In this document: one piece after another, positions 1 through 60,673 of the stretch
Position numbering within the stretch: the first letter of the stretch is position 1
How the letters are laid out: each line of letters starts with the position of its first letter
Assembly: GCA_039586365.1 (NCBI GenBank)
Contig: JBDHKN010000015.1
Location: 1-60,673, forward strand
Direction of reading: 5' to 3'
From: Gemmatimonadota bacterium
GTDB lineage: Bacteria > Gemmatimonadota > Gemmatimonadetes > Gemmatimonadales > GWC2-71-9
DNA: 60,673 nucleotides
Made by a program: the position numbers and the translations under genes
Notes under the pieces: model-generated
What the model saw: only the letters and a program-made list of their open reading frames with translations
The model's database searches: none
What the model was told of the DNA's origin: nothing

Positions 1-1689
1 GACTCCCCCACACTGTTCTGCCGCCCGTGAGATTCCACCGAAATCAGTGAAGTCGAACGCGGTCTGCAGCTCGTTGGTACGGTACTCAGGGCCGTATCTG
101 AGGTTCCGCGTGATTGGATCGGCGTGTACGATCTTCCCGGGGTTGAACATGCCGGCTGAGTCAAAGGTCTCTTTGATCTTGCAGAAGGCGCTGTATATGA
201 CCGGCCCGAACATTTTGCGCTGAAACGGCGACCGGACGAGTCCGTCGCCATGTTCTGCCGACAGCGCTCCGCCGAACTCGAGTACCAGGTCGGATACCTG
301 TTCGGCGATCCGTGCGAACTTCTCCACGCCGTCGACGGTCTTCAGGTTGATCGCTGGCCGGACGTGGAGCAGCCCGACCGAGGCATGTGCGTAGAAGCTC
401 GCCTGGGTCTGGTTCTCGTCGAGGATGGCCCTGAACCGATCGAGATATTCGGGGAGTCGCTCGGGGGCCACTGCCGTGTCCTCGACGTAAGAGATGCCTT
501 TGGTGTCACCAGTCTCTGCCATGGAGAGTCCGAGGCCGGCTTGGCGCAGCTTCCAGATGCGAGCCTGCGCCGTGGCGTCGAGCGCGCGGTGGACATGGCT
601 GCCCAGGCCGCGGTCCCGCAGATCGTGCTGCAGTCGGTCGATTCGATCGGGCAGTCCGTCTTTCGATTCGCCGGTGAACTCGACGATGAGCAAGGCAGCT
701 GGATCCCCCACTATGAAGTCACGCAGTGCCTCGAACTCCACCTTGCCGCGCGTCATCCCCAGGAGATTGCGGTCCATCAACTCCACTGCCGACGGCCGGT
801 GCTGGAGAATGACAGCAGTCGCGGTCATGGCTTGCCGCAGGCCTTCGAACTGCACGACTGCGAGGACTCTGTGCTCCGGAATCCCAGTCAGTCGTAGCTT
901 GGCTGCCAGCACCAGCCCGAGTGTACCCTCTGAGCCCACCATCAGCTTGCAGAGGTCGAAAGCCTCGTACGGGGGTACGAAGCGGTCGATGTTGTAGCCA
1001 CCTACCCGGCGCAGGATCTTGGGATAACGCCGCTCGATCTCCTCGGCCTGCTCCTGAGCCAAGTGCCGCACCGTGCGGTAACAGTCGCCTTCGAGGTCGC
1101 TCTGCGTGCACTTCAGGTCGAGTTCAGCCGTGTCCAACGGACGCATCGTCACCACGCTGCCGTCTGCGAGCAACGCCCGCAGCTCAAGCACATAGTCAAT
1201 GGTGGAACCGTAGACGATCGACCGCGTGCCAGAGGAGTTGTTGGCTATCATGCCACCGATCGTAGCGCGGCTGGCGGTGGACAAATCGATCGGCAACTGC
1301 AGACCATGCGGTCTGAGCACCGAGTTCAGTTCGTCGAGGACGATCCCGGGCTCGACGAGCACGGTTCCCGCTTCGGGGTCGATTTCCAAGACCCGCCGCA
1401 TGTACTTGGAGAAATCGACCTGGACGCCGGCACCGACAGCCTGGCCACTCTGAGATGTCCCACCGCCGCGCGCCGTGAGTGACACTCCGTGCTCGCGGCA
1501 GATACGGAGGGTATTGATCACGTCACCCGCCGATCGGGGTATCACCACTCCAGCAGGAACGATCTGAAACACACTGGCGTCCGTGGAGTAGATAGCGCGT
1601 GACACCGTATCGAATCTGACCTCGCCCTCGACTGCCCGCTTCAACGCACTCTCGAGAGAGACCATTGTTTTGGTGACGGTCAGGGACAC
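1..1689 (-). CDS. FAD-linked oxidase/(Fe-S) oxidoreductase, GlcD/YdiJ-like (partial, runs off window start)
   Basis: Not in the ORF track. Manual minus-strand translation from GTG 1689 (GAGGA upstream; alternative ATG 1665) gives VSLTVTKTMVSLESALKRAVEGEVRFDTVSRAIYSTDASVFQIVP, later RGGGTSQSGQ and the FAD-oxidase motif GGALSAEHGDGLVR. Confidence 0.9.
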   Translation of the reverse strand, partial: MSLTVTKTMVSLESALKRAVEGEVRFDTVSRAIYSTDASVFQIVPAGVVIPRSAGDVINTLRICREHGVSLTARGGGTSQSGQAVGAGVQVDFSKYMRRVLEIDPEAGTVLVEPGIVLDELNSVLRPHGLQLPIDLSTASRATIGGMIANNSSGTRSIVYGSTIDYVLELRALLADGSVVTMRPLDTAELDLKCTQSDLEGDCYRTVRHLAQEQAEEIERRYPKILRRVGGYNIDRFVPPYEAFDLCKLMVGSEGTLGLVLAAKLRLTGIPEHRVLAVVQFEGLRQAMTATAVILQHRPSAVELMDRNLLGMTRGKVEFEALRDFIVGDPAALLIVEFTGESKDGLPDRIDRLQHDLRDRGLGSHVHRALDATAQARIWKLRQAGLGLSMAETGDTKGISYVEDTAVAPERLPEYLDRFRAILDENQTQASFYAHASVGLLHVRPAINLKTVDGVEKFARIAEQVSDLVLEFGGALSAEHGDGLVRSPFQRKMFGPVIYSAFCKIKETFDSAGMFNPGKIVHADPITRNLRYGPEYRTNELQTAFDFTDFGGISRAAEQCGGV

Positions 1690-1752
1690 GGTGGGTTCCT
1701 CATCCACCCTGGTGTCTTTTCCTCATTGACTGAGATCGCGCTCACCTTGATG

Positions 1753-3120
1753 TCAGATCAAGCCCAGTGTCCACATGACCCAAACCGTGGCGAACGATGC
1801 CATCCCGCCCACGAAAGTCACTCCGCCGTAACCCCACAGTGCCTCTTTGACCTCGAGCTTGCTGAGCGACGTGCACACCCAGAAGTAGCTCGAATTCACG
1901 TACTTGATTATCACCGACCCAGCCGCGCCGGAGAGCATGGCTGCCTCAGGTGAGAGACTGAGCGGCCCCAGCATTGGGGCAACGAGAGAGCCGGCGGTAA
2001 TCACACCCACTGTGGTGGATCCGGTCAACATGTTGCCGATCACACCGATCATGAACGGCAGCAGGATGGGCGGTAGACCGTTGGAGGCGAAGAAATCGGC
2101 CACGTAGTCAACAGCAGGTGTCCCTTTGAGAATCTCGCTGAGCGACCCGCCAAGACCTGTGACGACGAGGATCATGGCCGAGGTCTTGAGCCCGTCGCGC
2201 ACCCACTGATTCACCTGCTGAATCTTGTCTTGCTGTGGGCCAATGTTGCGGTAAGCCAGCCACAGCCCAATGGCCAGGGCCACCACGGGCCAGCCGACGT
2301 ACTGCAGCACCTGCCGCACTAGATGGCCCTCGTCTAGCAACAAACTGGCCACGCTCTGCGCGCTGATCAGTACCACGGGGATTGCGATCGGTGCGTATGA
2401 TCTCACGGTGGATGGTAGACGCTCACCTTTGGGTGACTCGAGGAATCCCTGATCTCTGAACTCTTCCGACGGCTTGGTCTTGATTCTCGGGCCCACGATG
2501 TACTGTCCCCAGATCCATCCCGCCAGGGAGCCCACCAGACACGCGACGCTGCCGAAGATGATGGTCTTGCCGATGTCGGCGCCCACCAGAGCCACAGCTG
2601 CCAGCGGTCCCGGCGTCGGTGGCACGATGGCGTGAGTGAGCTGTAACGCTCCTACGAGCCCGATGGACATTGTGCCGATACTGACTCCCATCGCGTGAGC
2701 CGCAGAGTGCACCAGGGGATTCAGAATCACATAGGCTACGTCGGAGAAGATTGCGATGCCCAAGACGAACCCCGTCAGGGTCAGGGCGAAGGGCATGCGC
2801 TGAGAACCCACCAGTCGCACCATGGACCGCGTGATAACCTGGATTGCGCCGGTCTGGCGTAAGGCCTCGGCGATGATCGAGCCGAGTACGATCACGATGC
2901 CGATCTTGCCGAGCGTTATGCCGAAGCCTTGCTCAAAGGCCTTGATGAAGTTGTTTGTCCGGATTCCCGGCAGGATGCCGAACAGCAGGATGGGCAGCAG
3001 CAGCGCGAGAAACACGTGCCACTTCCATTTGGCGATCAGGAACATGAGCAGAACGACACACCCCGCGAAGCCGGCGAGCGTCAGTACCACGTTGGTGGTG
3101 ACTGCAGTAGTGGGGTCCAC
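1753..3120 (-). CDS. GntP/GntT family organic acid permease
   Basis: 455 aa polytopic membrane protein with KWKWHVFLALL, IAIFSDVAYVIL, HAIVPPTPGPLA, GSTTVGVITA and VNSSYFWV motifs. Confidence 0.9.
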   Translation of the reverse strand: MDPTTAVTTNVVLTLAGFAGCVVLLMFLIAKWKWHVFLALLLPILLFGILPGIRTNNFIKAFEQGFGITLGKIGIVIVLGSIIAEALRQTGAIQVITRSMVRLVGSQRMPFALTLTGFVLGIAIFSDVAYVILNPLVHSAAHAMGVSIGTMSIGLVGALQLTHAIVPPTPGPLAAVALVGADIGKTIIFGSVACLVGSLAGWIWGQYIVGPRIKTKPSEEFRDQGFLESPKGERLPSTVRSYAPIAIPVVLISAQSVASLLLDEGHLVRQVLQYVGWPVVALAIGLWLAYRNIGPQQDKIQQVNQWVRDGLKTSAMILVVTGLGGSLSEILKGTPAVDYVADFFASNGLPPILLPFMIGVIGNMLTGSTTVGVITAGSLVAPMLGPLSLSPEAAMLSGAAGSVIIKYVNSSYFWVCTSLSKLEVKEALWGYGGVTFVGGMASFATVWVMWTLGLI

Positions 3121-3123
3121 GGT

Positions 3124-4311
3124 CTACGCCGCTGCGGAGCGCGTGAGGTATTCGAGGGCCGCTGCCACACCCGACTTGGCTCGCGGCACTGCGGCTAGCT
3201 CTAGTCCCATCTCGACACCACACAGCGTTCCCGCCAGTGTCAGGTCGTTCAAGTCGCCGAGGTGACCTATGCGGAACACACGACCCTTGACCTTACCAAG
3301 CCCGGTGCCGAGCGACATGTCGAAGTTGTCCAGGATCGAGCGCCGCAGCTCATCTGCGTCGTACCCGTCCGGCATCCACACCGCGGTCAGGCTATTGGAG
3401 TACTCAGCCGGGTTGAGACAACAGAACTCGAGCCCCCAGGCGGCAACTGCTCTACGGGTGGCCTCCGCCAGGCGGTGATGACGGGCGAACACGTTCGCCA
3501 AACCCTCCTCGAGCAACATTCCCAGGGCCACGTCCATGCCGTACAACAGGTTGGTCGGAGGAGTGTACGGGAAGAATCCACGTTCGTTCAGCTGCAACAC
3601 CGGGCCCCACTCCCAGTAGGACTTGGGTAAGCTTGCCAATGAAGCGGCTGCCACAGCCTTGTCGCTGACCGCATTGATCCCGATCCCTGGTGGCAGCATG
3701 AGCCCCTTCTGCGAACAGCAGATCGAGACATCGACACCCCACTCGTCGTGGCGGTAGTCGATCGAGCCGAGCGACGAGATAGTGTCCACCATGAGGAGTG
3801 CAGGATGGCCGGCGGAGTCGATCGCCTGGCGGACCGGGGCGATGTCACTCGTGACGCCAGTCGACGTCTCGTTGTGAACCACCAACACCGCCTTGATCGT
3901 GCGGCGCGTATCGTCGGCGAGCTTTGCCTCGGCCACCGACGCAGCGACACCGTGACGCCAATCCCCCTCTATCCACTCGACCTCCAGTCCAAGTCGTGTC
4001 GCCAGGTTGCGCCACAGGGTGGCGAAGTGCCCCGTCTCAAACGCCAGCACGCGGTCGCCCGGTGACAACGTGTTGACGAGGGCCGCTTCCCAGGCTCCAG
4101 TACCGGAGGATGGGAACAGTAGCACGGGCCGTGACGTCTTGAACACCGACTTGAGGTTGTCGAGGATTCGCAACGTCATCTGCGCGAACTCAGGACCGCG
4201 GTGGTCGACCGTCGGTCTTGCCATAGCCCGCAAGACCCTGTCTGGCACGTTTGATGGACCCGGGATCTGCAGAAAATGGCGTCCCGATCTCCCCGGCTTC
4301 GAATGGTTCAC
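3124..4311 (-). CDS. sgaA: Serine/alanine--glyoxylate aminotransferase (class V PLP enzyme)
   Basis: GRHFLQIPGPSNVP, SSGTGAWEAA, VHNETSTG, DTISS, PLP lysine in SQKGL, FPYTP, FRIGHLG. Confidence 0.9.
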   Translation of the reverse strand: MNHSKPGRSGRHFLQIPGPSNVPDRVLRAMARPTVDHRGPEFAQMTLRILDNLKSVFKTSRPVLLFPSSGTGAWEAALVNTLSPGDRVLAFETGHFATLWRNLATRLGLEVEWIEGDWRHGVAASVAEAKLADDTRRTIKAVLVVHNETSTGVTSDIAPVRQAIDSAGHPALLMVDTISSLGSIDYRHDEWGVDVSICCSQKGLMLPPGIGINAVSDKAVAAASLASLPKSYWEWGPVLQLNERGFFPYTPPTNLLYGMDVALGMLLEEGLANVFARHHRLAEATRRAVAAWGLEFCCLNPAEYSNSLTAVWMPDGYDADELRRSILDNFDMSLGTGLGKVKGRVFRIGHLGDLNDLTLAGTLCGVEMGLELAAVPRAKSGVAAALEYLTRSAAA

Positions 4312-4402
4312 TGGCTATCTCCTGACGGTGCCGTTCCGCCTGCGTTCTCGGTCATTCGGGGTTGCATACACGAGAGGCAAGCCTCATCGCGTACGGATCT
4401 CG

Positions 4403-4777
4403 CTACACCCTATCGAGCCGCACCTCAGTTCCGTGCCGCACCTCGACTAATGGTCTGACGTCGTCAGAGACCTTACCGATGCGGTTCACCGGGCTAGCCG
4501 CCCTGGGCTCATCCCCCGGCGATGCCGGCGTGGGGCCAAAGAAGATGCAGAAGGCCTTGCCGGGCGGCCAGTAGCCGAGTTCTGCGACCTCCACATCCTC
4601 CGTCGCATCTGGTGCAGCGGGCTCGTCCACGGGTATTGCGAAGTAGATCTCGTCACCCCAGCGGTTACCCTTGCCCGTAATGGGCAGCGCATCGTAGATG
4701 GCTCGGGCTGTCGCTGAGTCGTTGAGTTCGGCGCGGAGTCGTACTTCGCCGGCGCTGATCTGTATTTGGTGGCTCAT
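4403..4777 (-). CDS. Cyclophilin-like fold protein (DUF369/TM1367 type)
   Basis: WGDEIYF, YWPPGKAFCIFFGPTP and PASPVNRIG motifs; 124 aa. Confidence 0.85.
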   Translation of the reverse strand: MSHQIQISAGEVRLRAELNDSATARAIYDALPITGKGNRWGDEIYFAIPVDEPAAPDATEDVEVAELGYWPPGKAFCIFFGPTPASPGDEPRAASPVNRIGKVSDDVRPLVEVRHGTEVRLDRV

Positions 4778-4794
4778 GATTCTCCTCTGTCGCG

Positions 4795-5808
4795 CTACTG
4801 CGGGCCCACTATCTCGAGTACGGGGTCAGGTCCGGTTCCCCGTGCCGTACTGAACTGCCTGACGATCCTGCGGTCTCGAATGGAAATCACATACACCCTG
4901 TCGTTGTCCTGAGATGCTGTGAGCAGTCGTTCCCCATCGGCCGACAGCTGCAGAGAGACCGGCGCACCGTCGAGGTCTATTGTTGCTATCTGTTGCCGGG
5001 ACTCGGCATCGGCAATGCCGATCTGGTGGTCGTGGACCAGAGAATAGGCTGCGAACCTGCCGTCAGGTGTGAGACGGACGCGGTTCGGCCCTCGGCCCGT
5101 CGGGATTTCCCCGATCACGGCATTCAGTTCCGTATCGATCATTGCGATGATGTTCGACTCCCGGCACGCCACGAAGAGTGTCCTGCCGTCACCGGTCACA
5201 GCACTCCCCTCAGGGCGCTCTCCAACCGGAATCAATTCTGCGGCTCCGGTTGCGAGATCGATAACAGAGACATCTGTAGTTGCAACGTTGCTCACGAAAG
5301 CTGTCGCACCGTCGGGGCTGTGCGTCACCATGTGAGAGGTGCGCCCTCGAGTTGCGAAGTCCTCGACGACCTGCCGATTCTGCGGATCAATGACGAGTAG
5401 ACGATTGGGGTTCTCTGTAGTCACCAAGAGTCGGCCGCGTTCCCCGTCGAGATCGATTCCATGGGGACGGCGGAAATCCCCCAACTCTATCACACCCAAC
5501 TTACCCCGGGCCTGGATATCAATTACCGTGATAGTGGTGCCGCCTTCCGCCTCCTCTTCGACTCCCAGGGCGCCATAGTCGGTTACGTATGCGTGGCGGG
5601 CGTCGGCTGAGAGGATCATCTCGTGAGGATTCTTGCCGACCGGTACCGTCGCCAACAGATCTCCGTCCGCAGTGTAGAACGCGACCGAGCTGCCGAGTTT
5701 TTGCAGAACTAGGAAACTCGCCGGCGCTGCCGGTTCTCGCTCGGTATCCGCTCCGGGGCCGCAGGCAACCACTGTCAAGACTATGCAGCAGGCCCATTCT
5801 CGCATCAT
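4795..5808 (-). CDS. YncE/YVTN beta-propeller lipoprotein
   Basis: Lipobox VVAC; repeated blades VPVGKNPHE, IPVGERPEG, IPTGRGPNR; GAGGAG RBS. Confidence 0.8.
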   Translation of the reverse strand: MMREWACCIVLTVVACGPGADTEREPAAPASFLVLQKLGSSVAFYTADGDLLATVPVGKNPHEMILSADARHAYVTDYGALGVEEEAEGGTTITVIDIQARGKLGVIELGDFRRPHGIDLDGERGRLLVTTENPNRLLVIDPQNRQVVEDFATRGRTSHMVTHSPDGATAFVSNVATTDVSVIDLATGAAELIPVGERPEGSAVTGDGRTLFVACRESNIIAMIDTELNAVIGEIPTGRGPNRVRLTPDGRFAAYSLVHDHQIGIADAESRQQIATIDLDGAPVSLQLSADGERLLTASQDNDRVYVISIRDRRIVRQFSTARGTGPDPVLEIVGPQ

Positions 5809-6103
5809 GCTGAACTCCTCCTCACCCAGTACGTGATCGACTGTCTACCGGTTCAGGGGATCCGATAGTGCGTACGTTGTTTCCGGTATCAAACGCACCG
5901 CTACATACTCTCAAATGAGAACGTATCGCTGTTGCGAGTAATAATCTCCTTGAGCAGACAGTAAGGTAACCGTGTAAGAAGCAGAGGAGCCTGGATATCG
6001 CAGGGAGCCCACCTCCGACACAACGACGCACGAGACGACTCTGGTGGACGTTTGGTGCTGGCGATAGCAGTTTTAGCTGCAACTCGAACTTGAACACACC
6101 CTA

Positions 6104-7153
6104 ATGATCGTTGCCAAGACCCACAACCTCCTCATTGCAAGCTACATCGAACCAGAACACGTCGAGCGCATCCGCCAGGTAGATCCGCGATTGGACGTGA
6201 TCTACGAACCGGCGCTATTGCGGCCACCGCGTTACGCTGCCGATCACACCGGATCGCCAATTGAACGCACGGCCGACCAAGAAGCTCATTGGAAACGCAT
6301 GCTTCGAGAGGCTGAAATTCTGTTCGACTTCGATCAGACGCACCGTGAAGACTTACCGGACCTGGCACCCAACGTACGCTGGATACAGGCTACGAGCGCT
6401 GGTATTGGCCAGTTCGTGAAGAGCATGGGGTATGACACGCGCATGCCGGCCACGGTGTTCACGACAGCCAGTGGAGTGCATGCCAAACCACTGGTGGAAT
6501 TCTGCGTTATGGTCATGCTGATGTTCCACAAGGGGCTGCTGCGGATGGTACGGGATCAGCAACGCAAGCACTGGGAGCGCTATGCCGGCACCGACCTGGC
6601 TGGTCGCACCCTGGTCATCATTGGAGTCGGTTCGATAGGCAGTGAAGTGGCGAGAGCCTGCAAGGCCCTTGGCATGACGGTGATCGGAGTCGATCGCCCG
6701 GATTTCACCTACGATCCGAAGTCGTCGTCTCTGGACGAATACCACCCTGTCAGCGAGCTACCAGCCGTCCTCAGGCGAGCCGAGCACCTGGTGCTCATTG
6801 CACCGCACACCCCGGACACCTCCGGCATGATTGGCGCTGACGAGCTGGCACTGCTGCCTGAGGGGGCCATCTTGATCAACATCTCCCGAGGTGCCCTGGT
6901 GAATGAACCGGCCCTCATCGAGGCACTCCGCTCCGGTCATCTGGGAGCGGCCGGACTCGATGTGTTCGCTGAGGAGCCACTACCCCAGGACAGCCCGCTG
7001 TGGGAGATGCCCAACGTTCTGGTCAGCCCTCACTCCGGCAGCACTAGCGATCGGGAGAATCGCAGGCTGACGGACCTGTTCTGCGGGAACCTGAGACGGT
7101 TCCTTGCTGGCGACCCGTTGCTCAACGTCCTCGACACGAAACGGCTCTACTGA
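6104..7153 (+). CDS. D-2-hydroxyacid dehydrogenase (NAD(P)-dependent)
   Basis: GVGSIG Rossmann motif, NISRG, LDVFAEEPL, SPHSG catalytic residues. Confidence 0.92.
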   Translation: MIVAKTHNLLIASYIEPEHVERIRQVDPRLDVIYEPALLRPPRYAADHTGSPIERTADQEAHWKRMLREAEILFDFDQTHREDLPDLAPNVRWIQATSAGIGQFVKSMGYDTRMPATVFTTASGVHAKPLVEFCVMVMLMFHKGLLRMVRDQQRKHWERYAGTDLAGRTLVIIGVGSIGSEVARACKALGMTVIGVDRPDFTYDPKSSSLDEYHPVSELPAVLRRAEHLVLIAPHTPDTSGMIGADELALLPEGAILINISRGALVNEPALIEALRSGHLGAAGLDVFAEEPLPQDSPLWEMPNVLVSPHSGSTSDRENRRLTDLFCGNLRRFLAGDPLLNVLDTKRLY

Positions 7154-7168
7154 GCGACCCCGGGTGGG

Positions 7169-8314
7169 CTACGCGCCCAGGAGACCTCTCATCAGCGGAG
7201 CTACAATGAACCCTATGTAGTTCCCTATTGCGTAGCCCAATATCCCGACGGCCGCACCTGGCAAGAGCCGGTCCGTGTAGCCTCGGGCACCCGCCATTGC
7301 TATCGCTGATGCCGCACCACCGACGTTCGCCTGCGATGCGACTGCTAGAGTCGCAAAGTCCAACCGTGCGAGCCGCCCAAGGCCGAAGATGATCAAGCCG
7401 TGCAACGCCACCGTGATGATCGCGAAATAGAACACCGGTAGTCCCACTGCAACCAAGTTGGCCACTACAGATCTGGCACCGTTGCTTGCCAGGAACAGCA
7501 ATATCAGGTAGTTGCCGAACAGGGCACTACCGGTGAGTGCCTTTACCGCCGGTACCTGTGCCAAGATCAGCACCACAGTAGTCAGCCACAGCACCTCATG
7601 GAGGATTGGGACGAACTTCCCCAAGAGACCCGCGGCCCAGACTGCACCCACGGCAATCGTCACTAGCGCTGCGGTGTCGACAATAGACACGGGTTTGACG
7701 CTGTTATTGAGCGTGTGTTCCAGCGTCACGGGTTTCTGCATTGAGGGCGGATTGTCAGCCGGTACCGGCGATTGCTTGGGCCGTCCCAGCATGACGGGAA
7801 CCGCCAAACACACGGCCATCCAAACGGCGGTCACAATGACGTCCGCCGCAGTCGCCGCTGAGAACATGTTGGGGCTGGTTTCGAAGGCGCGTCCCAAAGC
7901 GGCGAAATTCGCGCCTCCACCAGTATACGTGCCGGTGAACTGACCGGCGAGCTTCCACGTTTCGGGACCGACGAGGCCAGCCAAGAGCAAACCGCCTGTG
8001 ATGGCACCCACCGCAGTCCCGACGGCGCCGATGCCAAACGCTGCCAACATCTTGGGACCGGCTTGCAGCACGGAGCGCAAATCGACACTGAGCAGAATGA
8101 GAGCAATCCCGAGGTTCACACCTGTGCCCATGAGGAAATCGTAGGTGGGGGAATCGCCCGGGATTAGTCCGATGTTGGACAGCACCATCCCCAAGAGAAT
8201 TCCCGTCAGTGCCGCGCTGAGCGCGCGGAACAGGCCAACACGCTGCTCCAACTGAATGGAGATGAATACTACCGCAGCCAGGGTGAGGAAGATGCCGATG
8301 GGATCCGTTATCAT
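7169..8314 (-). CDS. DUF819 family membrane protein (putative transporter)
   Basis: Start reassigned to MITDPIG at 8314; many TM segments; GTYTGGGANF and VASQANVGG motifs. Confidence 0.85.
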   Translation of the reverse strand: MITDPIGIFLTLAAVVFISIQLEQRVGLFRALSAALTGILLGMVLSNIGLIPGDSPTYDFLMGTGVNLGIALILLSVDLRSVLQAGPKMLAAFGIGAVGTAVGAITGGLLLAGLVGPETWKLAGQFTGTYTGGGANFAALGRAFETSPNMFSAATAADVIVTAVWMAVCLAVPVMLGRPKQSPVPADNPPSMQKPVTLEHTLNNSVKPVSIVDTAALVTIAVGAVWAAGLLGKFVPILHEVLWLTTVVLILAQVPAVKALTGSALFGNYLILLFLASNGARSVVANLVAVGLPVFYFAIITVALHGLIIFGLGRLARLDFATLAVASQANVGGAASAIAMAGARGYTDRLLPGAAVGILGYAIGNYIGFIVAPLMRGLLGA

Positions 8315-8659
8315 GGTATCACTTGCTTTGGGGGGAAGTGTGATCGTCCAACACCAGGCCGCTGAATGGACAAGGTTGCTCAAGCACGTCGCCAGGTTGG
8401 CCGAGGATTGTGACTGACTGCGCCAATGAGCCCATACACTAGCGACTGTATCCGGCAAGGGCAACACGATGGGCATCTACGGATTGCCGTGTCACTTCCC
8501 CCTTCCGCGGCGGTCCAGACAACTGTAGAGTGAATCCTCTGGCGGTGCCTTGACCATCTGCCGATGACGATCGGAAACCCATGCGTTCGGGTAGCAACCG
8601 GCGGATCAAAGGAAGAGCGGCCCGCATGACACATAAAGGGTAGCAGCGAGGGAAACACG

Positions 8660-9490
8660 ATGATTGATGCCACCAGAAGGGAGTTTTTGAAGAGTGCGGG
8701 GTCCTACGGTGCCGTCGCCGGCGTGAGTTTGGTGGGAGGGCTTGGAATTGCCCCTCCTGCGAGATCGGTTGTGCAACGCGCAACACATCCGTTCGGGTAT
8801 CCCGCAAATGGCTTAGACGTGGAGAAGATCCGCGAGTTGGGCTACGAAGGATTCAAAGGAATCATGCTGGTTGACGGCACGAGACACTCAGGCTGTGCGT
8901 TCGGGGCCTTCAACGCGATCGTCGGCCAACTCGCAGAGGTCGTGGGTGCGCCGTACACGTCCATTCCTACGCAGATGATGGATTGGGCGGGTGCCGGCGT
9001 AGTGGGGTTCGGGAGCTTGTGCGGAACGTTGAATGGAGTCGCTGCGGCCATCGGCCTGATCTGCAGTGGAAGTGACGCGCGAGCGTTTGTCTCCGATCTG
9101 ATGACGTGGTACTCGGAAACGGCCTTACCGACGAACACTGTCGCTCCCACGGGCGATCTTCCTCAAAGCAAGGCGGCGAGTAATCTCTGCCACGTGTCCC
9201 TCACCCACTGGTGCCGGACGTCCGGATTCGCCAGCGGTTCTGCGGAGCGCGCCGAACGCTGTGCACGGCTGGCAGGAGACGTGGCGGCCAGGGCGGTGGA
9301 GCTGCTGAACGACGGAGCGCTGGGGCGCCAAGTCCCGGCCGAGAAGACCGTGTGTCGGAGCTGTCACTACATGGGCCCGAGCTACGCTGCAGGCCAGTTC
9401 ACTCACGGGGAGATGAACTGCCTCACCTGCCACATCGAACTCAAGGACAAGCGCGTGGTGCCAACCGGCCATAGCCAAGGAGAGGAGTAG
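8660..9490 (+). CDS. Tat-exported C-GCAxxG-C-C family protein with two c-type heme motifs (split-Soret cytochrome c-like)
   Basis: TRREFLK Tat motif; GCAFG, LCGTLNG, LCHVS, ERCARL; C-terminal CRSCH and CLTCH. Confidence 0.85.
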   Translation: MIDATRREFLKSAGSYGAVAGVSLVGGLGIAPPARSVVQRATHPFGYPANGLDVEKIRELGYEGFKGIMLVDGTRHSGCAFGAFNAIVGQLAEVVGAPYTSIPTQMMDWAGAGVVGFGSLCGTLNGVAAAIGLICSGSDARAFVSDLMTWYSETALPTNTVAPTGDLPQSKAASNLCHVSLTHWCRTSGFASGSAERAERCARLAGDVAARAVELLNDGALGRQVPAEKTVCRSCHYMGPSYAAGQFTHGEMNCLTCHIELKDKRVVPTGHSQGEE

Positions 9491-9583
9491 GAGCGTAGCC
9501 GATCACGCGCAGATCCTGATGTGAAGTCACCGTCGAACGTGCAGTGGTGGAAGAGAGTGTCAACTCCTCAACGAGAGATTCCG

Positions 9584-11965
9584 ATGCAATTGATCAATGA
9601 AAGAAGACCGTCTCTGCTGGCGACGGTGATCTTCGCTGGCTCATTCTGGCTTGTGGGAGCCTCTCAGGCGTCCGCCCAGAGCAAACAACTAACCGTTGCG
9701 GACTACAACCGGGCAGCCCAACTCCTGACTTGGAATACCCGGGACCGGGTAGCCGGGGGACCCGTCCAACCGAACTGGATGGCAGGTGGAAGCAGGTTTT
9801 GGTATCGCAACAACTCGGGGGAAGGCTACGAGTTCTTGGTGGTTGACCCGGTGCGGAACAACCAGAGCCCACTGTTCGACCGTCACCGACTCGCAGCAGT
9901 CCTCTCACTGACCAGTGACACGACATTCGACGGGTTCAAGCTCCCGTTCAGCTCTTTCGAATTCGAGGGAGACGAATCGCACATCGCATTCAACGCAGTG
10001 AAGCAGCGTTTCGTTTGCGACATCGTGGCCTACTCCTGCGTGATGTCGGATACCCTCCCGGATGCCAGGCCGTTTGTGGTCTCGCCGGATTCAACCGTAG
10101 AGGTCTTCATGCAAGGCTACGACCTCTATCTGCGGCCTCACGGCGGTGGCGACACGGTCCGGTTGACCAATGATGGTGAAGAGTTCTTTGCCTATGGAGC
10201 CGGGGCACCGAGTCCCAGCCAAATTCGACGCAAGACACCACGGAGGCCCGACGTCAGCTGGGCTCCCGACTCTCGGCATCTCGCGGTTATGCGTCCGGAT
10301 GAGCGGGGTGTGGAAATGATGCACTACATCTCCTACACGCCCCAGAGACCGCAACACTACGCGCGACCTTATGCTCTTCCGGGGGACTCCGTTATCCCGC
10401 AGCCGATATTCCACGTGCTGCAAGTGCCTGAGGATATTGCGGCCGCCTCGGCCGAAGCAGACACCGCGGCTGCTCACGCGGTGAATAATGTGCAAGTGAA
10501 GTTGGCACCGGAGATGTGGCAGGCGGACTTCGGGGGAGCCGTCGCGGACTCGGTCTGGAGTGCAGACTCTCGGACGCTGTACGTCCACCATTTCACGCGA
10601 GGAGCCAAGAAGCTCATCCTCAACGCGGTCGACGCCGAGACGGGATCGTTCCGGGTCCTAGCAGGAGACAGCTCCAAGACCAACGTCATTGGCGTCAATT
10701 GGACCGATCCCAAGAGCTTCTACATCAGTACGGACCAGAACACGGTGATCTGGTGGTCTGAGCGGGATGGCTGGGCTCACCTCTACCGGCTCGACGGCAA
10801 CGGCAATCTCGTAAACCAGATCACGTCCGGTCCCTGGACGGTAGGTGCCCTGCTGCGAGTGGACGAAGCGCGCCAGCAGCTCTACTTCACGGGCAGAGGA
10901 CGGGAGCCGGACCGCCTGCTCTACTACGCCCATTTGTACCGGGTGAACTTCGACGGATCCGGTCTGACGCTGCTGACACCGGAAGACGCGAACCACGAGA
11001 TTTCCTTCTCTCCCAGCGGTGACTATTTCGTGGACGTCTACTCTCGCATCGAGACGCCACCCGTCTCGGTGTTGCGCTCTACCCGGGACGGTCGCGTGGT
11101 TCGGACGTTGCAGCAAGCCGACGTGTCTGAGCTCGAAGCCTTTGGGTGGCAGCCGGCGGAGGTCTTCAGGGTGAAGGGAAGGGATGGCATAACGGACATC
11201 TACGGTGTCGTGTATTTTCCGCCGAACCTGGATCCCACCGAGAAGTATCCAATCGTCGAGCACATATACCCCGGACCCTTTATCGGTAGCGTGGGAAGCT
11301 GGTCTTTCAAGGCGGGTGGGGAGCAGTTCGCTCTGGCTCAGCTCGGCTTCATCGTGGTGCAGATCGACCACATCGGATCGCACTATCGCTCCAAAGCCTT
11401 CCATGACAACTATTACGGGAACATGGGAGACAACGGCATCCCCGATCACGTCGTGGGAGTTCAACAGCTGGCCGCCCGCTATCCGTTCATTGACTTGAAC
11501 CGGGTCGGCATCTTCGGGCATTCAGGTGGTGGCTTCGCGTCTACGGACGCAATCCTGCGCTACCCGGACTTCTACAAGGTGGCGGTGTCGGGGGCTGGTA
11601 ATCACGACCAGCGAACCTACGGGATTCACTGGGGCCCTCTCTACCAGGGGCTATTCGTGAAGGACACTGTCAAGGGCAGTGACAACTACGAGAACCAAGC
11701 GAATCAGCTCATCGCAGGGAACCTCAAAGGGAGGCTCCTGCTGATGCACGGTGACATGGACGACAACGTGCACCCAGCGATGACGATCCAGGTCGTCAAC
11801 GAGCTGATCAAAGCCAACAAGGATTTTGACCTGATAATTGCGCCGGACCGGGCTCACGGTTTGAACGAACCGTATTTCATCCGCCGCCGGTGGGACTACT
11901 TCGTGCGCCACCTCATGGGGGCCGAACCCCCGAGAGAGTTCGAGATAACGAGGCCCGAAGGGTAG
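9584..11965 (+). CDS. S9 family dipeptidyl peptidase IV-like peptidase, secreted
   Basis: Signal peptide, DPP-IV propeller, GHSGGG nucleophile, HGDMDDNVH, AHG. Start moved to ATG 9584. Confidence 0.93.
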   Translation: MQLINERRPSLLATVIFAGSFWLVGASQASAQSKQLTVADYNRAAQLLTWNTRDRVAGGPVQPNWMAGGSRFWYRNNSGEGYEFLVVDPVRNNQSPLFDRHRLAAVLSLTSDTTFDGFKLPFSSFEFEGDESHIAFNAVKQRFVCDIVAYSCVMSDTLPDARPFVVSPDSTVEVFMQGYDLYLRPHGGGDTVRLTNDGEEFFAYGAGAPSPSQIRRKTPRRPDVSWAPDSRHLAVMRPDERGVEMMHYISYTPQRPQHYARPYALPGDSVIPQPIFHVLQVPEDIAAASAEADTAAAHAVNNVQVKLAPEMWQADFGGAVADSVWSADSRTLYVHHFTRGAKKLILNAVDAETGSFRVLAGDSSKTNVIGVNWTDPKSFYISTDQNTVIWWSERDGWAHLYRLDGNGNLVNQITSGPWTVGALLRVDEARQQLYFTGRGREPDRLLYYAHLYRVNFDGSGLTLLTPEDANHEISFSPSGDYFVDVYSRIETPPVSVLRSTRDGRVVRTLQQADVSELEAFGWQPAEVFRVKGRDGITDIYGVVYFPPNLDPTEKYPIVEHIYPGPFIGSVGSWSFKAGGEQFALAQLGFIVVQIDHIGSHYRSKAFHDNYYGNMGDNGIPDHVVGVQQLAARYPFIDLNRVGIFGHSGGGFASTDAILRYPDFYKVAVSGAGNHDQRTYGIHWGPLYQGLFVKDTVKGSDNYENQANQLIAGNLKGRLLLMHGDMDDNVHPAMTIQVVNELIKANKDFDLIIAPDRAHGLNEPYFIRRRWDYFVRHLMGAEPPREFEITRPEG

Positions 11966-12083
11966 CTGGCTTGACCGGGTTCGGGCCTTTGGGTGGAGAC
12001 AGGAGGTGCGTGTATTGAGTAGCTAGGTCGCCTTCGCAGTGATCTTACGGCGGCGCCAAGGGATGACTCTGTGAGCGCCTTGG

Positions 12084-12755
12084 CTACTTCTGGACACGAC
12101 TCTCCTCGAGCAGTCTCTGGGCACGCACTGGGTTATAGGCGCCACACGGGCAGAAGCGCGCCAAGGTCAGTGCTGCTTCGTGGGGGCTGCGCCGTCCCTC
12201 CCGAACCATGTCGAGCATCTTCTTGGCCATGTTGGAGGAAACCATGCCGTGACCACACATGGTAGAGAGCTGCAGTACTTGTCTACCTGACAGGTGGTCA
12301 TGGGGATCGGTGAAGCCAAGGGAATACTCCACACTGTGACGTTTGATGCCGCAAGCCCCTGCGACCTGCCTGGCGCCTTCCACGGAAGTGGCCACGTTGA
12401 TGGAGAGGCCAAGATCCGCCTCTACCAGATCGCGCAAGCACGCTGCTGCCTTTTCGCGGGAGTCGAAGACAGCCGCGGTCGTTGCGCGTCTGTGGACACC
12501 GGCGATGACGCTGTCATGATCCGCAGCCACTTGTCTCTTCCAATGAACTGACGGTTTGAGTTCGCTCGACGAACGGTAGCTGCTGAAATCCGAGTTGCCG
12601 ATGTTGACCGGATTGTGTTCGACACAGATTCTGAGGAAGGTTCGCAACTTCTCGACCGCGCCATCGTCGTTCTTACCCTTACAGGCAATAGCGAAGATGA
12701 TGTAATCGTCGCGAAAACTCTCGGCGCTACCATACCGGTGCAAGGTGTTGGTCAA
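12084..12755 (-). CDS. Conserved hypothetical Cys-motif protein, partner of adjacent ferredoxin-domain protein
   Basis: MTNTLHRYG start, STMCGHGMVS and CPCGAYNP motifs; 4-nt overlap with upstream gene. Confidence 0.75.
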   Translation of the reverse strand: MTNTLHRYGSAESFRDDYIIFAIACKGKNDDGAVEKLRTFLRICVEHNPVNIGNSDFSSYRSSSELKPSVHWKRQVAADHDSVIAGVHRRATTAAVFDSREKAAACLRDLVEADLGLSINVATSVEGARQVAGACGIKRHSVEYSLGFTDPHDHLSGRQVLQLSTMCGHGMVSSNMAKKMLDMVREGRRSPHEAALTLARFCPCGAYNPVRAQRLLEESRVQK

Positions 12756-13585
12756 AGCGCTACCTTCGCCGGTTGAGCGTTCGTGACACGACCCAGTCCC
12801 ATGTTTGTCTTGGCACGCTCAATGGAATAGCCCAGGTCAGCGAGAATCGGAGCCAACACTGCTTCGTTGCCGTCTGCATCGCACCGGGTGGAAACACCCA
12901 CAGACACAACGGTGTCGATCTGCTTTGATACTAGGGTGACAGTATCGAGCACTCGCTGTACCTGGTCCACCGCCGTCTTGATCTCCACTATGGCGGACAG
13001 GATCTTCTCGTTGAGGAGTTCCTCTTTCAGCCTGCCCGTAGCAGTGTCGGTCATGAGATACGTTATGGGGTTCTTGGTCTCGAACGCGACCCCCAATCCA
13101 GCCAGCGCCATCGTCATGGTCTGGATATGGTGGAACCTTACGCCGACGCCAGGCCGCCCAAACTCGATCACGTAACCCACCTCTCCGACGTCGACTCGGT
13201 TAGCGACGTCGTTGGTCTTGACCTCCTCTGTGCCGCGGCCGTGGATGCCCGTGGACGTGTGCTCGACCAGCGGGTCACTGAATACGCGGCGCACGATGCG
13301 GGGCCAGGGCAGCTCGTCCAAGACGAACGCAGCCGTGGGGCATACGTCCGGTTCCGGCTCGAAGCGAAACCGCAACAGCTTGGCAACCCGGCGCACCGCA
13401 CGGATCAGAGTCGGGTTCATGTGTTCCTGGCTCATGCCGCGGTAGCAGGTGCTGCACTCGACACACTCGTCGTAGTTGATTACAGCCCCGGCGATCGATG
13501 GATCAATGGAGATCGCCTCCATGGGACACACCGGTACACAGTTGGCGCAAGCGACACACTTTGCTGGATTGATCTGCACTACCAT
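12752..13585 (-). CDS. 4Fe-4S dicluster domain protein with uncharacterised C-terminal domain
   Basis: CVACANCVPVCP; CVECSTC...CP with a long insertion; GRGTEEVKTNDV; EFGRPGVG. Confidence 0.85.
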   Translation of the reverse strand: MVVQINPAKCVACANCVPVCPMEAISIDPSIAGAVINYDECVECSTCYRGMSQEHMNPTLIRAVRRVAKLLRFRFEPEPDVCPTAAFVLDELPWPRIVRRVFSDPLVEHTSTGIHGRGTEEVKTNDVANRVDVGEVGYVIEFGRPGVGVRFHHIQTMTMALAGLGVAFETKNPITYLMTDTATGRLKEELLNEKILSAIVEIKTAVDQVQRVLDTVTLVSKQIDTVVSVGVSTRCDADGNEAVLAPILADLGYSIERAKTNMGLGRVTNAQPAKVAL

Positions 13586-13590
13586 CCCCG

Positions 13591-13618
13591 TAAGCCCTTC
13601 GGCACAGCGAAGGGCTTA
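13591..13618. promoter_or_regulatory. Perfect 11-bp hairpin immediately upstream of the ferredoxin gene start
   Basis: TAAGCCCTTCG-gcacag-CGAAGGGCTTA, 5 nt from the minus-strand ATG at 13585; no U-tract. Confidence 0.45.
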
Positions 13619-13668
13619 ACTGAGTGATTTGTCTGACACTGTTTGGCCGCGACCCCGGCCAGGCTCGG

Positions 13669-16032
13669 TTAGCGGGGTCGAGCTTCTACATACTCCACGA
13701 TCGCTCTGAACTGGCTCTCACCGTCGAGGCCAGCCTCTTTGAGCACCATCTCACCCGGCCCGCTCCCCAGGAAACGCCCCTTCTGGAACGGATGGAGCGT
13801 CTTCTCAAGGCCGAAATCGGATCGTATCCACTTGTACATCGTGGGCAACGTGAACCCGGTGATGCCCATGGCCTCTTGGGCGAGTCGGTCCGGATAGATT
13901 CGTTCCTGCTCGCTGACCGGGAGCAGATCGAACAGCTCTGTGCTCGCGACATAGTAAACGTCGAGATCGACTCCCTGTTTCTCCAACAACGGTAGCGCGG
14001 TCTCAACGAAAGCGTAGGTCACCTCACTTCCCTGCAGCACCAGGGTTCCGTCGCTCGTTCCGGCGGCTTTACGCAGAGCATATACGCCACTTGCTGCGCT
14101 GCTGGGGTGGGCGAGTCCCAAGGCCTCTCGGTCGATGACCGTCTCATTGGGTCGGGTCACGAATGGCGCGATCACCGCTGGTCGCTGCGCTAGCGCAGCC
14201 ACCACGAGAGACCAGGTCTCCTGGGGATCCCAGGGGGTCAGGGTGACCATGGTACCGCGGGGGAAGTTCTCTTGCAGTAACTGCAGTGGCTGCGGATCGG
14301 CGTGGGTGGGTCCGTCTTCACCGGTCTTGAGGCCCGCATGGGCGCAGATGAGGAAGTACGGCTTGTACGGGCCCTGCTCGATTTCCTGCCGCGCTTGGTT
14401 GCCGATGCCGTGAAGTCTCGCGGCGATATGGCCAAGGGCGGCAATGAAGGCTCCATAGGAAGAGCCGGCTCCGATGTGACACCCGTAAGTCGACAGGCCT
14501 GAGAGGATGCCATTCATGGCGTCCTCGCAAATGCCTCCAATCGAAAGAAGCCGGGCGTCGGGGTTGGTGTTCGCGTTGTAGTAGCCTTCGGGAAATCCCT
14601 TCGCTGCCATGTTTATGCTGGTCGAACCCAGCAGATCAGCCGCGGCGGCCAAGATCGTTCCGTTTGAGGCTCTGTTGAGGTAACCCAGTGTCTCACCGAG
14701 AGCACCGCGTAGCGTCGTCTTGGAACCCACCTCGAGCACCAGCTCGTCCGGGATTGTGTTCCCTGTCCGTTCCACAGTGGAGTAGAGTGCTGCGATGTTA
14801 GGGGCGTTGCTGCGGGGTCTCCTCGCAGCCTTGTTGAGGCGCTCGCGGGCGCCGATCAGCCGCTGTGCCAGCGCATCCACCATAGGCCAGTCATCCTCCA
14901 GCCGACGGCGGATGACTTGCAGTGCCTCCCAGAAGCACTCTTCGACCACCGCTTTGTCGGAGCCCCCGTCACAGCGTTGCTCGCGCTCTTCACATACCGG
15001 TAGGGAACCGTCTAGCTGATCCATGAACGGGGCAACTGTTTCGTAGAAGCCTGCGCTGCAGAGCTTGTGTCCCGCGCCGTGCGAGGCTCTGCCTTCGATC
15101 CCGTACTGCCAGCCCTTGGTCGTGCGGTACACGATTGCCGTCGGCTGACCGTTGCCGAATTCCGTTGCCGTCCGCTGTGCAGCGATGATCTGCTGGAAGT
15201 CAGTGCCATCGGGCACACTGATCACGTTCCAGTCATGCAGGTAGGCGAGTTCTTGGGGAGTCCACTGGACGTACTCCCCTGGATTCCCGTCTTCGCGGCA
15301 CACCCGGTTCGAGTCGATCGAAGCCTGGTTCCAGTCGATGTGGAGGATGACGTTGTCAATCGACGAAGTCCCCGTGGCAGCCAGGGCCTCATACACGCGT
15401 CCCGGGGTCAAGCCACCCTCACCTTCGACTACGTGTACTCGTGGTGCGTTCTTGCCGTAGTAGTCGCGGGCGCCGAAGGCTAGACCGAATGACGACGCTA
15501 CGCCCACTCCCGAGGCGCCGGTCGAAAGACGAACAAACGGCGTCGCTGGAGTGGGGTGACCGTCCAGAGGCTTCGAGCCGAAGCGCTTGAACAGAGGCGT
15601 CTCAGTCGTCGGATTCCGGCGAAATCCGAGCAGGTCCTCCAGCCGCAACTGCAGCCGGACATCCTCCGGCAGCAGATCTGGGGCTGCGATGCTCAGGACC
15701 TCGTTCCTAAGTGCCCACATGGCGTACAATCCGAGTGCCTTGTGACCGGCGGCATAGGAGATGATGTCGGCGTCATGCCTGTCGGGGTCAGAGACGTCGT
15801 AATCCATGGCGTCATAGATGATCCCCTCGACGAACCGGCCGGATGAAACCGATCCGCCCGGGTGCCCGGACATCGGAACGTAGTTGTAGAGTATGGCGCA
15901 GAGAGTGCGGTAGGTGAGATCGAACTGTTCAAAGACCGCAAGCTCGTCGGAGGCAAGAGGTGCATCACCCTGTTCTATCTCCTCGGAGATGTCGAGGTAG
16001 ACTGCCCGCCTCGGTCCGAGTGTGAAGGTCAT
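13669..16032 (-). CDS. tkt: Transketolase-like ThDP enzyme (long, atypical)
   Basis: SGHPGGS, AGHKA, LDGHP, STGASGVG, GEG..N ThDP motif, ADLLGST, GICEDAM, GEDGPTH; GAAAGGA RBS. Confidence 0.8.
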   Translation of the reverse strand: MTFTLGPRRAVYLDISEEIEQGDAPLASDELAVFEQFDLTYRTLCAILYNYVPMSGHPGGSVSSGRFVEGIIYDAMDYDVSDPDRHDADIISYAAGHKALGLYAMWALRNEVLSIAAPDLLPEDVRLQLRLEDLLGFRRNPTTETPLFKRFGSKPLDGHPTPATPFVRLSTGASGVGVASSFGLAFGARDYYGKNAPRVHVVEGEGGLTPGRVYEALAATGTSSIDNVILHIDWNQASIDSNRVCREDGNPGEYVQWTPQELAYLHDWNVISVPDGTDFQQIIAAQRTATEFGNGQPTAIVYRTTKGWQYGIEGRASHGAGHKLCSAGFYETVAPFMDQLDGSLPVCEEREQRCDGGSDKAVVEECFWEALQVIRRRLEDDWPMVDALAQRLIGARERLNKAARRPRSNAPNIAALYSTVERTGNTIPDELVLEVGSKTTLRGALGETLGYLNRASNGTILAAAADLLGSTSINMAAKGFPEGYYNANTNPDARLLSIGGICEDAMNGILSGLSTYGCHIGAGSSYGAFIAALGHIAARLHGIGNQARQEIEQGPYKPYFLICAHAGLKTGEDGPTHADPQPLQLLQENFPRGTMVTLTPWDPQETWSLVVAALAQRPAVIAPFVTRPNETVIDREALGLAHPSSAASGVYALRKAAGTSDGTLVLQGSEVTYAFVETALPLLEKQGVDLDVYYVASTELFDLLPVSEQERIYPDRLAQEAMGITGFTLPTMYKWIRSDFGLEKTLHPFQKGRFLGSGPGEMVLKEAGLDGESQFRAIVEYVEARPR

Positions 16033-16136
16033 GAGTCATTCCTTTCTATGGCTGTCCATACGCACGAGCCGAGCTGGCGGATCGTCTCCTTTGTATCTCT
16101 GGAGCGCTCACGCCAGCTCGATCTCAGACGGTGTAA

Positions 16137-17435
16137 TTAGAACAACGGGTCTCCGCTCTTCATGTAAGCCGCAAAGCCCTCCTTGTCGCGCGCTGCCCGA
16201 GCGATGAGCTCCAGCCCGTCTCTCAGGTCGTCAATTCCGGTGGCAATTGAGAGGCGCAAGAAATGCTTACCCTCCGCACCGACGCTCCCGAACGACCTGC
16301 GGTCCATGGTCGCGACGTGGTACCTGAACAGCAGGAACATCTGGAACAGCGTCGACGGGCTGGTCTTCTCCCGCACGTCTGCGGGGAGCTTCTGGTAGGC
16401 TTGGACTGCTCCCACCATCTCGCATGCGCCAGCGATGTTCGGGAACACGTAGAACGCGCCTTTGGGATTCTGACAGGTGATGCCTTCGATGGCATTCAGT
16501 CCTTGTACCACCAGGTCCCTGCGCTCCTGGAAGGCTGAGACCATCTTCTGGATTTCTGGTGGGCTCTCCGGGGACTCGATTGCCAGCTTCACGCCCATCT
16601 GGTTGTAAGCAGCAGTGCACGAGAAGTAGTTGATGTTGAGGTTCTTCATGACCGCGGCCTCTTCCACGGTCGGGAACACCGCCCAGCCGATCCGGCCACC
16701 GGTCCACGAGTACGATTTGGACGCACCCGAGACGAGGATGGTCCGTTCGGCCATGCCCTGGAAAGAGGCTATGGAAACGTGCTCGCTCCCGTCAAACAGG
16801 ATGTTCTCGTATACCTCGTCCGAGTAGACTCGACAGTGCTCGGGAGCCTTCTCCCTGATCGCGGCAGCGATGCCCTCGAGCTGGTCTCTCGTGGCTACCC
16901 CGCCCGTGGGATTGGAGGGGAAACAGATGAAGATGAGACGGGTGCGATCGGTGATCAGCCTCCCCAGGTCGTCACCCGTGAAGGCAAACCCCTCTTCCTC
17001 TTCGAGGTGAAGGGGAACTGGCTTGGCGCCCACATAGCCGATGAAAGACTCGTAAATGGGGAAGCCAGGGCTGGGATAGATGATCTCGTCGCCGGGATTG
17101 CAGTAAGTCTGTTGGCAGAAACCGATCGGCGGCTTGGCGCCCGGGAACACGACCACCCTGTCAGGCGTCAGTGTCAGTCCGCGGGCCGCTCCCATGTAGG
17201 TTGCGATCGCTTCCCTGAGTGGAAGGATCCCCTGCGGATCACAGTAATGGGTGAGATCGTTGTCGATCTGGCGCTTGACCTCGGCCGCGATGTGCTTTGG
17301 CAGAGCGAAGTCGGGCTCTCCCAGGTTGCACTTGATCACCTTGTGTCCTGCTTTTTCAATCCGGGCAATGTAGGGACCGACCTTGAATGCGTTCTCTGTG
17401 TCGATCAATGCGGTCCGATCCGAAAAGAGGCTCAT
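16137..17435 (-). CDS. Class I/II PLP aminotransferase (aspartate aminotransferase-like)
   Basis: NLGEPDF, PSNPTG, SDEVY, SKSYSWTGGRIG, PKGAFYVFP. Start reassigned to MSLFSDR at 17435. Confidence 0.92.
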   Translation of the reverse strand: MSLFSDRTALIDTENAFKVGPYIARIEKAGHKVIKCNLGEPDFALPKHIAAEVKRQIDNDLTHYCDPQGILPLREAIATYMGAARGLTLTPDRVVVFPGAKPPIGFCQQTYCNPGDEIIYPSPGFPIYESFIGYVGAKPVPLHLEEEEGFAFTGDDLGRLITDRTRLIFICFPSNPTGGVATRDQLEGIAAAIREKAPEHCRVYSDEVYENILFDGSEHVSIASFQGMAERTILVSGASKSYSWTGGRIGWAVFPTVEEAAVMKNLNINYFSCTAAYNQMGVKLAIESPESPPEIQKMVSAFQERRDLVVQGLNAIEGITCQNPKGAFYVFPNIAGACEMVGAVQAYQKLPADVREKTSPSTLFQMFLLFRYHVATMDRRSFGSVGAEGKHFLRLSIATGIDDLRDGLELIARAARDKEGFAAYMKSGDPLF

Positions 17436-17743
17436 TGTGCTTGTCTCCGTGGGGAAGTCGGGCATAACGGTGATGTCCAGAATAACCTGGGGACGGGCCG
17501 GAGGGCAGGAGTCCCGGGTCCCGAGAATCCACAACTGCTTGATATCATCACGATCATCTCACCGGCCACCCTCTCGGGACGACTCTATTGAGATGGAATT
17601 TCGGTCACATCTTGCGAGGTGACAAGGTGCAGCGTGGTGTAACGGCTGACAGACCACTTCTCCTCCGCAGTGATCTTGTTAGAACTGCACTTTCTCATCC
17701 GTTTACCGGGTATGATTACAGAGGTGGCTGATTGGGGGAGGCT

Positions 17744-19051
17744 ATGAGGCTACTCCGCAGTCTGGCTGGCTTGGTGGCAGTCGCGCGTCAGGGCAGATTC
17801 CTCGCGCTGACGACCGTCAGCTCCGTTCTGCTGACGGGCTGTGGTGAATCAGCGCCGACCGTTCAGTTGCTCACCAATTTTGAGGGTGCCTCGCTGGGAT
17901 CTCACGTCCGGACCGGCGATTGGGCATTCGACCTCACGATCGGCCACGACTCCAATTCCGATTTCCTACGCTGGTATTCATTTCGCATCGCAACGGCAGA
18001 GCTCGCCCCGTTCACATTCCACATAATCAATGCTGGTCAGACCAGTGCGGCCGCCGCTTGGCCCTTCAACCAGCCGGTCGTGAGTCAGGATGGGGGGGCC
18101 ACGTGGCAACGAATTGCGGACGTAGGGTATGACGGACAGGTGTTCACGTTCAGGTACACACCGGTCAGTGCATCGGGTTGGATAGCCTATAGCCCGGTCT
18201 ACAACTACTCACGCTGGACGGGATTGGTCGCTGAGATCAACGATCACCCAAGAGTCAGATCCGTCGCTGTGATAGCCAACAGTCTCGCTGGGAATCCGAT
18301 TCACCTCGTCGAAGTCACGGACCCCACAGTCCCGGCTCTGGACAAGTCTGCAATCTGGGTCACGGCCAGACAGCATCCGGCTGAAGCTGGCGGATCCTGG
18401 ATGGCCGAAGGCATGCTCGATTGGATTCTGAGCGAACAACCGGCCGCCAGGGAACTGCTCCGAAGCGCGGTCGTGTATCTCGTGCCGTTCATGAATCCCG
18501 ACGGCGTGCTGTTGGGGAACTACCGAGTCAACCGGGTTGGTGTCAATCTCAACCGCGTGTGGAACGACGCCGATCCGAGCTATGCCCCTTCGGTGGCTGC
18601 AGTGGTTCGGGAGATGGAGAGCTTCGTGGCCGACGGCGGCAACATAGCGATCTTTGTCGACTTCCACACCCACTCAAGCGAACGCAAGAACTTCTTGATC
18701 TACAACGGCGCGGACATCACCAGCCCCCAAATGGGAGCCGAGATCGAGGCGTTCACGGCGGTGTTGAACCGCATCAACCCCGATTTCACCGCAGCAGGCT
18801 CGGAGCAGGGGGGCATCGACACCCGGCTCGCCAGGGCGTGGGCATATCAGGCGCTGGGTATCCATGCGGTCACCTGCGAAGGTTCCTACCAGGATGTCGA
18901 CCACGGACCCGGTGCAGGCCACTACATGACCGTCGATAGGTACCTTGACCTCGGTGCAGCGTTTGGAAAGGCAGTTGCAGAGTTCTTCTTCGGCATCTCT
19001 GAAGGGGACGGCCTGGCTCTGCATCGTTGGGCTGCAATTACCGAGGGTTGA
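17744..19051 (+). CDS. M14 zinc carboxypeptidase (CCP/Nna1-like), probable lipoprotein
   Basis: NFEG...WYSF N-terminal domain, ARQHPAE, NPDG, NLNR, DFHTH; lipobox LLTGC. Confidence 0.85.
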   Translation: MRLLRSLAGLVAVARQGRFLALTTVSSVLLTGCGESAPTVQLLTNFEGASLGSHVRTGDWAFDLTIGHDSNSDFLRWYSFRIATAELAPFTFHIINAGQTSAAAAWPFNQPVVSQDGGATWQRIADVGYDGQVFTFRYTPVSASGWIAYSPVYNYSRWTGLVAEINDHPRVRSVAVIANSLAGNPIHLVEVTDPTVPALDKSAIWVTARQHPAEAGGSWMAEGMLDWILSEQPAARELLRSAVVYLVPFMNPDGVLLGNYRVNRVGVNLNRVWNDADPSYAPSVAAVVREMESFVADGGNIAIFVDFHTHSSERKNFLIYNGADITSPQMGAEIEAFTAVLNRINPDFTAAGSEQGGIDTRLARAWAYQALGIHAVTCEGSYQDVDHGPGAGHYMTVDRYLDLGAAFGKAVAEFFFGISEGDGLALHRWAAITEG

Positions 19052-19318
19052 GCAGAGACGTTTGGGGGGATGGGACGGCGGGTGCGAGCAGTGGTCGACC
19101 CGCTTTGGCCACGCAACTCCCGAGAACGTTGTTGGTTGCCATAGTTCTATACGGCAGTGCGGCCCGTGGATGGTGAAGCGATGCGATCCCGTCACCATGT
19201 GGCGGGGTCGTTGTGTTTGTGGCAACTTCTGTCGGTCGGCAGCGGTGTTGTTGAGTGTACCGCCCGGGGGGACCCAACAGTTGCTCGACCACAGTCTCGT
19301 CTGGGGGAGGGAAACTCC

Positions 19319-22300
19319 ATGCACAAACACTTGGTTTTTCTGATAGTACTCGGTCTGGCGGCGCAGTTAGGCCATCGATCGCCATTAACTGCACAGCAGT
19401 ACAGCGAGGGCCTGTTCAACGAGATGCATTGGCGCATGATCGGACCATTCCGCGGTGGCCGCACGAAGGCAGCCGTGGGCATTCCCGATCAGCCCAACGT
19501 CTTCTACATCGGAGTCGTAAACGGTGGGGTATGGAAGACAACCGATTTCGGCCGCATTTGGCGGCCGATCTTCGATGATCAACCCACGGGCTCGATAGGT
19601 GCCATCGCCATCGCACCATCTAATCCAACCATCATGTACGTTGGCAGCGGTGAAGGACTGCAGCGTCCCGATCTGTCAACCGGCGACGGCATATACAAGT
19701 CAACCGACGGTGGTGAAACCTGGACACACTTGGGATTGCGCGACGGTCAACAGATTCCGCAGATCATAGTCGATCCCGCCGATCCGGACAGACTCTTCGT
19801 CGCTGTGCTCGGCCATCCGTATGGCTCCAATCGAGAGCGGGGCATTTTCCGCTCGACCGACGGCGCGCGCACATTCGAGAAGGTCCTTTACAGGGATGAG
19901 AACACTGGTGGCGTCGATGTGGCGTTCAACCCGAGCAACGCACGGACCGTCTACGCGGTCCTCTGGGAGGCCCGCGAAGGGCCGTGGGAGAACGGGGTGT
20001 TCCGTGGTCCGGGAAGTGGATTGTTCAAGTCCACCAACGGTGGTGACGCGTGGCGCCAGCTGACTCAGGGACTGCCCAACTTCGAGGACGACGGGCTGAG
20101 CCGCATCGGGATCACCGTAGCACCCAGCGAGCCCGATCGCCTCTTTGCTACGGTGGAATCCCGCAGAAACGGCGGCCTGTACCGTTCCGACGACGCCGGC
20201 GAGAGCTGGTACCTCATCAACGACGATCCACGGGTCACTCAGCGCGGCTCAGACTTCGCCGAGGTCAAGGTCCATCCCACCGACCCGGACATCGTCTTCA
20301 CGGGCAGCATCGTGGTTTGGAAGTCCACCGATGGCGGCAGGACGTTCACGGCGATCCGCGGCGCGCCCGGCGGGGACGACTACCACCGCATTTGGATCAA
20401 CCCGGGCAACCCCGACATCATGCTGATAGCCGCCGACCAGGGAGCCATAATCACGGTTAATGGGGGTGAGACTTGGAGTTCCTGGTACAACCAACCCACC
20501 GCACAGTTCTACCACGTCACCACCGACAACGCCTTTCCCTACCGCGTCTGTAGTGGGCAACAAGAGAGCGGCTCGGCATGCGTTCAGAGCCGAGGCGATC
20601 ACGGGCAAATCACGTTTAGGGAGTGGAGCCCCGTTGGCGTAACGGAGTACGGCTACGTCGCACCAGACCCGCTGGACCCTGACATCGTATACGGCGGTAG
20701 GGTGACTCGGTTCGACCGTCGCACCGGCCAGGTACAGGACGTAACCCCAAAGCCGCTGCGCGACGAGGGGTACCGAGTGGTCCGGACCATGCCGATCCTG
20801 TTTTCGCCACTCGACCCACACACGCTGTATTACGCCTCGAACGTCCTTTGGAAGACGAGCAACGGCGGTCAGAGTTGGGAACAGATCAGCCCGGACCTGT
20901 CGCGCGAGACCTGGGAAGTGCCTGCTAACGTAGGCAAGTACCGCGGCACCCCGGCGGCAACGGTGACCCGGCGCGGTGTCATTTACACCATCGCGCCGTC
21001 TCACATAGACATCGGCGTCATCTGGGTAGGGACCGATGATGGCTTGATTCATATGACACGGGATGGAGGTGTAACCTGGTCTGACGTCACACCTCCCGAC
21101 CTGGGGCCGTGGGCCAAGATTTCTCTGATGGACGCATCACACTTCGACTTGAACACAGCCTACGCCGCAATCAACACCCTACGACTCGACGACCTACGCC
21201 CTCACATCTACCGCACGCGGGACGGGGGCCAGAGCTGGACACACATCACGAACGGCATTCCTGACGGTGGCATCGTGAACGTGGTGCGAGAAGACCCGCA
21301 GCGACCGGGGCTGCTCTTTGCGGGAACAGAGCAGACAGTATACGTGTCATTCGATGACGGTGACCAGTGGCAATCGCTCCGCTTGAACCTGCCGGCCACC
21401 TCGATTCGTGATCTCGTCATCAAGGATGACGATCTAGTGATCGGGACCCACGGACGTGGATTCTGGATCCTGGACGACATCACTCCACTCCGGCAGATCA
21501 GTTCCGCCACCGTCATGAGCGATGCATTCCTGTTCCAGCCGCAGCAGGCATGGCGCTTCCGTTGGAACAAGTACACCGACACACCGCTGCCACCTGACGA
21601 ACCGGCGGGAGAGAACCCTCCAGATGGGGCGACAATCAACTACTTCCTGAGGGCGCAGGCAGAAAGCCCGGTAACGCTGGAAATCCTGACTGAGGGTGGA
21701 GAACTCGTGCGACGCTATTCCAGCGCTGACCAGCCTGAGCCACCACTGGAAGGTCAGAACGTACCGGATTATTGGCCGCGACCGCCGCAAGTGTTGTCTG
21801 CTGAGGCCGGCCTGCATCGTTTTGTCTGGGATCTGCACTATCCGCGTCCTGCGGTGCTCCGGTTCAGCTATCCGATATCTGCTGTCGCCGGGAATACGCC
21901 GGTGACACCGGAGGGCCCGTGGGTCCTCCCTGGTCGCTACACGGTCCGGCTGACTGCAAACGGTGATACCCAGGAGCAACCGCTCAGCGTGACGATGGAC
22001 CCACGGGTCATGACACCTATGGCCGAACTCGAGCGGCAGCACCGGTTGTCAATGCGGCTGTACGAGCTACTGCAGCAGGATCTCAACGCGCTGAATGAAG
22101 TGCAAACCCACCGTGCCGACTCACGCAACGAGGAGTCCGACAACGAAGCAGCCGCACTAGAGACCAGCCTAGCGAGGCTCAACAACAGTCTCGGGTCGCT
22201 GTACCGCATAGTCGAACGCGCCGACGTCGGACCTGCGGCACAAGTGGTGGCCGCAATCGGGCAGCTGGAGCGCGAACTCGGCGAAGTACTGGATCGGTGG

Positions 22301-22330
22301 CAGGAACTCAGAGCGAGGAGTACGAGCTAG
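19319..22330 (+). CDS. Secreted BNR-repeat/VPS10(sortilin)-like putative glycosyl hydrolase
   Basis: WRMIGPFRGGR, repeated S/T-x-D-G-G-x-T/S-W Asp boxes, GTHGRGFWILDD. Start ATG 19319 after GGAGGG. Confidence 0.88.
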   Translation: MHKHLVFLIVLGLAAQLGHRSPLTAQQYSEGLFNEMHWRMIGPFRGGRTKAAVGIPDQPNVFYIGVVNGGVWKTTDFGRIWRPIFDDQPTGSIGAIAIAPSNPTIMYVGSGEGLQRPDLSTGDGIYKSTDGGETWTHLGLRDGQQIPQIIVDPADPDRLFVAVLGHPYGSNRERGIFRSTDGARTFEKVLYRDENTGGVDVAFNPSNARTVYAVLWEAREGPWENGVFRGPGSGLFKSTNGGDAWRQLTQGLPNFEDDGLSRIGITVAPSEPDRLFATVESRRNGGLYRSDDAGESWYLINDDPRVTQRGSDFAEVKVHPTDPDIVFTGSIVVWKSTDGGRTFTAIRGAPGGDDYHRIWINPGNPDIMLIAADQGAIITVNGGETWSSWYNQPTAQFYHVTTDNAFPYRVCSGQQESGSACVQSRGDHGQITFREWSPVGVTEYGYVAPDPLDPDIVYGGRVTRFDRRTGQVQDVTPKPLRDEGYRVVRTMPILFSPLDPHTLYYASNVLWKTSNGGQSWEQISPDLSRETWEVPANVGKYRGTPAATVTRRGVIYTIAPSHIDIGVIWVGTDDGLIHMTRDGGVTWSDVTPPDLGPWAKISLMDASHFDLNTAYAAINTLRLDDLRPHIYRTRDGGQSWTHITNGIPDGGIVNVVREDPQRPGLLFAGTEQTVYVSFDDGDQWQSLRLNLPATSIRDLVIKDDDLVIGTHGRGFWILDDITPLRQISSATVMSDAFLFQPQQAWRFRWNKYTDTPLPPDEPAGENPPDGATINYFLRAQAESPVTLEILTEGGELVRRYSSADQPEPPLEGQNVPDYWPRPPQVLSAEAGLHRFVWDLHYPRPAVLRFSYPISAVAGNTPVTPEGPWVLPGRYTVRLTANGDTQEQPLSVTMDPRVMTPMAELERQHRLSMRLYELLQQDLNALNEVQTHRADSRNEESDNEAAALETSLARLNNSLGSLYRIVERADVGPAAQVVAAIGQLERELGEVLDRWQELRARSTS

Positions 22331-22446
22331 CGAGCCGATCGGTTCCCTTGGGTTCGGTCAATGATCCTGGACATTCAGACACTGCGGCGCCGGACCCACT
22401 CCGGCGCCGCTTGATCAACTGCACACTCCAACAGGAGAGACAAGAG

Positions 22447-23943
22447 ATGCGCTCCCGCGTACCAGCGTTAGCAATCCCTTTGGTTGTTGCCGTCTCCGCC
22501 GTCTTCCAGACAGCCTGTGCTCCCTCTGGTGGTCCGGGGATGGGAGCCATAAAGGAGGATGACTTGCGGCACGATGTGGCCACCCTGGCTCACGACGATT
22601 TCCTCGGTAGGGAGGCAGGGACGCCCAATGAGCTTCGCGCGGCGGCATGGCTTGCTGAACGGGCCCAGGCGGCGGGTCTCCAACCGGCCGGAGAAGACGG
22701 GAGCTACTTCCAGTTCTTTCCGCTCCGCAAGACGCGCGTCTCGGGGGCGAGCTCTGTCAACATCGGTGGCAGGCGATTCGAACTGTGGACCGATGTCATT
22801 GTTACCTCGCCGGTGGACACCAGGGTAGATGGGGCGTTGGTCTGGGTGGGACGAACGCCGGCCGAGCGGATCGAGGCAGCGACGGTTCGAGGGCGACCGG
22901 TCGCTGCGCTACTGCTTGCACCATCCCAGCCGCCGGCAGCCGGCGCCAGGCTTTGGGAATGGCGCTACGCCCGCGCTGCGGTGCGGGAACGTTCCCAGGC
23001 GCTACTGGAAAAGGGGGCGGCCGCAGTGATACTGGTCTCCGATTCCATCGCGGACGCCGTTTTTGATCTCACCGCCGCACGCACGATGGTGGGCCGCACT
23101 GGGCGTGACACCGAGGCGACACGGCAACGCGCGGAAGGTGAACCGCCCGTGCTAGTGGTCAGGGCTGCAAGCCGGACAGACGTTTCCCAGGGACAGCGTC
23201 TCATGACGGCGATCTCGTCGGAGAGTTTCGCATACCCCTCGGCGAACGTGGTGGCGCAGGTGCCTGGCACTGATCCCACTGTGGGGAACGAGCACGTCCT
23301 GTTCAGTGCCCACGTCGATCACGACGGAATCCGAACCCCGGTGGACGGCGATTCGATCTACAACGGAGCGGACGATAACGTCACCGGATGCGCCGCGCTC
23401 CTCGCCATCGGCCGGGCCTTCGTCCAACATCCGGGGAGGCGCGGAGCTCTCTTCGTGTTTCACGGAGCAGAGGAGAAGGGCTTGATCGGGTCCCGCTGGT
23501 ATGCAGAGCATCCCACGGTCGCCCGAGAGTCGATCGTAGCAGCTCTCAATGTCGACATGATCGGCCGGAACGCCCCGGACTCAGCAGCCGTTTTGGGTAC
23601 CGTGGGGCCGAATCGAAACTCCTCTGCACTGGTGGAAATGAGTTTGGCCGCGAATGATGCAGTCGCGGGTTTCGTGCTGGACACCCTGTGGGACCAGCCG
23701 GAGCACCCTGAAGGGCTCTACTTCCGGTCAGATCACGCGCCCTACTCGCAGGCTGGAATACCAGCGCTGTTCTATACGAGTCTGTTACACCCCGATTACC
23801 ACACCCCGTGGGACGAGACGGAGGCGCTGGACTTTCAAAAGCTCTATCGGTTTACCAAGTGGATATACGCCACGGGTTGGGCGGTTGCGCAGGCAGACCA
23901 GCGGCCCGAGATCGATGCTGGGTGGACCTACCCACGGCGCTAG
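22447..23943 (+). CDS. M28 family aminopeptidase (lipoprotein)
   Basis: SAHVDH, NGADDN, AEEKGLIGS, NVDMIGR, RSDH, DYH; lipobox QTAC; AGGAG upstream of ATG 22447. Confidence 0.92.
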   Translation: MRSRVPALAIPLVVAVSAVFQTACAPSGGPGMGAIKEDDLRHDVATLAHDDFLGREAGTPNELRAAAWLAERAQAAGLQPAGEDGSYFQFFPLRKTRVSGASSVNIGGRRFELWTDVIVTSPVDTRVDGALVWVGRTPAERIEAATVRGRPVAALLLAPSQPPAAGARLWEWRYARAAVRERSQALLEKGAAAVILVSDSIADAVFDLTAARTMVGRTGRDTEATRQRAEGEPPVLVVRAASRTDVSQGQRLMTAISSESFAYPSANVVAQVPGTDPTVGNEHVLFSAHVDHDGIRTPVDGDSIYNGADDNVTGCAALLAIGRAFVQHPGRRGALFVFHGAEEKGLIGSRWYAEHPTVARESIVAALNVDMIGRNAPDSAAVLGTVGPNRNSSALVEMSLAANDAVAGFVLDTLWDQPEHPEGLYFRSDHAPYSQAGIPALFYTSLLHPDYHTPWDETEALDFQKLYRFTKWIYATGWAVAQADQRPEIDAGWTYPRR

Positions 23944-24142
23944 CTACGTAGTGGGCCATTGTCTGCCAGAGGTAGTGCACCGATGCTGCATGTGCTGTGA
24001 GCGACGTCAAAGGCCATAACGGCAATGGTTCGGGGACCAACATTGCTTGACTAGCCCGACTATTGGGGTCTACTTTCGCTCGCACAGTGATGCACGGTGT
24101 GGTTGGCCTTGTCCCATCGCTCGAGTGCGATGCTACATCCAT

Positions 24143-25060
24143 ATGAAGCGACTGCCTCTGAGGTTGGTGGCTCTGGCACTATCGAGTTCAGCTCTTCCCG
24201 GCTGCGCGAACCGGGAAACCGCAAGCTCTAGTATGGCGCTGACTCAACTCCTGCCTGAGCGGATCGATACGTGGACTCGCCAGGACTCTGCAGTCATCTA
24301 CGACCGCGAGACGATCTTCGATTACATAAACGGAGCCGGAGAGGTATATCGCTCCTACGCATTCGGCCAAGTCGCAGTGGCTGCCTACTCCAGCTCCGCA
24401 GCACCTGACATCACCGTCGAGTTGTTCGATATGGGCAACGCAGCCGATGCCTACGGGGTGTTCAGTTATGCGCGGGAGCAGGAGGAGGTGGGGATTGGCG
24501 GGGGCTATGAACACAAGGGGAGAGTGCTCTGTTTCTGGCAGGACCGCTTCTATGTGTGCGTGGCGTTAGAGGAATCCACCCCGCAGCCAGCTGCTGTGTT
24601 GCTGGATTTCGCGCGAACGGTCTCAGGGCACTTACCACCAGTCTCCGATCCTCCCGACCTGGTGGCCATGCTGCCTTCTGAGGGACGCGTCCCGTTCAGC
24701 GAGAGGTTCTTTCATCTCCATCAGTCGCTGAATTACCACTACTATGTGGCCCGTGACAATCTGCTCAACCTGAGTGCCGAGACCGACGCGGTGCTGGCGC
24801 GATACGAGCCGGGTGCGACCTATCTTCTGATTGTCAGGTATGAAACTGAGCGAGCCGCTGTCCGAGCGCTGTCGTCGTTCAGCCAACAGTATCTACCGGA
24901 CGCTGGCGGTTTCGAGACGGTAGAGACCGAGAACGGCAAATTCGTGTCCCATCGGTCTCAAGATCGTTTCGTGGTCGTTGTGCTCGATGCTGATTCGGAG
25001 AGCGCAGCGAGCAGCTTACTCGAGGCGACGGTGGCGAAGATCACCGGTTCGCCGGGCTGA
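24143..25060 (+). CDS. DUF6599-like lipoprotein
   Basis: Lipobox LPGC; IFDYINGAGEVY, VELFDMG...AYGVFS motifs shared with 32022-32849. Confidence 0.75.
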   Translation: MKRLPLRLVALALSSSALPGCANRETASSSMALTQLLPERIDTWTRQDSAVIYDRETIFDYINGAGEVYRSYAFGQVAVAAYSSSAAPDITVELFDMGNAADAYGVFSYAREQEEVGIGGGYEHKGRVLCFWQDRFYVCVALEESTPQPAAVLLDFARTVSGHLPPVSDPPDLVAMLPSEGRVPFSERFFHLHQSLNYHYYVARDNLLNLSAETDAVLARYEPGATYLLIVRYETERAAVRALSSFSQQYLPDAGGFETVETENGKFVSHRSQDRFVVVVLDADSESAASSLLEATVAKITGSPG

Positions 25061-25071
25061 GGGTGAGAGCA

Positions 25072-25968
25072 ATGGGAGGAGAAAAGACAGGCCTCACGCG
25101 GCGGGATTTCATGAAAGGCGTCGGCAGCGTCGCTCTGGGTGTTGCGGCGGGCCTGCCCACGCCGGTTCTTGGATCGGCGAGGCAATCCGGCACATCCCGA
25201 GTGGTGCTGGTTCGTAGTCGGGAAGTCGTCTCAACTGGTGGCGACATAAACGCCGAACTAGTGCAGCAGATGCTGGATGAGGCGGTGGTTGCCCTATTTG
25301 GTCGGGACGAGCTGGCGGAATGCTGGCGCCAGATTATTCGACCGCATGATGTGGTTGGCATCAAGACCAACTCTTGGAGATTCCTGCCCACACCGCCGGA
25401 GGTGGAGCAGGCGCTCAGGCGCCGTGTTGTGCAAGCGGGCGTGCCGGAGGCGAACGTCGCCTTGGACGACAAGCGTGTGCTGCGTAATGAAGTCTTTCAA
25501 CGCAGCACTGCGCTGATAAATACGCGGCCCATGCGTACCCACGCCTGGTCCGGAGTTGGGAGCCTCATCAAGAACTACATCGTGTTCGACAACCCACCCG
25601 ATTATCACGCCGACGCCTGCGCCAGTCTGGCCAAGTTGTGGGACCTTCCGATCACCCGAGGTAAGACCCGACTCAATGTGCTGGTGATGCTCACTCCTCA
25701 ATTCCACAACATCGGGCCGCACCACTTCGATGCCAGTTATGTCTGGCCGTATGGCGGCTTGATCGTCAGCACGGATCCGGTGGCAGCCGACAGTACGGGA
25801 CTTCGCATCATCCAGCGAAAACGGCGGTTGGAATTCGGTGAAGACCGCCCGCTGCAACCGACCGCCCACCACATCGCGCTAGCCGATTCGGAATATCACC
25901 TCGGCAACGCCGACCCGAGCAGGATCGAACTCGTGCGGGTCGGTTGGGAGGGCGATAGCCTGATCTGA
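25072..25968 (+). CDS. Tat-exported DUF362 domain protein
   Basis: TRRDFMK Tat motif; VGIKTN, LINTRPMRTH, IKNY, STDPVAAD. Confidence 0.82.
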   Translation: MGGEKTGLTRRDFMKGVGSVALGVAAGLPTPVLGSARQSGTSRVVLVRSREVVSTGGDINAELVQQMLDEAVVALFGRDELAECWRQIIRPHDVVGIKTNSWRFLPTPPEVEQALRRRVVQAGVPEANVALDDKRVLRNEVFQRSTALINTRPMRTHAWSGVGSLIKNYIVFDNPPDYHADACASLAKLWDLPITRGKTRLNVLVMLTPQFHNIGPHHFDASYVWPYGGLIVSTDPVAADSTGLRIIQRKRRLEFGEDRPLQPTAHHIALADSEYHLGNADPSRIELVRVGWEGDSLI

Positions 25969-26106
25969 CGGTGCTGCCAACCGTCACGATCTAACTTGGC
26001 GGACAGATCGTTGTGGGCCTACTCCCAAATGCGTGGTGGCTCTGCACACCCCGGGGTGTCGACCGCAGCGGTCGTGGGCGCTGACCGGCGGAGGCGATCG
26101 AATTGT

Positions 26107-27771
26107 CTACGCGCGCTGCCTCTCTAGTAGTATTTGGTTGGTCTCGGAACGGGACTCACCAACTGAAGTGATGTAGATGGCCTTCCTGTCCCACACCGGA
26201 CAAGCGTATTCGCAGGCTCCGCAGCCGGTGCAGAGGGCGGGGTCGACATGCGGCCGGCTGACCGTGACTTCGTTGCCCTCCCTGCCAACCGCGGTTTCCT
26301 CCTGGAGGTATATCGCCTTGGGTGAAGTCGGGCACCATTCCTCACAGACGATGCATGACGTGGCCATCGCCCAGGGGAGGCAGCGACCGCGATCGAGAAA
26401 CGCCGTTCCGATCCGGACGGGCTGAGTCTCTTCGTCGCCGACTTTCTGCCGCAGGGTCAGCTCAGTGATGGCACCAGTGGGGCACACTTGCCCGCACAGT
26501 GTGCAGGTCGGCTCACAGTAACCGACCTTGGCTATCAGGTACGGCGTCCACAGACCTTCCAAGCCGGATTCCAGCAACGTGGGGTGTAGGGCGTTGTTGG
26601 GGCATACCCGCATGCACTGGCCGCAGCGGATACAGCGACCAAGGAAATCGTCTTCGGGCTGCGAACCGGGCGGACGTACTAAGGTTGGGGAGCGCTTGAC
26701 CTCGAAGGCATTGCCCGAACGGAACAGCGGCACCACGGCCACGCCGCCGAGCAGCGATGCCATTACCTTGCGGCGAGTCACATCGACTCTGGGCGTTCCG
26801 GCTGGATTCGTCTTGCTGTCGGGCTGGTTGGGGAAGAACCTGAACTTGAGCGCGCCCTCCGGACAGGCTGCCTGGCAGTTGAGACACAGATGACACTCAG
26901 CCTGCCGCCATTTACTGCCCACGTCGGGGTTGTCTGCACCCTGGCATGAAAGCAGACAGCGGTTGCAGGCGTTGCACTCCTTGTCGTCCTTGGCGAGCCC
27001 GAATATAGCAAAGCGCGAAAAGACACCGAGCAGTGCACCGAGTGGGCATATACCCCGACACCAAAAGCGCGTGAACACGCGGTTGAGTAGCAGGATAATC
27101 ACGAAGAATATGCCGAGGACGACTACTCCGTGGAAATGTGCCTGCCGGAACGGTAGCAGTGTCGCGGCGAGCAAGTCGTAGAGTCCCTGCGTAGCGGCAG
27201 CTAGCGGTCCGATTCCCGTATCTCTGCCCGCCGAGGCTAGCGCCAGTGCCGCCGTGTGGAGAGTAGGCAGCAGGGCGGTGCCGATGGAACGAGCCAACAA
27301 CGGTAGCGGGTCCAGCAGTCCGGCTTGGAGGCTGCCCAGCAGTGCCGCACCCAAACAGAAGAACAGGACGTAGTATTTGATCCGTTGATACTTCTTGTAC
27401 CTGTTCGCTTCGAGTAGTCGCTTGCCACGCCGCGCCACACGCTCTGAGCGAATCCCCGAGAGCCAGTGATTGAGGCTGCCGAGTGGGCATACCCAACCAC
27501 AGAAGAAGCGCCCGATGAAGATGGTCGGTATCAGTATTACCAGCGACCAGAGCAATCCCTTGTACAGGGTGCCACTGGCGAGCAAGGTCATCAACGCCGC
27601 GAGTGGGTCGAACTGGAGTGCGATCGAGACCGGGTATGGCAGTCTAATCTCAGACACTTCAGCTGGGCTGAAATCGATCTCAAAGGTCGTCTTGAGAATC
27701 AGCCACAGGAAGACGACGAAGAAGACTACCTGAGATGCGCGCCGTAGGTTTCTGACAGTCTGGATAGTCAT
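26107..27771 (-). CDS. Membrane polyferredoxin (NapH/MauN-like domain fused to NapG/MauM-like domain)
   Basis: TM helices; FFCGWVCPLG, WCRGICPLG; six ferredoxin-type Cys motifs; LVRPPGS; internal VTRRKV. Confidence 0.9.
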   Translation of the reverse strand: MTIQTVRNLRRASQVVFFVVFLWLILKTTFEIDFSPAEVSEIRLPYPVSIALQFDPLAALMTLLASGTLYKGLLWSLVILIPTIFIGRFFCGWVCPLGSLNHWLSGIRSERVARRGKRLLEANRYKKYQRIKYYVLFFCLGAALLGSLQAGLLDPLPLLARSIGTALLPTLHTAALALASAGRDTGIGPLAAATQGLYDLLAATLLPFRQAHFHGVVVLGIFFVIILLLNRVFTRFWCRGICPLGALLGVFSRFAIFGLAKDDKECNACNRCLLSCQGADNPDVGSKWRQAECHLCLNCQAACPEGALKFRFFPNQPDSKTNPAGTPRVDVTRRKVMASLLGGVAVVPLFRSGNAFEVKRSPTLVRPPGSQPEDDFLGRCIRCGQCMRVCPNNALHPTLLESGLEGLWTPYLIAKVGYCEPTCTLCGQVCPTGAITELTLRQKVGDEETQPVRIGTAFLDRGRCLPWAMATSCIVCEEWCPTSPKAIYLQEETAVGREGNEVTVSRPHVDPALCTGCGACEYACPVWDRKAIYITSVGESRSETNQILLERQRA

Positions 27772-27782
27772 GCGGTCGGCAA

Positions 27783-28736
27783 TCAGACGATTTCTTGGTA
27801 TCCGACCGAACGGTAGTCCAGCGATCCCAGCCCCGACTGTGCGGCCAACGCGATGTGACTCACCTGGTCTCCGCTGAGACCCAAGAACTCCGCCGCTCTG
27901 GAATCGGCGGCCACCTGGTCGGTGGAGCAGAGAACCGTGTTCTCTATTGAGACATCATCCAACGAGCCGCCCTGTGGGCCACCCCTGAAGAGAACTCGAG
28001 TTGCATCCACTACGGTGAGCGTCGGACGGACGAAGGCAGCCAGGTCGACTATGGATTGGTCGATCTCTTGGTGCAGCCGGTTGCGACGACCACCGAGTAT
28101 GCCGTACAGGTTCTTCATCCCGACGGTACAGCGGGTAAGCGAGTGTTGCTTGGCGACCGGCATGTTGATCAGGCGGTCAGTCTCGATGAAGTACTTGAGG
28201 ACCGGCCAACTCGTCAGCACCTCGCCGCCGAGATCGACCTCGATGAAGTCTTCCGGGCTGGGAAGCATCACCCTGGCCCCGGCGACCTCGCCGGCTTCCT
28301 TGATACCCGAGCGCAGAAAACTGCGGCGGGGATCGTTGCAGCTGACGTCTGCAACTGTGACTTGGGCGGCGCCGGCGCCCAGACAGAGCCGTACCATCTC
28401 GCTAACCAGAGCTGGATGAGTATTCGCACCCTGCGCGGGAGTGCGGTCCCAGCCGACGTTTGGCTTCACGACAACAGTCTCACCGGCGTGGACGAAGCGA
28501 CCGATTCCACCAATCGCATCGAGGGCTGCATGCAGCGCTGCCACCGGATCGTCGTTCGTGGCTGAAGTCAGAGTGGCAATGGCTGGATCCGGAGGAACTT
28601 CGAAGTTCGCGGTCTTAGCTAGTACGGTGCGCCGCCGCGTGGTCTCGCGGTTGTGGAACACGAACCCGGTAGTACCGGTGACTGCAGCAAGAGCCACCGC
28701 CGGGCCGGTTCGCTTGATGAAATCCCTACGTTCCAT
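27783..28736 (-). CDS. Tat-exported DUF362 domain protein
   Basis: ERRDFIK Tat motif; VVKPNVGWDR, ANTHP, INMPVAKQH, GMKNLYG, DQVAAD. Confidence 0.88.
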   Translation of the reverse strand: MERRDFIKRTGPAVALAAVTGTTGFVFHNRETTRRRTVLAKTANFEVPPDPAIATLTSATNDDPVAALHAALDAIGGIGRFVHAGETVVVKPNVGWDRTPAQGANTHPALVSEMVRLCLGAGAAQVTVADVSCNDPRRSFLRSGIKEAGEVAGARVMLPSPEDFIEVDLGGEVLTSWPVLKYFIETDRLINMPVAKQHSLTRCTVGMKNLYGILGGRRNRLHQEIDQSIVDLAAFVRPTLTVVDATRVLFRGGPQGGSLDDVSIENTVLCSTDQVAADSRAAEFLGLSGDQVSHIALAAQSGLGSLDYRSVGYQEIV

Positions 28737-29030
28737 TTGCTGATGACACCGCTCTCCGGGTTCCGCTCAGTATACTACAGTCGCCTACGAGCGACGGCAA
28801 ACCAATCGTGAATGGTTCTTTAGACACAATCGATAGGACGAGTACGGAACGACATCGCCAGTGCCGCTGCTGAAGCTCGGAGTTAAGTTGTCCGGGACCA
28901 GTTCGTGTCATGGTTGCATAGCGGCAGCAGTAGGTATTGAACAGCCTAAGACGAACGTTCGAATGGTCTGCAGTCGAGTAGTCAATAACAGCGGTGACGG
29001 TTGACCGTCGTCGATAATCTGGAGAGAGCA

Positions 29031-30365
29031 ATGGGTTCGAGAGACCAAGTCGGCCGGCGTGGGTTCCTGAAATCGACGGGTATGGCTGTCGTTGGTGGTG
29101 GCATCATGTCGGGGCGGGTAACCCGCAGCGCCGCGGACGAACAACAGGGTATGGAAATCAAGGTGCGCGAATACCGCACGCTGGGACGCACCGGCTTCAA
29201 GGTCTCGGACATTGGCTTCGGCACGGGGTTCTTCGACAACGCCAACGTGCTGCAAGTCGCCCTCGACATGGGAGTCAACTATATCGATACCGGTGAGCAC
29301 TACGTGAACGGGCAGGCAGAACGAACTGTCGGCCAGGCTTTGAAGAACAGGGACCGCAAATCGATCTTCTTGACCACGAAGCTGAACTTGTCGTTCGGCG
29401 GGGGGGCAACGCAAGAAGATATCAAACGAAGATTCCAGCAATGTCTGGAGCGGTTACAGACCGACTATGTCGACTGCTTGATGATCCATATGACCCCCCG
29501 GGTAGAACAGGTGAAACACGAGGGGTTCCACGCCGCATATCAAGAACTGAAGGCCGAGGGGAAAGTGCGGTTTCTCGGTCTGTCGAACCATGGCAGGCAA
29601 CAGTCGTGGTGGGGCCGGGTGGAAGATCACATGGAGGATATAGTCGGTGCCGCGGCTGAAGACGGCAGGTTCGACGTGGCCCTGTTTGTGTACAACTTCC
29701 TGCAAAAGGAGCAGGGTGAACAAATCATCGCGGCATGCAAAGCCCGCAACATGGGTGTCACCCTGATGAAGACCGATCCCGTAAACCTCTACGCGCAGAT
29801 CACGGAGTCTCTCGAGCAGGCGAGGGAGCGCGGGAGGCAGATCTCGGATGCGCGCGTCCGCATGGCACAGGACTACCGGTCGTATGTACAGCGGGCTGAG
29901 GAGTTCAAGCGGAGACACGGCTTGCAGTCAGACGCTCAGGCGAGAGCCGCGGCCATCAAATTCGTCCTCGGCCATCCGGACGTGCATTCGGTATGTCCGA
30001 GCATCAACACGCTGGATGGGCTGGAGAGCTTCGTGACACTTTCGGGCACGAAGCTCACTGAGGAAGACGACTCCATGCTCGATGACTACGGGAAGTTGCT
30101 GGGGACCTTCTACTGCCGCCACGCGTGCGGCGACTGCGAACCCTCCTGTCCCCAACAAGTCCCCGTGAACACCATCATGCGCTACAACCACTATTTCGAG
30201 GCACACGGCAGGGAGAAACATGCCATGGTGCAATACGCCAACTTGACTGCAGCCCATGCGGATGGTTGTCTCGGTTGTTCCGGTTATTGCGAGTCGGCAT
30301 GCCCTCACGGAGTCCCGGTGCGGACACTGCTGGCCCGAGCACATCAGAACCTGACGCTGGCATAG
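29031..30365 (+). CDS. Tat-signal aldo/keto reductase with C-terminal 2x[4Fe-4S] domain
   Basis: GRRGFLK; YRTLGRTG, IDTGEHY, TKL, LQTDYVD..IH; CRHACGDCEPSCP and CLGCSGYCESACP. Start ATG 29031 after GGAG. Confidence 0.9.
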   Translation: MGSRDQVGRRGFLKSTGMAVVGGGIMSGRVTRSAADEQQGMEIKVREYRTLGRTGFKVSDIGFGTGFFDNANVLQVALDMGVNYIDTGEHYVNGQAERTVGQALKNRDRKSIFLTTKLNLSFGGGATQEDIKRRFQQCLERLQTDYVDCLMIHMTPRVEQVKHEGFHAAYQELKAEGKVRFLGLSNHGRQQSWWGRVEDHMEDIVGAAAEDGRFDVALFVYNFLQKEQGEQIIAACKARNMGVTLMKTDPVNLYAQITESLEQARERGRQISDARVRMAQDYRSYVQRAEEFKRRHGLQSDAQARAAAIKFVLGHPDVHSVCPSINTLDGLESFVTLSGTKLTEEDDSMLDDYGKLLGTFYCRHACGDCEPSCPQQVPVNTIMRYNHYFEAHGREKHAMVQYANLTAAHADGCLGCSGYCESACPHGVPVRTLLARAHQNLTLA

Positions 30366-30586
30366 CGGCCGGTAGTGAATCGCTGACTGCCGGACAGCGC
30401 TCGCCGCTTGTCTCTAGCCTGCGCCGGCCTCCGCGCCACGCGGTTGGAGGTTATCATATCAGGGTTTCCAGAGTGCCGGCGACCATCGGTCGAGCCCCAG
30501 CGAACCGGCCGACGATCTGTCGCACGAAGCTGTGCCACACAGGTTATTAGCAGTCTGACTCACGCTCACCCGTCGGGAGGCGCATT

Positions 30587-31984
30587 ATGAGTGACGATTA
30601 CCACTGTGAACGCGAGCACGGCGGTATCTCACGGAGGAACTTCGTCAAGGTTGGCGGTGCAACTCTAGCGGGAGGAGCGTTGCTGGGGGGTAACACGACA
30701 CCGGCTGCTGCCAGTAGCGGTACCGGCCTGTTTTCCTATCGACCGCGCCAAGACGCACGCATCCAACGTCATCGTACGCTGGGCCGGACCGGCTGGAACG
30801 TGTCAGATATCGGTATGGGGAGCGTCCCGCTGAGGGAAACCGCAGTAGTCCGCTACGCGTATGACAAGGGAGTCAACTATTTCGACACGGCGGAGGGTTA
30901 CGGCAACGGGGCCGCCGAGCGAGCTATTGGCGATGCGATGCAGCACATGGAGCGGGACAAGATCTTCATCGCCACCAAAGGGCGCGTCAACGCCGATGAC
31001 AGCGCGGCGACAATAGTCGAGCGCGTTCGCAACAGTCTCGAGCGGCTACAAACCGACTACGTCGACGCCTATTCCATACACGCCGTAGGTTCGGTCGAGG
31101 CGTTGAGCCATTCTGGTTACCACGCGGCGATTGAGCAGTTGAAGGCGGAGGGCCGGGTTCGGTTCACCGGAGTCTCATACCACGGACCTGGGAACCCCCA
31201 GGGGCCTAGCATGGGCGACGTGTTGACTGCCGCTGCCGAAGACGGTCGCTTCGACATCATCCTCTTGGTCTACAACTTCTTGAATCATGAAGAGTCGGAC
31301 CGAATCATCGCAGCCTGCAAAGCCAACGATGTGGGTACGACGGCGATGAAGACCGCGCCCGGAGTGATACGTTACCAACCGTTGGACCCCGACAACCTCA
31401 CCGAACAGCAGGAACGCTATGTCGAGCGCTTCACCAGCCGGGGGCAGAGTCGCGAAGCGGCGCTCCAGCGGCTCGAGGCCCAGACGCAGCGGCAAAAGGA
31501 CTTATACGACCGCACCCGGCCGTTCGTCGACCGGTACGGACTGCAGACCGAGGAACAGCTCAGGCTCGGCAGCATCCACTGGGTGATTCAGAACCCTGAC
31601 ATGCACACCGCGTGCATCGCGTTCACCAATTTCGATCTGGTGGACAAGGTAATCCCGCTCTCCGGTACCGAGCTCGGCTCGGCTGAGTTGCGAATGCTCC
31701 AGGAGTGCAAGCTGGCGCTCAGCGACCAGTATTGCCGCCACGGATGTACGGAATGCCGCGGCAGTTGCCCTCACGACGTGCCGGTGAGCACCATCATGCG
31801 TTACGCATACTACTATGAAGGGCAAGGGCGCGAGAAGGCAGCCATGTCACTGTACTCGGACTTGCGAGGCAGAGACGCATCTGCTTGTCACCACTGCGCC
31901 GGGGATTGCAGCGGTGCCTGTCCCTACGGCGTCGACATACTGCCCAAAATGCTCCAAGTGCACGATCTGTTGACACTGGCTTGA
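30587..31984 (+). CDS. Tat-signal aldo/keto reductase with C-terminal 2x[4Fe-4S] domain (paralog)
   Basis: SRRNFVK; RTLGRTG, FDTAEGY, ATKG, LQTDYVD..IH; CRHGCTECRGSCP and CHHCAGDCSGACP; GGAGG RBS. Confidence 0.9.
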   Translation: MSDDYHCEREHGGISRRNFVKVGGATLAGGALLGGNTTPAAASSGTGLFSYRPRQDARIQRHRTLGRTGWNVSDIGMGSVPLRETAVVRYAYDKGVNYFDTAEGYGNGAAERAIGDAMQHMERDKIFIATKGRVNADDSAATIVERVRNSLERLQTDYVDAYSIHAVGSVEALSHSGYHAAIEQLKAEGRVRFTGVSYHGPGNPQGPSMGDVLTAAAEDGRFDIILLVYNFLNHEESDRIIAACKANDVGTTAMKTAPGVIRYQPLDPDNLTEQQERYVERFTSRGQSREAALQRLEAQTQRQKDLYDRTRPFVDRYGLQTEEQLRLGSIHWVIQNPDMHTACIAFTNFDLVDKVIPLSGTELGSAELRMLQECKLALSDQYCRHGCTECRGSCPHDVPVSTIMRYAYYYEGQGREKAAMSLYSDLRGRDASACHHCAGDCSGACPYGVDILPKMLQVHDLLTLA

Positions 31985-32021
31985 ACAACGTCTGAGCACT
32001 GACGAAGTGGGAGTGCATAAC

Positions 32022-32849
32022 ATGAAACGGATTCTGTCGCTTGCTGTCTCGATCGTAGCGGTCTCCTTTTTCGCATGCTCCGGGCAGGAATCTGACTTCC
32101 CAGAAGTGGCCGGTTGGACACGGGCTGGTGAAGTACTGACCTATGAAGCCGACAACCTGTGGGAGTACATCAACGGCGCCGCCGAATTGTTCGTCGAGTA
32201 CGACGTGCAGACCTGCCGGACTGCTGACCTAACCTCGAACGATGTGACGGTGACGCTTGACCTCTATGACATGGGGACGCCGCTCAATGCTTTCGGGGTG
32301 TTCAACCGAGAGAGTCCGGGTAAGGGAATGCCGCTACCGCAGGCGACAGCGGCCGTGGTGTCGCCACCGTACCAGGCGTTGCTGTTGACGGGTGCCACTT
32401 ATGTGAAGGTCAACGCAGTCGAGGGGGACCTGACCGAGACCACAGGACGCGAGTTGCTCGAGGCAGTTGCCGCGACGTTATCCGGCCAGGCTGGGTACCC
32501 CAGCGAACTTGGGCTGCTTCCGGCCAACGGCAAGGTCGCCGGCAGCGAGGGGTATCAACGCCGGGGCTTTCTCGGGCTCACGGAGCTGACCGACTGCGTC
32601 CACGCCGAGTACTCCGGTGATGGCGACGAGACCTGGCAGGGATTCGTGGTGCTTCCGTCCGCATCCGTCTGGGACGAATTGCCGGAGAGCTGGGATTCCC
32701 TGGAACACAATGGACTCACGGTTAGGTACCGCGAGATTCCCTATCGGGGTCTGGTGGGTGTGGTGAAGACGGCCACGGGTGTCAAGGGGGTTTCGGGTGC
32801 GGCTGACCAGGCAGAGCTGCTGAGTCGGTTGGACGGTTTCATCTCGTAG
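32022..32849 (+). CDS. DUF6599-like lipoprotein
   Basis: Lipobox FFAC; LWEYINGAAELF, LDLYDMG...AFGVF; paralog of 24143-25060. Confidence 0.75.
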   Translation: MKRILSLAVSIVAVSFFACSGQESDFPEVAGWTRAGEVLTYEADNLWEYINGAAELFVEYDVQTCRTADLTSNDVTVTLDLYDMGTPLNAFGVFNRESPGKGMPLPQATAAVVSPPYQALLLTGATYVKVNAVEGDLTETTGRELLEAVAATLSGQAGYPSELGLLPANGKVAGSEGYQRRGFLGLTELTDCVHAEYSGDGDETWQGFVVLPSASVWDELPESWDSLEHNGLTVRYREIPYRGLVGVVKTATGVKGVSGAADQAELLSRLDGFIS

Positions 32850-32944
32850 TGACGCGAATCTCTCAGTGAGGTAGCTGAACTACCATTCGGCCGCGACCGA
32901 GTTCGTGCTCTAGCGGCTGTCGGATCAGGGTGTCCGCCTACCTG

Positions 32945-32960
32945 TGGCACGGTTACTGCT
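32945..32960 (+). promoter_or_regulatory. Putative sigma54 (-24/-12) promoter
   Basis: TGGCACGGTTACTGCT versus consensus TGGCACG-N4-TTGCW; ends 51 nt upstream of ATG 33012. Confidence 0.6.
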
Positions 32961-33011
32961 ATAGCTACCTCTCCCGTCAACCGCTTCTGGGAGGCATTTT
33001 ACGGTCTGGCC

Positions 33012-34466
33012 ATGACTGAGCAGAACTCGCCCGCAGCAGCTCCCGCCATCCAGGTGCAGATCTTGGGGAAGTCCGAGATCCAGCGCTTTACCGGGTCGTT
33101 CAACATCGGCCGGGCCCCGGACAATGACGTGGTTGTCTATCACGAAAAGGTCTCCCAGAAACATGCCGCGGTCGTGTTTACTGACGGCCAGTGGTACCTA
33201 CAGGACCGTGGCAGCAGCAACGGGACCTTCGTCTACGGCAAACGGATTGATGGGTCGCGGCTAGCGGGCAGCGTGCGGGTGCGCCTTGGTCATGACGGCC
33301 CGACGCTGGTTCTCACTACTGAGGGCACCGAGCCCGCAGCGCGTCCCACGGTCCTCTCTGAACCGTCGGAGAGCAAGATACTGGACCGGTTCTTCGGTGG
33401 TCGAACGCCGCTGGACATGAGTAGGCACACGGCGCTGTTGCGTAAGGTGCTGCACAAAGAACAGAAGCGACGCGCCAAGCCCTACCTGGTCGCGCTGGCA
33501 GTGCTCGCGGTACTCGCCCTCTGCGCGACTGCGATAACGTACGTTCAGCGCAAGCAGATCCAGCGTGCCCACGCCGCCGCCGCCGATCTGTTTTACGCCA
33601 TGAAGTCCCTGGAACTCGAGGTGGCCCGGCTGCGCGTGAGTGTTGCGGAAGGGCAGTCCTATCGGAATCAACGCGAAGAACTCAGGCGGCAGTATCTGGA
33701 CTATCTCGAAGATTTGGGGATTTATGGTGAGGGCACTCCGGAGGACATCCAGCTCATCTATCGTGTAGTGCATCGGTTCGGCGAATCGGAGGTGAATGTT
33801 CCCCGAGCATTCGTCAATGAGATTCGCCGGTACATCGAACGGTGGCGGCAGTCTGATCGGTTGGATGATTACATCGCCCGGGCCGCCGAGAACGGCTACG
33901 GGCCGATCATCGCAGAAACCATGCTGAGCAACGACATGCCCCCCGAGTTCTTCTACTTGGCGCTGCAGGAGAGTGGCTTCAAATTGGAGGCGGTGGGCCG
34001 AGAAACCCGTTACGGCATCGCCAAGGGAATGTGGCAGTTCATGCCGGAGACTGCTCGTGCGCTTGGGCTGCAAATGGGGCCGCTGGTGGGCGTTGCACAG
34101 TTCGACCCGCTGGATGAGCGGCATCAGCTCGAGAAGTCCACCGAGGCGGCCGCCCAGTACCTGTGGGACATCTACACCACGGACGCACAGGCATCCGGGC
34201 TGCTCGTGATTGCGTCGTACAACTGGGGTCAGGGCAATGTGCTGAGGCTGATCCGGACGATGCCCGAAAACCCACGGGAGCGGAACTTCTGGAAGCTGCT
34301 GACCCAATACCGCGACCGCATCCCGGAGGAGACGTATCATTACGTGTTCAGCATCGTGTCGGCCGCGGTGATCGGAGAGAACCCGTCACTGTTCGGTTTT
34401 GATTTCGACCCGCCGCTGCCACGTGAGCCCGAGACGAGCGAGGCCGGAGAGATTGGAGCGCTCTAA
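33012..34466 (+). CDS. FHA domain - TM - lytic transglycosylase (SLT/MltD-like) fusion
   Basis: FHA: IGRAPDND, VSQKHA, DRGSSNGT; TM LVALAVLAVLALCATAITYV; SLT: ALQESGF, AKGMWQF, ASYNWG, PEETYHYV. Confidence 0.88.
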   Translation: MTEQNSPAAAPAIQVQILGKSEIQRFTGSFNIGRAPDNDVVVYHEKVSQKHAAVVFTDGQWYLQDRGSSNGTFVYGKRIDGSRLAGSVRVRLGHDGPTLVLTTEGTEPAARPTVLSEPSESKILDRFFGGRTPLDMSRHTALLRKVLHKEQKRRAKPYLVALAVLAVLALCATAITYVQRKQIQRAHAAAADLFYAMKSLELEVARLRVSVAEGQSYRNQREELRRQYLDYLEDLGIYGEGTPEDIQLIYRVVHRFGESEVNVPRAFVNEIRRYIERWRQSDRLDDYIARAAENGYGPIIAETMLSNDMPPEFFYLALQESGFKLEAVGRETRYGIAKGMWQFMPETARALGLQMGPLVGVAQFDPLDERHQLEKSTEAAAQYLWDIYTTDAQASGLLVIASYNWGQGNVLRLIRTMPENPRERNFWKLLTQYRDRIPEETYHYVFSIVSAAVIGENPSLFGFDFDPPLPREPETSEAGEIGAL

Positions 34467-34696
34467 GCACCACTCCTGTCCCATTCTCTTGCTCCATCAA
34501 GATGTTTCTCTGTGGAGGTTTCAACATCCATCGCCGGAGCCTGCCACTGCCCATCGCTGGAGGGAGTGGAAGAGTTGGCTTGGCGGATCAATGGTCCAGA
34601 TCTTGCCCCCAACAATCCAGCACCGTCCGGATACCATCGTGAAGGGCCGGTGAACTCCCAGGCGCTTTCACACATATCAGGAGAGTGACTGTCTAT

Positions 34697-34942
34697 ATGA
34701 GCGTGAATGTCCAGGATCAGATGCAGGAATATGTCGAGGAACTTGCCAAGCAGGACAACATCGACCCGTCGGTCAATCTGTTTGAGACAGGTCTGCTCAC
34801 ATCGGTGCACGTGCTCGACCTCATCGCATATATCGAGGAGAGATTCGGCATCGTGGTCTCCCCAGATGACCTCAGCATCGAGAACTTCGGCTCGATCGAC
34901 GCGATGGTCACGTTTGTCGACAAGGCGATGCAACCGGTTTGA
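34697..34942 (+). CDS. Acyl/peptidyl carrier protein
   Basis: Acidic 81 aa; LFETGLLTSV (Ppant Ser), IEERFGI, DDLSIENFGSI; AGGAG upstream. Confidence 0.85.
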   Translation: MSVNVQDQMQEYVEELAKQDNIDPSVNLFETGLLTSVHVLDLIAYIEERFGIVVSPDDLSIENFGSIDAMVTFVDKAMQPV

Positions 34943-36471
34943 GCCCCATGCTTCCAGTCCATGAGTTGTTGTGCAGAACTGCAACCGACTCTCCTGATAG
35001 AGAGGCGGTGGTCTGTGGCGACAACCGCGTGTCGTTCGGTACGGTGGATGAGGCAGCGACCGCGCTGGCAGCTTTCCTGGCGTCCCGCGGAATCGGGCAG
35101 GGCGATCGGGTGGGTATCTTTGCCACCAAGAGTGTAGCGGAGGTCATCGCGATATATGGCATCCTGCGGGCAGGAGCCGCGTTCGTTCACATCAACCCGC
35201 AGTATCGCGACGTTCATCTGCGCCACGTTATTGCAGATTGCGGCATCAAGACACTCTTCCTCGATGGTTCGAGGGCGAGGATATTCGCCGGCGCGTGCGG
35301 CGAGGCGGGCTTCTCCGGACTAGTAGTATCCCTGTCCGACGAGATGGCGCTAAATAGGAAGACTTTCTGCGACGTCACGCATCTGAGAGATATAGTGGGA
35401 TCCCCCCGCCAGCAGTTTCGGCCAGTGGATGTTGGCCCAGACGACCTGGCTGCAATTATCTACACATCGGGATCGACCGGGATGCCGAAGGGCATCATGG
35501 TGACCCATCGGATTTTCCATGACGCTACGGTCGCGTCAGCGGAAGTGCTCCACAATGTTTCCGCCGACCGGATAATTTCGGTAACTCCATTTTCGTTCGA
35601 TGGTGCTCTGAGTCAGCTCTTCACCGCCACATTGGTAGGTGCTACGCTGGTGCAGCAGCGGTCCAGCTTCCCCAAGGATATCGTCGACACACTCCTGAAG
35701 GAACGGATTTCGGGCTTCCACGCAGTCCCATCGCTGTGGGGAGTCCTACTCCAAGAGCGCTCGCCGTTTCCCCAGTACCGTTATCCTCACTTGCGGTACG
35801 TTTCGATCATCGGCGAAGTGCTGCCCGCAAAACACCTCGCGAGGCTGCGGCGACTCCTCGCGACCACGCAGTTTTACCTGATGTACGGTACCACCGAGGC
35901 GTTCCGGTCGACCTACTTGCCGCCGGCCGACCTGGACCGCAAGCCAGGCTCAGCGGGAATCCCGTTCCCCGGTGTCAACCTCAAAGTCGTAGATGATGCT
36001 GGCAACCAGTGTCCGCCAGGAGAAACCGGGATGATCGTCCACAGCGGCGCGTTCGTGTCACCCGGTTATTGGAGTGACCCTGAGCGAACCGCCTCAACGT
36101 TCGTGAACGGCTGGTTGCACACCGGAGACCAGGGTCGCATGGATGAGGAAGGTTACCTGTACTACGCTGGGCGGCGCGACGGGCTCATCAAGGCTCAGGG
36201 GTTCCGAGTGAGCCCGGAGGAAGTCGAGACGTGTATCCACCAACTTGACGCTGTGGCGGAAGCAGCGGTGATCGGCGTTCCGGCCGAGGAGATCGGTACG
36301 GCCGTCAAGGCAATTGTAGTGCTGCAAGGGGGTGCCAATGCCACGGCCAAGGACGTGATCAACCACTGTCGGCGGGAGCTGCCGCACTACATGGTTCCGA
36401 GCATCGTTGAATTCCGACCGGCACTGCCCAAGACGAACGGCCACAAGATAAACCGGGCCGCGTTGGTTTGA
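34939..36471 (+). CDS. Stand-alone adenylation enzyme (AMP-forming amino acid/acyl ligase)
   Basis: YTSGSTGMPKG, FSFDG, MYGTTE, WLHTGD, GRRD, LPKTNGHK. Start may be ATG 34948. Confidence 0.92.
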   Translation: MSPMLPVHELLCRTATDSPDREAVVCGDNRVSFGTVDEAATALAAFLASRGIGQGDRVGIFATKSVAEVIAIYGILRAGAAFVHINPQYRDVHLRHVIADCGIKTLFLDGSRARIFAGACGEAGFSGLVVSLSDEMALNRKTFCDVTHLRDIVGSPRQQFRPVDVGPDDLAAIIYTSGSTGMPKGIMVTHRIFHDATVASAEVLHNVSADRIISVTPFSFDGALSQLFTATLVGATLVQQRSSFPKDIVDTLLKERISGFHAVPSLWGVLLQERSPFPQYRYPHLRYVSIIGEVLPAKHLARLRRLLATTQFYLMYGTTEAFRSTYLPPADLDRKPGSAGIPFPGVNLKVVDDAGNQCPPGETGMIVHSGAFVSPGYWSDPERTASTFVNGWLHTGDQGRMDEEGYLYYAGRRDGLIKAQGFRVSPEEVETCIHQLDAVAEAAVIGVPAEEIGTAVKAIVVLQGGANATAKDVINHCRRELPHYMVPSIVEFRPALPKTNGHKINRAALV

Positions 36472-36495
36472 GCATGTGCGAGAGGTTCCTGCAAC

Positions 36496-37653
36496 ATGAG
36501 CAGCATACTCGCGCTGAGTGACGGGCAGCGGGAAGCCGTTGCCCGGGCGGTTGAGGCTATCAAACGAGAGATCGAGCCTAACGCTGCGCTGATAGACGGT
36601 ACCGAGGAATTCCCGGAGAGCACCATCCGAGGTCTCGGCAAGCACGGTCTGCTGGGTATTCCCTTGTCCACGGAGTACGGAGGAGCCGGCCTCGACCTCG
36701 TGACGTACTGCTGCGTACTTGAAGAGATGGCGCATGCCTGTGTTTCCACCGCCGCCACCGTTGATGCCCACACGACCATGGTCGGGCTCTCGCTTGTTCG
36801 GTTCGGGTCGGAGCCACAGCGGAAGAAATACCTGCCCAAACTCGTGTCCGGAGATGCGCTAGGAGCATTTGCACTCACCGAGCCCAAAGTCGGCTCCGAC
36901 GTGGCCGGGATCGAAACCACAGCTGTGAGAGACGGAGACCGCTACGTCTTGAACGGTGCCAAGACGCTGATCGCGAACGCGAACCATGCCGACGTATTCG
37001 TGGTTGCAGCCAAGACCGCGCCCGAGCGCGGCATCATGGGGATCAGCGTCTTCATCGTCGATAAGGGGACACCTGGATTCCGGCCGTCGGGAAAGCGAGC
37101 CAAGACTCTCGGTGTGAGGGGAACGGATCTGGGCGGGCTGATCTTCCAGGATGCTGCGGTTCCCGCTGAGAACCTGATCGGCAGGGAGAACCTGGGCTTG
37201 AAAGTTGTGCATGAGGCGCTGGTCACCGACAGGATTACGACTGCGTCCATCGCCGTAGGACTCGCCCACGCTGCGCAGGGACACGCGGTGGCGTATGCCA
37301 AGCAGAGAGAGCAATCAGGCAAGGCGATTGCGCAGTTCCAGAGCGTGAAGAACATGCTGGCGGACATGGAGGTGGGTATTGCAGCTGCACGGCTCCTGGT
37401 TCGTGAGGCCGCCACCCTGAGAGAGAGCGGTGCGGACGTGACGAGGGCCGCTTCAGTGGCCAAGCTGTTCGCTTCCGAGACGGCCACGCGCGTGACGAAG
37501 GACGCCGTACAGGTTTTCGGGGGTGTTGGCTACACGCAGGACTACCCAGTGGAGCGTTTGTTCAGAGACGCAAAGTACACTGAGATCGTCGACGGGACGT
37601 CCGAGATACAGCGCATTATTATCGCCGACGAAGTGATCAGGCGTCACTCCTGA
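36496..37653 (+). CDS. Acyl-CoA/acyl-ACP dehydrogenase family protein
   Basis: FALTEPKVGSD, LNGAK, YAKQREQ, AVQVFGGVGY, RDAKYTEIVDGTSEIQR. Confidence 0.92.
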   Translation: MSSILALSDGQREAVARAVEAIKREIEPNAALIDGTEEFPESTIRGLGKHGLLGIPLSTEYGGAGLDLVTYCCVLEEMAHACVSTAATVDAHTTMVGLSLVRFGSEPQRKKYLPKLVSGDALGAFALTEPKVGSDVAGIETTAVRDGDRYVLNGAKTLIANANHADVFVVAAKTAPERGIMGISVFIVDKGTPGFRPSGKRAKTLGVRGTDLGGLIFQDAAVPAENLIGRENLGLKVVHEALVTDRITTASIAVGLAHAAQGHAVAYAKQREQSGKAIAQFQSVKNMLADMEVGIAAARLLVREAATLRESGADVTRAASVAKLFASETATRVTKDAVQVFGGVGYTQDYPVERLFRDAKYTEIVDGTSEIQRIIIADEVIRRHS

Positions 37654-38461
37654 GTTTGACATGCAGCAGATGCACTTCGTAGGGAATACCGTCTTCGGTG
37701 GCGAGACTCGCTATAGCTTCACGGCTCTCGCGGTCACACTGTTCGCGTTTGTCCTGAGGCATCGCTGCGAAGTGTGCGCCTAGTCGCGGAACCCACCAAC
37801 TCCAATGGCCCTCGAGGTCGTCATAGTAGGTCTTGTACTCTTCTGACACAGTGAGCTGCTCACCTGGGAATGTATTGCCGAACAGCTCTTCGGCGCCGTC
37901 CCGCGATAGGTGCTTACGCATCTTGGCGGACTCGACCAGCCATCCCAGCCCCATGTAGCGCAGAAAGATCGGCGTGGTCTTCTTGACAAACTCGAGACCC
38001 GCATCCCGTCCGACGAAGAACAGGTCCATCTCACCGTTCGGTTTGAGCACGCGCGCCAGTTCCTTGACAGAACCCTCCAGGTCGGTGACCCAGTGAAAGG
38101 CCAGGATGCTGAACAGGTAGTCCACTGAATCGGACTCGAGTGGCAGTTGCTCGAACCGCCCATCCATCACGGTGACGTTGTCAATGCCCGCGAGGTTCAC
38201 GGCTGCGTGCCCGCGCATTTCCTCCGCGGGCTCCACTCCGACAAAGCGCACTACCGAGCTAGGACGTGATGACAGCTCGCGGAGGGCGTGCCCAGCGCCA
38301 CACCCAATGTCCGCCACGACCTCGTAGCGGTCTTTGAGGCTGAGCTGTTGCAGTGCCCGCTTGGCCACCTGCCCCCAGCAGGACTCGAGATTGCCCTCCT
38401 GATCGTAGTCGCCGGCGCGTTCGGAGTACGTCTTTATTACCACGTCACGTGGATCAGCCAT
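37637..38461 (-). CDS. Class I SAM-dependent methyltransferase
   Basis: VADIGCGAG, GVEPA, AFHWV, RVLKPNG; convergent 17-nt overlap with the dehydrogenase. Confidence 0.9.
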   Translation of the reverse strand: MADPRDVVIKTYSERAGDYDQEGNLESCWGQVAKRALQQLSLKDRYEVVADIGCGAGHALRELSSRPSSVVRFVGVEPAEEMRGHAAVNLAGIDNVTVMDGRFEQLPLESDSVDYLFSILAFHWVTDLEGSVKELARVLKPNGEMDLFFVGRDAGLEFVKKTTPIFLRYMGLGWLVESAKMRKHLSRDGAEELFGNTFPGEQLTVSEEYKTYYDDLEGHWSWWVPRLGAHFAAMPQDKREQCDRESREAIASLATEDGIPYEVHLLHVKLRSDA

Positions 38462-38614
38462 GGTCTCTCTCGGATGTGCCTAATCAAACACAATAACACC
38501 GATCCCCGAGCAGCTACAACGCCCCAGTCGCATTCGTTCCCACCACGCATTGTGACGGGATCGCGGCTGCAACGTCCTGGCGGTTGCGCAGCGGCTAAAG
38601 GGCATCATTTGCCT

Positions 38615-38630
38615 TGGCGTGCAACTTGCT
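38615..38630 (+). promoter_or_regulatory. Putative sigma54 (-24/-12) promoter
   Basis: TGGCGTGCAACTTGCT with correct GG-N10-GC spacing, about 150 nt upstream of the GNAT gene. Confidence 0.45.
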
Positions 38631-38781
38631 TGGCCTGGCGCCACTGAGCTGCCATATGTTTACTACTTGTCGCTCTCGATTGGGTCGCTTGAAGCGAACG
38701 GCCTAGATCCGGTCGCACCGCCTGATCCGCTGGGTCGGGTGCATGTTCTGCCAGCCGCTGAGGTGCCGCGAAGGAGGTTGC

Positions 38782-39846
38782 ATGATCCGCCAATTCGAGC
38801 GTGAGGATATCCCTGCCGTCGTGGATTTCCACCGGCGCATTTTCGGGCTGCCCCCGGGGCCACCGCCGCCGCAGGATCTGTATTACACGACGATCTTTTT
38901 CGATCATCCGTGGTACGATCCGGAGATCCGCTCCCTGATGTACGAATCCGACGGTCAGATCGTGGGTTTCATGGGAATCGTGGCGCGGCCGATGAGATTC
39001 AAGGGTGAGCAGATCCGGGTCGCCGTTCCCACCAGATTCATGGTGGACGCGGAGCGAGGTGGGGCTCTGATCGCCGTGCAACTGCTGCGAACGCTGGCGG
39101 CGGGGCCACAGGTCGCGGCTATCAACGATAGCTCCAACGAGGTCATGCGCCAGGTGTGGCTGCGTGCCGGAGCCGATCTCCTGTACGCCAGCAGCATGCA
39201 TTGGATCAGGCCCTTCTTGCCAGCAGAGCGATGGCGGCGGAGCATGCGACAGCGGGGTGGTATCGCTGGCTTCGGCGGACGGTTTGCTTGGCCCCTATCC
39301 CGGGCGAGCGACCTGTTGCTCGACCGGGTAGGCTGGAACGACTTCTCGGTCCCCCCAGATGCGCACGTGGATCCAGATCCCGACGCTGCGGTGCTGCTCC
39401 GGTTGATCGAGAGCGAGAGTGCCAGGTGTCTGCTGAGCCCTGTATACGAAGAGACTACACTCGCATGGCAGCTGGGCGAACTCGAGCGGATGGGTCGGCA
39501 CCGTCGCTTATGCGGCGCGGTCGTGCGGGGCAAGAAGGGGCGAGAGTTGGGATGGTACCTGTACTACCACCAAACGGGTGGGGTCAGTGAGGTCCTGCAG
39601 CTGGTCGCAGTTCCGGGTCAGGAAGACACGGTCGTGGCGGCTCTGCTGGCAGAAGCACACGGGCGCGGTGCCGTAGCTATCCGGGGACGCACCGATGTGA
39701 GGCTGCTAGCGGCCCTGACCAATCAGCGGTGTGTATTCGCCGCCGGTGAGCCCTGGTCCTTGGTCATGACGCAGGACGACGAGTTCCGCAGGATCTTGCA
39801 GGGCAAGGACGCATTCTTTTCACGGCTCGAAGGGGAGTGGTGGTAA
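38782..39846 (+). CDS. GNAT-fold acyltransferase (probable tandem GNAT)
   Basis: IRQFEREDIPAV, GQIVGFMG, FMVD; second GNAT-like half GWYLYY..EVLQL; AAGGAGG RBS before ATG 38782. Confidence 0.7.
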   Translation: MIRQFEREDIPAVVDFHRRIFGLPPGPPPPQDLYYTTIFFDHPWYDPEIRSLMYESDGQIVGFMGIVARPMRFKGEQIRVAVPTRFMVDAERGGALIAVQLLRTLAAGPQVAAINDSSNEVMRQVWLRAGADLLYASSMHWIRPFLPAERWRRSMRQRGGIAGFGGRFAWPLSRASDLLLDRVGWNDFSVPPDAHVDPDPDAAVLLRLIESESARCLLSPVYEETTLAWQLGELERMGRHRRLCGAVVRGKKGRELGWYLYYHQTGGVSEVLQLVAVPGQEDTVVAALLAEAHGRGAVAIRGRTDVRLLAALTNQRCVFAAGEPWSLVMTQDDEFRRILQGKDAFFSRLEGEWW

Positions 39847-40046
39847 GGGGCCGGGACCAAGTCGGCCTCAGTACTGTCAGCCGGCAAATCCGTCGGCTCG
39901 GTTCGTGGCGAGCACGGTCACCTCCACCCTTGTCAAACGCTGATCCACGTGTTTACTAAGGGGGCGGATAGCGACTACTGATGTAGCTGTCCCAACGATG
40001 CCCCTTCACGGGCTGCCATCCGAACTCCCTTCACGGAGGTACGTCC

Positions 40047-43000
40047 ATGAGACTTGATAAACATTTGCATTGTATCAGTGCGGTTGTGCTCACGTCACTG
40101 ATCGTCGGGACCAGCCCACTGCTGGCACAGCAACCCGACTCCGACGAAGCCAAGGCGCTCTCCGGCCTACGATATCGCAATATCGGACCTGCCAACATGG
40201 GAGGTCGGGTGAGTGCTATCCTCGGCATCCCCGGCGATCTCCGGACCTGGTGGTTCGGCGGCGCCGACGGTGGCCTGTGGATGACCAAGAACGGTGGTAC
40301 GACCTTTCAGGGTCAGTGGCAGGACGCCGAGGCCTACTCGGTAGGCGGCGTGACGCTGGCCCCGTCCGATCCCAACGTGCTGTACCTGGGATCCGGTGAA
40401 GGCGACCCACGCAACTCGGTGAGCTACGGTCGCGGTGTGTGGAAGTCCACCGACATGGGCAACACCTGGAAGCACGTCGGGCTCGCGGAGACGGAACGTA
40501 TCAAGCGGGTCAAGGTGCACAGCACGAACCCCGATATCGCCTACGTCTGTGCCATGGGCCGCGAGTGGGGCCCGAACGAAGAACGTGGCGTGTTCCGCAC
40601 CCGGGACGGCGGCGAGACGTGGGAGAAGGTTCTCTACATCGACCAGGACACGGGCTGTTCCGAAATCGACATCAACTGGTCTAATCCCCGGATTCTGTAC
40701 GCCGGCATGTGGACCTTCCGACGCAAGCCGTGGCGCTTCGATGGAGGTGGCAAGGAGACCGCCGTATACAAGACGATCGACGGCGGTGACACTTGGGAGA
40801 AGCTGAATGTGGTGGACGAGCCCATGGCGCGCATCGGGTTGGCCATTGCTCAGAGCCAGCCGAACACCGTGTACGTGATTACTGAGACTCCCACTAAGGG
40901 TACACTGTTCCGCTCTGACGACGGCGGCGCAACGTGGCGCGGAGTCAATGACAATCGCAGTATCAACTTCCGCCCATTCTACTACAGTGAGATCCACGCC
41001 GACCCGACCAACCCCGAAGTGGTTTGGTCACTGTCAGGTGGCTTGTACAAATCCACCGACGGGGGTCGCAGCTTCGAGTCGGTGGGTGGGGGAGTACATG
41101 GCGACCACCAAGCACTGTGGATTGATCCGGAGGACCCGGACCGTGTGCTGTCGGGCTCAGATGGCGGCTATCAGGTGACGTTCGATGGCGGTGAGAACTG
41201 GGACATAATCAACAACGTCACCCTGTCGCAGTACTATCAGATCTTCGTCGACGACCGGGATCCCTACTATGTCTGTGGTGGATTGCAGGACAACGGCAAC
41301 TGGTGTGGTCCGAGCCGCGTGACCGGCGGTGGCATCCGTAAGGACGAGTGGTACACCGTCTCGGGTGGCGACGGCTTTTACGCCGTACCCGTACCTGGCA
41401 AGCCCCATCTGGTCTACTCCAACGCCCAAGGCGGTTATTTCCGCATCACCAACACGAACACCGGTGTCACGCGGTCGATCGAGCCTTACCCGCGCATGCA
41501 CGGTTCGCAGGGCCAGGCCATGTTTAGGGCAAAGTACCGCTTCAATTGGGACGCGCCGATCCACATTTCTCCCCACGATCCCGGCACGGTGTACTGGGGC
41601 GGTAATGTCCTGTTCAAAAGCACCGACGAGGGGCATAGCTGGGACGTAATCAGTCCGGACCTCACCACCAATGACCCGAACAAACAGCTCGACTCCGGGG
41701 GAGAGATCTACCTCGACAACACCGCTGCGGAGTTCCACTGCACCATCCTCACGATAGCCGAGTCGCCGCTCCAGGCCGGAGTGATTTGGGTGGGGACCGA
41801 TGACGGCAACGTGCAGATCACCCGCGACGGGGGTGCGACCTGGACGCAACTGAACGACAACCTGCCCAACTTCCCGGGCGAAGCCTGGGTGTCGAAGATC
41901 GATGCCTCCCACCACGTGCCTGGTCGCGCCTACATCAACGTGGACCAACACCGGCTGGACGACTTCAGCCCCCATGTATGGCGCTGCGACGACTACGGCG
42001 CATCGTGCAGGGATTTGAGTGTGGGCCTTCCCGAAGACGACTACACCAAGGTCATCCGAGAAGACCCGACCAACAGCGACCTGCTCTACGTGGGCATGGA
42101 CAGGGGGCTCTACTTCTCCTGGAACGGTGGACAGACCTGGGTGGACATGCGGCTCAACCTGCCGAGGGTATCGGTCCGCGACATCAAGGTCCAGCAGGAG
42201 TACAACGATCTGGTGGTGGGCACGCACGGCAGGGGAGCATGGATTCTGGATGACCTGGCTGCGGTGCAGCAACTCGCCGAGGCAATGCAGGAAGACCTGT
42301 TCGTGTTCCCGGTGGAAGAGGCCACCCACTGGCAATCCTGGAACTCCGACGCCTCCGCTGGCCAGCGTACCTACATGGGTGAGAACCCGGAGGACGGTGC
42401 CTCGATCAACTTCTATTTAGCCGCCAAGCCCATGGCGGCGGTCAAGGTGCGGATCACGGATGTCAGCGGCGATCTAGTGCGGGAGCTGCAGGTAAGCGAG
42501 GCGGATGCCGGCGTCAATCGCGCCAGTTGGGACTTGCGGCACACCGGGCCCACCCCGCGGCAGGCAGGGGGTCAGACCGGTGGCGGTGGCGGTAGGTTCA
42601 GGGGCAGTATGGGCGCTGCCGCCGTTCCCGGCAGTTACACCGCCACGGTACTGGTCGGCGACGGTGACCTACAAGACGGCACCACATTCCAGGTTCGCGG
42701 GGACCCGCGGATTGAGATGCGGGCAGCCGACTACCAGGCCTGGCACGACGCCTCACAGTCCCTGGTGGACCTCTCCTCTGAGGCCAACCAGATGATGGAC
42801 CAGGTAACCAAGCTCCAGACCCAGTTAGGGAATCTCAAGGAGCAGGTGCGTGATGCCAACGTTGAGAACCGGCCAGCAGTTGCCGCTCAGATCGACACTG
42901 CAATGGCTCAACTCAAGGAGCTGGATAACAAGCTGCAGCGCCCGCCACCCAGAATGGGCTATCGACAGTACCCTCGCCTGAATGAAGAAGTCGGATCGTT

Positions 43001-43193
43001 GCTGCGCAGCGTTGCCGGGACCCAGGCCCTGCCAACCGAGGCTCACATGACCGTTCTGTCTGAGCTGCGGTCGGACGCTGCTGCGCTGGGCCGGGAACTC
43101 GACGGGATTGTTGCTGGTGCGATTCGGGAACTGAACGGCATGCTGGGAGACCTGCCGGCTGTGGTCGTGCCGCGGAGAGAACTCATTCCGTAG
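40047..43193 (+). CDS. Secreted BNR-repeat/VPS10(sortilin)-like putative glycosyl hydrolase
   Basis: YRNIGPANMGGR, Asp boxes, HGDHQALWIDP, GGLQDNG, GTHGRGAWILDD; GGAGG RBS. Confidence 0.88.
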   Translation: MRLDKHLHCISAVVLTSLIVGTSPLLAQQPDSDEAKALSGLRYRNIGPANMGGRVSAILGIPGDLRTWWFGGADGGLWMTKNGGTTFQGQWQDAEAYSVGGVTLAPSDPNVLYLGSGEGDPRNSVSYGRGVWKSTDMGNTWKHVGLAETERIKRVKVHSTNPDIAYVCAMGREWGPNEERGVFRTRDGGETWEKVLYIDQDTGCSEIDINWSNPRILYAGMWTFRRKPWRFDGGGKETAVYKTIDGGDTWEKLNVVDEPMARIGLAIAQSQPNTVYVITETPTKGTLFRSDDGGATWRGVNDNRSINFRPFYYSEIHADPTNPEVVWSLSGGLYKSTDGGRSFESVGGGVHGDHQALWIDPEDPDRVLSGSDGGYQVTFDGGENWDIINNVTLSQYYQIFVDDRDPYYVCGGLQDNGNWCGPSRVTGGGIRKDEWYTVSGGDGFYAVPVPGKPHLVYSNAQGGYFRITNTNTGVTRSIEPYPRMHGSQGQAMFRAKYRFNWDAPIHISPHDPGTVYWGGNVLFKSTDEGHSWDVISPDLTTNDPNKQLDSGGEIYLDNTAAEFHCTILTIAESPLQAGVIWVGTDDGNVQITRDGGATWTQLNDNLPNFPGEAWVSKIDASHHVPGRAYINVDQHRLDDFSPHVWRCDDYGASCRDLSVGLPEDDYTKVIREDPTNSDLLYVGMDRGLYFSWNGGQTWVDMRLNLPRVSVRDIKVQQEYNDLVVGTHGRGAWILDDLAAVQQLAEAMQEDLFVFPVEEATHWQSWNSDASAGQRTYMGENPEDGASINFYLAAKPMAAVKVRITDVSGDLVRELQVSEADAGVNRASWDLRHTGPTPRQAGGQTGGGGGRFRGSMGAAAVPGSYTATVLVGDGDLQDGTTFQVRGDPRIEMRAADYQAWHDASQSLVDLSSEANQMMDQVTKLQTQLGNLKEQVRDANVENRPAVAAQIDTAMAQLKELDNKLQRPPPRMGYRQYPRLNEEVGSLLRSVAGTQALPTEAHMTVLSELRSDAAALGRELDGIVAGAIRELNGMLGDLPAVVVPRRELIP

Positions 43194-43217
43194 CGGCCCG
43201 CTATCCCTACCGACATG

Positions 43218-43250
43218 AAGCGGCGGAGGCCCGGCTGGCCTCCGCCGCTT
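43218..43250. terminator. Probable bidirectional terminator hairpin
   Basis: Perfect 14-bp stem AAGCGGCGGAGGCC-cggct-GGCCTCCGCCGCTT between convergent genes. Confidence 0.7.
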
Positions 43251-43294
43251 GTTGCGTGCACCTGGATCGTCGGTGACCTGCTAGAGCGTGCGAT

Positions 43295-43756
43295 TCACCG
43301 CGGCGTGATGAACAGGTGTGTCCAGTGGCGCTCGAGCAACCCGACTCCGTGATGGGTGAGCGCACAGTTCTCGATGTTCGCCCGGTGGCCCTGGCTGCCC
43401 AGCCAGGCGTCCAACACCGCCTGCGCGGTGGGCTGCCCGGCCGCGATGTTCTCGGCCGCACGCGAGTAGAGGATGCCGGCTGCCGCGAGGCGATCGAACG
43501 GCGAGAGCCCGTCCGGGTTCATGTGATCGAAGAAATCGCGGTCCACCATGTCCTCGCTGTGCCGCTGCGCAACCTCGGCCACTTCGCCGTCCCACTCGAG
43601 CACGGGGCATCCGACGGATTCGCGATGGGCGTTCACCAACTGCGAGAATGTCACGACTTCCGCGTCAGCCGAGGGGCCGAGCGGATTCGAATCGCCGCAC
43701 GCGAAGGCGAGGAAGAGCCCAAAACAGATGACTCGCAGCGGAGAGCGCGGTTTCAC
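43295..43756 (-). CDS. CAP/SCP domain lipoprotein
   Basis: Lipobox AFAC; VNAHR, AQRHSEDM, FFDH, AENIA, WLGSQGHRANI. Confidence 0.9.
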   Translation of the reverse strand: MKPRSPLRVICFGLFLAFACGDSNPLGPSADAEVVTFSQLVNAHRESVGCPVLEWDGEVAEVAQRHSEDMVDRDFFDHMNPDGLSPFDRLAAAGILYSRAAENIAAGQPTAQAVLDAWLGSQGHRANIENCALTHHGVGLLERHWTHLFITPR

Positions 43757-43885
43757 AGGGTGCTCCTGATAGTGACGGCACCAACATAACCGCCCGCGGC
43801 ACGCCGCTTGGTGACGGGCATCACGTAGATCCGACCGGAACAGTGAGAGTCGTCCCGGCTCGATGACCGTCGCTGTTTGCCTCTG

Positions 43886-44896
43886 TCAGTAGACGAAGGC
43901 GCACGCCACGGGAAGGTGGTCGGAATATCCGTCGGCGTGGAAGTTGTCTCCCGTGTAGCTGCGGCTGGGCCGGGGAATCGAGTTGACGTCGCTCGGCACA
44001 TACATCTGATAGTCGTGGCGGATCACCTCGGTAGTGCCGCTCAGCCAGCGGAGCCCATCTTGCTGCAACAAGCCGGGCGAGAGGATCACGTGGTCGATCA
44101 CTTCCCAGCGGTTCTCGAAGACGTATGTGCCGGCGTCACTATCAACGTGGATTGGCCACATGGAGTTGTAGAACGTTCCCGGATCGAGGGATGCTAGATC
44201 TCCCGTGGTCCTGAGGTATTGCCGGACTGAAACGTTGGTGGGCTCGTCGTTCAGGTCGCCCAGCACGACAATGTCGGCGGCGCTGTCCGCCGCGAGCAGC
44301 TGGTCGATACGGTCGCGCAGAGTCGTCGCGGCAACGATGCGATGGGACTCCGGGTTCCCACGAGACGGCCAGTGATTCACAAACACGTGGAACTGGTAGC
44401 TGCTTATAGCGAATTCTGCCTCAACGATATCGCGGGTATTCCCGGCAGCCACGAGAATGAAATCGTGCGAGCGGAGGGTTACCCGCTGGCGATCGTAAAT
44501 GATGGCGCAGTCGATCCCGCGCCGGCTGGGCGAATCCTGCTGAATGATCTCGTACTCTCGCTGGAGCGACGCGAGGCTGGCGACCAGCAGTTCGACCACA
44601 GCACGGTTCTCGATCTCACACAGTCCCAGGATGTCGGGACCTGCACCATCGTTCATGTCCGTGATGACGCGCGCGAGATTGCCGGTCTTGATCGCGAGGC
44701 GCTGTTCCGTCCAAGCCTTGGCGCTGGTTGGCGTAAACTCCTCGTCGCCGTCGACCGACGGGTCGTCCAGCGTGTCAAACAGGTTCTCGACGTTCCAGAA
44801 CGCCAAATGCAGGTCGGAAGACAGTTCTGATTGCTCGGAACATCTGGTAGCCGCCACCAAGGTGAATGCGGCGACTGTGAGGGTGCGTAACAGCAT
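43886..44896 (-). CDS. Secreted endonuclease/exonuclease/phosphatase family protein
   Basis: FWNVENLFD, GLCEIEN, NHWPSR, GDLND, IDH, YSDHLPV. Start reassigned to 44896. Confidence 0.9.
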   Translation of the reverse strand: MLLRTLTVAAFTLVAATRCSEQSELSSDLHLAFWNVENLFDTLDDPSVDGDEEFTPTSAKAWTEQRLAIKTGNLARVITDMNDGAGPDILGLCEIENRAVVELLVASLASLQREYEIIQQDSPSRRGIDCAIIYDRQRVTLRSHDFILVAAGNTRDIVEAEFAISSYQFHVFVNHWPSRGNPESHRIVAATTLRDRIDQLLAADSAADIVVLGDLNDEPTNVSVRQYLRTTGDLASLDPGTFYNSMWPIHVDSDAGTYVFENRWEVIDHVILSPGLLQQDGLRWLSGTTEVIRHDYQMYVPSDVNSIPRPSRSYTGDNFHADGYSDHLPVACAFVY

Positions 44897-45127
44897 ACTG
44901 GTGTCTCCCGGTTTCATGTGCTGCACAAAGTGGCGCGTGACAGGCCCGCAGCCTTCTGCCTGATCCGGCGAATCCCTCCGGGTGCTGCGGCCCCGGTGGA
45001 CTCGACGCCCCGGACTGCTGTGGCCGTGGGGCACCGTGTCAGTTGGCTGCCGAGACCGCCGGTCCGCGTACGCACCCTGCGAGATCCACCGCCGGCTGCT
45101 GTCGGAGACGGATCAAGGTACTGTTCA

Positions 45128-46972
45128 CTAGTATCCACGACGCTTGTCAACCACCGACAACAGCGGCTCTCCGTTCGCGAACCGCCGCAGGTTTTCCCGA
45201 AACAGTAGCCAGAGCCGCTCCATGTGGCCGTCCGAATCTCCTCCGATGTGGGGTGTGATGATGACGTTGGGCATGCCCCACAGTTCATGATCGACCGGCA
45301 ATGGCTCCGGATCGGTCACGTCTAGACCCGCGCCCGCGATGCGACCGTCACGCAGTGCCTGGGTCAAGGCGTCGGTTTCCACGGTGCGGCCACGTCCGAT
45401 GTTGATGAAGAACGCAGTCGGTTTGGTCCTGGCAAAGAACTCGGTGTCGAACATGTCGTCCGTTGCAGGAGTGAACGGGACGCTGTTCACTATGACGTCG
45501 GCTTGAGGAGTCAGCGTGAGCAGCTCGGACGAGAGTCCGACGTACTCCACGAACGGGGGGCCTTCGCGCCGGCTGCCGCGCGTCGCGATCACCCGCATAC
45601 CGATGCCGTGCGCCAGCCGTGCCACCTCGGTGCCGATGCCGCCCAACCCTACCACCAACAAGGTCCGGCCTCTCAGCTCGAGCAACTCGCTGCCGTCACC
45701 CGAATAGGGCGCCGGCCCCGTGAGCGGCGTCGTGTCCCAACGCCTGTCGCGTTGCAGCGAGAGGGCCGTGTGAAGCCGGCGGCTCAACGCCAATACCATC
45801 GCTAGCACGTGCTCGGCGCCACCCGGCGCGAAGATGCGCTGGGCATTGGTGAGCACCACATCGCTTGCCACGAAGCCAGGGATTGCCAGGTATCTCTCAA
45901 CGCCGGCTGCCGGGAGCTGCACCCAGCGGAGTCGCTGCGCGCCGCTCAAGATCTCCGGTGTCAACCACCCCAGGACCGCATCGGCATCCGTCGCTGCTGC
46001 TGCGGCTTGCTGGGGGTCAGCAACCACCACGAGCTCGACACCGGGTGCGACCTGGCCTAGTTGTCCGGTCCGGCCCGGCCACAGGTCGGCAACGACGACC
46101 TTGCTGGGCGGGGTCCATACCGGATCCGTAGCGGTCGGCGTTGCTCCTTCCTCGAGACCCAGCCCGGCTACAAACGCCGTCGCCGGCTGAAGACCCACGA
46201 TTTCATCGAATACTCGGCCCACGGTGCCTGCTGGCAGCAGGGCGAACTCGTCCGCCGTCACCGACCGCAGCACCTGGTCCCGCGTTTCCCCCTCCTTGAC
46301 CGCTGCGGCCACCCGAGTCCTGAGCTGCAGCAGAGCCTGACGAGTGGTAGCCAGCAGGTCCGGCCCACCCACCGGACCCGACCCGGGAACGACCACGCTC
46401 GGATCGAGGCGCTCCAGCCGTTCGAGCGATCGGATCCAAGCGTCCAGCGGTAGCGGTGCCGAGCCGCGGCCCGAGCCGACCAGGTCGCCGGCAAACAACA
46501 CTCCCGAAGTCACCACGAACACGCTCGCAGCACCTCCAGCCGGGGCCCCGTCCACACCGCGCAGTTCCACGCTGCGGCTGCCAGCTGCTAGCGCGATGCT
46601 GGTAGGGAAGGACAGTAGTTGCCCCGAGCCGGTAGCGCCGTGAGATGCAGCTTGCACCAGCCGAGTCATACCTTCCGGTGTCGCTGAATCTGCGGTGTCG
46701 CGACTCCCGTAGGTATGGACGACGAATCGGGCCGGTTTTGCGGCGGATGCACGCACGGCTTCGCGCACTTCTGACCACGTTTCGCCGGAGCCGCCGTCAA
46801 CGATTAGCAGATAGTTGTCGAATTCGACCCACCCTACGTTGTGAGCCGGTGTATTAGTCCGGGCGGGCACCGCCAAGACCCGGACGCCGTCCGCAACTCG
46901 CTGTGGGTTCTGGGCCGCCAGTGGAGTCGCGGCGAGGAGAATGCAGCCAAATACCGTGAGCGCGGGCTTCAT
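45128..46972 (-). CDS. Signal-peptide protein: degenerate metallo-beta-lactamase fold fused to D-2-hydroxyacid dehydrogenase
   Basis: Sec signal (ATPLAA-Q); LLIVDGG, VVHTYGSRD, LFAGDL, VVPGSG; then GLGGIG, NIGRG, DPEPL, TPHIGG. Confidence 0.8.
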   Translation of the reverse strand: MKPALTVFGCILLAATPLAAQNPQRVADGVRVLAVPARTNTPAHNVGWVEFDNYLLIVDGGSGETWSEVREAVRASAAKPARFVVHTYGSRDTADSATPEGMTRLVQAASHGATGSGQLLSFPTSIALAAGSRSVELRGVDGAPAGGAASVFVVTSGVLFAGDLVGSGRGSAPLPLDAWIRSLERLERLDPSVVVPGSGPVGGPDLLATTRQALLQLRTRVAAAVKEGETRDQVLRSVTADEFALLPAGTVGRVFDEIVGLQPATAFVAGLGLEEGATPTATDPVWTPPSKVVVADLWPGRTGQLGQVAPGVELVVVADPQQAAAAATDADAVLGWLTPEILSGAQRLRWVQLPAAGVERYLAIPGFVASDVVLTNAQRIFAPGGAEHVLAMVLALSRRLHTALSLQRDRRWDTTPLTGPAPYSGDGSELLELRGRTLLVVGLGGIGTEVARLAHGIGMRVIATRGSRREGPPFVEYVGLSSELLTLTPQADVIVNSVPFTPATDDMFDTEFFARTKPTAFFINIGRGRTVETDALTQALRDGRIAGAGLDVTDPEPLPVDHELWGMPNVIITPHIGGDSDGHMERLWLLFRENLRRFANGEPLLSVVDKRRGY

Positions 46973-47178
46973 GGGAACTCCGTTTGACACAGGTGACCGG
47001 TGCGGCAAGGGCCGCGGGGCAGCTAGAGCCGTAGTCTACACAGATAACATCTGGACCCCTCTTCGCACAGGCTGGCGCACACCGAGGCGAAGTGGTTTCC
47101 GGAGGAGTGAACCCCACGGGTAGCCAAATAGGCTGCAAGGGTTGAGCTTTGAAATAGCACAGTCAGTGAGGAGGCACC

Positions 47179-47574
47179 ATGTACCGGACCTATTTCAGGA
47201 CTCTGACGGTATCGGTAATACTGCTCGCGGGATGCGCCAGTGGCGTCACACGAAGTGGCGCTCCAACCGGGCAGTCGGACATCCTCACCCGGGAGGAACT
47301 GAGCCATCTGACCGTCACGAGCGCATACGAGGCGATCCAGCAGGAAAGACAGCGTTGGTTCCGGTCCTACCGGGGCAGGGGGTCGCTCACCCTGGGCGAG
47401 AACCCGATCTGGGTGTACGTGGATGGAGTGCGCCGGGGAGAGATTGAGGTGTTGCGCAACATCATGCTCGAGAACGTGGCGCGGCTGGCGTTCGTGAACC
47501 CCCGGGACGCCACGACGAGGTGGGGCACCAACCACACGTCCGGCTGTATCGAAGTGACATTGATCCACCGCTAG
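47179..47574 (+). CDS. Small lipoprotein resembling a TonB-receptor plug domain
   Basis: Lipobox LAGC; ILTREEL, AYEAIQ, VYVDG, ATTRWG..H.SGCIEV; GAGGAGG RBS. Confidence 0.7.
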   Translation: MYRTYFRTLTVSVILLAGCASGVTRSGAPTGQSDILTREELSHLTVTSAYEAIQQERQRWFRSYRGRGSLTLGENPIWVYVDGVRRGEIEVLRNIMLENVARLAFVNPRDATTRWGTNHTSGCIEVTLIHR

Positions 47575-47848
47575 CGGGTTGGGGCGCGCAGCCATCTGCT
47601 TGGCGGTTCAGGTGGCTCGGCTCCCGACTGATGCTGATTGGGTTGTCCCCTATCCGTTCGGTCTCGAGCAGCCGAGTCGCAACTGAGGCAGCATGGGGGG
47701 TGTGAAGCTGAACTGTCGCGGGACCTGGTAGGTTTGGCCGGATCGCCAAGCGAGGTGTGGCGCAAGGTGTCCCACTCATTGCACAGTAGTCGCCCTCCAC
47801 TCGTGCAAGGCCCCCGGCCGCCGTAGTGCCGGAAGTACGGAGAGTGCT

Positions 47849-48103
47849 ATGATGTCCGAGGAACCAGAGCGCATCCCGCAAGAACACTCGCAGTTGGTGC
47901 CGCCGTCCCACCTGCCTCCGATCCCTGTAGGGGCGGGCACACCGGATCCCGCTCCGGAACCACGGCGCCCTGTGAGTGCTCGCGAGCTGGGAATGCTGAT
48001 CCGCCAACGCCTGGCAGACATACTCGACGCAACCGATGCTGCGCTAGCAGCGTTCGTTGGGGAGTTGAAAAGCAAGCGAGGTGAGCACAAGGGGCGGGGT
48101 TAG
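47849..48103 (+). CDS. Hypothetical protein
   Basis: 84 aa ORF with GGAG upstream; Pro-rich N-terminus, helical C-terminus; no recognised motif. Confidence 0.4.
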   Translation: MMSEEPERIPQEHSQLVPPSHLPPIPVGAGTPDPAPEPRRPVSARELGMLIRQRLADILDATDAALAAFVGELKSKRGEHKGRG

Positions 48104-48193
48104 GGGAAGGCACTCGCTCTGTCAGTTGAGCTACGGCAGCCGAGTGGTATCTTGCGGTTGGATGACAGGTTTCCCCCACGGAGGTGGTGATCC

Positions 48194-48709
48194 ATGAAGC
48201 CACTGGCCGATATACCAGCGTATACCAAGGAGCAATGGGACCGCGACAGGGAAGCTGAAGGGCGGGGAGAGGCCCTGCGGTGCCCCAACTGCGACCATGA
48301 TGAGTGGTTCAATCTCATCCCACGTGAAGACCCTCAGCCAGACGAGCGAGTCTGCAAGGTGTGCGGGTTCCGGCAGCAGGCGGACGGCACGCCCGCCTAT
48401 CGCTGCACGCTCACGGCGCACGTGTGTCTCGGGCCTCGGCCCGACGACGGTGAGTGCCCCGAGTGTGGAAGCGTAGTGCCATTCCCGTCCTGGCACCTCT
48501 GTGCGAAAGTCCTGTTGCGGGAGCACATAGGGGAGCGGCCGTGTGCTCTGTGCGGAACAGTGCGGACTGAAGCCCACGTGGTTCCTTGGGCAGTCGAGGC
48601 CGACGACTCCGCTCCCGGTGAAGCGGCGGAGGAGGATGACGTCAGTTGGTGGCGGTTGCTGGATCTCAGTCGCCTGAGAACATTGCGGATGCGGTGGTGG
48701 GAACGGTGA
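48194..48709 (+). CDS. Cys-rich multi-zinc-ribbon hypothetical protein
   Basis: Four CxxC pairs (CPNC, CKVC, CPEC, CALC), 11 Cys in total; GGAGG RBS. Confidence 0.7.
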   Translation: MKPLADIPAYTKEQWDRDREAEGRGEALRCPNCDHDEWFNLIPREDPQPDERVCKVCGFRQQADGTPAYRCTLTAHVCLGPRPDDGECPECGSVVPFPSWHLCAKVLLREHIGERPCALCGTVRTEAHVVPWAVEADDSAPGEAAEEDDVSWWRLLDLSRLRTLRMRWWER

Positions 48710-49542
48710 CGGTTCTCGGGAGCGTGAGGCCCGTTCCTTTGCGCAGACTATGGCTGCACCTGGCATGGGTGGCCCTCGTAGCAACCGGTCTGACGTGTCA
48801 GGGCAGTGCGGGTACGCAAGATTACGCCGTTGTGGCTCGTTTCCCCCACGACACCACCGCCTACACGCAGGGATTGGTCTACTCCCACGGACAGCTGTAC
48901 GAGAGCACCGGGCGACTGGGCCACTCCCAGTTGCGTCATGTGGAACTTACGACAGGCCACGTGCTTGCAGCGACCGAGTTGGCGGCGGATCGCTTCGGTG
49001 AAGGGCTGACGTTGCTGGACGGGAGACTGTACCAGCTCACCTGGAAGAGTGGTGTCGGCTACGTGTACCGTGCCGATAACCTGGCGTTGGTGGACTCCTT
49101 CAACTTCACCGGTGAAGGTTGGGGCCTCACCACCGACGGGAATACTCTCATCATGAGCGACGGATCCGCAACATTGCGGTTTCTGGACCCGGAGAGCTTC
49201 GCTCCTGTTCGAGAAGTTGTGGTGCGGGACGACGGTCTGCCACTCACCCAGGTCAACGAGCTGGAGTATGTCCGGGGCCAGCTGTTCGCCAACGTGTACC
49301 AGAGCGACCGGATCGTGCAGATCGATCCCGTGAGCGGAGCGGTGCAGCACTGGTTCGATCTCGCAGGACTGTTTCCCGAAGACGAGCGCAGCCCCACTAC
49401 CGATGTATTGAACGGAATAGCGTTCGACGAGGAAAGCGGTAACTTGCTGGTGACCGGCAAACTGTGGCCGGCGCTATTCGAGCTGAGCTTGCGGCGGTCT
49501 GATGAGGTGGATTCCGCGACAGCGGACAACGCCACCCGCTGA
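48706..49542 (+). CDS. Glutaminyl-peptide cyclotransferase (beta-propeller type)
   Basis: FPHD..AYTQGL, ESTG, FGEG, QLTW, EGWG, NELE, VLNGIA, TGKLWP; GTGA overlap with upstream stop. Confidence 0.92.
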   Translation: MTVLGSVRPVPLRRLWLHLAWVALVATGLTCQGSAGTQDYAVVARFPHDTTAYTQGLVYSHGQLYESTGRLGHSQLRHVELTTGHVLAATELAADRFGEGLTLLDGRLYQLTWKSGVGYVYRADNLALVDSFNFTGEGWGLTTDGNTLIMSDGSATLRFLDPESFAPVREVVVRDDGLPLTQVNELEYVRGQLFANVYQSDRIVQIDPVSGAVQHWFDLAGLFPEDERSPTTDVLNGIAFDEESGNLLVTGKLWPALFELSLRRSDEVDSATADNATR

Positions 49543-49589
49543 GAAGACTGGCGCTAGCAAACAGTCCTGGCTTTGATCCGAGCGGGTGT

Positions 49590-49805
49590 CTAGTTCCGTC
49601 CCGGCTTCCCTGTCCAGAGAATCGTGGGATCCTTGAGTACTAAGCGAAGCAACACCGTGAAGCGTCTCAGCGACCCTCGCTGCTCACGGTTAGGCATACC
49701 CCTCGGCGGCATCTCTCTGCGCGCCGCCCCGCCTGGGATCTTCGGTAGGGATGGCCTCCAGGGCTCGATCACGATGTGCTGCTTCTTACGATTGCTCGCT
49801 GCCAT
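49590..49805 (-). CDS. Small basic hypothetical protein
   Basis: ATG 49805 preceded by AAGGA; 71 aa. Confidence 0.4.
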   Translation of the reverse strand: MAASNRKKQHIVIEPWRPSLPKIPGGAARREMPPRGMPNREQRGSLRRFTVLLRLVLKDPTILWTGKPGRN

Positions 49806-49902
49806 GGTAGTCCTTGTTCCGCTGCGGTATGAGTATTCTACCAGTGTCCGGTCTCTTTCGCTCCGCAGCCCCGTGCCACAGACCCCAGCCTGCCGCACCC
49901 AA

Positions 49903-50151
49903 TCAGGGATTCGCGAGGGACTTGAGAACTTCATCCCGCCGTTCTTGTGAGAAGTCCCCGGCGTAGAACCGCAGAAAGAGCGCGCGGCGAAGTGCATCCG
50001 AATCGGTCGACTCTTCTTGACTCAGGATACCTGCCTTCGCCAGAACCTTGGCAGTGTGGAACATCCGGGTGCACATCTTAAGCCTCTCGGCAGGTGATAG
50101 CTGCGCCAAGAGACGCCGCATCTCGTCGTCAGGGCTCAGTTTCTCAGTCAC
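49903..50151 (-). CDS. Small helical protein, partner of nucleotidyltransferase (putative antitoxin)
   Basis: GTG 50151 overlapping upstream stop (GTGACTGA); LSPAERLKM..RMF, LFLRFY. Confidence 0.7.
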   Translation of the reverse strand: MTEKLSPDDEMRRLLAQLSPAERLKMCTRMFHTAKVLAKAGILSQEESTDSDALRRALFLRFYAGDFSQERRDEVLKSLANP

Positions 50152-50695
50152 TTTCCTTTTCCTCACGCAACAGCCCTGCCACGCCGAGTCGGGTGGACCA
50201 AGTCTCGAGATACTGCCAGTCCAGCTTCGTTCCAGACACAATGATCTCATGCACGTCTCGGAGCTGCAGTACCGACCCGGTCTCCTGCGCCCATAGGAGT
50301 TTGGAGAGAATCAAATCCTCCGGAGCCACTACCGCTACTTCGGTTCCTTCCACATCGATCTGCCTCCGTCGCTCAAACTCCAACTGCCGGTATGGGCCGA
50401 TCTTTCGCACGATGAAGTCGGCCTTGATGATCCATTCGTTGTGGATCACGTTGAACATACCGTGCGCCTTTACGGCCTCGGCAACGGCATCGCGATCGAT
50501 GTAACAGTCGGCTTCGAAAGAACGCACCAGAGTAGTGACATCGGCTTGTGTCACGTCTACAACGACATCCACGTCCCGTGTCATACGGGGGGACGCATAG
50601 ATCGCCATCGCCATGGAGCCCGTCATCATGTATTCGATTTCGGCCGCCGCCAGGCGCTCAGCAATCTGCTTCACGAACTCGAGTTGTTCGTCCAT
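50144..50695 (-). CDS. Pol-beta superfamily nucleotidyltransferase (DUF6036/AbiEii-like)
   Basis: TGSMA...PRMTRDVD motif, KADF, PEDLILSKL, QLRDV. Confidence 0.85.
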   Translation of the reverse strand: MDEQLEFVKQIAERLAAAEIEYMMTGSMAMAIYASPRMTRDVDVVVDVTQADVTTLVRSFEADCYIDRDAVAEAVKAHGMFNVIHNEWIIKADFIVRKIGPYRQLEFERRRQIDVEGTEVAVVAPEDLILSKLLWAQETGSVLQLRDVHEIIVSGTKLDWQYLETWSTRLGVAGLLREEKESD

Positions 50696-50830
50696 GGGTC
50701 AAGATACGGTTGCGCCCCTTGCGGACACAACGATGGGCGCCGTTTGTCTCGCGTATCATGGACCTATTTGCAGCCCTGGTGAGTCCGCTGCAGGTTGTGC
50801 TCAGAACTGTCATGCGATGAGGCCTACCTC

Positions 50831-51283
50831 ATGAACTGTCCTGGCTGTGACGCTGTGATGGAGGGACAGAGCTGTGGCGATGTCGTGATCGACGTGTGCC
50901 CAATGTGTGGCGGTGTATAGTTCGATGCGGGTAAGCTGGGGTCGTATCTAGCCAAGTCGAGCCGGGACAGTTCACAGGCCAGTAGCTTGGCTGATGCGGC
51001 ACACACAAGAGTCGCTGGTAGACCTCGACGATGCACCAAGTGTGGCGCAGCCCGGATGAGGCGATGGAGCTGGCATGATGTTGCCATCACTCGCTGCGAT
51101 GGCTGCAATCGTGTCTACCTGGCCCCGGATGCCTTGTCGTCGCTTGAGGTCAAGGCAAGGGTTGGCTCGACCTGGAAACTTCTGACTGAGCACCGCAGTG
51201 ACGACATGGTGGCGAAGGGCGTGCGCGAGGCCCTGTTCCACGTGCTAGCAGAGGTCGCGATTGATATGTTCAGTGGGAGCTGA
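50831..51283 (+). pseudogene. Tandem zf-TFIIB-type zinc ribbon protein interrupted by in-frame TAG
   Basis: MNCPGCD...IDVCPMCGGV*FDAGKL with TAG at 50918-50920 where Trp is expected; frame continues to CTKC...CDGC and stop at 51283. Confidence 0.75.
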
Positions 51284-51433
51284 AGGCTCGCGCCATTGAC
51301 ATAAGGCATTACAGGACTATCCCCCAAAGGAACGCAAGATGCCAATAGGCGGTGGAGAGACCCCGTATTTCAGGGGACCGTGGTCAGGGAGATAGGAATC
51401 AACTCAGCGTAGAGAACAACGGAGGGCAGAGTC

Positions 51434-51772
51434 ATGAGACGCTGTGCGTTTATCATGCTCATTGCGACGGTGGCCAGCGGTCCGGCTGCTCTGTCAGGGC
51501 GAGCGACCCCACCACCTGTACCGCAGACGCTTTCGCTCCGACAGGCCGTAGAGTTCGCCAACCGGTACAACCCTGCAATGCGCCAGGCAGCGGCGCGTGA
51601 AGGATTAACGCTGGCGACCGATCGGTATCAGATCGGCTCCGGGATTATCTTCGACCTCTTGGACGCTCAGGTAACTACTGAGACCGCCGAACGGGACTAC
51701 ATAAATGCGGTGTATGCCTATCGCCAGGCTATCGCCATGCTCCAAGCAGCGGTCGGAAGACCCCTGCGATAG
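51434..51772 (+). pseudogene. Internally deleted TolC-family outer membrane protein (112 aa, open frame)
   Basis: Signal peptide + LSLRQAVEFANRYNP joined to AREGLTLATDRYQIG...DLLDAQ...LQAAVG; GGAGGG RBS. Confidence 0.7.
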
Positions 51773-51832
51773 GGCAGCACGTGCGTGTCTTGATCGTTCC
51801 CAAATGGCTCACGTGGGACGGGCCCTGGAGGC

Positions 51833-52282
51833 ATGGAGATGAAGAAGGCTCTTCCGCCAACCTACTTCTTGTTGGTATTGGTTCTCGTTGCCCTGCTCCA
51901 TTTTGCGTTTCCCTTGTACCGGTACTGGACGTTTCCGATGACCCTCATGGGGATCGTGCCTCTTGGGCTCGGCGTCGCACTGAACCTCATTGCCGATCGG
52001 GCATTCAAGCTGCATGAGACTACAGTAAAGCCATTTGAGCAGTCGACGAGCTTGGTTACCGACTTTCCGTTCTCGCTCAGCCGTAATCCCATGTACCTTG
52101 GGTTGTCCCTGATGCTCCTCGGCGTAGCTCTACTCCTTGGAACTGCATCGGCTCTAGGGCCCGTGTTGGTGTTTCCGTACCTGATGCACCGTATCTTCAT
52201 CCGCACAGAAGAGCAGATGTTGGCCGCCAAGTTCGGCCCGGCATGGGAGCGGTACCGGTCTACTGTGCGGCGATGGATCTGA
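51833..52282 (+). CDS. Isoprenylcysteine carboxylmethyltransferase/PEMT family membrane protein
   Basis: LVTDFPFSLSRNPMYLG, IRTEEQML..KFG..W..Y...VRRWI; GGAGG RBS. Confidence 0.9.
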   Translation: MEMKKALPPTYFLLVLVLVALLHFAFPLYRYWTFPMTLMGIVPLGLGVALNLIADRAFKLHETTVKPFEQSTSLVTDFPFSLSRNPMYLGLSLMLLGVALLLGTASALGPVLVFPYLMHRIFIRTEEQMLAAKFGPAWERYRSTVRRWI

Positions 52283-53239
52283 GGGACGAAGGACCAGGTC
52301 GGAATCCAGCACCTTCACGGCTACGTCGCGGTCATGCCGGAGATCGCGCGCCCGATACACGGTCGCCATTCCGCCAACCCCGATTTCCTGCTCTAGTCGA
52401 TAGCGCTCGGGCAATGCTCGGGGGAGGTTGTGCTCTTGAGTTGCCTGGTGGGGAGAGGCCGCTGACGGTGCAGCCGGAGCTTCACCGATCGGCCCCTGTG
52501 ACTCCGGCGGCGAGAACTCGCTGCGCGCCCGGACGCTCTCAATGAGCGCCTGGGTTTCGGGTGCGGGCTCCAACTCCAACTCATCGGCCAGGCGCCGGGC
52601 AAAGGTCTCGTACTCGCGCACCGCCCCCGAACGATCGCCGAGCCGGTCCAGCAGCTTGATGACGCGCCGCAGCAGCCGTTCGTCCAAGGGTGCGAGGTTC
52701 CTGGCGTGGCGGCTCCAGTGGCCGGCCACGGCGGTGTGGCGTAGCCCCGCCTCCTGATCGGCTAGCTCCCACGCCGCCGTCGCCGCCCGTTGCCTGAGTT
52801 GCTTGTGTCGCTCATCCAGCCAGCGTTCGAACGCCGGAGGATCGGGCACGTAGAAGCCTTCGAGTAGGTCCCCCCGGTAGCGATCGAGCGCCGCTGCCCG
52901 GTCGCCAGCTTGGAGCGCGTCCTCGAACGCCGCGACGTCGGACCAGAATTCCTCCTCCGACACCGCGACCTCCTCGTCCCCCCGCGTCACCACTACCCCC
53001 TCACCCAGGAAGAGGCGGAGACGGTACAGTGACTGCCGCACGGCGCTCCGTGCCCGATCCTGGCTCAGCTCCGGCCAGAAGCCTCCGATCATGGAGTCTC
53101 GCCGCTGGAAGCCGCGGGTAGTGCCGACGCTGAGGAAAGCGAGCAGGCCGAGCAGCTTGGGTCGAGCCAGAACTGCCCGGGTGTCGGTGCCCTCGGGCCC
53201 CACGAGCTGAGCCGGACCGAGCGCTCGAAACTCGATCAT
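52154..53239 (-). pseudogene. SARP/BTAD transcriptional activator with truncated Ser/Thr kinase domain
   Basis: MIEFRALG..RPKLLGLLAFL, FWPE, YRGDLLEG, PLDE, LELEPAPET; then RYRLEQEIGVGGMATVY..VAVKVL; similarity stops near 52290. Confidence 0.8.
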
Positions 53240-53278
53240 ATGTCGTGTGGACTCGAACACATGTGGTGTGATCCTCCT

Positions 53279-53323
53279 GGGAGACCAAGGGGAGACGGTG
53301 GGGAGACGCAACCCGCCTATCCT
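53279..53323 (+). promoter_or_regulatory. Three GGGAGAC direct repeats at 11-bp period followed by a -10-like TATCCT (putative SARP-activated promoter)
   Basis: GGGAGAC at 53279, 53290 and 53301 with 4-nt spacers; TATCCT at 53318-53323; lies between the BTAD gene and divergent genes. Confidence 0.65.
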
Positions 53324-53442
53324 CTCGCAAAGGTAGGGCGGCCGCGATCCGGGGCAAACCTGCTGGGCCAGAGATGCCTGATAGCGGTCACCGGCGGACA
53401 GCCCGATCCGGCAAACCAACGATCAACCTGCAGGAGGTCACA

Positions 53443-53635
53443 ATGAAGCGGCTAGTAACGATCCGGCGCACGCTCAAACCGCCGCGCCACCTACCTACCC
53501 ACGGAAGCGTCCTTTGCGCCGCCATGTGGCTCAGTCTCGTCGGTCTTCTCGACTGCCTTTGAAGACCGATTCGGAATCAGTCTGGCTGATTACGAGGCAC
53601 AGTTCTTCGGCCTCATGAACGACTACCTCAACTGA
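53443..53635 (+). pseudogene. Collapsed gene remnant: signal peptide plus out-of-frame C-terminal tail
   Basis: AGGAGG RBS, MKRLVT...LVGLLDCL* (stop 53562); overlapping frame reads TAFEDRFGISLADYEAQFFGLMNDYLN* (stop 53635). Confidence 0.5.
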
Positions 53636-53652
53636 ATACCATGGAGGCTAAA

Positions 53653-54513
53653 ATGAGACGGATATTCGGGACGGGCGTAACCGCCCTCGTGCTTGCCTGG
53701 TCGATCGCATGCGGCGACGTCGAGATCAACGGACCGCCGGTGGATTGGCAAGATTGGCCCGATTGGCCCTCGCCGGCTGACACCGCGGGTCAGGTAAGAG
53801 ATACATCCGAGTGGCGTGGATATATCGCACCGGGCAATCAGATCGAGATCAAAGGGGTGTCTGGAGACATCCGTGCCGTCGCGACGTCGGGCAGCGACGT
53901 GCTGGTCACGGCGACCAAGATCGGTCGGCCGGACGATGTGGCGGCCGTGGACATCGCTGTCGTGTCGCACGCGCTGGGGGTCACGATCTGTGCCGTGTAC
54001 CCGGATGTGCCGGGACAAGCGCCCAACTCGTGCGAACCAGGAGATGCGGGAAACATGAGCGTCTGGGACGGCGGGCGCGGAGCGGTCAGGGTCGGGTTCC
54101 TGGTCCAAGTTCCGGATGGCGTGGTCTTGGTTGGCAAGAGTCTGGCGGGTGACGTCGAGGCGGCTGACCTCCGGAGCGATGCTTTCATGAGCACCCTCTA
54201 CGGCGACGTTCGGGTGTCGACCACCCGGCTTGCCACTGCCAAAACGCTCTCCGGATCGATCATCGCCTCGATCGGCCTGCCCGATTGGGGTCGCGATCTA
54301 GAGTTCTCGACGATGAACGGTGACATCCGAGTGACGATCCCTGCCGGGACCAACGCTCAGGTCCGGGCGGCAGCGCAGTCCGGGCGCATCAGGTCCGACT
54401 TTCCGCTTACAGAGGTATTGCCGGGTGATATGCGTGGTACCCTTGGTCGCGGCGGGCCCACCCTGCGGCTCAAGACCCTCGCGGGTGACATCGCGCTCCG
54501 GCGTGGCCCTTAG
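53653..54513 (+). CDS. DUF4097 beta-strand repeat lipoprotein
   Basis: Lipobox SIAC; repeats SGDI, AGDV, YGDV, SGSI, NGDI, SGRI, AGDI; GGAGG RBS. Confidence 0.85.
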   Translation: MRRIFGTGVTALVLAWSIACGDVEINGPPVDWQDWPDWPSPADTAGQVRDTSEWRGYIAPGNQIEIKGVSGDIRAVATSGSDVLVTATKIGRPDDVAAVDIAVVSHALGVTICAVYPDVPGQAPNSCEPGDAGNMSVWDGGRGAVRVGFLVQVPDGVVLVGKSLAGDVEAADLRSDAFMSTLYGDVRVSTTRLATAKTLSGSIIASIGLPDWGRDLEFSTMNGDIRVTIPAGTNAQVRAAAQSGRIRSDFPLTEVLPGDMRGTLGRGGPTLRLKTLAGDIALRRGP

Positions 54514-54551
54514 CCGACTCCGTAGCGGGGAGAGCGGATGTAACGGGACAG

Positions 54552-54591
54552 CACAACGCCCCCGGCCAGAGTGACCGGGGGCGTTGTGTTT
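54552..54591 (+). terminator. Rho-independent terminator
   Basis: 14-bp stem CACAACGCCCCCGG / CCGGGGGCGTTGTG followed by TTT, 38 nt after the stop. Confidence 0.75.
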
Positions 54592-54765
54592 GCTGGCACT
54601 ACACTCGGCGGAATTCGGGGAGCCACGCTCCCGGGGCATCTGAGGTCGCTAGTCATGAAGAAGCTTTCCCACGACCCCCGGGACTGGGTGATTCCGCGGG
54701 ACGACCGGGGCAGTCAGGGCCTACTCGGGCTGCTGTTCAGCAGCACCGTTGGCTCCGCTCCGGTT

Positions 54766-54882
54766 GGGCTGTTTGCTGAGGATGCTGTACTCATGCCCCC
54801 CAATAGCCCGGTAATCCGTTTTCGCAAGCAGCCGGATGGTTATTGGGTCGCTGCAGTTGAGATGTGGAACACGGACCTTCCA
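54766..54882 (+). pseudogene. Internally deleted YybH/DUF4440 (NTF2-like) remnant
   Basis: GLFAEDAVLMPPNSPVIR joined directly to FRKQPDGYWVAAVEMWNTDLP, two motifs normally far apart in this family. Confidence 0.6.
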
Positions 54883-54909
54883 ATGGCGGAACAGCAACAG
54901 CGCTATCGT

Positions 54910-54936
54910 CAACGCCCGGTCCCGCGCCGGGCGTTG
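54910..54936. terminator. Hairpin related to the 54552 hairpin
   Basis: 10-bp stem CAACGCCCGG-tcccgcg-CCGGGCGTTG. Confidence 0.5.
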
Positions 54937-55081
54937 CGCTAAGAGTCAATCTGGCCCTCGCCAGCCGCAAGCCATAGCTTGGAGCATCGCAATGTTGCTG
55001 TCCCCCTCAATGATGGACATGCTGCTAGCGCCACAATAGGGTCGGACGACGACGCACAGCCAACTGACAGGAGGTCTCCTC

Positions 55082-55384
55082 ATGCCCACGTACATTCTTG
55101 CCACCAGACTATCTCCCGAAGCGATGGCAAAGAAGTTCGAGCACTACGAGGAGGAGGGACTCTCGTGGCTCGATCTCGTCAAGGAGAAGTGCCCCGATGT
55201 GAAGTTCCTCGAGCACTACACGATCCTGGGTCCCTGGGACTTCCTGGACGTATTCGAGGCACCCAACGAAGAGGTCGCCGCAAAGGTATCCATGATCACT
55301 TCGTCTTGTGGAGCTTCACGGGCTGAGAGCTGGACAGCCATCCCCTACCACAGGTTCATGCAGTTGATGAAGGAGCTGGAGTAG
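55082..55384 (+). CDS. GYD domain-containing protein
   Basis: MPTYILATRL, Y.ILGPWDFLDVFEAP, ESWTAIP; AGGAGG RBS. Confidence 0.85.
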   Translation: MPTYILATRLSPEAMAKKFEHYEEEGLSWLDLVKEKCPDVKFLEHYTILGPWDFLDVFEAPNEEVAAKVSMITSSCGASRAESWTAIPYHRFMQLMKELE

Positions 55385-55625
55385 ATAGGCCGAAGCAGCT
55401 CCAACGATCTCAGGAGTCTGACCAGGTCTAGAACTGCCGCTCAGTTCGGACGGGCCGGGCGCTGTAGGAGTAGTTGATTTATGCGCCGAAGAGCATTGAG
55501 GCGATGTCTATGACGGCCCTCCGTGACTCCGTGCAATTCCTTATTGGCTTGCCTGGGAGGTCTGCCATGACCGCGGCGGTATCGCTACGCGATGTCTGTT
55601 GCACAGCGGTCAGGGGAAGCAGATT

Positions 55626-56081
55626 ATGGCAACGCTAGCCAGCATGGACAGCGTAGACCGCGTCGGTGCGGTCGTAGCGCACATGATTTACATCACGTGC
55701 ATCCTGCTCTTCTGCGCCCGACTGGTCGACAAGCCAGGGGTGGAGCATTGGTTGGGCCTCGTATTGATGTTGGCTTTGATCCCCTTGACCTACCTCATGG
55801 TGATGACAAGAACTTATGCGAGGCCCCCGCTCTACTACGTCCAGGTCTCGTTGATGATCGCGTTCTTGATTGTTGAGTTACTGCTGGACTACGTGCTGAA
55901 GATCCAGTTTCGTCAGGAGCGGTGGATGGTCATCGCCTACGTCATGCTGTTTTTCGGAGCCACCGGGGGGATGCTTGGCGTGGCTGCCACCGCCGGACGC
56001 ACCTGGACCTTCTCCAGCATCGGCTTGTTTCTGACAATGACGGTGCTGGCCTTTGTTCAACGTGCAAGGACTGGCCTGTAG
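55626..56081 (+). CDS. Hypothetical membrane protein (about 5 TM)
   Basis: Hydrophobic segments; ELLLDY..FR and Y.MLFFGATGGM. Confidence 0.7.
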   Translation: MATLASMDSVDRVGAVVAHMIYITCILLFCARLVDKPGVEHWLGLVLMLALIPLTYLMVMTRTYARPPLYYVQVSLMIAFLIVELLLDYVLKIQFRQERWMVIAYVMLFFGATGGMLGVAATAGRTWTFSSIGLFLTMTVLAFVQRARTGL

Positions 56082-56166
56082 CTGCGTTAGGGACAGAGAT
56101 GGTCACGCCGATCCCTGAGCATATCGGTTCAAGAGCCATCAGCGCGGCAGGAACGTTACCGAGCGG

Positions 56167-56640
56167 TTGTCGTCTCGACCGCGCGCCGAGATCACACGAC
56201 GTGCACTGGGACGCGCGGTGGCGAAAGGTAGGGCCCATTCGCACGAGGGCATTCCCCAGGGTCTGGCAGCGCTCCGAGCATACCTGGCACATGTCGCAGA
56301 CCCAAGCAAGGACTTCGCGGGTGCCGGGGAGTGGTTCTGCTGGGCGGCATTCGAGCGACTCATGGCAAGGCGCTGTTGCGAAATCTGGTTGCGGTCCGCT
56401 GCTGAGCAACTGGACGGGAATGCGCGTAAGGTTGTGTTGGACGCAGCGGAGAGCTACGGGGAGGCGTTCCAATGCTACGACCACTATCGATCCGAAGTCG
56501 GCGCAGGAGAGCCCAGTCCGCCGAGTAACGAAGAGCGCGCTCGCACACCGGACCGGATCGCGGTCACGGCCGGAATCCTCGAGCGAGGCATTGCGGCCGA
56601 AGCGGCGGGCCTGGATGCGCTCGCACAGGCTGTGAATTGA
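56167..56640 (+). pseudogene. Probable C-terminal fragment of a helical protein
   Basis: Protein-like helical sequence (GLAALRAY, AAESY, AAEAAGLDAL), but only a TTG start without clear RBS and an in-frame stop at 56116. Confidence 0.4.
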
Positions 56641-56771
56641 AACTGAGATGTTATCAGGATGCCACCACGGTCTATGACGAGCGGTTCTCGCGGCGTTGGG
56701 CATTCCGGCGCCCCTCGTCGCCGAGGTGGTCGAGGACTGTCTCGTAGCTCCGAGTGGGCTGCTCGGAACCG

Positions 56772-57206
56772 CTACCCCGCGGGCACCAAGGGGTTGCGCG
56801 CTCTCAAGCCCCCGAATCGGCTGAAGTCGCGGTCTGCGGTCCACACCTCGTCTACGGCATGAAACAAACACAGCGCCGCGATACGTGCATCGTGAACCCG
56901 GGGGCCCACAACTCGGCTTGACTTCACTAGCTCGTGCAGCACGTCCCAGTAGCCCGGTTGCTCGGCAAGCAGCTCTACCGTGGGTGCCGCCAGCCAGACT
57001 TGCGCCGCTGCGAGTGCGTCGTGTAGAGGCGTGGGAGGATCGAATATCCGTGGGTGTGTGACGATCGCTAGGAACTCGTGTATGCACGGCCAGGGAATCG
57101 ACCAGCGCTCCTCAGCCAGATCCCGCAGTCGACTGAAGGCGGCATCGTGCCACGGCGAATCGGCGCGGTGTGCATGCACCAGAATGTTGGTGTCAACCGC
57201 GATCAC
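56772..57206 (-). CDS. vapC: VapC PIN-domain ribonuclease toxin
   Basis: IAVDTNILV, EFL, VHDARIAA, TADRDF; ATGA overlap with antitoxin. Confidence 0.93.
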   Translation of the reverse strand: MIAVDTNILVHAHRADSPWHDAAFSRLRDLAEERWSIPWPCIHEFLAIVTHPRIFDPPTPLHDALAAAQVWLAAPTVELLAEQPGYWDVLHELVKSSRVVGPRVHDARIAALCLFHAVDEVWTADRDFSRFGGLRARNPLVPAG

Positions 57207-57451
57207 CCGCCCCGTCCCTCATACGCCATAGACCGGATGTCACTCCAGTCGTCCCAGCTCAACCCCGCTTGCAGTCCGTTGCCCTTGAACGTATGCGTGT
57301 CCAGTCGGAACCTCCGTCGCCTGCGCTCTTGTTTCGCCAGCGCGTCTCGCAGCGCGGCCTCGACAATGGCTCGGATGGTGGTGTTGCGCTCCGCCGCCAA
57401 CTGCCTCACCTGCTTCAGCAAAGGTTCAGCAATATCTATGGTTGTTTTCAT
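57203..57451 (-). CDS. vapB: VapB-type (ribbon-helix-helix) antitoxin
   Basis: MKTTIDIAEPLL...T.RAIVEAALR; directly upstream of vapC. Confidence 0.88.
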   Translation of the reverse strand: MKTTIDIAEPLLKQVRQLAAERNTTIRAIVEAALRDALAKQERRRRRFRLDTHTFKGNGLQAGLSWDDWSDIRSMAYEGRGG

Positions 57452-57490
57452 ATTGCTGAGCAATATATATTAGTATTGCTAGGCTTGCAA
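57450..57490 (-). promoter_or_regulatory. vapBC sigma70 promoter with palindromic operator
   Basis: Minus strand TTGCAA-N17-TATATT (57490-57462); palindrome ATATTGCT-G-AGCAATAT at 57450-57466. Confidence 0.7.
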
Positions 57491-57591
57491 CTGCATAGAT
57501 CTGCTCCCGCGCGGGCAATGAAGGGGACCTCCCGCCGCATAGCAGACCCTCATCAGACGCGCAATGGCCTCGCACCCAATGCTGCCGACCG

Positions 57592-59253
57592 TCACCGCCG
57601 CGAGAATGCCACCTTGCGCACCCGGCCGTTGCTCCAGGTGAAGCCGGTCACTCGGCCCCGGCGGTCACGTACGAACGTGAGCCAGTCACCTCCGGACCGG
57701 AACCCATCACGAAACGCCGGACGAAACCGGTCGGTGTCCTGTGTGCGGTGAAACAGCGCAATGCCTCCCGCGTTTGCAGTGTCCGCCTCCACTCGGTACT
57801 CGGTGCCGAGTTCGTCACTCCAGTACAGGCCGGCGTAGTCGGTGGCGTCTACACCGCTGACCGCGGGCCCGACAAACACGTACCGGCGCGTGGGTGATTG
57901 AATGGCCTCAGGCTGTCCGTTCTGCAGCTCGACCGTGACGGTCTCCTCGCCGGGCCAGAGCGAGTAGCGGTCGTTTCCTTCAGGGATCAGCAGCAATCCG
58001 CTGCTGTCGCGCCCGAAGCCCTGGGTCACACGTGCCTTGCCCTCGTGCGTCCAGACGTGGAGCGGTGTATCCGTGAGCGGGTCGCGATAGAACCCGCTCA
58101 TTGCTTCAAAGGTCGGCCCCCAACGTGCGGTGTCGATTTCGGGTGGGGCTTCGTCTTCCGGGTTAGGCTCGAGCGCGTCCTCCAGGAGAATATCGGCTAC
58201 CTGCCGCACATACGCGCCGGGGTTGGCGCGGGCGAAATTGCAGAAGCTCACGATCCCCACATCCTGAGTGGGGAACCGTAGGTAGTTGGTGCGGTAGCCG
58301 GCGTCTCCGCCGCTATGGCCGATGGCCGTCAGCCCGCGATAGTCGGAGACCGTGATGCCGTGCGCGTAGGTGAGCGTGTCGCCGTCATTGAGAATGCCGC
58401 GGTCCAGGAACCGCTCGTACAAAGCATCGTCCCCCAGCACGTGATCGCGCAGGTTGCGATCCCACTTGGCCATGTCCTCGACGGTGGTGAACAGGCTGCT
58501 GGCGCCGACGATGGCGAAGTCGGGGATCGAGATCTTCCACCCCTCGTCGTCGTAGTGGCGGTAGCCGTAGGCGCGGTCGGGCACGATCGTCTCATGGTCA
58601 TCGTGGAAATGCGTGCTCGTCATGCCGAGTGGTACGAAGATCCGCTCCTCAGTGAACTCCCGCAGCGTCTTGCCGCTCACCCGCTCGACCACGACCGCTA
58701 GCAGCGTGAACCCGGAGTTACTGTAGAGGTACTCGGCGCCCGGCTCGAAGTTGAGCGCTGTCTGGCGCGACAGGACATCGAGTACGTTCGCCTGCGTCAC
58801 GAGATCCGCCTCCCAGCGCCAGCCGGCCATGAACAGCAGATTCCACTGATCGCGGATTCCGCTCATGTGATGTACCAGATGACGCAGCGTGATCGGCTGC
58901 CCGTACTCCGGAATCTCCGGTACGTAGCTGCGGATGTCGTCGTCCCACGAAACCTTGCCTTCGGACACGAGCAGCTCGACGGCGAACGCCGTGAACTGTT
59001 TGGAGATCGACGCGATATGGAACACCGACCGCGGCTGCAGAGCGATCCCGTACTCCAGGTTAGCCATGCCGTACCCGTTCGCGTATGCAACCTCCCCGCC
59101 CGAGAAAACGCCGAGTGTGCAACCCGGGCGATCGCTGCGGTTCATATCGAGAAAGACGCTGTCAATACGTGCACTGGGCAGGTCGTGCTGGGCAGCCGCT
59201 ACTGTCACGGCGGCAATCGATAGCAAGAGCGAGAGAAGAGCGAGTCGAATCAT
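57592..59253 (-). CDS. Serine hydrolase, beta-lactamase/D-aminopeptidase family, secreted
   Basis: Signal peptide; FHIASISKQF (SxxK), YLYSNSG (YxN), HSGG. Start reassigned to 59253. Confidence 0.92.
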   Translation of the reverse strand: MIRLALLSLLLSIAAVTVAAAQHDLPSARIDSVFLDMNRSDRPGCTLGVFSGGEVAYANGYGMANLEYGIALQPRSVFHIASISKQFTAFAVELLVSEGKVSWDDDIRSYVPEIPEYGQPITLRHLVHHMSGIRDQWNLLFMAGWRWEADLVTQANVLDVLSRQTALNFEPGAEYLYSNSGFTLLAVVVERVSGKTLREFTEERIFVPLGMTSTHFHDDHETIVPDRAYGYRHYDDEGWKISIPDFAIVGASSLFTTVEDMAKWDRNLRDHVLGDDALYERFLDRGILNDGDTLTYAHGITVSDYRGLTAIGHSGGDAGYRTNYLRFPTQDVGIVSFCNFARANPGAYVRQVADILLEDALEPNPEDEAPPEIDTARWGPTFEAMSGFYRDPLTDTPLHVWTHEGKARVTQGFGRDSSGLLLIPEGNDRYSLWPGEETVTVELQNGQPEAIQSPTRRYVFVGPAVSGVDATDYAGLYWSDELGTEYRVEADTANAGGIALFHRTQDTDRFRPAFRDGFRSGGDWLTFVRDRRGRVTGFTWSNGRVRKVAFSRR

Positions 59254-59474
59254 CGGGCGGTTGCTCCGGTAGCGAGTCAGGTGTGGTACGCGCAAGTATA
59301 CGCCGGGCGGAGAGGGTGTCCAGCGGGGCGTTCCGGCAGCTGGACCGCGCCAATACCAAGGGACATACTTGGCAAAGGGGAAGGGGAACTCCGTCTATCC
59401 ATGCGACATTGCACAGTAGCGACCCAACTCCGAAGGCTACCAACAGTGACCGGCGCCAATCTGGGGTGACTACA

Positions 59475-60269
59475 ATGACAACCATAGTCGATCTCACGGA
59501 ACAGCACGCTCCGCTGTACCACGTGTGTCTTGAGGATTGGTCTTCCGAGATGCAGGAGGCGGGAGATCACAAGCGGATCTGGTACAACCAGATGCAGGAC
59601 AAAGGCCTGCGTGTGAAACTGGGGTTGGACGAACGCGGCCAAGTTGGGGGAATGATCCAGTACCTCCCCATCGAGCATTCGTTCGTGGAGGGGCGTGACC
59701 TGTACTTCATCTTGTGCATCTGGGTCCACGGCTACAAGCAGGGGCGTGGCAACTTTCAGGGTCGTGGGATGGGGACCGCGCTCGTCGAGGCTGCCGAGAG
59801 AGACGCGCGAGAGAGGGGTGCGCAAGGAATCGCCGCGTGGGGAATATCACTGCCTTTCTGGATGAAGGCCTCATGGTTCCGCAAGAGGGATTTCAAGAAG
59901 GTGGACAAGAACGGAATGCAGGTTCTCCTCTGGAAGGCTTTCACGGACGACGCAGTGCCACCCAAGCTTGTGAGAGAGAAGAAGAGACCGGAGACGACTG
60001 CGGGGAAGGTCACGGTTACTTCGTTTCGCAACGGCTGGTGCCCCGCGCAGAACATCGTGTACGAGCGCGCCAGGCGCGCGGCACTCGCTGCCGGAGACCC
60101 AGTCGTGTTCCGAGAAATCGACACGAGCGACCGGACCATATTCCTGGAATGGGGCATCGCTGACGCGCTGTTCATTGACGACAAGCAGGTGCGGACGGGT
60201 CCGCCACCGTCGTACGAGAAGATCCGCAAGGCGATAGACAAGCGCGCGAGGAAACTGCGGCGTCACTGA
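59475..60269 (+). CDS. GNAT N-acetyltransferase (YoaP-like) with C-terminal thioredoxin-like domain
   Basis: GMIQYLP, CIWV, QGRGMGTALV, GWCP. Start reassigned to ATG 59475. Confidence 0.85.
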   Translation: MTTIVDLTEQHAPLYHVCLEDWSSEMQEAGDHKRIWYNQMQDKGLRVKLGLDERGQVGGMIQYLPIEHSFVEGRDLYFILCIWVHGYKQGRGNFQGRGMGTALVEAAERDARERGAQGIAAWGISLPFWMKASWFRKRDFKKVDKNGMQVLLWKAFTDDAVPPKLVREKKRPETTAGKVTVTSFRNGWCPAQNIVYERARRAALAAGDPVVFREIDTSDRTIFLEWGIADALFIDDKQVRTGPPPSYEKIRKAIDKRARKLRRH

Positions 60270-60630
60270 CCAGGCAAACCGCGATGGGTATCGCCACCAC
60301 CGGTGCGTCCTCGACCGGGAGTACCAGCGCAGTAGCACGCGCGAGATAGGGACGCGCGGGCGATGGGATCTCGAGAGGCACGCATGACCTGATGCCTGTG
60401 CTTGTGAGATCCATTTGCGAGCGTCTCGCCCCCTACTCACGATCCGATGATTGCGACTCTCGACATGAGTACTCCGCGGCTCGAAGTGAGCCTTGACTCC
60501 AGCAGGAGGCACCGGCGGCTTTCCAGGCGTATCTTGTATGGCGTTCCAGCCGCGAGGCGCGTTGGTGGCTATGTCAGTGAGACCCATACTCCATCCCCAT
60601 TCCGATCAGCGGGCCGACCGTGCCGGCCAG

Positions 60631-60673
60631 TCAGGCCGGCACGATACGCTCCCAACCGACCTGCTCCAGCAGT
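60631..60673 (-). CDS. Possible 3' end of a gene entering from beyond the window
   Basis: Minus frame LLEQVGWERIVPA*; stop sits in the loop of a 10-bp hairpin (60619-60643). Confidence 0.3.
   Translation of the reverse strand, partial: LLEQVGWERIVPA

Follow-up and report, generated by a model that had tools for sequence, protein, structure and literature searches.

The window, a 60,673-nucleotide stretch of a Gemmatimonadota genome, contains seven open reading frames at positions 24143..32849, all of which are real genes and which lie in three same-strand runs (+, -, +). The first run consists of DUF6599a (24143..25060, + strand, 305 aa; PF20244, E 1.4e-26), a predicted lipoprotein with an LPGC motif and a lipobox-like Cys21, and DUF362a (25063..25968, + strand, 301 aa), which carries a twin-arginine motif at residue 13 and matches TIGR01409 and, just over the cut-off, PF04015 (E 3.2e-5). 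The second run holds a polytopic polyferredoxin of NapH-NapG fusion type with Fer4 repeats (26107..27771, - strand, 554 aa), whose twin-arginine motif is internal at residue 333, and DUF362b (27783..28736, - strand, 317 aa; PF04015, E 1.7e-46), with a twin-arginine motif at residue 3. The third comprises two aldo-keto reductases that are 41% identical to each other, AKR1 (29031..30365, + strand, 444 aa; twin-arginine motif at residue 9; PF00248, E 1.2e-30) and AKR2 (30587..31984, + strand, 465 aa; twin-arginine motif at residue 16; AKR and C-terminal Fe-S matches), each with an 8-Cys C-terminal tail. They are followed by DUF6599b (32022..32849, + strand, 275 aa; PF20244, E 4.6e-31), a predicted lipoprotein with an FFAC motif and a lipobox-like Cys19.

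Export signals were called by regular expressions and hydropathy only, and tatC is encoded in the genome. By these patterns, the original prediction that the products are exported or membrane-bound is upheld, with twin-arginine motifs in the four enzyme-like proteins and lipobox-like Cys residues in both DUF6599 proteins; its Tat aldo-keto reductases with Fe-S tails are likewise recovered through the PF00248 and C-terminal Fe-S matches and the 8-Cys tails. The three transcription units that it proposed correspond to the three same-strand runs, but no convincing promoter was found across the locus (2 found versus 2.4 expected). Rfam gave no match at the locus and no riboswitch signal. The gene grouping recurs in other genomes and phyla and is therefore not a product of chance. 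Literature searches found no description of the seven-gene system, and those with COG and Pfam terms returned nothing relevant.

The best PDB sequence match for AKR2 was 9YEB (E 6.6e-16), the structure of NphT, a nickel-pincer-mononucleotide hydride transferase of the AKR superfamily in which His144 binds nickel and Lys200 tethers the cofactor (PMC13524815). The AKR2 tetrad D100/Y105/K131/H165 aligns with D47/Y52/K75/H106 of NphT, and H199 and K255 align with H144 and K200, while the position of NphT T142 is occupied by Ser. NphT also has a capped cofactor cavity with contacts from W218, Y219 and G248, residues that lie beyond the aligned stretch. H199 and K255 are invariant in the 98 AKR sequences of alignment A2, where, as in the motif table, His187 and Lys247 of AKR1 occupy the NphT cofactor positions. 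Among 91 AKR ORFs from 80 loci, found by scan patterns that did not cover the His/Lys residues themselves, the His was present in 88 and the Lys in 89, the remainder being gaps or masked; the tetrad H165 is variable among relatives and was kept in 70 of the 91. Across seven genomes, all 32 AKRs with both His and Lys carried a twin-arginine motif, versus none of the 30 AKRs without the motif carrying the pair. About three changes on the tree suffice for this association, so the link between motif and export mostly reflects shared ancestry, and its reading as many independent events was rejected. Although 9YEB headed the PDB matches of AKR2, it came fifth in the search with the A2 profile and nineteenth in that with AKR1. 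AKR1 and AKR2 resemble NphT in AKR fold family, tetrad and the aligned nickel-binding His and tethering Lys, but they differ from it in having a twin-arginine signal, a C-terminal tail with 8 Cys and an adjacent lipoprotein gene. With 291 residues, NphT itself is monomeric and does no more than disproportionate sugars, and the main text describing it contains none of the terms '4Fe-4S', 'DUF', 'periplasm', 'Tat' and 'ferredoxin' (PMC13524815). Its discovery relied on a filter for larB, larC and larE within 20 genes (PMC13524815), whereas these genes are not within 20 genes of the AKRs here.

DUF362b, which is matched by 5,819 clusters at 50% identity, is predicted to adopt a LarA-like fold. 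In a Foldseek search with its AF2 model (pLDDT 87.9), all the matches listed at E<=0.001 (13 of 19, the others being further chains of the same entries) were LarA-family structures, with E values of 5e-7 to 8e-5 and TM scores of 0.35-0.50 for this predicted model. Profile alignment by hhalign (probability 87%, E 3.8e-6) placed H198 and K208 without gaps on H174 and K184 of LarA. Within the motif Lys196-x-His198-x9-Lys208...His222, K196, H198 and K208 are each conserved in 147/148 and H222 in 139/146 aligned representatives from a set of 150. Elsewhere the hhalign alignment is unclean: LarA His108, the second base, falls on D135, near a partly conserved C133, and the conserved H222 is offset from His200, the nickel ligand of LarA. 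No Cys is invariant among the 150 representatives, so an Fe-S site does not explain the Tat export of DUF362b, and the idea that DUF362 is an Fe-S protein was dropped. DUF362b matches only PF04015 and not Lar_N (PF09861), and PDB sequence searches with it gave no useful match. DUF362 and the LarA superfamily (Lar_N/DUF2088) belong to the same Pfam clan, CL0471, according to the available part of the source (PMC11770544). The likeness to LarA (PDB 5HUQ) lies in the clan, the predicted fold and the His174/Lys184 equivalents. DUF362b departs from LarA in being some 100 residues shorter, in its export motif, in the absence of a clear His108 and in its pairing with a polyferredoxin; those LarA enzymes that have been characterised catalyse redox-neutral racemisation or epimerisation. 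DUF362a is a divergent subtype with the pattern His160-x9-Lys170-x11-His182; it shares the invariant H/K/H columns of alignment A3 and has a 69% identical paralogue on contig C107. The partly accessible literature yielded no function assigned to DUF362.

The polyferredoxin has hydrophobic segments and two CxxxCP motifs, and two clusters are predicted before the twin-arginine motif at residue 333 and four after it; its C-terminal domain covers residues of about 360-554. NCBIfam models match in the order NapH then NapG, both below their cut-offs (109 versus 269 bits and 65 versus 234 bits), and no nap or mau gene was found among the flanking ORFs scanned. The available part of one report describes the polytopic polyferredoxin PFD as a NapH-NapG fusion with dual Sec/Tat insertion; that part deals with membrane insertion and names no enzyme partner or reaction (PMC5449189). 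Compared by architecture only with the MLMS-1 protein of that report, as far as its available part goes, our polyferredoxin shares the NapH-like N-terminal half, the internal twin-arginine motif and the four-cluster NapG-like C-terminal half (PMC5449189). It differs from NapGH and PFD in that its partner here is DUF362b, not nitrate reductase.

The DUF6599 proteins gave fewer leads. A Foldseek search with the AF2 model of DUF6599b (pLDDT 88.6) had no match at E<=0.001, the PDB sequence search gave nothing useful, BLAST found no internal repeat in DUF6599, and our literature search found no paper on the family. A weak fold lead for DUF6599b was the PknH extracellular domain (4esq, E 0.06, TM 0.29), and the ESM Atlas search returned only unnamed clusters (0.87-0.88).

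The seven genes form three two-family modules, namely DUF6599a-DUF362a, DUF362b-polyferredoxin, and the two AKRs with DUF6599b. DUF362b adjoins the polyferredoxin in 15/20, 32/39 and 17/20 loci of three locus sets, DUF6599 lies immediately upstream of DUF362a in all nine DUF362a-holding loci among the 80 AKR loci, and DUF6599b is the usual downstream neighbour of the AKR. The original prediction had proposed co-occurrence across genomes as a check, and the pairing does recur across genomes and phyla; a single seven-subunit complex is still only putative. The modules are often unlinked, all four families meeting in just 13/80 AKR loci. The genes may represent three semi-independent modules that happen to cluster at this locus and have a cofactor or the wire in common, a reading that fits either view of the cofactor and that we place slightly below an even chance. 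The adjacency of DUF362b to the polyferredoxin speaks for it, as do the presence of DUF6599 in 54/80 AKR loci set beside those 13, and the occurrence of full-length AKRs in 5/121 own-phylum genomes versus 35 with DUF362. Against it, a DUF362b relative was found in 48/50 genomes chosen for the AKR, even when unlinked, versus 48/151 genomes of an unselected sample, and DUF362 was present in all five own-phylum genomes with a full-length AKR.

Judged from the sequence motifs, a nickel pincer is the likely cofactor of the AKRs and the DUF362 proteins. The genome has larB, larC and larE over cut-off on contigs C126, C48 and C117 (genes and contigs given as sets), and no larA was found, with no Lar_N match in this 86% complete genome. 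Obligate linkage to larBCE was rejected: lar genes were absent from all 80 AKR loci and 39 DUF362b loci, and, among 50 genomes selected by their His/Lys AKR, 19 had no larB, larC or larE yet kept every motif. Elsewhere, larE directly followed the polyferredoxin in 2/20 loci, and larE-larC-larB lay 2 kb away in 1/20. A second phylum sample had larB in 42/48 DUF362b-positive versus 67/103 other genomes; the own phylum had larC in 30/35 versus 59/86 (p 0.07), a weak enrichment among kin that are not independent. Relaxed searches of five large larBCE-negative genomes gave just weak sub-cut-off larBCE matches. Of the 19 genomes without larBCE, 18 carry DUF362b, and all 19 DUF362b ORFs from their loci retain H198 and K208. 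As a control, Lar_N proteins were found in 15 of these 19 genomes, 11 of which hold strong LarA homologues with intact DxTR, GxH, H-x9-K and distal His motifs; the gap therefore also hits a known client family. Another control, B. thetaiotaomicron, has DUF362 and no larB, larC, larE or Lar_N over cut-off. The reverse of making the pincer without LarA, namely genomes that carry LarA, DUF362 and His/Lys AKRs but no larBCE, suggests either that the cofactor is scavenged or that an unknown one is used.

The His/Lys sites of the same exported, wire-linked system could instead hold another bound cofactor independent of larBCE, such as a pyridine mononucleotide without nickel or the kind of tightly bound NAD(P) known from glucose-fructose oxidoreductase. 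We regard this as rather unlikely, though the unchanged motifs of the 19 genomes agree with it, as does one larBCE-negative genome (G158) with five His/Lys twin-arginine AKRs. Moreover, in a Calditrichota-centred set of genomes for which >=95% completeness was requested, AKR and larB were not distributed in parallel (AKR in 4/35 genomes; larB in 1/4 of those versus 11/35 overall), and no transporter or alternative cofactor gene recurred among 1,129 ORFs beside larBCE-negative loci. What argues for the pincer is the Lys at the thioamide-forming position of both NphT and LarA, two unrelated folds, together with the intact LarA homologues in 11 of the same 19 genomes, by which larBCE absence does not single out AKR or DUF362, and the enrichment of larB with DUF362b in one phylum sample.

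We give an even chance to the reading that the locus encodes a dehydrogenase system in the periplasm that depends on the pincer and is connected to quinone. LarB, LarE and LarC, encoded elsewhere in the genome, would make the pincer in the cytoplasm by the known pathway, and the AKRs (His199/Lys255) and DUF362 proteins (His198/Lys208) would be loaded with it before folded Tat export. A tethered cofactor loaded before export would, we propose, allow the AKRs to function without free NAD(P)H outside the cytoplasm. By analogy with NphT, the AKR tetrad may move a hydride from an aldose, an alcohol or an aldehyde hydrate onto the cofactor. In the weakest step, the two clusters within the AKR would re-oxidise its cofactor, and in the case of DUF362b the NapG-like domain of the polyferredoxin would do so; our literature searches found neither a precedent for pincer re-oxidation by Fe-S clusters nor one-electron chemistry of the pincer. 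The NapH-like half may then hand electrons to quinone, by analogy with NapGH, and gene pairing suggests that each DUF6599 lipoprotein docks one enzyme at the membrane. Where larBCE is missing, a lineage would have to take up the cofactor from outside or possess a biosynthetic route not yet recognised. The original prediction is supported in part, namely in export, co-occurrence, the NapH-NapG-like wire (sub-cut-off NCBIfam matches, Fer4 repeats) and AKR and DUF362 sites that look catalytic from the conserved tetrad and His/Lys pairs; what it overlooked is the likely cofactor, indicated by the NphT His/Lys motif, the predicted LarA fold and larBCE.

Aldose/lactone couples lie well below menaquinone, and the oxidation direction is favoured for this reason. 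The reverse, in which electrons from quinol would supply the enzymes for the reduction of toxic aldehydes or the repair of envelope components, like NapGH or MsrPQ, appears unlikely, as menaquinol would have to drive an NAD-like hydride carrier uphill. It would nevertheless agree with the description of NapGH as a quinol dehydrogenase in the available part of its source (PMC5449189) and with the reduction of aldehydes such as butanal by NphT (PMC13524815). It is very improbable that the AKRs are ordinary NAD(P)H-dependent enzymes of the cytoplasm whose export motifs are spurious and whose clustering is due to chance: the export signals are pattern-based and canonical AKRs score near NphT in the PDB searches, but R16, R17 and F19 are retained in >=90% of the 98 aligned AKRs, many signal-less AKRs have Y/W-S-P-L/M/V at the positions where signal-bearing ones read M-K, and the gene pairing recurs across phyla.

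Beyond the dehydrogenase system itself, we put forward a broader and more tentative proposal, against which the balance leans somewhat: that the AKR and the LarA-like DUF362, of unrelated folds, both use the pincer outside the cytoplasm as a protein-tethered substitute for NAD(P), converting hydride to single electrons for the Fe-S wire and quinone, that DUF6599 is a shared docking or loading lipoprotein, and that many lineages lacking larBCE depend on other cells for the cofactor as for a vitamin. As far as the literature searched shows, the characterised nickel-pincer enzymes perform redox-neutral chemistry. If true, the linking of a pincer enzyme to Fe-S clusters and quinone would add a chemistry new to respiration, and the enzyme would be the first to use the nickel-pincer cofactor after export; DUF362 and DUF6599 would gain a function, and the existence of many genomes that make the pincer without LarA would be partly explained.

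All seven open reading frames of the cluster at positions 24143..32849 were directly confirmed at the coordinates and in the families of the original prediction, namely a DUF6599 protein (DUF6599a), a DUF362 protein (DUF362a), a Fer4 polyferredoxin with similarity to NapH and NapG, a second DUF362 protein (DUF362b), two aldo-keto reductases with Fe-S tails (AKR1 and AKR2), and a second DUF6599 protein (DUF6599b). Two of the genes, those for the polyferredoxin and DUF362b, are minus-strand. Pattern searches assigned twin-arginine motifs, lipoboxes, and hydrophobic segments to the seven products, which are predicted to be exported; tatC is encoded in the source genome (G000; 5.44 Mb, 86% complete). 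Close relatives of this genome bear the name Gemmatimonadota, suggesting this phylum for the host as well. The gene set is real and conserved, and it is undescribed in the literature searched, the scope of which excluded subscription papers. Upstream of the cluster, an M14 carboxypeptidase-like gene, a gene for a 1,057-aa repeat-rich secreted-looking protein, and an M28 peptidase gene occupy 17732-23943 (+). At 33012-34466 (+), a lytic transglycosylase domain is joined to an FHA domain in a gene that was not seen to recur beside the cluster.

An AKR alignment was scanned against genome contigs, and the best 80 of 439 confirmed stretches, many of them on short contigs, were taken as loci. Among these best 80 of 439, DUF6599 occurs in 54 loci, DUF362 in 22, DUF362a in 9, and the polyferredoxin in 17, and all four families, whose co-occurrence across genomes had been put up for checking, recur together in 13. 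The polyferredoxin gene adjoins a DUF362b-type gene in 15 of 20 loci of the own phylum, 17/20 loci of a second phylum, and 32/39 loci of AKR genomes. From the AKR loci, 50 genomes were chosen, 12 of them labelled Gemmatimonadota and 38 without this label. A relative of DUF362b is encoded in 48 of these 50 AKR genomes, compared with 48 of 151 unselected genomes around an Acidobacteriota genome, where the threshold was stricter. Together with the partial linkage in the loci, this reveals three conserved modules (DUF6599a-DUF362a, DUF362b-polyferredoxin, and the AKRs with DUF6599b), for which linkage is optional and a common genome is nearly always found when AKR is present. The source genome encodes seven DUF362 genes; a second DUF362-DUF6599 pair lies at C72:68983-70972, and at C107:14466-15377 a paralogue of DUF362a with 69% identity occurs on its own. 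In genome G291, a DUF362b relative forms the end of an approximately 1,450-codon open frame (L202:9578-13372, minus strand), a possible fusion.

Among PDB sequences, AKR2 matches NphT (9YEB) best; PMC13524815 describes NphT as an AKR in which Lys200 tethers the nickel-pincer mononucleotide and His144 binds the nickel. The D100, Y105, K131, H165, H199, and K255 of AKR2 align with D47, Y52, K75, H106, H144, and K200 of NphT (three-residue offset). H199 and K255 show no variation among 98 close sequences and are kept in 88 and 89, respectively, of 91 more distant AKR ORFs. In PDB sequence searches, 9YEB ranks fifth with the AKR profile and nineteenth with AKR1; at the sequence level, NphT is not singled out by overall similarity to these AKRs. 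In seven genomes, with one masked row and one fragment row of the motif table set aside, a twin-arginine motif is carried by 32/32 AKRs with both His and Lys. The pair is absent from all 30 AKRs that lack this motif (the His site being masked in one of them), and 2 AKRs have the motif without the pair. On a tree of 62 of these AKRs, about 3 changes of the label are needed, so few independent events underlie the association of the His/Lys pair with export. The main text of PMC13524815 makes no mention of Fe-S, Tat, or periplasm; in 12 of its 17 supplementary files such terms appear only in an unrelated enzyme list, and the other five may list such proteins. The source genome has six His/Lys AKRs. 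Besides AKR1 and AKR2, four with a twin-arginine motif, three of them without an Fe-S tail, lie at C125:158269-162930, C131:37705, C5:8812, and C34:14329; next to the first are two ORFs, one large with a twin-arginine motif and one ferredoxin-like with a Cys motif. Genome G160 carries 12 twin-arginine, His/Lys, Fe-S-tailed AKRs on one chromosome (L240-L264), a large paralogue expansion that suggests many substrates.

The LarA clan includes DUF362, according to PMC11770544. For the predicted fold of DUF362b (pLDDT 87.9), only LarA-family structures were found among the matches listed at E<=0.001. When DUF362b was aligned by profile to 20 LarA homologues, its H198 and K208 fell gap-free on LarA His174 and Lys184 (residue roles as described in PMC11770544 and PMC12611868). 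No clear counterpart of LarA His108 was seen, this residue falling on D135 near the partly conserved C133, and the conserved H222 does not line up exactly with His200. Among 150 DUF362b representatives, K196, H198, and K208 are each present in 147/148 aligned rows and H222 in 139/146, and no Cys is invariant. Since DUF362b, predicted to be exported, lacks an Fe-S motif yet has a His/Lys site, it probably carries some non-Fe-S cofactor. A full-length LarA homologue in genome G168 (L167:865-2253, minus strand) has an N-terminal twin-arginine-like motif and is possibly an exported LarA. In architecture, the polyferredoxin matches the dual Sec/Tat PFD family, which PMC5449189 describes as a NapH-NapG fusion. 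The structure of DUF6599b was predicted well, and a fold search with this model gave no significant match. The DUF6599 genes go with both AKR and DUF362a, whose folds are unrelated, suggesting that DUF6599 may serve in docking or loading.

The cofactor-making genes larB, larC, and larE are above cut-offs in the source genome, and Lar_N, a LarA domain family, has no match in this 86% complete assembly. All three genes are present in 10/12 Gemmatimonadota AKR genomes and in 27 of the 50 AKR genomes. The larB gene is found in 42/48 DUF362b-positive versus 67/103 other genomes (p 0.004, with kin not independent), and larC in 30/35 versus 59/86 own-phylum genomes with and without DUF362 (p 0.07); these tallies take in genomes marked unpublished (G055, G095, G193, G215, and G312). 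The larE gene directly follows the polyferredoxin gene in two loci (L018 and L027), and in L188 larE-larC-larB lie 2 kb from the module with an opposite-strand gene in between. In the own-phylum sample larC occurs in 89/121 genomes, 59 of them without DUF362 over cut-off, so the phylum may hold other pincer-cofactor clients.

All three genes are missing in 19/50 AKR genomes, of unstated completeness, and 4 further genomes have only one or two. In five large larBCE-negative genomes, relaxed thresholds gave nothing beyond weak sub-cut-off matches, and no other gene family recurs across lineages beside the loci of such genomes. A sample centred on a Calditrichia genome, for which 95% completeness was requested, comprised 35 genomes; AKR occurs in 4 of them, with larB in 1 of these 4 versus 11/35 overall. 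DUF362b is found in 18/19 larBCE-negative genomes, its motif kept as well as in lar-positive ones. As a control, Lar_N proteins occur in 15 of the 19, with strong matches bearing all LarA motifs in 11 of the 15, and one LarA homologue from these genomes matches LarA (5HUQ) at E 9e-75. In these eleven genomes (G127-G153; L155, L156, L158-L161, L168, L171, L173, L175, and L176) the LarA homologues are full-length and retain every motif for the cofactor and for catalysis; cofactor auxotrophy or an unrecognised route is possible for them. The larBCE gap thereby appears common to the known client family, judged from homologues known by sequence alone, so that the absence of larBCE weighs less against a pincer cofactor. 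The gap, which is not addressed in the available parts of PMC7583248 or PMC11770544, points to scavenging, an unrecognised route, or a second cofactor fitting both sites. That the His/Lys sites of the same system hold another bound cofactor is a tentative alternative, which we regard as somewhat doubtful.

Contributed here are the tally of carriers without larBCE, the LarA control in those genomes, and the association of the His/Lys pair with the export signal. For the pincer reading we infer cofactor binding, a one-electron step, the direction of the reaction, and complex formation; the chances are about even that the modules would constitute a dehydrogenase system in the periplasm that depends on the pincer cofactor and is wired to quinone.
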